A DNA stretch of 56,704 bases, filler included, from Dugesia japonica (Eukaryota), in NCBI GenBank assembly GCA_001938525.1. It is 4 parts of 4 records of this genome, joined end to end, with 100 filler letters (N's around TTAATTAATTAA, not from the genome) between each part and the next. Parts side by side here need not be neighbours in the genome. Positions count along the whole stretch, not along the records: positions 1 to 8,351 come from MQRL01494472.1; 3 more parts are not named here. The stretch is one strand, 5' to 3'. Shown piece after piece: positions 1 to 56,704 of this stretch; positions within the stretch are counted from its first letter, which is position 1, and every line of letters starts with the position of its first letter. Made by a program: the position numbers and the translations under genes. Under the pieces are notes generated by a model. The model was given only the letters and a program-made list of their open reading frames with translations, searched no databases and had not been told where the DNA came from.

Positions 1-350
1 GCTCCAAAAGAGTCTAGAGAAAAAATGCTACAATCATTTCCATCATTTTTTGTTAAAGATTTACTAGAGATTATTGTAAACATAGTTTGAGGTAATGTTA
101 TAAACAAAGTTAGAAAACAAGAATTGAAAAAAACACAAAAGATCATTGCTTACACTTGTACATACCAAATATAAGAAATTAATGAAGAAAATATTATACA
201 AACATGTCAGCTTTATCGCTGCATTACTACCTATTGCATTGGCTGCATTAGGCCTAACAAATTTTGCATAAACAATATATATCAAATTTGATATAAACAA
301 TGTTGTTTCATCTAAATTAACCACTTACCAGCTAGATTTTGGTAAGTCTG
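1..350 (-). pseudogene. possible Polinton/adintovirus-type major capsid protein N-terminal fragment (degraded)
   Basis: Minus-strand translation VNLDETTLF..YAKFVRPNAANAIGSNAAIKLT...FFQFLFSNF loosely follows the N-terminal pattern of Polinton-like capsids (LxxSYLYIxGKL..KLTNNxFxFLF). Weak, by-eye match only. Confidence 0.3.
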
Positions 351-1264
351 TCTAAAAATTGTTAGATTTTTTTAAAACATTTTTTAAACATTTTATTATA
401 AATTTTAGTTTTAGGTTATTTTACACTCTTTTACATTAAATTAACATTTTTTACAATGTTTACAATATTTAATATTTTATGAAAAAATGTCAAATATTAA
501 AAAATCCTTGCACCAGTTACTCTCGGGCAAAACTGTCAAGTGGATAAAGATTAACTAAGTAAAGAGATAAATTTAATTAATATATATTACAAATCTTTTG
601 ATCACTTTTTATGATTAAAATTAATTTTTCAAAATTTGAATAAACAAACAATATAAACAATATATTCAGTTTAGTACTGAAAATTAAAAAATCAAATTTC
701 AACAGAAAATTTTAAAATAACGAAAGTCGTTTCTTTTAATTCGCCTGGTAGTAATTAAATTACAATGAAATTTAAAATTTTCTTCAAAATTCCACACAAG
801 TTGAAAATAAATAGTATGTTCTGTTCAATGACATTTAAATAATACAAATGAAGACGTCGTAAATGCTAAGAATTAATGCATATAAAAAGATAAATTTTTG
901 TATTTATATTAACCCATTATCCGCCACAATTCAAAAATACAAATAACATCAAATTAACACTGCATTTAGAAGTAAAGAACACTTACCCAGAATATATCTG
1001 AAATAATATTTCTCGGTGGATATGTAAAATAAAGTCCAAAAAACAAGTTTTAATCAAAGGTTCTTTATTTAGAATTATTGTAAAAATTCTGCGATATCAG
1101 AAATAAACACGTTCAAAAAACCGACTGAGTTTATTAGCTTCCGCCTGAAGTTTGTCAGGATATGATCTCATTATTTTAACCACTGTATTTTATTTAGAAG
1201 TTGCAGTTATTAATAGAAAAAAATTTTAAAATATGTCTCAATAGTTGGTTAAGGGGCCCAAACT

Positions 1265-1486
1265 TTGTTCAAATTTTGCATTGATATATCGTCCAAATAT
1301 TTTGATTCATATCCTAAAATTCCTGTAGAAACGAAAACTTTTAGAGAAATCGACAATTTTCTAATTTTCACAGATTTTCGTAACGGTTTAACGATCATAA
1401 ATGAGGAAAATTTAATCGTATATCAATTTAATATAATATACAAATATTTTAGCTTAATATGCAATTGGAAAAAAATTTCAGCATAA
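1265..1486 (+). pseudogene. possible Polinton-like minor capsid (penton) C-terminal fragment
   Basis: YPKIPVETKTFREIDNFLIFTDFRNG..IVYQFNI resembles the penton C-terminal YxPVxxxxFxxIxIxIxD..G..VxLHF pattern; lies next to the capsid-like fragment. Tentative. Confidence 0.25.
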
Positions 1487-1800
1487 ATTCAAAAAAAATT
1501 AATATTTTTTTTCAAAATGATATTCAAATGAAATTTTGAAGATTTTGACCCCGCCTCTCCTAAGGCCTGGTTATGATTTAATTAACCAGCGACCTATTGT
1601 TGGATCCTTGCCAATTATCCCACTACCACATACTAATTATTATACCACCAATTATTTTAGAAGACGAAATGACCGAGAAGCTGCAGCCATAAAACATCCA
1701 GATTCAAGATGGAAAGATAACACAATGTATTCTATGAAACACAGCTAAACAAATATACAATACATGTAGAAGTTTCTCAGCATTTTAAGATAAATTTATT

Positions 1801-2420
1801 CAATCTTTTCAATGTTTATGTTGTGATGGAGAAGAATATCTAAGAAAGCACTGTCCACTGAAAAACAAATGTTGGATTTGCGGTAAACCTGATCATCTTT
1901 TTTGGTCATACTCATTGCTATTGACAACATCGTAACCCTCAAGGTGTTTAGTGATGTGTATTTATGAAGAATCAGATGATTCGAACCAAATAAATTGTTC
2001 ACAATATGAATTTGAAGAAGTCAAAAACCAGACGGATCCCACTGCATACATTTTGCCTGGGGTTTAGTCAATAAAAATTTTAAAAATCGGAATNNNNNNN
2101 NNNNNNNNNNNNNNNNNNNNNNNNNNNNNNNNNNNNNNNNNNNNNNNNNNNNNNNNNNNNNNNNNNNNNNNNNNNNNNNNNNNNNNNNNNNNNNNNNNNN
2201 NNNNNNNNNNNNNGAAACATGGAAAAATGTCGGAGGTCCTAAATTATTTTCAAGTAGTATCTTATTGAGTGGTGTGTTTTCATCTGGAGGAGAGAAGCAA
2301 AAATTCTTTTGAATGGAAAGACCTGTGAGCAGAAATAATTGTTATATAAAATAACTGCAACCAAATTTTATTGGTGATGTAGATTTAAAGTTATTTGGAG
2401 TCAAATTGTATTGTTGATTC
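1801..2420 (+). pseudogene. Ty3/Gypsy gag zinc-knuckle and aspartic protease remnant
   Basis: Frame from 1801 gives CLCCDGEEYLRKHC and CWICGKPDHLFWSY (two degenerate CCHC knuckles). After the N gap, ETWKNVGGPKLFSSSILLSG and PNFIGDVDLKLFGVKL are typical of Gypsy protease. Confidence 0.7.
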
Positions 2421-2745
2421 TATTGATTTGAATAAGAAAATATCAGACATTGACAGAAAAAATTATGTAACATAATTTTTCAAAAATTAATCAAGTACGC
2501 GATTACTCAATTTACTTGGTCAATTTTGCGTAATTTTTATGACATCAACTTTTGACATTAGGCATACAACTGTAGTTCAACATGATTTCAACGAATAAAA
2601 TAATTAAAGTTCTATACGTGTAATTGTTTGTTATAAATACAGGCATGTATTTGCTATCAATAACACAATTATAAGTTTATTATAAGTGAGAATATTAAAT
2701 TTTTATGGCACAATTTTAAGTTTATNNNNNNNNNNNNNNNNNNNT

Positions 2746-3561
2746 TTTAGCAAATCGATTGTTGGCATTTTTAGATGGAAATTATTTAAGGAAATTATTT
2801 GCATAAAGTAAATTTTATTTCTTTTAATATTAAATTATAAATTCAGTTGGAATAACTGGAATCGAATTTTTTTGTTTATAATAATAATTAATAATTTATT
2901 GAATTTTATAGTCTGTTAAAGACTAGATTTTACTATTAATAATTCATATTTTATTAGTCTGTTAAGGAATATTTCTTACTTTAAATCAAAAATGATAATT
3001 ATTTTGAAGTCTGTTATAGATTAGTTTGATTATTTTTTATATATTATTATTCCATTAATACTTTGTCAATAGTATGTTACCGGCTAGAAATCTAAAGATA
3101 ACCAAATATTAATTGAAGGATACTGTTCGACACATTTGTTAAACAGGTATCCTATATTGCCTAAAATCAATTTTAAAATTAGTAAGACCCAAAAATCTCG
3201 TCTTTGGTTTCTATGTCATAAAGGCGGTGTGCTGCAATTTGTTAGTGCCACTGTGCGAATATCTTTTAGGTCAGTAGTAATTACTGAGTTATCTGTCATT
3301 TAATTTATATAGGAGCAGGTTGCTTTAAAAAGGGTAACCCTAAAATTTGGATTTACTTTATGCTTTTTATTAAAATCAATTTGTAATTTTGTTTATAGTT
3401 AATAAAAGTTTATTAAAGACAAACGTGTTTTCTTAATTGATTTCTTTATTTATTATATTGTTATTTGTAATAAATAAAATAACTTTTTACCTACACGCGT
3501 ATTAATTAATTTTAAATTAGATAATTTCTTGTTAAATACCTGAGCCCACTAGGATCTAACA
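2746..3561 (+). repeat. 5' LTR (left boundary undefined, N gap)
   Basis: Ends ...GGATCTAACA immediately before the PBS; about 2900-3561 is homologous to 45380-46024; TATAAAT at 2836 and AATAAA at 3401. Confidence 0.8.
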
Positions 3562-3563
3562 TT

Positions 3564-3581
3564 TGGTGAGCCCGAAGTGAT
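3564..3581 (+). promoter_or_regulatory. primer binding site, tRNA-Trp type
   Basis: TGGTGAGCCCGAAGTGAT lies 2 nt after the LTR end and matches the canonical tRNA-Trp PBS TGGTGACCCCGACGTGAT at 16 of 18 positions. Confidence 0.8.
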
Positions 3582-3628
3582 AAAAAGTTATCCGTGAGCA
3601 AATAAATTTATCAAAATTTAACTTCAAA

Positions 3629-4867
3629 ATGGAAAAGTTGTTAACTATTTTAATTTACAGCAGTTTTTGGTTGAAATGAAAAACAAAAATATTTTAATCC
3701 AGTACCAGTTGTGAATAATTTTCTAATGATGATTAAAAAAACATTTAGCGGAAATCCGTGTGAATTTTCGGAATTCATGTCCAAGTATTATCAGTTAGCT
3801 CGTGCATATGGTATAAATGATGCTATAATGATACAGCGATTGCCAATATACTTGAAAGGTGTGGCAAGAGACATTTACAATGACGTAATGAACTCTATAG
3901 ATATCTAATCTAACGGAAGCATGGGATGCTTTGATGGTCGCGCTTACAAATAGGATATTACCAGGAGATACAGGATGTATCTTAAGATAACCATTCTATA
4001 ACTGACGTCAGAATGCCGATGAGCATGTCGGGAAATTTGCGTACAATTTATCTATATTAGCAGAACGAGCTCTTGGAAATAAAGCAGGGTGGAACGATCC
4101 CACCAAATTGATTCTTAAATACCAATTATGGTCAGGATTTAAACCAAGCATGATAAATGCCTTCAGTTTATATGTCGGAGAGTTATAAGAAACTCACTTA
4201 GAAGGCTGTGTTGATTGAAGCTAGTTTGGTTAACAGTGAAAGCAGTTTTATTGTTAATGCAGAGAAAACAAAAATAGTTGAATGTTTAAAGTGCCATAAA
4301 AAGGGACACATGTCCAAAGATTGCCAAAAGCAAAATAATAGTAATAACAATAATAGTAATAATAATAACATTAATAAGAGTACTCGATGTTCTAAATATG
4401 GTAGAAATAACCACACGGTAGAAAACTGCAGAGTAAGGAATTTACAAGGCGATAAATGCAAACGGAAAGGCCATGTAGCCGCAGTTTGCAGGACAAAAAT
4501 GGAAAACACTGTTGTTAGAGATCAAGTTAATTTCAATGGAAAAATTAAGTGTCAAAAATGGGAAAAATTTGGGTAGATGAAGCGTTCATGTCCCAAGAAG
4601 CAGAACAGAAATGGCCAAGCAGCCCAAAGTTCTCAATCAACAGTAAATATGATTAACTCAGGACAGAGTTTAACTTACTTGCAGCAGTTAGAATTGGCAA
4701 TTCAAGATGATAGGAATGGTCTCGCAAAATTGGATACTAATTGGATGCTAATTGTCATTACTAATCGCCCCAGGAAAGCAAATCTTGGGGAGACAGAGTT
4801 GGTGGTTACTGGAGAAGTAATGAGGCTAGAAAATACTGTTGAAAAACAGGATAATCAAAATAACTAA
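3629..4867 (+). pseudogene. gag: Gypsy-type gag with multiple CCHC zinc knuckles
   Basis: KTFSGNPCEFSEFMSKY..LPIYLKGVARDIY and RQNADEHVGKFAYNL (capsid-like); knuckles CLKCHKKGHMSKDC, CSKYGRNNHTVENC, (G)DKCKRKGHVAAVC, CQKWEKFG*MKRSC; stops and frameshifts. Confidence 0.9.
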
Positions 4868-5364
4868 GAATCAGATATTCTTGAAAGTTGTAAAAATATA
4901 ATTGAATTCAGAATGGATTGTCAAGATAAATTAAGGGAACAATTAGAAGAAATAGCTAGCAACGAACTGGCAAGGGAAAATTTAGAAAATGTAATGCAAA
5001 TAATATCTAAAGTCAGGCATGAGAAGGCCTTTTATAAAGAAATTGCTGAAATAAGCAGAAAAATTAGTAAAAAAATGTGGTGCGACTGGGATTTCAGAAA
5101 TGCTCAGTTGGAGATACACTTACCAAAAAGAGGCAGAGTACCTCTGGAATTAGATGTAAAAGAGCCAGTAGCTAAAATAATAGCTTGTCTGAAAAAGATC
5201 ATATACAGAGCATTTGATCTGTAATTGTATGGCAAAACATTAGACAGAGATGAATATATGTTGTTATGCGGAATATAAATGGAGATAAAACCGAGATACA
5301 AGCTAAAAAGATAGTAGTGTAAGTAGCTACTATTAGCCCGGATAGCATATTTGCTATAGAGCAT

Positions 5365-5829
5365 TTGGAATTGAAACAGTTACAAAACGCTCACTCCATT
5401 ATACAGAAATTAGGAAACGAGATATTTTCAGTTCCAAAATGGGATGAAAACATTAAAAGTATATTAAGTTGGATGTTTACGTTACATATTCTAACTGAAG
5501 TTTTAAAAGAGGTAATACCATTGATATTATCATTGGTATTACCATTGTTATTACCAAACAGTTATCAAAATGAAATTCGAATGTTAATTAGAAAAAATGG
5601 GGAAACCATAAGGCATGACTCGGTCAGACAGGCTCATTTTGTTGTTGGCATAAGAGTACTCGGTGAAGTGGTACAACAAATAAAGAGATATTCATGTTTC
5701 ACAAAGGTGTTAAAACTAAAAATCTATATCGGATTGACATATCCACAAACATGTTTAATAGTAATTTGGGGTAATCAAGTTGATGACGACGAATACTTAG
5801 TGGACGTTCACCAACTAAAACTACATTAG
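5365..5829 (+). pseudogene. probable integrase C-terminal (GPY/F-like) tail remnant
   Basis: FVVGIRVL...KLK..LTYP...VDVHQLKL resembles the FxVGDRVL...KL..GPY...VHVNRLK pattern that follows the Gypsy integrase core; the core itself is absent. Confidence 0.45.
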
Positions 5830-6745
5830 TCAATGTGTTGATAGTGGAGCCATCGAATGACCATAGGATTATGTTGCGATTGCCAGAAGTATCTGAGGAT
5901 TCACAGAATCAAGATTCACAAGTAATGCATGAAAAGGAAATGGATATTCCTCGACAAAATTAAGAAATCCTGGTGTATCTGGATGATCCAGAACTGGTTG
6001 AGTTACCTAATATACCACGAAAAATATTCTCTGAAGAAACAAGTAACTTCAGGAACGTACAAGATAACAATCTGAGAGTATCAACCTCCAGAGAACCAGC
6101 AGAGGAAAGACAACAAAGGGTTGAAAAGAGACGTAGACTGAAAAAGAATACTAATGTCAAGTCAGTGGACGAAATAGTTGCCAGAGAAATCCGAGCCAGG
6201 GCATTAAAAGCCATAATTATCGAAATTGATCAAGGAGATGTATGGAATGAATCAGTAATGTCAGACACATGCTATAAAATTCTGAAATTTATCAGAGTAT
6301 TAAAACCTGAGTTAAAATTGAAAAAGTTGGACGATGCGATCCAAGCTAATTAGCTTTGTCGCTAAAAACAATCATTAGAAAGTTACCAAGGAAATTGCCT
6401 GATGAAAATATTAGAAACACAATCCAAACGTTAGCTGCTCAAGGTATTAAAAATTGGCGTGCTTTAATGGCATTGACAATGATTAATCGAGATTCATTAT
6501 TAAGTTCAAATAATGATATTAGAAAATTAAAACAGAACATTGCAAAGCTATCAACAATTTTTGATAATGTATTTGCACAATGGACAGTTAATTCCAACGA
6601 GTGAAATGAACAAACATGCCAAAATGGCGAAGTACCAAGGTATGAAATTAATGTAGAAAATAACGAAATATCTGTCTTCGAATCAGCAAATAGAGTACCA
6701 TAGACAACAAGGAGAGGATTGGAGAAGCCTACTCAAATAATACTA

Positions 6746-8043
6746 ATGATATTTATAATGATGGGAATATTAAGGCAAACCAATGGGTTGATTGCTTATG
6801 ATTGTCATAATCTTAGCCCAGCAGGAATTTATTCGCTAGTAGATGCAAAGGAATGTAGATAGGCATATCCTACAAGATTACAGATTGTCCAACCAGCTAA
6901 ATATTATATTTATCAAGAAACTGAGTATTACNGCACTAAAGTGAGAGAGTGTTGAGTACAGAAAGTAGTATTTGAATAATGTTGTGGAGTTTATAGTTGT
7001 ACAAGAAAACGAAATAAAGGAGGAAAATACTCCTGTGGTATTAGTATCTACCGATCCTAAAGATGCAATAAGGTTCTTTAGAAAGGAGCCAAAATTAAAG
7101 TTTGCTCGTAGAGTATATGAAACTGACTATAAAGGGTTGTACTTAGCAAAACTAGTGTTCCAACCGCAAAGCAGATAAATGCTCAAGATATAAAAATGAC
7201 AAACTAATAAATAATAAACTCGATTATTTATATCATAATTTGCAATTACAGTTGCATGACATGTACAGCGAGGTTATCACAAATGACTTCAAACTAAATA
7301 CGGAAATTATAAAGAATAGATAAGTAATTTCAGTAGTATATCCAGATTTGGTCACTTCAATGTTGTTGGAAAAAGGCGTTTTCGGACGAATGATGGGCGA
7401 AGCCATTTATAGTTATCAATGTGCGCTTATAGAGGTGTTACCCACCAATTTTAATCAATGCACTGTGGAATTTCCAGTAAGCTTTGAGAATAAATTAAGA
7501 TTTATGAGTTCAATAACTTATATGTTATTAAGAGACAATGCAATATCTCAGGAAGCATGTATGTATTCCGGGAATATCACCATTATACAAGGTGAATGAC
7601 CATTGAATTTCATAACCTGGTCGTAAACCACCATCTAAACCAGTGCAGACATTAGATATTTCCAAATTAACGGATAATATGGAATTCAAGTCTCTTAATG
7701 ATTTGGCCAAACAATCCCGAAGATATTGAACAAGCAAGAAAATTGTTTGTCTTTCCACAGACAAGGGAACGAAGAATATCTGAAATAATTCAAACAGTGT
7801 ATCATCAAAATGAGATACGACCAAATTATAATTTGTTGTTTGGACCAGAACATTTCAAAGAAGTGGCTAGAAATGTATAAAATGTTTAAATATCATAACG
7901 ATGAAATTAAAAAGTTAAAAATGAAACACGGAACTGAAAGACATACAGTTGTGCGTTCCAAACCTAGTGAAAGGAATATCGACAGCGATAGTAACGATGA
8001 CGATTTTGACGATGATACTAATATATCTACTAAATATGATTAG
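6746..8043 (+). pseudogene. env: envelope-like glycoprotein, chuvirus (Jingchuvirales)-like class III fusogen, degraded
   Basis: Hydrophobic leader MIFIMMGILRQTNG then LIAYDC..YSLVDAKEC..QETEY.TKVREC; NKLDYLYHNLQLQLHDMY; GEAIYSYQC..EV...QCTVEFPV; EDIEQARKLFVFP. These blocks are collinear with conserved blocks of chuviral G proteins. No clear C-terminal transmembrane helix remains. Confidence 0.8.
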
Positions 8044-8351
8044 ATAGATAGTGGCGGACCGCACCACGCACACATTCAGTAACCCCCCCACCCAACGTGA
8101 CGTAACGAAATTTAATCCTAATGTATTTAGTTGGGAATTGAAAAATTGCATCATAAATTGCATCATTAGGTAATAGTACTTAATTTGNAGTTACTTTTTT
8201 CCTGTGTATTTAGTTGGGAAAAATTTTTTGCACACAAATTATGTCATGAGATTAATTTCATCGGTGAAATTTATTATTCAAAATTTCCACAAACCTTTCT
8301 AAAGCTGGTTAAAATTTACAGGAACTTTTTAATCATCATCGAAAATTTCCA

Positions 8352-8451
8352 NNNNNNNNNNNNNNNNNNNNNNNNNNNNNNNNNNNNNNNNNNNNTTAAT
8401 TAATTAANNNNNNNNNNNNNNNNNNNNNNNNNNNNNNNNNNNNNNNNNNNN
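8352..8451. other. artificial scaffold-joining spacer
   Basis: 44 N + TTAATTAATTAA (stops in all six frames) + 44 N = 100 bp; identical at three places. Confidence 0.95.

Positions 8452-8517
<66 letters not shown>
8452..8517. repeat. (TAT)n microsatellite
   Basis: Pure trinucleotide run at a scaffold start. Confidence 0.95.
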
Positions 8518-9117
8518 GAAATTGATAAATGTGTAAATAAATAAATTATAAATATAAACGTACTCATGCGTATAATTATATAATATACTTTAAATCCTTA
8601 AAATTGGAGAATTTGTTAAGAAACTAAAATATTCATATTTATTTATTGATACCATGTAAAAATCCCTCAATTATACTACACTTTATCCACTTTTTAAAAT
8701 TAAATATTTTTAACGCACATTTTTAAGTTATCGTTGATTATTCTTTATTATTTTGTTAACATTTCCATTATTCATCTGATCATCACTCAAAAGAACTCGT
8801 ATTAATAACACGAAAATTCTTTTAATTCGAAATTATTGCGATATTCGTTGCTTAAAATTTTTTTGTTAACAACCAATTCTCCAAATTTTTGGGTCTGAAA
8901 AAATCAATTATTTTATTGAGTTGAGCATTAATATAAATAAAAAACTTCAATAATATATACAAATTAAAACTAGTTTCGTTCATGAAAAGTAGTTTTATTG
9001 GCGAAATAATCTTTACTCTTAAGGCGAATTGTTTTTTTTCCTCACATGTTATCTGAAATGTAAAAGTTTTTCATGCAAATTTTTAAACTCTTTTTGTTGT
9101 CAATCCTTATTTTTTTG

Positions 9118-9201
9118 GGGAGGGCTTATTTTCTGAAAAATCCTGAAATTCACATTAGAGGTGATTTTAGAAGGAAGTCTTATTTTCGGAAAAAGACGGT
9201 A
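9118..9201. mobile_element. pogo/Tigger-like element end (single TIR)
   Basis: GTCTTATTTTCGGAAAAAGACGG followed by TA, with a subterminal repeat GGGCTTATTTTC; the partner TIR was not found. Confidence 0.45.
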
Positions 9202-9289
9202 TCTCTATATTTTTTAAAGCCAAATCTCATTTTATTTAGACAACTATAAAATTAAGCAAAAATAATAAGTTAATCAATAAATTAATCTC

Positions 9290-9572
9290 CGGCATTATTT
9301 ATGACTCTACTTGAATGTTTGACGGCTATCCTCTTCCACCAGAACAATACAATGGTTCTCATTAAATTTGGATGGTTGATCGGAGTGGCCAGTATCTAGA
9401 AGGTTGATTGTGAATTTTAAAACTTCGTGAACCAAAATTGTGCAGTACTCCAGTCCATTGCGTCTTTGATGTACACATTGCAAATATATTGGGCCACTTC
9501 TATAACTTTTAAACCTTGACTAAAAGCGAATAAAAGTAGAGGTCCTAAATGTTGTTTTTATCTTCTTGGCAT
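9290..9572 (-). pseudogene. mariner transposase N-terminal HTH fragment
   Basis: KQHLGPLLLFAFSQGLKVIEVAQYICNVY..STAQFWFTKF..SDQPSKFNE..LVEEDSRQT matches the mariner DNA-binding domain. Confidence 0.8.
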
Positions 9573-9848
9573 TACATTTCTTAAAACTATAACATTTATG
9601 GAGGTTTTGTTGAGCACAAAAAAGGATTTAAAATATATGTTATTTTTCAATAATAAAATGGTGTGATTTAACAAACTACAATTTACAATATAAAAATACA
9701 ATCGCGGTAAATTATGTTACAAACCAACAGTATCGAAATTTTGTTCATCGAAAATTTGATTTTTAAACGAATTATTATGCATTTTACTAATCTAAATGAA
9801 TTATAAACCCAAGAGTACGGTCAGATATTCTGAAGTATTTTAGATATA

Positions 9849-10450
9849 TTGGGTTGTGGAATAAGTTCTCCATTATTTTCATCGAAATTAAAAATCGAAG
9901 TTATAATATATAAATCTTTATTTTATTCACAAAAATATTAACCACTATTATCAATTACTTGTTGCCAACGTTGTGGTAAGCTCATTATGCCAGCTTCATA
10001 AACACTTTGGAGCTTTACTGTAAAGAAATTCTCTAAATACTTCTTGACATCCTCGCTTGAATGAAATCATTGCTTGTTTAGATTATTTTGAAGCAATCGG
10101 AATAAATAGAATTAGACAACACGAAAACGTGCAAATCATCTCTGGAAGGTAACAGAGTTTATGGCTGAGTCACCATATACACTGAATATTTCAACTCGAG
10201 CTTCTGTCGCATTCACCTTTTTTAAATAAAAAAAAGTAAGATATGCCTAAAATGCTGCCTTAAATCGCCAGTTTGATTTGCTTCATTCATTCTGAAATTA
10301 CGAATATTATAAAAAAAATTTGATATACAATTAAATTATCGAGAAACATACCCGGATATTGTTTAAACAATTTGGGATTAGTAATTATTTCAATAAATTT
10401 TTTTTGAATTTAGTCATTGGAAATAATGCAGAACTTATTCCATAGCCCAA
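9849..10450 (-). mobile_element. internally deleted mariner element with both TIRs
   Basis: About 30-bp TIRs TTGGGTTGTGGAATAAGTTCTCCATTATTT / AAATAATGCAGAACTTATTCCATAGCCCAA flanked by TA. Transposase N-terminus (QHFRHILLF..NATEARVEIFSVYGD) is joined to the C-terminus (YLFRLLQNNL..GIMSLPQRWQQVIDN). Confidence 0.9.
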
Positions 10451-11315
10451 TATATCTAAAAAGTAATTTTATCTGTATAAATTAAACATTAAAATTAGAT
10501 ATTAAAAAAAATATAGTTAAAAATAAAAGTTACATCCTTTAAAAACAAAGAAATAATATCCTGCGAGCTCCACACTCATATCTGAATTAAGTTTGTAAAG
10601 TAGTTGACTGTGATGTTGGGTTAAAGAAAATCCTTGAAAAAATGACTGCCGTGTGTCTTAGTAAAGAATTCATTGCTTACTTTGATTGTATTAATCAAAA
10701 ATTTATATTTATTTCAGAGAATTTATTCTGGTGGTTATCATGAATTGAAAGATNATAAGAAAAAAGGACACGAGTAGAAATCTTTTATTCAATAACTTTG
10801 ATGAAATGCTTCATTGTTCCAGTAATTACTCTGACAAAACCAACAAAATTTCTGAAACAGCTGACAGTATCAATCTACGTAAAACCCAATTACTCAAAAT
10901 GAAGATTACTGATATTCCTGATGAACCAAACGAACAATCAAATTTTAATAAAGCAGTTGATAGTATATTAATACATCAAAAAAAAATTCATAAAGTAAAC
11001 AAAGAAAATAAACGTAATTTTTGATGAGATTTTTTAATTTGAAATTAAAAAAATATTTAATAAATTCAGAAAATTCAGAAAGAGATTATGAGAAAATGCG
11101 AAGGTATTCATGAAATAATTTCTTTATAACAATTGATATACAAACAATGAATCAGTACTAAGATTTTCAGTTAAAATTATCATAAATTTATATTACTATT
11201 TTTTACTACACATTATTAAAAGAAAAAGAAGATTAAAGACAAATCTCAAAAAGTAAAGTTAAATGTGTAATCGCCGAATAAAAACTTTAGACTCGTACAA
11301 TGTTTATTTTAAAAG

Positions 11316-13590
11316 GGGTACTAATTATATGTTAAGTAAAATTAATGAAATGTTAAGTTACTCTAGTCGTACATTTAAAGTTAAAATAATGAGTGTATAG
11401 TAAAATTAGTAAATGTTAAGTTAAATTAATAAATCATAAGTTAAATTAATGAATGTTAAGTAAAATTAGTAAATGTTAAGTAATTAAATAAATTTGTTTA
11501 TTTAATAATAAAATATTTAAGTTCATTAATTTAAATAATTAAGTGAAGTAGTTTACTTGTTCAAGTATAAATATACGAAATTTAAATTTAAAGTTTAAAA
11601 TTTAATTATTTAAAATTACTTATAAAAATTAGTCAGTTACCAAGATACGAATCAAGCAATGACGAAATCGATTTTGTATCAACAAAACAATTTCAATATA
11701 ACAATGCAAATGAAGCTACAGCGTTTATCAAAAGTGAAAAAATATGGTCTTATTTCTTTACAAATAAAACAACAGATGCAATAAAAAAAAGCACGTGAAA
11801 CACAATGTAATGGTAGTAAAAAATATTGGTATACGAGATGACATGAAATTATTCATAAGCGAACAAATTAAGAGTGCTGTGAATAAACCAAAAACAATTT
11901 TATCAAACATTGAAAGAAATGGTTTGCAAGTTCAAAAAACAAGTCGACTTAATAATTATTTAAAGCAATATCGTGATAAAAACATTGATGTTTCAACTAT
12001 TAGTATGGGTGAATTAAGCCAATGGTGTGAATCAAAAAGTAATATACCTATAAATGATGATGAGGCATTTATTTTGTATCATGAAATTGGCGATAATGAT
12101 GAGAATGAAGATATAGAGAATATAGAAGATGATGATCAAAATTCCAAACAATATGTTCGTTTATGTATTAATACAAAACGTTTATTTTAAATTGCTTCAA
12201 TTTCAACAGCGGTTTACGCAGATATTACTAATAAATTGTATTGGCAGGGTTATCCTGTATTGATTACTGGTACAACTGATGCAGATAGAAAATTCCATCC
12301 ATTTTGTCTTACAGTGGGCAGTTGCGAAAAAGAAGCTGATTACAAATTTTTATTAGAAAGTGTTAAAAATGGTTTCAGAACAATAATAAAGAATTCAAAC
12401 CAAACGTCTTAATATCAGACGCATCAGATCCAATTACAAATAGTTTTAAGCAGTTTTTGGAAATAATTACAAACGTATTACGTGTTTGTCTCACGTTTAT
12501 AGAGCAGTAGATAATAATATGAAAAGTTACGTATCAAATAAAGAATCATCTATTAAAATAATGGACGATATAAGTCATCTACAGTTATGTCAGTCGCAAG
12601 AAATCTTCATGAAAGCATCTGAATTGTTCTTAATAAAATAGAAAGATGAAAGAAACTTTGTGATTACTTCAAAAACGAATGGTTAAACAAGCATCCAGGA
12701 TGGTATGAGGATTACTCACAAGAATATCTATCAACTAATAATGCACTCGAATCCAATAATAATGACATTAAACGAAGCAAAACTTTTCGTGAAATGTATC
12801 CATTATCAATAATTAAAGTTTTTGCACAAAAGATTGTAGAAGACTTGTCAAAAGAACAAGATTCAAATAAAATAAACGAAAAATTATTTTCAACAACTCC
12901 TATAACTATAAAATTGTGGACAGANGGAAATCAATGGATTAAATTGGATAAACAAGTATTATTTCATGAAAAGTCAAATCAATTGGAATATTACTTCATA
13001 TTATCAATTGAAAAGTCTGATATAGCGAAAACAAAATTGAACAATTATATTCGTTTGATGAAAAATATGAGATGGGATGATTTTGATCATTATGTTGATA
13101 CNNNNNNNNNNNNNNNNNNNNNNNNNNNNNNNNNNNNNNNNNNNNNNNNNNNNNNNNNNNNNNNNNNNNNNNNNNNNNNNNNNNNNNNNNNNNNNNNNNN
13201 NNNNNNNNNNNNNNNNNNNNNNNNNNNNNNNNNNNNNNNNNNNNNNNNNNNNNNNNNNNNNNNNNNNNNNNNNNNNNNNNNNNNNNNNNNNNNNNNNNCG
13301 TTGAAGACCATCGAAAGCAAAGAAGGCATTAGTTGTTCAATAAAAGCTAAAATTAACTCAAACATTTTTTTATTTATTTAAAAAAATTATTTTTTTACTT
13401 GTTTTTTGCTTTTTCTAATTAAATTTTATGATTAATTTACTTAATATTTTATTAGAAATACTTAATTTTGTATTAAAAATAACTTAAAGTTTAATTACTT
13501 TTACTTGACAAATAATTAAAATATACTTAAACTAAATTAATTTTTTTACTTAACATTTCATTAGTTTAACTTAACAAATAATAATAACTC
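11316..13590 (+). mobile_element. Mutator-like (MULE) DNA transposon with degraded transposase
   Basis: Imperfect long TIRs rich in AAATGTTAAGT; 9-bp TSD TTTTAAAAG at 11307-11315 and 13591-13599; MULE motifs VYADITNKLYWQGYPVLITGTTD, LISDASD, CLSHV, TNNALES. Confidence 0.92.
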
Positions 13591-14390
13591 TTTTAAAAGA
13601 AAAATTTAATTTAATCACGGAGCTTCTATCGCTTCAGGTTTACTGTATCAAACCTAAACTAAACCGATGCACCCTTTACGAGGATTCACCGACGCCATCG
13701 AATAAATCGGTCCTATATCGGTCAGATAAATCATGATACACCTAGATGAATTTTTATTGACATAAAAACTAATTATTAAATTCACAACCATTACCTTAAC
13801 ATTAAGTCTTGTTATATATGAGCCAAATCGATTAAATAATTTTGATTTTTTTGTCAAAGCGCTTGATATACTTCTAACTTTTATATTAAGAATCAAAATC
13901 ACTTAATAAAAATATTATTTATTTTAGAATTCAATTTAATTAATCTCNTCACTTTTCCCCCCTTTCTGTTTTATAGTTAATCAATTTGGCAAGTGAGCAG
14001 CACATATATAAGATCATAACTCGGTCCAAACTTTACGACGGGAACACAGACAGATTTTTTAGAAAAATTAACAGGTCTAACTAACTTTACTTTAATTATT
14101 AGAGGATACTATTAATATAAATGTGAATTTATAAATTACTAAGTTTTAATTTTCTGATTTTGCACTAAAAAACATCTATTAAAATTCTAATTCGAAAATA
14201 TTTTTGGTACAACTCAATATATTCTAGAAAAAAATAATTATATAAATTGCTAACATAATATTTAATAAAAGTTTTAAAAGAATCGTAAAAGAAACGTAAA
14301 TTGTTTAAAATTCATTTAATGAAAATTTATTCCAGAAATTACTATCATTATAATTCAAAAAATTTTACAGACTCAAATGTTTACTTAAAA

Positions 14391-17363
14391 CATAGACCTT
14401 CAACCTGGACTATATCGCCCACTAGTGGGCGTTTGAAAATAATAAGTGGGCAGTGTGTGGGCGCTCTATGTATATGTGGGCATTAGCGTTTTGAAAATTT
14501 ATCTACAGCCTATACCCATCTGTAACTAGTAACTAGCATATGTACTTGCATACAAACACTCACTCACATAAACAAAGCACCATTCACCAAATCCAACTAC
14601 CAATCAACTTAGTTGAGTTGTCCTAGTATATGTTACCAGCTGTAAATAGCATGTTACATGTATATGCACACACACTTGTAAAAGATTTATTACTAATAAT
14701 GCATGTAACACATACTCAAAGCGATTGGAGACAATTTACAGTACAGCGTTTTAGAGTAGTAATTCACTTACTCATCTTACAATGTACATATTGTGCAACT
14801 CCAATTTTAAAGTTGTCACAGTTTTTCTTTTGCTTTTATCTGTAATACGTGTATCAACAGCACACTGATGGTAGAAATAGTGCTTGTTTGTTGATTTAAA
14901 TACTTTACAAATAGATTAATTTGCATTTGATTATCTTCAGGATTGAATAAGGATTTGTCATCAAAGAAGAAGCGTTGCCCGCAGCATTCATTAGAGTATC
15001 TCTCATATGAATTTGTTAAAGCTCTTAATTATGAAGCTATCAAGCGTATTTAAATTTGATGCACTTTAAACAATAATGATAAGCCACTGGGTTATTTTAA
15101 ATTTCTGCATAAGCAATTCAAGGAACGACCAACAACTACCACAATTTTTAAAAAAGAAATGCAAAAGTAGTAGACTAACTGCTTGCATCCTACGATGTTT
15201 TAAATTCAAACCAAAGTGTGGTAAATTTCATAATAATGCTGAAGCACTCAGCTCTTCAAGATATTATTAGAACTGAAATGCACCAGGATTCAACCAAAGT
15301 GCTCAAAAGTTTTACCACTAAGTGACACATTATTAAAGACGTATTGATAAAATGGCAGTAGATATAGAAAGACAACTGGTTGCAAATTTGTGAGCCACTA
15401 AATTTTCATTGCCAATAAATGAATCTACGTTATCTGATAATGAAACTTCGTATATTTGCGATTGTCAAATACATTTCTTGATACAAAGCATGTTCCTTTT
15501 AACAACATTGTTGCCCAAGCAACTGATAGTACACCTGAGTTGGTTTGTCGCTATCGGAAATTCTTAGCATATTTAAAAACTTCAACTCCTAGCATATTTA
15601 TCATTCATTGTGTTGCAGACAGACAACACCTTGTAGCTAAGCAGCTAAGTAAGAATCTGCATTCTGCATTGGAAACTTTTATCTGTGTTTTAAAAAATAT
15701 CAATAGTAATTGTTTGAATGATCACCTCTTTTGTCAATAATGAAACACAATTATGAACAACATAATTGACTTGTTCTTCATACTGTAGTTTATGGGTTGT
15801 AAAAAGACAACTAATTGACAAGATTTACAGAATTATTTGACAGTATCCTATTATCTTTTGACTTAAATGGTGATATCAACCTTTGTGAGGAATTAAAAGC
15901 TGCAAAGAAAGATCCGTTCTATACCGCAGTAATATTTCAAAAGTTCAATGATATCAATTTGAAACTTCAAGGACAGCTAGCGACCTTAATCGATTCCATG
16001 AAGACAAGTGTCACATTATTTCAGAGGTTGGAATTGTACCGACAAAATATACTTGGGCAAGAATTTTATCAATTTCTAAAACAGGTCTCAGTTAGTAAAA
16101 AAAATCAATACTAATGAAAAATTTGGTAAGCATCTCAAATCCTTGGAAACTGGCATATCAACGCGCTTTTGCGAGTTGATGAAAATCCAGAAACGTCAAA
16201 CCTTCTCAGACACAGATTTATGCAGTCAGTGTCAATCATTATTCGAAATCATTTAATACAATACCAAACTAAAACTCTAGATGAGCTGGCAAAGCTAGCC
16301 GACTGTCATTTTGAAATATAGTCCCATTCTCTCAATTCTGTTTATCAAAAACCATGAAGAAGAGAATTCAACTCAAGAAGATCTTAATTCTAGTAAAGCA
16401 AAAAGAAATCAGTATAATGATAAAAATTTAAGAAAACTTTGTTTTTATCATAGAAAATTTAAAAGATATGCTGTTAAATGTCAACAACTATGCTCTTGGT
16501 CCACCAAAACCTATTTAGGGAAAGACAACCGACCTCAGTATAACCAACAGCTGAGATCCAAATCAAAACTAAGTCATCGCAATCTATAAACGCAATATTC
16601 ACAATTCCAGTTTTGTCAGAGAAGCTAAAATATGAATTTGTAGTAGACTCAGTTACTGACATTAGCATGGTTCCTATACAGCTATTCCAGCCAGATAATA
16701 TGAAAATCAGACATTCTTTAATTACGTTTAACAATAGAGAAATCGATGTTTTTAGTGAAAAAAAATTAAAAATCTTTATTCCAAGCATTCCTTGAACATT
16801 CACATGTTTATTCAAGGTTGTTGATGTACACCGACTAATCTTAAGATCCGATTTCATGTCAAATTTTATATTATTGGTAGATTGACACAAGTGCATTCTT
16901 AGGACACAGAAAAATAATATTAGTCCAGAAAATTAAACTTGTCTGGGAATAGAAACAAGTAAGGCAAAGAGTTCACAGATTAGGAGGAATCGTTCTCAGT
17001 CAAATAAAAAAAGAGTTCGACTCAGGATATTATTCAATCAAGTAACAGCGAATTGACTTCACCACTTATAATTGACAAAAATAAAGATGGAACTTTGCGT
17101 CCGTGTGGAGACTATTGCGTGTTTAATGCAATCACTAAACCAAACCGATACCCATAACCCAGAATAATCGACATTTTGAACAGAATTACAGGTTGTTCAT
17201 TTTTTTCTAACACTATTGTATTAGTCATATAGCATTCTGTATTGTTAGTAAACAATATTTGAATTTTAATTAGTTTTGTAAAGTTTAGGTGAGCAGTAGA
17301 CTTATTTATAGATGGGAATATAGCAAAAGTATGTGTTAGGCTAAAAAGAGTTGAAGGCAACTG
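14391..17363 (+). mobile_element. hAT (Buster/Charlie-like) transposon, degraded
   Basis: Degenerate TIRs CATAGACCTTCAAC / GTTGAAGGCAACTG; perfect 8-bp TSD ACTTAAAA (NNNTANNN) at 14383-14390 and 17364-17371; transposase motifs ATDSTPELV and IHCVADRQHLVAK. Confidence 0.9.
16190..17210 (+). pseudogene. Gypsy gag-protease-RT fragment inside the hAT element
   Basis: LDELAKLAD, LCFYHRKF..AVKCQQLC (gag end), FVVDSVTDISMVP (protease site), KDGTLRPCGDYCVFNAITKPNRYP (RT start); no LTRs visible. Confidence 0.85.
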
Positions 17364-18799
17364 ACTTAAAACATCAAAAGACTACTTTTAAGCATGTGTA
17401 GTACTGTGGTTGATATTGTTTAATTTGAGTATTAATATACAGACAACTATTTCGACTAAATCAGTGGTAGGCAACGTTATTCCAGCGGCGACACACCAAT
17501 ATATATTTTTTCACAATTTAAAGCGGTACTAAAAACAATTAATTAATTAAATGAGTCTTGTGTTATTTAGTATCTTATACAACACAGGTGGCTAAACCCC
17601 ACCAAATTAACTTTAGGATAATTTTAATTATTGTAGTAAAACAAGAACCAAGAGAATTAAATGATATTTTACTACCTCAGTGGTTACCAAACTTTTTAGA
17701 TCAGGAAATACTTCGCAAAATAATCATTCTGAAGGAACACATTTTTATATACAAGATAGAATTTCATTTTATAAATTAATCGATTTTTAGTTTCTATTTT
17801 CACTGAAGACTTTAATCTTCAACGGAAAACCAATATTCTGCGGAAAAGAATATGTTACCATAAATAAAGTTAGAATAAAGAAAAATGTTATAAAATATTT
17901 TTGAAATAATGATAATCCATAAATATATTTTATTTTTGAATAATTCCTGGCATTTAGAACAAAAACGATTAATAAATTACAATTAAAATGTCTTTAAAAC
18001 ATTGTTTGATAATATATAAATATGTCAATTATTGATCTGGATTGTGATCTTAATTAATGAGAATATATACTTCTTGATTTAACAACATCAGCAGCCAGTT
18101 TGAAATGAATGTTCATTTAGTCATTGCAAATGCTAAATTAATTTTATAGTAATATGTTTGGTTGATTTTTTATGAGAACTTATTAAACTTTCAAATAACT
18201 GGATACGTATGAAATTATGTATGCGAGCAAATCTAAAATGGATATTGTCAGAAATAGGTCAGGCCATGCGAAATTTTTTAATTTAATGTGTTAGATGAGT
18301 CTGTAACACTCATCTTTGCATTTAAAAAATCAATACTTTCCATTTCCAAAATTTATTCAAATACAGGACAAACCAAAATGCAGCATATAAATTTGTCTTT
18401 TTCAAACAAATTTAAACATTTTCATTCGAAACTGAAATTAAAAAATATATCGGTTTATTTAAAAATATTTCGCAATTTCATTTTAATTTAATTTTTAAAA
18501 AATAACGTAAAATTTAAAAATACAATAAAAATTTTTTTTTCGAAATCAGAAATTTATAATAATTTTATAAATTACAATAAAATTATAAAAAAGACAAATT
18601 TTAATATTTTTTGTAAATTACAAATTTTATATTTAACACAAATTATAAATTTAAAATTAGTTTTCTGTAAACAAAATTAATTTTAAAATTCGTTTGATTT
18701 AAACTGTTAATTAATTAAAAATTTAAAATTTAATTTACAAACTATTTCAATAAATTTAAAATATTTAACAAATCTGACTTCTATAAATTCCGTTTCAGA

Positions 18800-21319
18800 C
18801 AAAAAATTTAAATCCGCTTTTAAAAACATGGTCTGTGCGAATAATAAATTTCTTCCCTAATAAATAATACTTGTATTTTTTCAAAAAGTAATTAACCGGC
18901 ATGAATTCTTCGTGATACAATACATTTTTTCTGCCTTCAAAAATTTCTGCGATTCATAGCATATTACTTTTTTTTCGTTGCATGTGACCCATACGCCATG
19001 ACTAGTTCTAAACCTCTTTTATCTATTTGCGATAGAACTGCTCCGATGGCATCAACACCCACTTTTATTTTTTGAACAAACATCCTTTTAATATCTGTAA
19101 AACTCAATATTTGTGCTTTTGTTAACGCTTTTTTCATTTCATTAAAAGCTTTATTACAACTTTCATACCACACATACAGCTATACCAAAAGACATTCTTG
19201 TAAAACAATGTCTCCTTTTTGTAGAAAATGCTGTTTTCATATGTGAATCTTTATGTAACAGAACTTGATAATATACATTACCCAAATCAATTGTACTCAA
19301 ATATCTTGCACTACTCCAATTGTCTAGTATTTCCTCTACATAGAGCATTGGAAATGCATGTCTTTCTGTGATTGCATTCAGTTTTCTAAAACCTAGACAT
19401 AATCTGTCATATTTTATTTCTTTTTTCAAACACATATTATCGGAGTGTTCAATTGTGAATTACACTCCATAATAATGCCGTTGTCAAACAAATCGTTGAT
19501 AGCTTCATCGATCTTATTTTCTAAATGCCAATATCCCAGTTATCTGGCATGAATATTCCTTTATGAATCATTATAACTTTCTACAAGTTCTCGTTTGGCT
19601 TGTAATCAATATTTTTATTGTTTTCTGTACTCTCTCTCTTCATCCGTTGTACTGAGTCTATAATTTGCTTTTATATTACAAAGATACATTAGATTATAAT
19701 TACATTTAGTCTCTCTCAGCAGTTGGAATCCAAACTGTTTCTGTAATTCTATTCTTCCTATTAGATCTGGATGTATTTGTTTCACAATAATGAATTTAAC
19801 TGTTTTTGCATTAATTCTCGAATTCTACTTATACTTTTATCGTACCCACTATTTTGAGCGGACTATTATTGGCAAATTTTAAATTGTCTTTGCTTTTTAA
19901 TATATTGATTTTTCATAATCTTTCCAATATTCTCAAACTCATCACATTAACTCTTGCTCCAGTGTCTGATAAGCAATCAACTTTTACGCATTGTATTTAA
20001 ACCGTTATATTTGGTCTATCTTGTATCTTGTCATAACTTATCTTTTGTCACTTTATTTCTTCTATTGTCAGAATTTCAGTGTCATCTTCTCCATTTATAC
20101 CATTGATCATCTCTGGCTGGCCTCTAATCAATTCTTTCTTTACAAACTTATGAACATTGTCTTTTACATCATTGTACTAATCTACTCGTTTATCTTCGTT
20201 TCTTTTATTTATATCATTATTTATTCTACTTATACTATAATTAAAAAATACTGCTATTTTTTGGGATACTTAATTCAACGCTCTGACAATCGCGACTGCG
20301 GTCAAAGCTTGGTCATTTAGGTATTCATCTTGATAAATATTTGATCTTTCATTACAATAGTGACTTTTTGTTTCTTTTCATACACAATATTTTCAATTTT
20401 CCTCAATCGAATTAACAGGACTTCATTCCTTTTTGTGAAATTATCCTTATTGTTTCAATAATATTTTTGTTTGGCATTTCCGAATAATTTTCTGTCTTGT
20501 TCACTTTTATTCTGATAACTAGAGTGTTTGTTCATATTAGTGTAACAGTCTTCTGTGTTGTGACCTTTCTTAGTGCATCTTGAACAACTAACTTTGGTAC
20601 AGTCTCTTCTTTAGTGTTGTTCAAATCAAGAAACATAACATTTTTTTCCTTATTGGAAAGATTCTGCTTACATGACCCATTTTTTACAGGTCCAACACGT
20701 TATTTCTTGTCTTTCGTTATTTTTGTTCTGTCGCATTCCTTCATTTTGACTCTTGTTGAAATTTGTTTGTACTGGACTTCGGCGAACAGCTTCTCTGTAG
20801 TTATGAACTACATTTATTTCTTTAGTATTTACTTCATCTTTATGTCTTCCCACTTTGTTATTGCTTTAAATGCATCTTCTACTTTTTTATTTTTTCTGAT
20901 CTTACCTTATGTTTAATTTTTCTGTCATTGCAGCTATTTATTATTAGCTCTTTTGTTAAGTCCTCTTTGTCCCATCTATGAGCCATTAACTTTTCTACCA
21001 ATCCTTCAACTTTCTTCTTATAGATTTTATTATGCTTTCCATTTCTTCGATAATTTAGAGCGTCCTCTATATCTTTAATTATTGTTGATGGTTTACAGAA
21101 AGCCTTTTTGAATCTTTCTTCAAATCCCAATGCTTTGTCTTCATTTTCATATATTTCACGCAGTTATTTATCTAGGAAATCAACTACAAACAAACTACAT
21201 TGGCCTTTCTTTGTTTCGGTTATATCGAAATATTTCCTTGTCTTCGACATCATGGCGCATTTTGAAACTTCCAAGGTTTATGGTTTTTTTTAGAAAATCC
21301 AATGATGTGTTGGTCGCCA
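18800..21319 (-). mobile_element. Ty3/Gypsy element internal region (PBS, gag, protease, RT, RNase H), degraded
   Basis: PBS-like TGGCGACCAACAC at 21307-21319; gag knuckles CWTCKK.GH and CSRCTKKGHNTEDC; protease LSDTGARVNV; RT RLCLGFRKLN..STIDLGNVYYQV; RNase H AIGAVLSQ..VMAYGS. Confidence 0.9.
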
Positions 21320-22019
21320 TATTAGTTAAATTCAAAGCCTTACAACTCTCCATAAATTTTATTTATTATTACAAGTGTTTTTGATTAAAGTAAAATAATG
21401 ATGAAGAATAATTCATAGTGATCAAACAAATAATCTGAGAAATTGTTTAATAAAATATTTTAAAAATCTCGATTTCATTTTCATGAAATATTTTATTTTA
21501 CATATTTTAAAAATAAATTTTAATATTATATATATAAAAATTAAATAATCTCTCAGATATTTAAACCTATGAATGATTCTTACAAATTTCAATTATAATA
21601 ATTTATAAGAACAAAATAAATAATAATTTAAAAACAAACAAATATTAAATTTACTTTTGCTGTTCTGATAATTTACTGTTTTTGTCAAATAATTTTGAAA
21701 TTGTGATAAAATAATAACATATTAATGGAAAATGAGGAACATTGTGGTTTTTATGGAGTTAATTTAATTGATCCATTTAAACAAATGATGTATATTTTAT
21801 TAGAGTTATTGAAATTAATGGGTTTATTAGAGACTAATGGGTTGATGAGAGTATGAGTTTATAGGTTTTAATATTTTAGGGATTCAAATCTTGTGATTAT
21901 AGAAGAATATAATTTCATAGTTTTTTAAAAAATCTCAAAAATGCTAGATTTTGGAAATTCAAAACTACATAGTAATTAATTAAATTATTCAGTTAATCAA
22001 TAACATTTAAATTCAAATA

Positions 22020-22427
22020 TATAAGTGCAAGTATTACTAGTTTTCCCATTGAAAAGACATTTACACATAAAGGTCCGATTTTACAAGTCTTAGAGCAGGA
22101 AATAACTTTGGTTTGAGCCAACATTTAACTATTCTTGCTAATTTATACAAATTAATTGAAAGTCCCATATTTACAACAATTGTTTGTGATTGTAATTGTA
22201 TTATTGTTTATATCATAGGGGTTCAAATCTTGTGATTCCAATGTTTTCTTACAACTCATTATTCGGCAGTTTCCTGATTTGATGAATATAATTTTATACT
22301 TGTCACTTTTGAATTTGAATTGACATGGTTTATCTAGAGGAAAGCTTATTTTCTTTGTTACTTCTTGCGACATTTCACCTCTGTAATTGATATTGGTTAT
22401 CATAATTAAAGAATTAATGAGGAACAT
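22020..22427 (-). pseudogene. divergent TATA-binding-protein-like (TBP-fold) gene, frameshifted
   Basis: Two TBP-like repeats: ITNINYRG...KIIFIKSGNCRIMSCK and INLYKLARIVKCWLKPKLFPALRL..PLCVNVFSMGKLVILA (compare TBP LIFxSGKxVxTGAK and YEPELFPGL). No introns. Confidence 0.7.
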
Positions 22428-22512
22428 TGGGTTTAGTTTGAATTAATTTAATTGATCTCTTAAAACAATTATACTTAATGTACTAAGTTATGAATAAATT
22501 AAAAAAAAAACG

Positions 22513-23063
22513 ATGGAGAAATTAAGAAATGGTGCAGATTATTAAATTGTTTGCCTAGTTTTAGCGAGAAAACTTTGTTTGTATGTCAATTATTGAATTC
22601 AAGTTTATTAAAGTCGAAATTTAGAAACATATACTGGCATAGGGGTGCAAATGAGGAGTATGGACTGACTAAATCTGAATTTTGTAATTTTAAAAAGAAA
22701 ATTATAATTGGTTTTGATAGAAATTGAAGCAAAAGGTTGAGACCAGGTGATGTTATTGTCGTTGATGATCTGGATCTAGAGGCGAATAAAGAAAGCGATT
22801 TCAATTATTTATTCACAAAGATATCTAGACATTGTAATGTTACTGTAATATTTATTACTCAAAATCTATTTCATCAAGGAGGTAGTCATATAACCCGCAA
22901 TTTAAACGTGAAATACTTGATTCTATTCCAAGATCCTAGGGATCAAACTGTTTTTGATTTTCTAGCAAGACAAGCATATCCAAATAACACACAATTTCTT
23001 ATTGATTCATTTCAAGAAAACCTCCATGCATATCTATTTTTTGACTTTACACAAAATAGGTAA
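22513..23063 (+). pseudogene. Polinton/Maverick A32-like packaging ATPase
   Basis: Degenerate Walker A PSFSEKT, Walker B VIVVDDL, LFTKISRHCNVTVIFITQNLF, N..YLILFQDPRD, LARQAYP, HAYLFFDF. Confidence 0.9.
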
Positions 23064-23350
23064 TTTTCCTAATATTAAAAAATGATAAAATTAAAGAAAT
23101 GTGTAGTTGATCAAGTAACTGGTGGTGTTGTAATACGTCATAAAATATCTTTTGAGAAGAAAAAGTAAGAAAAAAAGAAAAAACAATCACATATAAAACA
23201 TCATGTAAGTACGAAGCAAGAGTAAAAAATGAAGCAAATGAATATGTTTAAAAAGCTTACAAAAGGAATGGAAAGAAACTGTGAATGGTGAACAAAAAAT
23301 AGATATTATTATAAAGAAATAAATGCTTTGTGTTATTTTAATAAATAAAG

Positions 23351-23500
23351 ATGAAATTACAAAGAAGTATTCCGAATTTTACTCCGTTGGTTAAATAATC
23401 AAAATCTTTGAGAATGAGAATTTTGCAATCATTCCAACCATATGTTATAGATGATTTACTTGACATTATTATAAATATTGTTCGTGGCTATTAGTTAAAT
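23351..23500 (+). pseudogene. possible Maverick small core (pVII-like) protein remnant
   Basis: SLRMRILQSFQPYVIDDLLDIIINIVRG resembles the R..IL.....I..I.E...N.L.GN motif of the small basic gene that usually follows the Maverick ATPase. Confidence 0.4.
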
Positions 23501-24419
23501 ACAAAGTCTCGCAAGTATCCATAAATTGTTTATTGATTATTACAAGACTTTTATTAAAATGAAAAATGATAAAGAAAAATTCACAATATTCAAACAAATA
23601 ATCTTGGAAATCTTAATAAAATATCTTTCAAAAATATTGATTTTTTAAATTCCAAAATACTTTTATTTTACTTGTATCTTTAATTATTTTTAAACCTTAT
23701 TTTTTAAAATAATTTTTATTATTTTATAATTTAACATAATATAAAATATCGACTTTAATTTTGAAATACCTTTATTTTACATATATATTTAATTATTTCT
23801 AAACATAAGTTTACAAAATAATTTTTTTAATTTCATAATTTTGCATAATATAATATTATATATAGAATTTATTCAATTAATTTGTATTTAAAAAAAACCT
23901 GTTTTACATTTTAAAATCTTCAAAAAACCAATTTGAATATTATATATAAAAATTAAAAAATCTCAGATATTTGAAATTCATAAATTGACCTCACAGTGGT
24001 AATGTAGATTTGATTGCGGTCAAAATGAAAGCATTGAAAACACAAAAGAAAATTTATTAACACTTGTAAATACAGAAAATAAAAAATCAATGTGGTTTTT
24101 CCAACTTCCACCTGGTTTCTGGAAATAAAAAGTGTTCGATTCTTCAACGTCTAGGCAATGACTACATTTGACAAAATTTTTCTCACTAGTTGAGTGTAAG
24201 CTTTTTGCTTTGCGCTCAGTTCCTTTTCATTTATCCATTTATTCATTTTCTGTTTCTTGAAGCGATACGTTTTCTGCTGGTCCCATTTCGTCTTTATGAT
24301 GGATACCTGGAGATAATGGAATTGACTTCCAAACTAGTTTCTTCCGATTTGCTTCTTTGACGGTTTGAGGATGGTAACTCTATCATCACTTGTAATGTGA
24401 TCCCCCTCATTGATCTTTT

Positions 24420-24930
24420 AGCTTAAGATATAGTTTTCTGATTAATAGGGCATCTGTCCTGAATAGAAGATTAGTAGTTGCTACTACATCTTCTTTAAGT
24501 AAAATTTGTTTATGTAGGTATACAATTTTATATACACCTTTACATTTCTGAAATCCTAATTTTTCGAAGCATTTTGCTCCTCCAAGATCTCTGATTTCTA
24601 AGACTTTGGAATAAGAAAATTAGATGGCCTCGAGAAAGTCGGAAACAACAATTCCGAATATGATCCTTTCATCGAGAAATTTCCTGATTTTGACCATTGC
24701 ATCCTCTCCATTTCAATTTCTCTGGAGTTGTTTCTCTTGTAATCCATGAGTGTGAGGTTGATAATGTTTGATAGGTTGCTTGGGTGTAATTATTGAATTG
24801 ACGTGCAATTTTCTCTCAAACTTTAATATAGTCACAGCAACTAAAGCTGTGGTAAGATTCATTTAAGTGGTGCAATAAAAGAAAGTTAGCTTGTCTTATT
24901 GTAGATGCGTCAAAGGTAGTCAAATGAATG
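24420..24930 (-). pseudogene. DEDD (REX/RNase T-like) 3'-5' exonuclease-like domain remnant
   Basis: TTFDAST..ALVAVTIL..NSIITPKQPIKHYQPHTHGLQEKQL..IRKFLDERIIFG..EIRDL..TDALLIRKLY is collinear with REX1/REX4-type exonucleases; acidic catalytic residues are partly lost. Confidence 0.6.
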
Positions 24931-25082
24931 ATTTTAATGTCTTCATGCTATTCACGTTCAGATTATATGTCCATAACGGTACGTTAGCCAGGAAAGTGAC
25001 TCATAGTTTAATATTTCAACTACTATCATAATGTCATTCTTATCACTCTGAAGCGACAGACGTATCAGTGAATAACCGATAC

Positions 25083-25330
25083 CTGCATTTCTATATGCGA
25101 ATAAACATGTTGGAATATGAATATCTCAATATGTTTGATCTGCGTTGACATACGATGCCAACATTTGTGCAAAGATTTCGTCTAATCTTCCAATTAATCA
25201 AAATGTTTGTCGATGATATGTGGATGTATTCAACTTTAAAATTCGAAAATATACATTTATATCTTTTAGCAGGTTACTCATGAAATCTGTACCTCTATTT
25301 TTAAATAATTTCTTAGGTACTCAATACTTA
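25083..25330 (-). pseudogene. Gypsy integrase catalytic-core fragment
   Basis: VPKKLFKNRGTDFMSNLLKDI..KLNTSTYHRQT..FAQMLASYVNADQTY*DIHIPTCLFAYRNA. Confidence 0.85.
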
Positions 25331-26521
25331 AATATGATGTAAATAGAGTTACAGTAACAAATTTAATTCTATTTTGTCTCTTCAATCCTTCCATAATTTT
25401 GTTCATGAATATAAAATTGATCTAATTTGCTACTCTAACAAATTTTATTTTTGTACGATTCTTTTATTGAGGCTCAGTATTTTCTTATTTTTATTTATCT
25501 TGATTATTATCCATTGTAAGAATTACCAATAAGGTTTATTATTTATTGGGTTTTTATCAATTGTTACTTCTGCATTTCCATTTCTAAATCTGATTATTTA
25601 AACCTGATTTTAAATTATATTTAATTTAATAATATAAAATTTAATATATTTATAATTTTAATTTAATATTAATCGGATTTTAATCCCTTTTAATCTGATA
25701 TTATTTGATACAATTATTAAATCTTATCTTAATACATCCTTTTCATTTATCACTTTAAGCATGATTTACATATTTTAGTTTTATAATATTTCCAACAAAT
25801 TCTGAATTTAGATTTAACCATTAATTTTTTTTACATATATTTTGACATAGTTTAATTTACTTCCATGACTTCATTTCATTTGGAAATGGTCTGTGGTTTT
25901 TATTTTGAGAATTATAATCTTTTCCATTCACTAATTTTCAATGTGTTTAAATCGTAAAATATTTAACGGTATTTTCTAATTAGTGAACTAATGAGAAAAA
26001 TCGGATATGACAATCTTGCTACTTCTTATGCTATCATTAGTGGTATGGAGGTATGATTGATTTTATTTAAATATTAAGCAGTCATTTAAGTTTTAATGAA
26101 AATCAATAAAATATGAATTTTTTAAATATTCTAAACATTCAATTATATCAGAGCTTTATGCAGGAATATATTAAAGAATTTTCCAACAATATTTTTAAAA
26201 CTTTAAACGATCAAATATAAAACTTTTCGAAATTATACTAACATTTGAAAAATTTTATAATTCATTAAATAAATCAATGTCTTAACAAGTAATGTTTCCT
26301 CGTAGCTGCGCGGCCGCTCAAATTTCGGAAAACTTTCGCGCAAAAAATACCGCAAAAAAATACAGAATACAGTCTGATACAAATGTAATCTTAACTCATT
26401 TTAATATTTTATAATTACAATTATTGTGAGAATAATTGTTGGACTTAACCATTGATCGGATTTGAGATTTCNNNNNNNNNNNNNNNNNNNNNNNNNNNNN
26501 NNNNNNNNNNNNNNNNNNNNN

Positions 26522-26657
26522 TCGATCAAAACAAAACAATTTATTTGTAAAAATAAAGTTCAAATTTTCGACAATAGTCTTCTTCAGGAACATCAAGAAG
26601 ACTATTGTCGAAAATTTGAACTTTATTTTTACAAATAAATTGTTTTGTTTTGATCGA
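26522..26657. repeat. perfect inverted repeat, 63-bp arms, 10-bp loop
   Basis: 26522-26584 is the exact reverse complement of 26595-26657; it abuts an N gap. Confidence 0.9.
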
Positions 26658-26833
26658 AGCCTTATCTTATTTTAATGAAATCATTTTAATATATTATTTA
26701 AGTTTTATTTTTTCTGAAAAACTATTTGCTTATTAAAATTAGTCATTTTAAAAATTGTAATTATCAAAAATTGTAAGTTACTAGCTATAAAACCTGGATA
26801 ATTCCCAATTGCAATAATCAAAAACATAATAAT

Positions 26834-27475
26834 TGTTAGATGAGTTTTGAGAACTCGGATTATCAACATCAAAATTCAACTCCATAAAATTTGTTTCAAA
26901 ATAAAAACTATAACATCATTATTTATCAAACAAATTAAAATCCATTTTTTCATTGGTGATCATTTTGTTTAAAATTCTTTAACCGCAATTTTTATTTATT
27001 CAAAATTAATTTACTTAAATTTTAAACAAATAAAAAATTTCGATTTAAAAATTTCAAAAGGGACGAATGATTAATAAAGTAAAATTTTATAATAAATATG
27101 ATTTTTAACGTGAGCAAAAATTTGTCTTAAATTTTAAATCAAAATTAAATTGAAATTAATTTACTTTAATTTAATTAAAATCTTTTATTTATTTATTTAA
27201 AATTTAATGGAATTTTTATTCACGTTAAAAATTTTATTTATTATAAAATTTTACTTATTGTTCAATCGTTATTTTGAATTTTAAAATTGAAACTTTTATT
27301 TATTTAATTAACCAAATTTCCGTTTACTCAAAAAAATGTTATTTATCATTAAACCAAATATTTGTTATTTAAATTTTTCATCAACAATTTAAATCTCTCC
27401 TTTAAACAAAAGATTTTAAAAATATGATCACCAATCACACAAAAATTTCAACTTGCTTTTCAAAACACACTCACA
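26834..27475 (-). mobile_element. solo LTR
   Basis: TG...CA termini with 5-bp TSD ATAAT on both sides; both ends homologous to the LTR at 33383-33872. Confidence 0.88.
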
Positions 27476-28499
27476 ATAATGATATCGTATGGTTTTTATT
27501 AAAGTTCTTTGATTTAAAAAGATCATTGTTCTAGTTTCTGGTCTATGATGTCAATATGTATAAAATTATGAGCGCCCGCATTTATTCAAAACTTTAAAAA
27601 AGTTGCTCAAGTAAAATTTTTCTGCGCATTGCCATCAAATATTAGAGAAAACATTGTTTATAAGGACTTTTCTACATATCTTCTCATATAAATGAAACAA
27701 CCATTTAATATTTATATTCTTTAAATTTATATATTTATATTATTTACATATATTATTGGAAAATTTTTAATATATTCCTTTTATTTTTAATTGTAAAGTT
27801 AAAAGTTAAAGTTAGCTGCTAAAATATTTTTCAATTTTAACAATATTTTCATTATTTCTTTTAATAACCTTTAATTGTTTTAGAGTGATTTGAAATGCCT
27901 ATTAGGGGAGGAAAATTTTAAAAAATATTACAATGACATCTTGTATCTGAGATCTATTGACACTCAAATATGGCATTCCTGATAAATATTTCCGTGATTA
28001 AGAAATACTAGATTTGATTGCTGATGTTTGAATATTTGAAAACAAATTGCTGATTGTTTATACAAAATGTTATTTTTTTCGAAACATCAAAATAAAAATA
28101 TATCTACTCTTACATTTTTATTATAGTCACGTTACTTTCAAAATGTAACTTCAATAAATTACAATATTAATTAAAGATCAAAATTACAGTCATTTCTAAT
28201 AATATGTAAACAAAAATGTTAACCATTGTAACCCTACTCTTTCTTCAAAATGCTTTGTGATCTATTCTCGCTAAGAATCTCTTTTCATATGTATTAGTAT
28301 CGAGAACTAAATCCAAATTAATAAAATTGTATTATAATAAAAGTGGCAATTACACACTAATTGCATTCTTAAATATGGGGAATATAAGTGATACAATGAT
28401 TCGAGAAATATATTATTTAATTAGCAATATACATACGGGTCGCATCAATCCAGGAACATATATTAATGGTTTTTAAAAACAATTCCGTTTTTATATTCA

Positions 28500-30180
28500 A
28501 ATTTTACTGTCCCTTTACTATCAATCTTATTTATTATGCCATTAATTTCCTAATTATTTCTCTGCATTTCATATTTAATGATATCTTTATTTACAACTAA
28601 TAAACGAGTTTGGGCTTTTTTAGTTTTAGCATCAGCGTGTTCCAAATTAAATTGTTTACACAACTGCTTATTCAATCTTGATAAAGCATCTGCGTTAGAA
28701 TGTTTCTCTTCTTTTCTGTTCTCCAACCTGATATTTAAACTATTGAAAAAATTTATCTAATTTTGAAAATGAGCTGTAATTGGTTTTCTTGTTGTTAACA
28801 TAACAGTTATCACTTTATGGTCTGTTCGCAATACAAATTGTTTTTCGTATAAATAGTGCTTAAAGTGTTGTGTAAAGTGAAACACTGAAAGTAATTCTTT
28901 TCTCGTAATGCAGTATCCATTGACATACTTTTTGAACCGTAAGCAACGACTCTTTCTCTTCCAAAATGATCTTTATGGGACAATACAGAACCAATACTAT
29001 CAAAACTTGCGTCCGTATCCAAAATAAATTCACGACTGAAATAAGGGTTGCATAATATAGGAGCATTTGTCATTTTCTCTTTCAGTTTCTCAAATGCAAT
29101 TTCACATTCAGATGTGCAAATGATTTTTTTTCTTTCGTAATCAATAAAGATTCTAGTGGTTTTGTTAGTTGATAACATCCTTCAATGAATTTCCTATAGT
29201 AATTAGTTAGACCCAAGAAGCTTCTGAAGTGTTTAACGCAGCACGGTTTTTTAAATGTCTTTATAGATTTCACTTTATCTTTATCAGTCAATATTACATT
29301 AGTATTAATTACAAGACCTAAAGATTTTATTTCCAATACCAGACATTTGCATTTATCAGGATTAATTTGTAAACCAGATTTAGATATCCTTGTAAAAAGC
29401 TTGTCCAAAATTGAAATATGGTCATCAATTGTTTTCGAAAAAATAAAATATCATTTAGATACACCAAAATTTCTTTCCAATTCATGTCTCCTATAATAAT
29501 TGTCATTAACTTCTGAAATGTAGATGGAGCGGCGTCTATTCCAAACGGCATCTTATTAAAATAATATTGTCCATATTTTGTAGAGAATGCTGTTTTAATT
29601 TTTGATTCATACTACAATTCAACTTGATAACATGCATTTCCAAGATCTATTGATGAAAAATACTTAGCTCCATGTAGTGAATCTAACATTTTGTTCACAT
29701 TCGAATAGAGAACGCAGGTCTAACTGTATGCTTATTTAACAACCAAAATTTCAAGCACATTCTAATATCGGCTGAATTCTTCTTTTAAACACATACTATT
29801 GGAGAATTCCGTGGGGATTCATATTTTGATATTATTTTATTTTCATCCAAATTCTTAATAATTTCCTTAATTTGCATATCATAATATATTGGTTTTCGTC
29901 GATGTGGTACAACTTTTGGTTCACAATATGTCATAATCAAATACTTTAAAATAAAATTTTCTTTCCTATATCCGACTTTTTTGCCATAAAAATATTGCTA
30001 AATTTCATTATTGTTTCATATAATGGATGAATATTTCCTATAATGTTTTTTGATGTTAAAGCTTCATGTCTGTCAAAATCTGTTATTTCTTTCGTACATT
30101 TACCTTCTAAATTACATAAATCTAAAGTTAAAGAAGTATTTTCATTATTTTCAAAATTTAGATCTGTAACCATTACATCA
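28500..30180 (-). pseudogene. Gypsy pol remnant (RT, RNase H)
   Basis: FSSIDLGNA, MPFGIDAAPSTFQKLM, VYLNDILFF, RSFLGLTNYYRKFI, FILDTDASFDSIGSVLS, NADALSRL. Confidence 0.9.
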
Positions 30181-30199
30181 AATTCATTAATAAAATAAT

Positions 30200-31763
30200 T
30201 ATCAAAAAATATGTCCAGAAAATATCGGTTGTTTTTGGTAAAATTTACATTTTTCTGAATTTATCCTCGATTCTAATTCTCTGATGCTGTTAAAAACTTC
30301 TTTCAAAATTTCATTATGATCTTAGATCTTCCTTTCTTATACTAATATAATATCTAGATATACGATGACACCTTTAAAAATTAACCCTGTCAACATATCA
30401 TGCATCAACTTTTAAAACGTTGCTGGTGCCATTGCTAACACAAATAATTGAACCCAAATTGACTTTATTTGGTACAAAAACCGTAACATTTCTGGAGCTT
30501 TCTGCTAATTCTACTTGGTAGTAAGCTTGTCCTAGATCAAGTGAAGAAAATATTTTTCTACCTGTTAAGCAATCTAATAATACCATAATGTCTGGCATCG
30601 GAAATGAAACATTTTCGGTGATCATATTCAATTGTCGATATTCGACATACATTCTTATTGAACTATCTTTATTTTCAAATAATTACTAAGGGTGAATTCT
30701 TCGGGCTTTTATATTTTCTAATTACCTTAATACTTATTAAATTCTGTATCGTTTCGTCAATCTTCTTTTCCAAGTGCATCGGTTGTCTCTGGGATGTTGA
30801 ACAATTGGATCTCTCAATACTTTTATTTCGTGTACTACTTATTTTGCATGTTCGTTATCAAACTTAGATCTCATGAATATTTTACCAAACTTCAAAATTA
30901 GATCATTTAGACTTTTATTATTTGAATCTTCGAAGATGTTTATTGCATAATTCTTTTTATCCTTGTTTGGGCGTTTTTTCCAAAACATTTAGTTTCAATG
31001 TTATTAACTCCTGTCAGTTTTATTCCGAAACTTTTCATTGCCTTTATCCCACTAATAAATTGTGGTCATCAAGTGCATTTAACAAATTTTCTTAGTCTTT
31101 GACAAAAAGAAGTATGAATTTTTCTATTGTTACGCAGATAGCGTACTTTTTTTACGTAAATATATTTGGATAAAATTGATATCTCTTTAATTTAAATTTA
31201 TTTAAGCAAAGTTATACTCTTGTTTATGTTGATTAAAAAAATAATATATCACAATTATCAGTACAGTAACATTCACTAAGGATTTCTTTTTTATTAAAAC
31301 TTAACAAGGGATATTAAGTTTTTCTAACACAAATGTTTTGAGATATGGACTTGAAACCCTTACCATTAGTCTTACAATTAAAAGTTACCTATACATTGTC
31401 TAAAGTACTATGCTCGAAAAATGCTTCGTTTCGACTCCATAGATGTGTCCGCACTGCCGATACCAGCTATTTTCTTTCCATGTAATAAACATCTCACTTT
31501 AAATTATGAGGATTACTTGAGCTCATGTAAAATGAAGAGAGCTAAAATGTTGAAGAAACTATATCATTTGGATCCGTTCATGGTAGCAATGGAAGAAATA
31601 ACAAACAATGAAATATTGTTTTACAGACACCAACTTGAGAATATCCTTCAAGCTGGGCTTCATGCTCTTATGGAAATTCAATTCTTAGATTCTTCAATGA
31701 TTTAACTTTATTCATATAGTCCTCTTCATATTCTTTGTTATTGCGCAAACCGATATCCAATTC
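30200..31763 (-). pseudogene. additional Gypsy pol fragments (second RT copy and downstream pol piece)
   Basis: RMYVEYRQLN..FPMPDI..FSSLDLGQAYYQV and IVYLDII are a second RT N-terminal half in tandem with the first; 31400-31763 looks like a pre-integrase region (weaker). Confidence 0.75.
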
Positions 31764-31863
31764 NNNNNNNNNNNNNNNNNNNNNNNNNNNNNNNNNNNNN
31801 NNNNNNNTTAATTAATTAANNNNNNNNNNNNNNNNNNNNNNNNNNNNNNNNNNNNNNNNNNNN
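31764..31863. other. artificial scaffold-joining spacer
   Basis: 44 N + TTAATTAATTAA + 44 N. Confidence 0.95.
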
Positions 31864-32056
31864 TTTTACGATTCAGTTGTACACATCGATTTTTCAGATT
31901 TATTGACTGATTACTTTTGTTGAAATAAATTTTCTTTTTTTTTCTTTTTGTGAAACTAATGGCAGTATTTAATATAATTTGCAACTTTTTCGTATTAATA
32001 CTTTGTTATTCATCTATTTATTTATTTTGTTTATTGCTTCCTAATTTCAATTTCAG

Positions 32057-32277
32057 CTTCATAGAAAATCCATCAATAATCTTCATCAAGAAATCATCGA
32101 TTTACAAGCAAGTATTGACATGAAAAGTCAAAACGTTGTAAACAACAGTAACAAGTTACATAATCTCGAAACTGCAGTCAATTGTCATCAACTTCCAGAA
32201 ATTCGACGACTGCGGTCAAATGTTCAAACAAAGAGAAATGAAGTTATGGAGATTCTTGAAAAACAAATTCAAAATAA
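32057..32277 (+). CDS. internal exon, coiled-coil region of an intersectin-like gene
   Basis: TTTCAG acceptor, GTAATT donor, open 221-nt frame LHRKSINNLHQEIIDLQASIDMK...EILEKQIQN; its phase-2 end is compatible with the exon at 37702. Confidence 0.75.
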
Positions 32278-33382
32278 GTAATTACATTATTAAATTTATG
32301 ATTTATTCGTTTGATTTCTTTTCTCATAAAAGGTTATGAATTGTTTGGTTGATGAATTTCTGATTATATATAAGATTTACTGTGAAACCCTTTTTATACT
32401 TTACATATTCTTGTTTTTACAATCTCGTTTTATTTCTGTACCCGCTTTTTTANNNNNNNNNNNNNNNNNNNNNNNNNNNNNNNNNNNNNNNNNNNNNNNN
32501 NNNNNNNNNNNNNNNNNNNNNNNNNNNNNNNNNNNNNNNNNNNNNNNNNNNNNNNNNNNNNNNNNNNNNNNNNNNNNNNNNNNNNNNNNNNNNNNNNNNN
32601 NNNNNNNNNNNNNNNNNNNNNNNNNNNNNNNNNNNNNNNNNNNNNNNNNNNNNNNNNNNNNNNNNNNNNNNNNNNNNNNNNNNNNNNNNNNNNNNNNNNN
32701 NNNATCGTATTTTTCCAAAAACAAGTCATAATATGATTTCGGGGTATTTTTGAATGTGAGTTGTGGCATTAACCACCTGCTGACAAGTTGAATAGTCACA
32801 AATCAATTGACCAAAAGCATTTGTATGACATACAACAAATGGAAGAGACGTCATCATAGCTGGTTTATGAAGTCTAGTCTTCCAAAGTTACTAAAGGTTA
32901 CGTTCTTGATACATTTCAAATAGGATATTAAAACAAGATATGTCTATTTGTCTATTCTCCTGTTTTCTAAAATGTAGGTGTACAAAATCTTTTAGCTAAA
33001 ATTAAGTATTTGAGTCTCGAGATTAATAACGGCCTCCATTAGATTATTATCGCTGTATTTGAATAAATGTTTAAATAAATCTCTGAAACAAACTCTATAA
33101 CATATTAAGATAGAATGGGTCACATAATTTTTGTAATTTAAAAATTTCACAACAATTGGTTTCATTTTAAATGTTATTTTATTCTTAATATACTGCTTAG
33201 ATTAATCATAGTAATAATAGTTAATAGTTTAATTAATATTTTCATTGTCTTCCATAAAAATGTATTAATTATCACAGAATTAGTCAGAAATTCACACAAA
33301 TTTGAAAAGATAATTTAAAAATAATATTTAAACAATTTATTCATGGCTTAAAATATCTTTAATTTTTTAATCGAAAATTTAT

Positions 33383-34906
33383 TGTTAGATGAGTTTGAAG
33401 TACTCATCGAAGAATTAAATTCACAACTTGGTTCCATTAAAGATTTATTTACAAAACAAAACTATAACCATCATTATTTCTTTATTAAAACAAATAAAAA
33501 TTCTATGCTAAGTTGGAAATCTCAATCTTTTCAATTTATTAAAACTTCAAATAAAATATTTATTTCTTTATTAAATTTCTCAGTTATTACAAATATTCTT
33601 TACAAAGATACTGACACTAACATTTTTGAAAATTCATAAAGAATATTTTAATTTATCAGTCATTTAAAAAAAGTCTACAATAAATTATAGACGTATAAAA
33701 TTATCTAAACTGATTCTTAATTTTTGTCTAAAAATTTAATATTTCTTATTTATATTTTTAACAATTTAATTTCTTACCAATTTAAATTTTTTACTTTTAA
33801 CAAAAGATTTTAAGAAAAGGATTTCCAACCAAAACACAAAAATTTCAATTCGCTTTTCAAAACACACTTACATCCTCCATTTGAAGAAATTTCTTAATCT
33901 TTTCTAAGTTTCTTTCAATACTTTTCCCGTTTGTATCTTTCATGATGTAACGTCTATCGTGAACCTTTCCTTTGATCTTATATGAACCTTCAAATTGATC
34001 TTGGTTTTTTTTCTTGTTTCAACTTTCACTAAGACCTCATCACCAATCTTGAATTGTCTCTTGAGAGGTATCTCTTTATCTTGCTCTATACGATTTCAGC
34101 AGGGCTCTTCCAAATGGTCTTCTGTTTTGTAGCATTCAAAGTAAATTCCATCTTCGGCAATACATCCGCCCAATCTGAGGTTTTCTTTTCTTTAATTGTC
34201 GCATTTATAATTTCTCGCATAGTTGTAAACTGCTTCTCGATTTTTTCACATGTGTTATGATGACATGAACTAGAAAACTTGAGGATATTCCATGTTCAAC
34301 TGCAAAGTCTTTCATTGGTTTAGAATGAAATGCTCTTTCACAATCAACTCTAATTTCTCTAGGACACCCGAAATTTCATATCCACTTCTTCATTATTGCT
34401 TTCCTTATAGTGTCTTGCAATTGCTATCAAATCTAAATACTTACTGCATTGGTCTATTATACCGAGAACATATCTTTTCTACCTCTCGTCTTTTGAAATG
34501 GTCCACACACATCTATAAATAACCACTCATAAATGTTGGCTGGCTGTGTTTCTTTCGTTTTTGTTGGAAATCTCAATCTTTTTCATTTATGAAAACTTAA
34601 AACAAAATATTTATTTCTTTATTAAATTTCTCATTTATTACAAATATTCTATTCAAAAAAATATTGACACTAACATTTTTAAAAATTCAAAATAAAATAT
34701 TTTAATTTATCAGTTATTTAAGAAGTCTACAATAAATTATGCATAAAAATATCTCAACTGATTCTTAATTTTTGTCTAAAAATTAAATATTCCTTATTCA
34801 TATTTTTAACAACTTAATTTCTTATCAATTTCAATATTTTAATTTTTAAAAAAGATTTTCAACAAAATTACAAAAATTTCAATCCGCTTTTCAAAACACA
34901 CTTACA
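33383..34906 (-). mobile_element. internally deleted Gypsy element (partial 5' LTR, integrase fragment, PPT, 3' LTR) in a host intron
   Basis: 3' LTR 33383-33872; PPT AAATGGAGGA at 33873-33882; integrase IDVCGPF..FGCPREIRVDC..DWADVLPKMEFTLNAT at 33890-34560; partial LTR copy 34563-34906; flanks TTTAT/TATAT (near-TSD). Confidence 0.88.
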
Positions 34907-36501
34907 TATATAAAAAAGAATATATAATATAATTTTATAAAAAATTTTAATTATAAAAATCGACAAATAATTTACTATCATTTATAAATTTCAATAATTT
35001 ATAAATGAATGAAAAGTTTTAGCAAATTATTTTTTTAATTAATTGAAAAAATTTCTAAGGTATGAACTAGATTTTGCAATAGTAAATTAAATAGGGCTGT
35101 TTTCTACAACTTCAAATCTCCAATTGATAATTATATTAATATCAATATTAATAATAATCTATTTATTATTGATATTATTAATAATCTATACACGAAATTA
35201 TTAATTGGTACAAATATTAATGTAACTTTCAATAAAAGGACATTTATCTCCCTTTTAAAGTTATAAATTTTAATGTAAACAATTTTGTCAGTTTTGGGGT
35301 TTCCGTTAAACTGATTAAATTATTAAGTAAATTATTAGCACAATAATAATCATAATAATAATAATCATCATTAATAATAATGATAATGATAATAATAATC
35401 ATCATCATTAATAATAATAATAGTAATAATGCTAATAATAATTTCATGGATAATCTAGGATATATTGAAAAGTACGAGAGATAATTTTGTCTGTTTTTGA
35501 CATAATTATTAATTTCAATAATTTATATCTTATCATAAGGAATGACTAACTAACGTTGTCAACTGGTATGTTGCTTATGTGTTACGTAATTGATTTGTGT
35601 TTATAATTTGATTAATTAATTGTAATTGTTTGTAAATTGATAGTTGTAAATTCTACATCAGCTAGCCACTCTTATTTTTCAGTAGTAGCCTGAATATATA
35701 AAAGTATTAAATAACTCAATTATTTGTGAATAATTGTTACGTAAGTATAATCGACTCTTTATTCATAATATATCATTATTGGTTTGTTATATATTAATAT
35801 TACAGTTAATATATCTATATAGGTGATCAACAAAACTTTTTCTGATAAAATTTACCTTTCAAAACACTTGATACATTTCAAAACTATATAACACCCGTTT
35901 ACTATTTCTCTATATTATAAACATTCATTTAAAAACGAATAATTTCATAGTAATTGTTATTTTTCATCTATTGGTAAATAATTAAACTTAAAAAAAATTT
36001 TTTTTTCGACTTTGATGATCGAGCAGAGAAACGTTTGCCGTTTAAAATCTAAATATTTTGACAAAATTCCTTTGTCAGATAACAAGGACACTTTTATGAT
36101 TTTGATTGATTATGGTTTTTAAACTTTGTAATGAATAATTGGCAATGTTTAAAGTTTTTGTTATCATTAATTACAAAAATATTATTTTGATAACATTTAC
36201 TGGATAGTGACATCTTAATTTTGAAATAAGTTAAATGTATGTGTGCATATAAATATTTATGAATTTGTTACGGAATCTGAATATTGTTAATTGTGAATTT
36301 CCTTTTTAATATTTACTTTATACTTTAACTAAATATTGACATTTTTCGCATAATTTTACTATATTGGAATATTATTAATACTATTTCACTGTTAAGAACT
36401 ATTAATAATTAACTAATTAATCAGCAACATGTTACAACAAATTAACTGACATCGTCTAATCAAAGTTTTTAAAATTAAATTTAAAAGCCTATAATTATGT
36501 A

Positions 36502-36560
36502 CAGTAAACTCCGTTTAAGGGCAACACGCTTAAAGAGAAATTTTGTTTATGGAGAAAAAT
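36502..36560. mobile_element. Tigger/pogo-like TIR fragment
   Basis: TA + CAGTAAACTCCGTTTAAGGGCAACACGCTTAAAGAGAA, with the repeated submotif typical of Tigger ends; single end only. Confidence 0.35.
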
Positions 36561-37701
36561 AATCGCTAGTCACTGCATTAAAGACCGTGTTAAATAATTA
36601 ATTATTTGATCATCTCAATAAAAATTCAGAATAATTATAAACATTCAATAAAGACTTAGAAATATCAGTCTAAACATTAATTTTATGATCTCGAAATCTA
36701 ATTATGAATGCTTCATATATAATCTTTCTCAATAATCTTTCAAGTTTCTACAAACATTCTAAAATTTATTCAATTATAATTGATTTACATATAGTATTGC
36801 GTTTCTTTTAAAAATTATTTATTATTATTATTATTATTCAAAATTATATATTGTATTTTCTTTATTATCTGAGAATATTGATCAAATTTATTTACTACTT
36901 TGAATAATTTTATACAAAGAAATTAAGAAATTTGATCTAAGCTTTTTATTTAAATATTGATAATTAATAAATAATCGATAAATAGTCTTTATTTTGAAAT
37001 ACAAAAATTAAATGTTACAAAATCCCCTATTTCTTCTATTTTGAATATTGTAAATAATTAATTTTTATTTAATGTCTTTAATATTTTTAATAATCTTTAA
37101 ATATCATGTTTTTAACAAAATAAATATTTTGAAATGAGTTTTGTTTTCATAATTAATTTTATCATGCCAATTTATTACACTGTTTAATAAATTGATATCA
37201 ACGAAACTTGGTTGCCATTTTCAATTTATTGCTTTTTCATTGAGCATATTCTGAACGTAATGATTAATATTCTCTGAGTCTGTGTGTGAGTGCGTGTGTG
37301 TGAGTATTAATGAAGTTTTATAATTGAGGTTGGTTAGTTATATTAGAATCGCTGGATACATTTAGTCGTCCGATTTGTCAAATTTTGAACATTATTAGAA
37401 ACTGTGACACATATTTTCTACTTACAATCCTGATTGACTTTCTTGTAATCTCGACACGCAATATCGGATAGAAATTGTCTGTAAATTTGCAATTAGTCAT
37501 CATAGACTAATATCTCATTATTAACCAGCCTGAAATATCTGGTTCAAATGAATTGCATTTCTTTTGAAGTTATTTAAAGGAAACAATATTTTTCATTTTC
37601 AATAATGATAAGTATCACATTCAATGTCAATTATTATTAATAAAATTTTTGAATAAATTCTTTAAGCAATATTTTTAAAATAATTTTATTTTCAACTTTA
37701 G

Positions 37702-37846
37702 CGGACCCAGGAATCTTTTCGATATTCCTCAATTAAATGGAGAAAAATCACAAGCTCAATCTCAGTTGGAACAATATCAAGCTCTTTATAAATTTACTGG
37801 GCGACAAACAGACGAATTGACATTTGAAGCAGGGGATATTATTATG
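37702..37846 (+). CDS. internal exon encoding the start of an SH3 domain (intersectin SH3A-like)
   Basis: TTTAG acceptor and GT donor; YQALYKFTGRQTDELTFEAGDIIM is an SH3 N-terminal half; coiled coil followed by SH3 fits intersectin/Dap160. Confidence 0.85.
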
Positions 37847-40800
37847 GTACTAATAGTTTTGAAATTTATTTATTATTGATAAAGTGCTTACGATGTTTAG
37901 AAAATTTTAAATTATTGAATTTTACCAAGTTTTTAATAAACCCAAATAATTTTTAAAAGAGAAAGATTGTAAATATGTAGTTTATAAGAATTTTTTTAAT
38001 GTTTGGTAATTAAATTTTAAATGTAGATTTGGTTGAGTCATTTAAATAAATTGTAGAGTACTGAATTCTTTTTAAAAAACGTGAATAAGTTTAGATTTAC
38101 TTTTATTCTGTGAATCATTGGGAACGATAAGTTTACAAGGAATGCAAAGCATTTGTAACATCTACATTTGAAGTACAATTTTTGTAAAAGCGGTAATTTT
38201 TTCGTAATCAGTATTTGTATCAATTTTCGAAATAATCAAATTAGTAAATTTTCTGTTAAAGTATATTTCTGTAAAGTATTACTTTTTTGTATTAATGTAT
38301 GCTTATCTTATCAGTGGCTCATTTTTAATTTGTTAATCATCACTGCAATAGTTACGAATGTCTCTGAACGCGAAAGTATTAATCATCAGTTGTGTACTCA
38401 TCACAAAATTGATTCGAAGAATATTTCAATTCAAAATCGTCTTTGAGATAAATGAATAATTAAGAAAATTTTGTATTGCTTTAATTGTTGGATTTATGTA
38501 AGTTTCAAAATTTAGAAATTGGGAAATTTAAATTAGCAACATTTAATTTTATTCAATCATTACGTTTTTCAACAAGTTATCGTCTTTAAGTTATTTTTAT
38601 TCTGTTAAAATTTGTGTAGTAATTTTTCTAAACAATTTGTATTTAATAAATTGTAATTTGTAAAGTGAGAAATTATAAAATCTCTAGTAGAACTCTTTGA
38701 TAATTGTTGTCTAATAAATTTTGAAAATAATTCGTTATCATGCTTAATATAAATCTAGATAATTTCTCAATATGTATACTTCACAGTTTTCATTTTTCAA
38801 AAAGGGAATCGAAAGTTTGAAAGATAGATTGTCACAGATTATAATGATGGCCATGAAATTACAGATTAAAATTTGTATTATTTGTTAAAAAAAATAAAAC
38901 ATTCTTTATTAAAAAAACGGCATTATATATTGGTACACTTAATATAATAAGCTATAAATTGAAGCAATAATGGTGGCCTGATAATGTTTCTAAATACTGT
39001 AAACTTTACATGTTAATCAATTCATATCCATGGATTTTCTTTTTAGATTTCAAATGTACATAAATAGTACAATACAACTTTGAATTACTATTTCCATAGT
39101 TTTGTTAAATAATTCTTTTTATAAAGGAGGAAATGAATTTTGTCGTTCTTTACTATTGATATTATTTTTTTCAACTGTATGTATTTTAACTGGCGTCATT
39201 ATTTAAACAAACACTTGCGATTGTATAATAATTTCTTTTAAACAAGGATACCATGAAGTATAATTCCACTACATTTTACTAAAAAATTTCAGTATATAAT
39301 TGGCTAATAAAGTATAATTTAAAATACATAAATGCTGTGAATTCTCTCTTTCTATCCTAATTTCGGGTAAATGTTGTTCCCAAATTTAACATTGAAAAAT
39401 TGCCAATTATCGTTTTTTTTTATTAAACAGAAACGATTTTTTATTATATGAATAAACATAAAAACAAACTATTTCATCCTTTTGACGGTGAAAATAAAAA
39501 AATGATATTTGATATATTGTTAGTCTCTTGTACTATTTGAACACTCCTAAAATGATTAGTAATTTTAAATTATTTTCGGAGAAAAAGTACCCATCGCAAA
39601 GTTTTTACATTCTTCATTTTAATTTATGATAAAGAAACAAAGATTCAATTTAGTATTTACATTTTATAAATATTAATTAATGAATACCAATAAAGAATTA
39701 ATTGCACGAGTGTTAATTAATAAATGAGTACTTATGATCTCGAAATATAATTTATTAAAATTATTCTATATTTAAGTAATTCATTAATATATATTATAAA
39801 AATTTATTATACAAATCAGGGCTTGCTGATCTTGTAGATGTTGATACGCCTTATAAACTGAAAATATATTTGGGCGTCTATGGTAAAATGCACAAGAATT
39901 TTATGAAGTGGTGTCTGATGATAAGTTGTCAGTGCCCAAGTTAGTTTTATGGCAACTTACAAAAGTCTTGAGATCGGCATCTTGGCAATTCATGATAAGA
40001 TGTAATAAAATTGATAAGATCAATTAAATTATTCTTTAAAAGCTATTATATAAAAGGCCATAAACCCTTTTTTATTATAATTCATTTAATATTAATAAAT
40101 TATTAGTAACCCAATTGACAATTGATTCATTAAATGAGAAGAAATTCATTAAAACATAAGAGAGGAACTAAAATCTGTTAAATCAATGTGTCCGTCTGTA
40201 TCCATCGTGATAATGAATTAGGTTGTATTGTTTCATTTTCACAAGGTCGTCCATTTTCAAAGATATCATTTATAATTCATTAACAATCCTGATAACATCA
40301 GCAGGATTTTTTGTATGTAATTTATGTAGTTTTTTGATGATTATGTATCTTCAAAATTGACAACCAGGTGTTGTGATTTTTTGAAAAAAACCTATTGAAT
40401 ATGAGTCAATCAAATTTTAAAGTGAATTATTAATAGTAAAGGGGATTTTAATCCACGAACAATCATTTAATCAAGATGACATTTTCGAAGTAGATTTTGG
40501 TGTTTCGGCGGACAATGATGCTAAAAAGAATAATTTGAAGCATGTAATTTAGTAAATATATCATTTTCAGTTTACTGAGTTCTCTTAACGTTTATTATTA
40601 CATTTTCCTTTTCAAGTTTGTCAAAATTAATTTAAAAATTAATAAAATAAAAATTAAATTAAATTAGAAAATATAATTCCCAGTTTCCTTACCAAAAATT
40701 AAAATAATATATTCGAAAAATATCATTTATTAAAACAAGTCCTGATTAACAGTTACATCCAAGATTTTTAAATTATCTTAATCACGGAAAATTTTTTATC

Positions 40801-40929
40801 GATTTTATTGTTTTAAATTTTAATGATTGATTTGAATTTTTGTGAATGAAAATAGTGGTATTCATAAAATATAAAAATTGTATTTAAATTGTAGCAAATT
40901 TTGTGATTGGAATGTCAGTCGAATAAAAT

Positions 40930-40935
40930 AATAAT

Positions 40936-40974
<39 letters not shown>

Positions 40975-41637
40975 TTTATTATTATTATTCTGTATTTATA
41001 AATCTATATTTCATTTAAATTATTTTTAATCCGTTGAAAAATAGTTGAAAATAATTCTTGTTTGTTTAACGGAAAATGAAGTCAATTCATAATAATTATA
41101 TACAAATATAAATAATTTGAATGTTAATTAATCCACCAATGAGATTCATTATAACTTTTAAATTGCAGTCAAACATTTGATTTTAAATTTTAGGTTTATT
41201 CTGTTATTTGGATTCAATATTTTAGTTNNNNNNNNNNNNNACATTGAAATGCATTGTCAAATTATTTCTCTAAATGTATAAATAAACTGTTATATTGAAT
41301 AAATATGGAATTTATAGAAAGCACTAAACGGCTACTTATTCGTTAATATTCAAAAATAAATTACAATTAAATCACAAACGATAATTAATCAATGCAAATG
41401 AATTATTAAAATAACTATTCAAAAGATTTTTAATAAACATCCTGTAGAATTTTCAAGTTGATTTTAAATACAATGCTATAATAATTTATTATTAAAAATT
41501 GATTTATTATCTATTGTATTTTTATCGAATTATTAATCAATTGTAATTATTTCAAAAGTAATTGTTGAGCTTAACCATTGATTTAACNNNNNNNNNNNNN
41601 NNNNNNNNNNNNNNNNNNNNNNNNNNNNNNNNNNNNN

Positions 41638-41676
<39 letters not shown>

Positions 41677-42289
41677 TTTATTATTATTATTCTGTATTTA
41701 TAAATCTATATTTCATTTAAATTATTTTTAATCCGTTGAAAAATAGTTGAAAATAATTCTTGTTTGTTTAACGGAAAATGAAGTCAATTCATAATAATTA
41801 TATACAAATATAAATAATTTGAATGTTAATTAATCCACCAATGAGATTCATTATAACTTTTAAATTGCAGTCAAACATTTGATTTTAAATTTTAGGTTTA
41901 TTCTGTTATTTGGATTCAATATTTTAGTTNNNNNNNNNNNNNNNNNNNNNNNNNNNNNNNNNNNNNNNNNNNNNNNNNNNNNNNNNNNNNNNNNNNNNNN
42001 NNNNNNNNNNNNNNNNNNNNNNNNNNNNNNNNNNNNNNNNNNNNNNNNNNNNNNNNNNNNNNNNNNNNNNNNNNNNNNNNNNNNNNNNNNNNNNNNNNNN
42101 NNNNNNNNNNNNNNNNNNNNNNNNNNNNNNNNNNNNNNNNNNNNNNNNNNNNNNNNAAGTTGATTTTAAATACAATGCTATAATAATTTATTATTAAAAA
42201 TTGATTTATTATCTTTTGTATTTTTATCGAATTATTAATCAATTGTAATTATTTCAAAAGTAATTGTTGAGCTTAACCATTGATTTAAC
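40930..42289. repeat. near-identical local duplications around N gaps
   Basis: About 40930-41227 recurs at 41638-41929, and about 41456-41587 recurs at 42157-42288; each copy is bounded by Ns, so probably unmerged contig overlaps. Confidence 0.8.
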
Positions 42290-42744
42290 ATTTTAAGCAA
42301 AAGTAAAGATTGTAAATTAAAGTATTTAAATTATTTTTCTGTCGTCATTTTAACTTTCCGAATTTTCACATGATATTTTTACTGTCAATAATTAAATTAA
42401 ATAGACTTTTTTAACAATTATAATTGCCAAATATGGAAATAATTATTACTAATAAAATTACAACTATTAGTAAGTTTTTGTTATATTTTTTCGATTAGAA
42501 ACTAAAATGGAAACTAGTGATTAACCCTGGTGAATAATTCAAACAACAAAACTAGAAAATTGACTAAATTAATCACAATGAAACCTATTTTCAGATATTA
42601 TCACTGGATTAATAACAATTGTTATATTTTAATTAAAAGAAAGTATTTATTATATATTATTTCGTTTATTTATTATCTTTATTCCGTGATTCTTTAATGT
42701 TCATGTTTATTAAAAGTAAAATATGAATATAAATTCGTAAATCA

Positions 42745-44497
42745 ATTAACATGCCATTTAATTAAATATTTATTTAGCACAACAAGTTTCGACAATATAT
42801 CTGTCATCTTCAGGCAACTGTTTAAAAATAAGAATAGATTATGTATACTTAAGTTATGTATTATACAATCGATTATGTAATAGTCTCAATAAAATTTCAA
42901 TACATTCAATAAAAATTTATTGACACCAGTTTGAACATTAGTTTTTGTATCACATTATATAATCATCAATGCTTCGCACATGATTTTTTCCCAATAATCT
43001 CTAAAATTTCTGCACAAGATTTTAAAATTATTAATATTTGTGAGGTTCAAAAATGTGTTTGGTTGCGTTTTTGTATTTTAAAAAATATGTAGAAGTGATT
43101 TTATTATTCCTCACAATAAGTGCTCTTATCTGAGTCCAAAATCAGTTAATTTCCGGTTGCGGTAAATTAAATNNNNNNNNNNNNNNNNNNNNNNNNNNNN
43201 NNNNNNNNNNNNNNNNNNNNNNNNNNNNNNNNNNNNNNNNNNNNNNNNNNNNNNNNNNNNNNNNNNNNNNNNNNNNNNNNNNNNNNNNNNNNNNNNNNNN
43301 NNNNNNNNNNNNNNNNNNNNNNNNNNNNNNNNNNNNNNNNNNNNNNNNNNNNNNNNNNNNNNNNNNNNNNNNNNNNNNNNGTTTTACTCAGCGTTTTCCT
43401 ATAAAGATAAGAGTAGCACAAGATACAATTGCCAAAAATAAACAGACGTTGTCCTTCACCGTTTTTGGATCAAGGTTTTATCAAAAAATGGATAAATGGG
43501 AAAATTTAAATTACTTAGAAGCAATCCGTCCTGATTGTAACAATCTGTGTTTGCTTTTGATTTTAGGTCGTTCAAATGATTTTAATTCCTAACTCGATAC
43601 TGTTGATCGAGGGGTTATATTTTACAAGCTTCNNAACGCTTGAAATATAACTCAAAATTTGTGATTTTTAAATAAATAAAATTTACCTCTTCGTAACTAA
43701 AATTTTTTGTCAAAAATTAATTTCTGATTTTTTTCTGCTTATCTGGTTGCAGTATATAAATATTGTCCAACCAATCAGAATTAACTACCTGTGTCTAATT
43801 TGAGTAATTTACCAAATATAGACATATTACTAAATTTAGCGATACAATTTGCTAAATTTCCATGTGACTTATTATTCACGATTTTCTAAATTGAGATAAA
43901 GCTCAATTAAAATTAATTATTTAAAATATAACATAATTTGTTATATTATTATATTATTTTTTATTATTATTATACCTATATTTATTATTATTACAATATT
44001 ATTTATTGCCATCTACCTTTATAATTGTTATTATTATACATTATTATTTCTATACTTATTATTATAAATGACCTTATTTTATACTTATTCTTCTTATCTA
44101 TTCATTTTTTCAATTTATTTTTATTTTTACTAAAAGTTAATTTATTATTTAAAGATAAGAATGGTATTAGTACGCATGTAAAAATACATAAAAGGAACAT
44201 AAGATTGAGGACAGGATTCACACGAACCCTCACATATTTATAACACATTTACATTTAATATTGTGTTCAGTAATATTACTGCGACTATCATATAATCCAA
44301 AAATTAATGTTCAAACTGGTGTCAATATTATTAATTTATTATTATTATTAATTGAAATTTTATTGAGACTATTATATAATCGATTGCATAATACGGAACT
44401 TAGGTATACATACTCTATTCTTAGTTTTAAACAGTTTGCCTGAAGATGACAGGCAAAACTTGTGCTAAATAAATATTTAATTAAATGGCGTGTTAAA
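42745..44497 (-). mobile_element. Penelope-like retroelement remnant with inverted terminal (pLTR) copies
   Basis: GIY-YIG C-terminal-like NFKILC.NFRDYWEKIMCEALMI..NVQ on the minus strand (42900-43170); 42745-42945 is repeated inverted at 44300-44497; both copies carry CCTGAAGATGACAG. Confidence 0.75.
42772..42820 (-). ncRNA. Penelope-type minimal hammerhead ribozyme-like motif (probably degenerate)
   Basis: Minus strand reads GC-CUGAAGA-U-GACA-gauauau-UGUC-GAAAC-UU-GUU: both core boxes and a 4-bp stem II are present; stems I and III are weak. Confidence 0.6.
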
Positions 44498-44936
44498 TTA
44501 TTTATAAATAGATTGCCATTATTCTTTAACTTTTGGAATAAATTATTAAATTAATTCTTTTGTGTATTCTAGAACATACACACTTCCACTTCAATGGCTG
44601 CTACAAATAATTGAGGATAAAATTATAAAACAAAATAGAGAGAAAACATGAACATGTTACTGAATCGGGTACTCAAAATATAAACTCAAATAACTTTCCA
44701 TATATTTCCATCAGCAAAATATTTGCTTCTTTACAGGATTATGTATTAATTTACTTGAAAACTTGCATAAATATTACGTTGGCAATAACTCAGTGCGCAT
44801 TTCTATGAATGTCTTTTAGTAAAGGAAATATCAGAAAGTTTTAGTGGTTTGATAAATAATAATACCATCCAAATAAAAGTTGTAATCAAAGGTTTGCTTT
44901 AATAATATAAATAAAATAATATTGATAACGATGGAT

Positions 44937-45036
44937 NNNNNNNNNNNNNNNNNNNNNNNNNNNNNNNNNNNNNNNNNNNNTTAATTAATTAANNNNNNNN
45001 NNNNNNNNNNNNNNNNNNNNNNNNNNNNNNNNNNNN
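44937..45036. other. artificial scaffold-joining spacer
   Basis: 44 N + TTAATTAATTAA + 44 N. Confidence 0.95.
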
Positions 45037-46024
45037 TATTAAACATATTAGGTTAAAATCATCGCTTATATATTTATTGGATTTCGTATAAAGATTAATA
45101 AACAGAACTCGCGTAAAAAATCGTTGATTTGCCTTTGTGAAATCCCAAAGACATCTCAAAAATATGAAATATGGACCCAAACCAAAGGAGTGCGAGTCTG
45201 TACTCAGATTTTGAGTCAACGGCTCCATTACGAAGATCTGGATTTTTACGACACCAGATTAAAATTCTTTGCGGAGTTTTGCCAGACTTAATTTAATATA
45301 TAGTTCGAACCCCACTAGATTTAATCCTATAAATAATCAACTCACCTAGGGTAAAACCCCAACAATAATTTCAATTTAATTTATAGTCTGTTAAAGACTA
45401 GTTTTTATTTATTTGTCAAATTATTTGAAGTCTGTTAAAGACTTGTTAATAAAATTTTGGAAAGTCTGTCATAGACTAGTTTTGGTTAATTTATTTTATA
45501 TAATATTATTTCATTGATATTATTTTTATTAGTCAGTTATTGACTAGCAAAGAAGTATTAATTAAAAATATTTAAAAAATAGATACTGTTAGACATAATT
45601 GTTAGCAGGTATCATGTGTTTTCCTAAAATCAATATTAAAATTAACGAGACCCAAAAATCTCGTTTCTTGTGTCCATTGTTTAAAGGGGGTGTCCTGGAA
45701 TTTGCTAGTACCACTGTGCGTAAAATCTTTAGGTTAGTAGTTTTCACTGAGCTATTTCAATTAAATTATATAGGAACACGTTGCTTGAAAAAGGTATCCC
45801 TGAAATTCGGATTTACTTTATATTTTACTTGTTCAATTTTTTATAAAATTTTTTAGTCTTAATAAAAGTTTATTATAAAATAAACGTGTGATCTTAATAG
45901 ATTTATCTTTATTTATTAAATAATTATTTGTAAATAAAGTAACCTTGCACCTACACGCATATTTAATTTATATTTGGAGTCAGATAAATTCTTATTAGGT
46001 ACCTGAGCCCACTAAGATCTAACA
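45037..46024 (+). repeat. LTR (solo or 3') related to the env-carrying element LTR
   Basis: 45380-46024 is collinear with 2900-3561 and ends TGAGCCCACTAAGATCTAACA with no PBS after it; TATAAAT at 45328 and AATAAA at 45861. Confidence 0.85.
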
Positions 46025-47373
46025 AATTTAATTAATTAATTTTTATTTTTTTTTATTATTTTACATTTGATTTTTAATGTTTCCTTGATTTCTTTTCTAA
46101 TTTTTGTTTAAAAATATACTGTTTTAACTACATGAGTTATTACCTAAAAAATATAATCTTTTCTTTATTTATTATTCTTTAAACAAAGAAACTATTTAAA
46201 ACAAATTAANAAAGCTTTGCTATTTTTAAATACAAATATATTTACATACTTGTCATAAATATAAAAGATAATAAATAATTTATCTACTTAAAGATTTCAT
46301 ATCAATAAGTAATTAAAAATTATTACCAAATATTTTATATGAATAGATTATTGATTAATTGCTATTTAATGTATAACTTTTATATTTTTGGGTAAAAACT
46401 CAATATTATCAATAATTTTATATGATTGAGTCATTACTGAAAATATATAATGTTTATATAACTTATGCATTACCAAAAAATTAATTTTTTTCTTTTCTTT
46501 ATTCATTATTCTTTAAACAAAGAAACAATTTAAAACAAATTAACAAAGCTATCTGATATTTTATTGAGTTACTTATTACTTTTTATTTCTATTGAGTTAC
46601 TCAATAAAATAAAAGTTTTGAATTATTATAAACATATATTTCGCATAAAGTCACATAACTTTTTTTTAATTATTGAGTAATTTATAAATTTTTATTTCTA
46701 TTGAGTTTCTTAATAAAATAAATAGTTTTGAATTATTATAAACTTATATTTCACTTATAACTTCCTATTTGCAAACCTATAATGTCTTTATTAACTTGCA
46801 CAAGTATGACTCAAGTTCTTTGGTCTAGTTGCATTCGTGTTCCAATGTCTTTGTTTGACTTACATTTATGCTGTACAGGTATGACTCATACCATTTTTAA
46901 ACATGTATTTTTATGTGTATGTATAGGTTCATTGTATCTGTATTAATTTATTATGTGATAAAAAACCTAAAATAAGTTCGATAATATTTAATAAGATTAT
47001 ATAAAATTATATAAAACCCAAATAAGCTGTATAGAAACCATATAAAAACATAAAAGTCTTAAAATGATCAAATTATAATTAAAGATAAAATGTTAACGTT
47101 TTTCGTAATAGATTTTAATTATATTGCTTGCCCGCGTTATGTTCATGAATATATAGGAATTTATTAAATAAATCGTTCTATTTATAATTTAGATAACAAA
47201 TGATATCATTACACTAAATTATATAAATTGAAATGAATAATAACCAATGATAACCTTTAAAACAGGTAACGACTAATAGAAACTACCAAATAACGTGTAT
47301 GTGTGTATCTTAGAGAGTATAAAAGCAGTAGATTTCGTAAAATAAATCTTTACAATTAAAAATTATTCTCAAC

Positions 47374-47610
47374 ATGAATCAATTGAAAATAGAAATTAAA
47401 AAGTTGTCAGATACAATTAAAAGTGGATCCCTTGGAGATATTCAATTTCTAACTTAGCTATAAAAATGATCCAATGATGTTGAACTCTTAGTCCGAACAA
47501 TATTCATGAACAAAATTAAAGAAGAATTGAAGACAGAGAGGAGAATTAAATTTGCTGCTATGACTATATTCACCTCATTTGTGTTGTTTTATTTGTTTAA
47601 AAGAAATTAA
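47374..47610 (+). pseudogene. small unknown ORF remnant with hydrophobic C-terminus; homolog at 25335-25415 (-)
   Basis: TATAAAA about 55 bp upstream; IFMNKIKEELKTERRIKFAAMTIFTSF versus IFMNKIMEGLKRQNRIKFVTVTLFTSY; internal stops. Confidence 0.5.
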
Positions 47611-48251
47611 TGTAATTTTTGTTTTTAATTGTTAAATAAATAGAGTTGAATAACAATTTTGTTTTTCATTTTGTTAATCTTAGCATTCGTATTGCATTAT
47701 ATAAATAAAATTATATAAATCTGCAATTAAGTTGTCAACATATCCATGATAATGTTAATTCTTTCATCCAAGTCTCACTACTTTTCCTGTCGAAAATACA
47801 TTCACGCATATAGTAGTATATTTTAAATTTTTTTGTATGTATTATGACTAATATTATATGTTGAGTTTAACAGATTTATTAGGTTTTATAAAGTCTAAAT
47901 ACAATAAAATCCTTAAATCGATATGTAAGACTATAAAACCTTGTAGAACACAAAATAATATCTCATAAGAATATGTATACATGAACCTTAAGGAAACCAT
48001 AAAATAAAGTTCAAGAATATAAAATTCTATATAAGACTATAAAACCATATGAAATCATATAAATAACCTTTAATTACTATGGAAATCTGACAAAACCTAT
48101 ACTTTCCGATAATATTATATAAACCTTAAAATACCTTATAGGATTCTATCAAAATCTCTAAATTATTCAATATGTACAGTATAAAAACCTAATAAAATCA
48201 TATAAACTTCCATAAAAATCATAATACAATATATAAATTGCTTATCAAACA

Positions 48252-48584
48252 CTATAAAACCATATAAAATATAAAAAACATATAAACAATTATTTTACAA
48301 AAACGAAATTTGAAATTAACACTTATTAAACGAAAATTCAAATTATTATCTCTGAAATTAACATAAAATCCTTCCTTTATGGTTGAATATTCAGGTCCAA
48401 AAATATCAACATTAAATGTAGAGATAATACCATGCACGGTTTCGGATTGATTCCCTCTCATCATTTGATGACAATAAGNNTTGTCATACTCAAATAAAAA
48501 AGGATAATCGTCACTGAAAACATGAAATTGTCTTTCTTCTTTTAGAACTCTAGCAGGAATACTTTTATTCATTGCAGTTTTCAT
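48252..48584 (-). CDS. unknown ORF, possibly Polinton-like minor capsid C-terminal region
   Basis: 110-aa open frame; YCHQMM..GIISTF..PEYSTI..VNFRDNN..VNFKFRF loosely follows the penton C-terminal pattern. Confidence 0.3.
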   Translation of the reverse strand: MKTAMNKSIPARVLKEERQFHVFSDDYPFLFEYDXXYCHQMMRGNQSETVHGIISTFNVDIFGPEYSTIKEGFYVNFRDNNLNFRLISVNFKFRFCKIIVYMFFIFYMVL

Positions 48585-50959
48585 TTGGGTTTTAATAAGG
48601 GTTTCATCATCTTTCTTAATTTTTTCTGAAGTGTTGACTGTTCAGAAGTTTTTCTTTTATTTGTTAGTTGATCTCAATTTTTCCACCTGAATAACGATGA
48701 AACTGATACTTTCATGCGATTTGAAATTTCCACAAACGTTAAACTATCTTCAAGTATAGCAAAATCTGTTCCCTTAATAATTTTATTATACATAATTATT
48801 ACAAAAATGAAAAATTAATTTAGATTTATATATATAATGGAAAGAAATTTTAGACACATTCTTAAAATATAGTACGTTGCAGTATTTATACAGTTTAATA
48901 CATACAATAAACCCTATACATACAGGTAAATACAAACAATAAACCAAATAGAGTCATATAATACACATTATACAGCAAATATACTAATCTATTTAAAATA
49001 TTAATATTAAATAATCCTGTGGGAATATTAAAATTTTATGCATATTAATCAATGTGCGCATCATAAATACATGTTAAGCAATGAAAAATTAAGATAAACA
49101 AAGGACTGATTAGTAATGGATTTGTATAATATTATAGACGATGTGATTGAACATATAACTTCATCGGTTCAAGGTAATAATAATAACTACTAATAATCTA
49201 AACAGATTTTTTAATAGTAGATGATTTTCAAGGAAATGATTTAGAAATAATTGAAATAGATGCATAGACAGATAAAGAGTTGATCGATACTCAACCAAAT
49301 TAGGTCATTATTGATGCNNNNNNNNNNNNNNNNNNNNNNNNNNNNNNNNNNNNNNNTGAGGAAATAATCGATATGCCTCCAAATGATATTTCTGATGAAT
49401 TAATGTCTGACACTAGTGCAAATAAGGATATTATTTGTGATGAAATGACTGATTCACAGTCATATGAGGAAATAAATGATAAAGAAATAACTGATGTAGA
49501 CAAATTGATTAAATTTTCAAGTATAGGCGAACTCTTCTGGACTTGACTTTCTTTTCGATATACTTCCTTTCACGTGATTCCTTTAGTGTACTTCCTTTAT
49601 CTGCAGGCGAATGCTTACAACTTATATTCTTAACTTATTACAATTCCACTCTATATAAATTTATTTTTAGATCCATTCTTATTTCTTTATTTTGAGTTAA
49701 TCATAATATTCTTAATTTATTTTATTATTTGTTTATTCTGAATCTATATTCTTCCAATGCTTTTAATTTTATTTAACCTATAATCATAATAGCTTACATT
49801 TACTTTACTATGATTATAATGTTCTTAGTCTATTCTAATTTTATTCTAAATCCTTAGTTTTTTTGTTCTTTAGCTTATTTATTTCCGTAATGAACTTCAA
49901 TTATCTTACTATTAGTGGCTTTAACTTCATTAATTATTTTACTTTATTAATTATTATTAGTAGGAAAAAGAAAATTATAAATAACAACCAAGCAATTAGT
50001 TCATTAGGCAAGGAAATCATATTGAATTAATAATTGAAGAAAGAGAAAATAAATTAATTAGCGAAAGAAAACGACGGAATTAAATTAATTTTAGATCCAA
50101 AACGAAAAATGAACAACTAATAAATAAATAATTTATTTATTTAAATTAAATGAATCATTGTTATCAAATTTTTATCAAAAACCAAAAAACAAATTTTGAT
50201 CGAAGCTTTTATTTTAAATGTATTCTGAAAAACGATAAATGTTTACGTCAACAATTATTCTCGGAATAATTGAAATTGTAAACTAAAATAAATCATACAA
50301 ATTAAAAAGATTTATTATAAAAAAATTAAATTAAAAAAATTAGGGAGCTAAAACTTATGAAATAACCATGAAAATCTACAGTCGGAAACATAAATACGAA
50401 AGCCAAAGAAATAATAAAAGACAAGAAAATTAAATTTATACGAAAATATAAGGAAATGAAGACTTCCCATTGAGACAAAATTAGCAATTAAAAAAATTAT
50501 AGTCAAGAAAAATCGGAAATTTCGAAAATCCAAGTTAAAAAATCATAGCAATACTAAGAAAGAAGTATAAGGTTAATCAATTGATTCATGCTTGAAGAAT
50601 ATGACCGAAGAACACGGGATAGATAGTCTTGAAAAGGAAATAAAAAATATTGATTAAAATTTAAAATTATTAGTATTACTGTTTAAATAAATTTTAGAAA
50701 TATCATTTAGAAAAAATTCAAATCAAATAATTTCTTCTTGAGAACATTTATTAATAACAAAGAAATATTAAACTATCTAAAATGCAAAAGAACATAATTT
50801 CAAATGAAATTACGACGCAACCGTGAATATAAAGAATAAACCAAGAAAAAATATTACGAAGTTAAGAAACAGTATAAATTAATGACATTTTAAAACCTAA
50901 AAATATTTTTTATAAATTTTAGAAAATATATTAACTCCTAAATTATAAGCAAAAACAGT

Positions 50960-51270
50960 TCAATTATGCGATTTAGATAAATGATCTGTAAATTGCAATA
51001 TAGAGTTTGTTGTAAATTGGCAACCATTTTTATCACATTTTAAATGACCTTGAACACTTTCAGAATGACGATTATAATGGAGATCTTTATGCAGTTTTAG
51101 ATGGATTTTCATTTTTAGAAGACTGCTAAAACCTTTCTCGCAATACATACAAATAAATTTCATTGGATTCTCAATAGAATGTTGCTTTCGCATGTGGAAA
51201 CATATTTTGGATATTCTAAAATGAGAACAAGTATCAAATTGCTTTCATCATTATGTTTTGCGCACTTAAG
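50960..51270 (-). pseudogene. C2H2 zinc-finger array fragment (probably transposon-derived)
   Basis: CMYCEKGFSSLLKMKIHLKLH and CDKNGCQFTTNSILQFTDHLSKSH plus a broken upstream finger (..FHMRKQH); ends in a stop with no evident splice signals. Confidence 0.7.
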
Positions 51271-51737
51271 TTAAAGCAAATTTATTGCACAAAACTTTAA
51301 TTATAAGCACGTGGGAAGGAAAATGACGTTCGAAAAAACAAATTGATACTGTTTGAATTTTAAATTGACATTTGACTTTACTTTTTTTAATTATTAAGTA
51401 AAAATAAGAGTAGTTATGTTTAAAAGTCTTAAAAAAAGACATTATACCATTTGTTCACATATTTGTGGACTCTTCAAAATCTTGAAAGCACAATCATTTT
51501 TTATAGTCTAATATGAACTATTGCTCGTGCGTCTAGCTTGTTTTTGTGGGTTCGTCCATTTTATACTATAGTTATCGCGCGCGCTAATTATTTAAAAATC
51601 TTTACAACTTTCTAAAAAACGTTTTTGTACATAAAAAAGGTAATAAGTTGATGATACCTTTGTTTTTAATAATGACAAGATATTACGGATTTAAAATTTA
51701 ATTTTTTAAAATTTTTTACACGTAATTTATAGATTTC

Positions 51738-52379
51738 CAGTGTAGTGCAAAATTATAACATCATTTGAATTTCATTAATTTCGTATATTAAATATATCAG
51801 TAAATATTTTTATCGAAAGCTAAATTAAAATAAATACAAAAGTAATTAATAACTCTTCATAAATAAGAAATATGGATATTTTGTTAAATATTTTATTAAT
51901 TTAATGGTGCAATATTAAAATCTCATAATTATTTTTTTTATGACAATGGTTATTATATAAAAATATTATTTTTAATTAAATTAATGTAGGCGATTAAGAT
52001 GTTATTCAAACAAGACAATGCAATTGTTCACCATCGCAAAAGCTAATTATGTTCGGTTCCACATAGTTATTAGAATGGTCATTATTTTCTTAAAATTTGA
52101 ATCCCATTGAAAATTTATGGGGTTGATACTGCTGATAAAAAATAGGTGTACATTTTAATAAAAACTTGTAATGGGGTTATAATTTTGCACCAATAATTTC
52201 TAAGCAAATTCTTATTTAACAATAATACAAAATTTAGATTATTTTAGAAATGTTGGACAACCAACTTTTAATTGATTGTAATAATATTAAATAAAAATAT
52301 ATTTTTAATATTTGTTAAAATATCTTAATCTTAATATCTTAAAGAAATCGGATGAGGTTATAACTTTTGCTACTCACAT
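51738..52379 (+). mobile_element. Tc1-like element, internally deleted, IR/DR-type ends
   Basis: Outer repeats GTGCAAAATTATAAC / GTTATAACTTTTGC and inner repeats near 51905 and 52171; transposase motifs FKQDNAIVH and LEW...NLNPIENLW. Confidence 0.8.
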
Positions 52380-53793
52380 TATATAAATATATATATATAG
52401 TTCAAAATAATAATTCGCGAACTATTCTAATTATATTAACGAGGTCGAAAAATTTATTCATTTAGAATAACACGCGCACGTTTATTAGATGCGAGAAAAG
52501 GTACCAGGGAAAGATGGTATGAGTTGGAAGAAAAATAGATAAAAAACGGAAAAACAAACAAAAAATAACTAATGAGAAAAGTTAGTAACAAAATTTAAGA
52601 CTGATATGAGGGACTGTATAAAATTCATAACAGACTATATATCTTAAGAATCTAAATTTTGTTTGGTTTTTACAATCTTTGTATCTATTCTAATTAATAA
52701 AAAATTCAAAAAATAGATATAAAAACAAATTTAAGAATATTAAAAACATAAAATATTAAAAATTAAGAATATTAATTAAATATTAAGGATATTAAAAACA
52801 AATTTGTTTAATTAATAGTTTTTATTTAATTTTTTAATTTGTAGAAATTTTAATATGGATAAACTTAGTAATTATGATTTAAATACTCAAACACTGAAGA
52901 GCTCAACCTCTAACAAACTGTACATGAAAATCGACTGGAACAATACGAAGAATATTTACATTCTTTAACTGGCAAAAACAGTTTACCTAAACCACGGGCA
53001 AGGTACAATCAGGCGCTTACGATCAGATAAAATATTACGAAATTACCTGGCTGGTTGGGCATATCGCTCCAGCGGATACAAAATATACGCAGCTAATACT
53101 ATGATTTCGCTTTATCAAAGATAATTTTAAAATATATATACTTCTCTTAATCAGTGAAATTAATTCAATTCCAAAATCATTGATGTGTATATTTCAATAT
53201 AACAAGCACTCCTAAATAAAATTTACAACTACATATATTTCCCATGTTTTTCATATTGGTTTGCTATCTTTCAATTCTATACTGTTGGAAGTTTTCCTCT
53301 TCTCTATTTCGTAACGCATTTTACGCTTACTGTTTTTCTTACTACTGATCATAATGTTCAATTTTGGTTAAATGAATGCATGAAAGAAAAAATCATTCGA
53401 GTCTTTTAGATAAAGTATCAGAGATTTCAAAATCTCTATATAAAATCTCTATATATTCGTCGGTAAGTGACACTGAAGATGAATGTGGTGAAAATTTAGA
53501 GCAAGAGTATTTAGGAAAACAATAATGAAACCCATTTAGTGTTCTGATGAGCATTTAAATCCAATGAAATATAATGTTGATGTTCATGTCGACAGTCAGA
53601 ATCTCAAGCAACAAAAGACATCATTCAATTTTTTAAAAATAATATAAAATAAATTAAAGATCATATAGATATGGATATAACGGTGTCAGATGATGTCGAA
53701 TGATATGATAAAGGCAAAATCTATTTTATATCACTAATTAATATTTTTAAATCTTTTCAATTTTACGATGAGCGTCTCAGATTCGCCAAACAA

Positions 53794-53857
<64 letters not shown>

Positions 53858-54000
53858 NNNNNNNNNNNNNNNNNNNNNNNNNNNNNNNNNNNNNNNNNNN
53901 NNNNNNNNNNNNNNNNNNNNNNNNNNNNAATATTATTAATATTATTAATATTATTAATATTATTAATATTATTAATATTATTAATATTATTAATATTAAT
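53794..54000. repeat. (ATT)n microsatellite and (AATATTATT)n run
   Basis: Simple repeats flanking an N gap. Confidence 0.95.
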
Positions 54001-54280
54001 ATAAATATAATTCTGTATAAAATTATATTTAAAATCGAACAAATGAATTCCGTTTTCATAAAACAAGATTATGATTCACAATTAATAATTAGTTTTGAAT
54101 ACAAGAGTAAAACAATTTCTAATCGGAAGAACTTTATAAATGTATTTTATTTGAATTAACAAGAAACATTTACATTGCATCTTGATATTATTATTTATAA
54201 ATAGAAAAATAAATTTCATCAATTTAAAAATTTTTATTTTTAAATAAAAATGTAAATGTTCGTTTGTTCAAAATCGATCA

Positions 54281-54398
54281 ACTCCGAAAGTTGCATTCAA
54301 ATACAAACATGTTTATATTTCACATACCTATTATATTTCACATACTCCGAACGTTGCATTCAAATACAAACATGTTTATATTTCACATACCTATTATA
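54281..54398. repeat. tandem duplication, 62-bp period
   Basis: ACTCCGAAAGTTGCATTCAAATACAAACATG... at 54281 recurs at 54343 with one mismatch. Confidence 0.9.
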
Positions 54399-54879
54399 TA
54401 TGTGCAAAATTTTTTAAATGAACTCAATTAATTCATTTTGAAATTTGATTTTAAATATTATTAGGCTTTTTTTTGAATATATTTTATTTTAGATATATTT
54501 ATTATTATTTAAAAATATTATAATAATGAGGTTTAGGGTCTTTTTTGTAGTGTTAAAGGTATTAGTTCAGAAAATATGGTATATTATCTAATTCTCGAAA
54601 GTTATATAATTTATAGATAATATTTGCGAATTTTCTGTGATCTATATGTAAGTTTTCGAAAAGAATGAGTTAGTTGATTTTTAACTTTTGGATTATTTGT
54701 GCCTGAAAATAATTATTTTTTTAATTCAAATTTAATTTGAATGATTTTTTCTATTACGATTATAAGACGCATTTATGAATTACTCACATGTTTGATTATT
54801 TTTAATTGCTTTCTGTGTGATATTTTTTTCTTGATATATGTGAACTCAAAAATTCATATTTTAGCTCTACATATCTATC

Positions 54880-56459
54880 ATATCTGAAAGAACGATTAAC
54901 AAAAAACGAAAGAAAATTGTACTCACGATAAAACAGAAACTTATATTAATTGAGATTCGAAAAAGGAGAATCCACGTCAAAACTTTGCGAATATGGAATT
55001 GGCATTTAAACTGTTCAAACAAACTATAAACAAAAAAAAGTTAGAGGAGTTTGCTAGAGATTGATAATTATTTTTGCAATTATTTTTGAAAAATAAGGGA
55101 TTGCACAGAAAGCAGTTTTGTTATTAGATAATGCTCCTTCTCATCCGAATGAAAGCATATTGAAGACAAACGATTACAAAATTTTTGCTCCCTAATGTTA
55201 AATCACTAATTCAACCTATGGACCAATGTGTTATATCATCAATGAAACGTCTTTATTCACAAAAACGTCTGAAAACTCTTGTTGAAGATGATTATCTGAC
55301 CTATGTTTTGAAAAAAAATGACGGTATTGGATGCTATATATTGGATAGCACAATTTTGGTCAAAAGTAAAGCCATTAACACTCGTTCGATCATGGAGAAA
55401 GATTCATCTTGACATAGAAACATTTTTAATGGATGTGGAAGGGAATGAAGAAAATTTTGTATCTGAAATGTGTGGAGCAAATTCTAAAATTGCAAAAAAA
55501 TCATAAGGAAGATTGGATCATAACGGATCCAGTTTGTAAAAACAATTTCAATAAGGATTTCGATCAAATAATGAAATACAGTCACCATTTTGCTTTGTTT
55601 GCGAATCGTCAACTGATAAAACCTAACTCCCATTTTCATTGAAAATCCCATTGTTTTATTTCCTATTTAAAGGATTTACAATAGATAAAGAAGATGAATC
55701 AGACTCAGTAACACAGACAGTCTATATGCCGTATAAGCAAATATCTTTGTCCTTAAGACGCTGCTTTATAATAAATTTCGAAAGAATTCTGGAGCCAGCT
55801 TAATGATTATTGTACTGTATTTAATTCATTTGAATCCTCTCTTGCTATCCCTAATTGAACAAATTCTATAATTACAATTTTTTGAAGACGTGGATAAGGA
55901 AAACATAGAGTGGCTAAATCATGATATAAATGATCCAGGCTTTGAACGCATGGACGATCCTGATGTCCTTTCTCTTGTTACTCAAGAGGAAGAAAATCCC
56001 AGTAATACTACAAGCGAAGAAGATACCAATGGTTACGTTAGTCATGAAACGGAATTGAATTGTATTGAAACATTTCTACATTACGCTGAACAAAGGGGAA
56101 CTGAATATAACAATGTAATAGCTTTAAGAATATTTCGAAGTGAAATAAGAAATTCATTAAAAAATCTCAAAAACAAATGAAAAAAACAAGTGTATATGTG
56201 TATGTATAAAAATATGTGTACATATAAAAGTATACTTTTTATATTTTCATTTTCATATATATAATAACATTATATTTTTACTTTTTTATGTTTTCTTGAT
56301 AAATAATGAATATAAAAATAATGTGTTAAAAATTTGTGTTGTGTATATGATATTTTTTTCGAAAATAAAATAAAAATTTGATGATTCTGATTACCAGTGT
56401 TTTTCAATTATCCCTGACCATCCTCCCCAGCATTATGCTGGATATTCGAAAGTTCACTG
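54880..56459 (+). mobile_element. Tigger/jerky (pogo-family) transposon remnant
   Basis: CENP-B-like start KRKKIVLTIKQKL; DDE motifs [12 protein letters not shown] and [16 protein letters not shown]; right TIR ...GGATATTCGAAAGTTCACTG followed by TA. Confidence 0.88.
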
Positions 56460-56704
56460 TAATATATTTTTATTGTTCGATGGACAATGTAGCAAGTTTT
56501 TAATGGTTTTAAAAATAACAATTAAAATGATTGATTTGTGAAGAATTGTCATTAAATTAGCAGAATAGTTATATAATGTACGAATGATCTTTCTTATGTT
56601 TTGAGCGCATTCTACAGATGAAAACCGATTTAATCAATCACATAAATGAATTTCAAAGTTACATAACATATAAATATTTACAATAGTAGATAAATAGTAG
56701 CGCA

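Follow-up and report, generated by a model that had tools for sequence, protein, structure and literature searches.

What kind of element is a string of short inverted repeats in a retrotransposon, where in the element does it lie, and does it act as RNA or as DNA? These questions are raised by a stretch of 56,704 nt from Dugesia japonica (the window in the following), which contains two decayed copies of an env-carrying retrotransposon, termed copy A and copy B. Cis signals of Burro-like elements, in which env stands before pol, are little on record, and a short repeated motif would provide a handle on their transcription, export or packaging.

Two arrays of 17-nt units

Eight units of 17 nt, four per copy, were confirmed at all coordinates given by an earlier note on this DNA:

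A1, 2909 to 2925, plus strand: perfect 6-bp stem with 5-nt loop; -5.4 kcal/mol
A2, 2955 to 2971, plus strand: degenerate, one mismatch and one G-U pair; no fold alone (0 kcal/mol)
A3, 3007 to 3023, plus strand: degenerate, outer mismatch and one G-U pair; -2.1 kcal/mol
A4, 3070 to 3086, plus strand: degenerate, two mismatches and one G-U pair; no fold alone (0 kcal/mol)
B1, 45384 to 45400, plus strand: same sequence as A1
B2, 45428 to 45444, plus strand: outer pair changed from U-A to A-U
B3, 45462 to 45478, plus strand: outer mismatch; other genomic copies have a different loop
B4, 45530 to 45546, plus strand: inner pair changed from U-A to A-U

Instead of the two degenerate units formerly counted in copy A, three of the four (A2, A3 and A4) are imperfect and only A1 is perfect. 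The units of copy B, described as cleaner, indeed have intact cores throughout, but the outer position of B3 is unpaired. Starts of neighbouring units are 46, 52 and 63 nt apart in copy A and 44, 34 and 68 nt in copy B, and the units occupy the first third of the block common to both copies. The exact pattern AGTC-N7-GACT is found five times in the window, where 0.29 occurrences are expected from composition, and all five lie inside the two arrays. With up to three mismatches to the consensus there are 22 matches versus 8.4 +/- 2.8 in shuffled sequences, and none of 100 shuffles reaches 22. The array is real and no plain tandem repeat. The tetramer GTCT, present in six of the eight units with an opposing AGAC in most, is presumably the Smad-binding one.

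A comparison with contigs covered 40 of 107 variant rows, 23 of 471 loose ends and 16 of 5228 pieces. In contigs of two runs, other genomic copies carry extra units (backward joints 45445>45408, 45452>45407 and 45404>45368), one of them having a C-to-T change by which a U-G pair results.

Conservation of units, loops and spacers

Within one copy the units are 76% (A) and 80% (B) alike, whereas their 12-nt flanks are 35-50% alike, compared with 38-40% by chance from composition. The spacing of the half-sites is constant at 7 nt, and the AGTC/GACT core is unchanged in all four units of copy B. The loop, asymmetric and non-palindromic, is conserved as strongly as the stem or the whole unit, with 25/30 and 23/30 identical pairwise positions by hand count for the two copies. 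The 5-nt loop is conserved, as the earlier note held, but it is not fixed: at position 45469, in the loop of B3, most of the depth in two DNA contig sets shows A, not T. Between the copies, 57 of 68 unit columns are identical (84%) with no gaps, versus 90 of 117 ungapped spacer columns (77%), with 38 gap columns in 155.

Because the units and their asymmetric loops stay alike while the spacers drifted, a selected multivalent protein-binding array is plausible, and judged by its sequence the array is probably under selection as a cis element. In a neutral scenario, one small palindrome would have been copied by reverse-transcriptase slippage or strand transfer, quasi-palindrome correction keeping the arms symmetric and slippage reshuffling the spacers. 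The small difference in divergence between units and spacers, the decay of three A units and the marginal covariation (see below) all suit such a by-product. As the four units are collinear in two copies that are only 74% alike, the flanks between units are near chance and the units are not, and the B cores are all intact, we regard it as quite unlikely. Copy A is heavily decayed, with 15 in-frame stops in 993 codons examined, which makes its broken units a poor guide to the active ancestor.

Pairing and folding

The eight units comprise 48 pair cells, of which 40 are Watson-Crick, three G-U and five unpaired; these 43 pairing cells compare with 25-44% when partners are slid. Two-sided changes occur in only two of the six pairs, the outer pair in B2 and the inner pair in B4, each in one unit and each a terminal A-U pair. 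None is seen at the four core stem pairs in eight units. The covariation score was reached by 24 of 500 shuffles, a shuffle count and not a probability. The description of the pairing as covarying is therefore an overstatement, the covariation being weak. Single transitions in the stem give G-U on the plus strand in four of four or four of five cases, depending on the reading of A4.

Single units fold weakly (0 to -5.4 kcal/mol), and two units tested on the minus strand fold about equally well. Taken whole, region B outdoes its shuffled versions in folding (z -2.59), and region A does not (z +0.92). At the gathering score, Rfam gave no match in the window, and ARAGORN found nothing. Judged from these data, the sequence evidence for a conserved RNA fold of the array is thin.

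Order of the LTR signals

The array belongs to a block shared by both copies, with the following features:

2890 to 3561, plus strand: shared block of copy A (array and LTR core), 74% identity over 697 columns; ends TCTAACA
45364 to 46024, plus strand: shared block of copy B; contig depth past its end about single-copy
3124 to 3561, plus strand: 438-bp LTR core of copy A, starts TGTTCGA; the whole LTR if the short-LTR reading holds
45587 to 46024, plus strand: 438-bp LTR core of copy B, with a perfect and unique 7-nt terminal inverted repeat TGTTAGA...TCTAACA
3117 to 3153 (A) and 45582 to 45613 (B), plus strand: larger predicted hairpin straddling the candidate LTR start; -14.4 and -10.4 kcal/mol
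3306 to 3311 (A) and 45767 to 45772 (B), plus strand: TATA-like box TATATA, downstream of the array
3401 to 3406 (A) and 45861 to 45866 (B), plus strand: AATAAA, 95 and 94 nt after the TATA, followed by a GT-rich stretch
3564 to 3581, plus strand: primer binding site (PBS) of 18 nt, two bases after the LTR end of copy A
45110 to 45365, plus strand: separate very high-copy repeat, ends CCCAACA and holds a TATA-like site at 45328

In both copies TATATA, AATAAA, the GT-rich stretch and the TCTAACA end follow 3' of the array in this order. A PBS, which we take to be tRNA-Trp-like, comes after copy A, and none was found after the end of the copy B block (46024). For animal Metaviridae LTRs, the consulted part of PMC3601003 reports the same order of TATA, AATAAA and GT-rich stretch as well as the termini TGTTRNR...YNYAACA, which the LTR-core ends match perfectly over 7 nt in copy B and with one mismatch in copy A.

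The array had been placed between a TATA box and the AATAAA, thus probably in the R region. This placement is not supported by the order of signals, since the upstream TATA at 45328 lies in the separate repeat and the shared TATA at 3306/45767 lies downstream. As the LTR signals of both copies are downstream of the array, an action at the 5' end, in the manner of TAR or of an anti-termination signal, becomes less likely, and the proposal of a multivalent protein-binding array stays plausible, with units and loops outlasting the spacers.

The repeat bordering array B bears on the same point. Its summed contig depth is 3e4 to 3.3e5, where the array has 270-490 and single-copy pieces have about 10, making it about 100 times more abundant than the array. 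Its CCCAACA end at 45365 is the exact point where likeness to copy A begins. No second copy of it occurs in the window, and it is not common to copy A. At the border, one contig per DNA set carries a further unit in its place. The repeat is probably the 3' end of another LTR that inserted into copy B.

A transcript start near 2870-2890/45360, with the array in a long R, as would follow from the earlier model, would agree with the several hairpins held by the block. Against it stand the location of B's upstream TATA inside this far more abundant repeat with an LTR-like end at the similarity border, the contigs in which a further unit replaces the repeat, the shared TATA in its usual order before AATAAA, and a resulting R of more than 500 nt. 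We therefore consider a TAR-like array improbable, and R is the least likely of three positions for the array.

By summed contig depth, the repeat has on the order of 10,000 or more copies, and it shows three conserved islands. The region 45100-45300 has a predicted fold of -45.6 kcal/mol, a value without shuffle control. In RNA run X9, most of 374 reads fall on the repeat, about 70% of them in one orientation.

U3 of a long LTR or 3' UTR beside a short one

Two positions are the most likely for the array, namely the U3 of a long LTR and the 3' UTR next to one of 438 bp. A long LTR, with the array in U3 and copy A as an ordinary 5' LTR, comes close to an even chance. An upstream start of the LTR with a target-site duplication could not be established, since gaps or other repeats interrupt both copies, and no such duplication was found around copy B.

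A short LTR, with the array in the 3' UTR, is a possibility that we rate somewhat lower. It is favoured by the perfect inverted repeat of copy B and by the equal length of 438 bp that both copies give, from TGTTAGA (B) or TGTTCGA (A). Against it, a 7-nt terminal match is estimated to arise by chance in roughly 8% of like blocks, and copy A would have to be a tandem arrangement. Positions 3124/45587 are not clearly marked as an LTR start, because neither block contains a purine run of at least 9 nt as a polypurine tract (PPT); the 15 nt before them hold 9 (before 3124) and 10 purines (before 45587). All four contig pieces overlapping 45587, among those listed, run upstream of it. The larger hairpin lies across the candidate start in both copies, and none of 200 (A) and one of 200 (B) shuffles fold as well. 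An LTR of certainly only 438 bp was accordingly downgraded for the missing PPT, the tandem arrangement and this hairpin.

Contig depth jumps 15-35-fold near 45578-45589, but swings equally inside the LTR core. Read depth was rejected as a test of the LTR start for this reason and since a proxy based on copy A failed to predict depth.

Few RNA reads bear on the block. The check for a transcript start gave no piles of read starts or ends. Run X9 has no reads over 45397-45476 and 6-7 reads from a diverged copy over 45557-45676, and run X12 has none in the block, both runs being read to about a quarter. No RNA match is listed for 2890-6900.

Several minor observations concern the LTR core. The larger hairpin (3117-3153 / 45582-45613) pairs GATAC with GTATC and is stronger than any array unit. 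Further small hairpins at 3186-3208, 3271-3287 and 3332-3342 and at the aligned B positions are common to both cores. Several unit loops fit TGTTRNR too: five unit centres (2914, 2960, 3012, 45389 and 45433) read this consensus, which is that of integrase attachment, and are similar to CTGTTAGAC where the candidate LTR starts. By this likeness, the array units might derive from that junction. The motif TGAGCCC occurs in U5 (3540-3546) and, in the same orientation, in the PBS 27 nt later (3567-3573), and is kept in the U5 of copy B; the primer tRNA could pair at both sites.

The element and its relatives

The coding remnants are those of a broken relative of Ty3/gypsy elements whose gene order appears Burro-like. 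Copy A contains:

3711 to 4594, plus strand: broken gag with CCHC zinc knuckles; matches ORFs of relatives L002 and L003, E 2.5e-10 to 4e-3
5557 to 5805, plus strand: segment between gag and env kept in relatives; 29-34% identity, E 1e-4 to 1e-3
6710 to 7877, plus strand: broken Monjiviricetes-type fusion glycoprotein (env) in several frames; PF24664, E 7.5e-15 and 2.3e-6

The env begins about 3.1 kb after the PBS. Likeness to relatives ends at 7877, and no pol follows env in copy A. Unassigned coding stretches stand between gag and env; the segment 5557 to 5805 has no Pfam or ESM Atlas match, and a basic stretch lies near 6110-6150. The best of 123 protein matches include long polyproteins with env before the protease; 15 were scanned, and five of these also have RT and RNase H after env. 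In three metagenome loci a single ORF holds, in this order, env, protease, RT, RNase H and integrase, preceded by gag in one of the loci, and the RT-RH-IN order of the relatives is that of gypsy. A flatworm host would be in keeping with such a gene order and with the low G+C. BCL2-like and SUMO-like domains found no Pfam, BLAST or ESM Atlas support in the window, and a weak Bcl-2 match occurs only in relative P0002.

For the giant planarian gypsy elements Burro and GYPSM1, a class of over 30 kb, gag followed by a mononegavirus-like env before pol is described in the consulted part of PMC6431247, which makes no mention of a hairpin array. The present element is similar in having a Gag with CCHC knuckles, followed by a mononegavirus-like env that precedes the protease in the relatives' polyproteins. 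Copy A differs in being far more compact, truncated, broken and without pol, and in showing no confirmed BCL2-like or SUMO-like domain. Burro1 of S. mediterranea is abundant and tissue-specifically PIWI-silenced, as stated in the portion seen of PMC8532177.

Three distant relatives show no such array at their available 3' ends, which stop short of any LTR. An env-alignment scan confirmed 5 of 535 metagenome stretches, 0 of 108 viral and 0 of 76 prokaryote ones, and the five show neither an LTR-length repeat nor a match to the window's LTR. A word-indexed search with an env piece yielded 0 of 164 candidates. Exact DNA patterns of the LTR end had no match in metagenome, prokaryote-genome or viral collections, nor had a two-unit pattern in viral contigs. 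Unit A1 occurs in four viral contigs, which was treated as chance, as none has a second unit nearby.

In relatives L001 (10617-12104) and L002 (11375-13470), accessory ORFs follow pol; one has an RNase T-family exonuclease match (E 1.4e-5) and two have no Pfam match. Several relatives possess two protease-like domains after env.

RNA hairpins or DNA sites

Units, conservation, element class and signal order being observed, we infer a transcript start, folding in cells, a bound protein and a function as follows. The array would be a cis element kept by selection in a Burro-like Ty3/gypsy retroelement and situated upstream of the TATA that belongs to the LTR itself, and in U3 or 3' UTR alike it would sit near the 3' end of the genomic RNA, not the 5' end. 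There the RNA would most likely fold into at least four small hairpins, each with a 6-bp stem and a pentaloop, joined by unstructured spacers rich in A/U. Each hairpin could be bound through stem and loop by one protein, encoded by the element or the host, and the unspliced RNA might in this way be controlled in its export, stability or packaging.

Our tentative preference, held at somewhat less than even confidence, is for RNA hairpins that bind protein near the genomic RNA's 3' end. They best suit the combination of a dyad whose asymmetric loop is conserved with gap-free units, spacers lacking structure, a slight bias toward G-U and unit distances that share no helical period. A conserved non-palindromic loop would not be needed by the free spacer of a dimer's DNA site. 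The pairing of most cells, the G-U bias of the transitions, the extra units in other copies, the shared downstream TATA, AATAAA and GT-rich stretch and the reads over 45557-45676 point the same way. Against RNA hairpins speak the two terminal double changes only, the weak folds with the minus strand alike, the unremarkable folding of region A, a unit identity slightly above that of ungapped spacers, the lack of reads over 45397-45476, and the want of an array at the available 3' ends of the three relatives.

Nearly as good is a reading of the units as DNA dyad sites in U3, i.e. as an enhancer box, palindromic and repeated, that lies about 220-400 bp upstream of the TATA and is bound by a dimeric host factor, which by itself we consider rather unlikely. 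The core fixed in copy B, the constant half-site spacing, the differing number of units between copies, the want of a clear PPT at 3124/45587 and copy A as an ordinary 5' LTR followed by its PBS would all be natural for such a box, for which the repeated motifs of Sireviruses, as far as seen in PMC2829016 and PMC4728375, are a precedent. It explains less well that the asymmetric loop is as conserved as the arms, that B4 alters both GTCT and AGAC yet still pairs, and that the spacings share no common helical phase; nor is an upstream LTR start with a target-site duplication established.

Going further with the RNA hairpins, a string of identical pentaloop hairpins at the RNA's 3' end could conceivably serve a protein encoded by the element, such as Gag or one containing the basic stretch near 6110-6150, as a multivalent landing pad and work as a Rev/RRE-like export or packaging switch. 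This is a speculative extension, to which we give little weight. If true, regulation by a landing pad of repeated boxB-sized units would be a design new to retroviral-like elements of invertebrates.

Comparison with known systems

MPMV's constitutive transport element (CTE) is a 3' RNA export element of simple retroviruses, formed by one long stem-loop with internal loops. The array is predicted to resemble it as a structured cis element near the 3' end of unspliced genomic RNA and differs in that its hairpins are small and stand apart from one another in a row. Basic peptides bind the small stem-loops of HIV TAR and lambdoid boxB, whose loops are sequence-specific and which act near the start of the nascent transcript. 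The predicted stem-loop units are similarly small, but the array is repeated, and the likely promoter lies downstream of it.

In Sirevirus LTRs, palindromic boxes that vary in number and can form hairpins are arrayed upstream of the TATA, and the junction of the 3' LTR is described as having an inverted repeat around it (PMC2829016 and PMC4728375, in the parts consulted). The kind of feature is thus already known, dyad arrays upstream of an LTR TATA being described for Sireviruses (PMC2829016, part seen). Common to both are several dyad boxes with intervening bases, their variable number and their position upstream of the LTR TATA; the hairpin across the candidate LTR start likewise recalls the Sirevirus inverted repeat around the PPT/LTR junction. 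Sireviruses, however, are Ty1/copia elements of plants, and their GC-rich CGG-CCG boxes form CpG islands; the present element is a Ty3/gypsy one from an animal, and its array has the core AGTC-N7-GACT, a loop that is conserved and spacers rich in A/T. The array resembles the Sirevirus motifs in layout and, given its AGTC/GACT core and gypsy order, is not a member of them. If it is merely a U3 repeat, it is one more case of the plant-Sirevirus pattern.

The literature searched, with the consulted parts of PMC8532177, PMC13238120, PMC10309623 and PMC10084718, gave no account of the motif for Burro-like elements; supplementary repeat libraries may already annotate the LTR.

Other features of the window

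Upstream of copy A, a broken gag-like fragment with zinc-knuckle-like motifs (1540-2090) belongs to another element. Decayed gypsy pol fragments lie at 17026-17211, 18825-19524, 25003-25341 and 28661-30979. By eye, a possible Polinton-type ATPase fragment (22728-23063) and possible DNA-transposase fragments (11768-13381) were noted; no host gene was recognised in the window. A near-identical duplication with an offset of 702 bp (40936-41587 and 41638-42289), located beside N gaps, is probably an assembly artefact. Several N gaps contain the TTAATTAATTAA linker.
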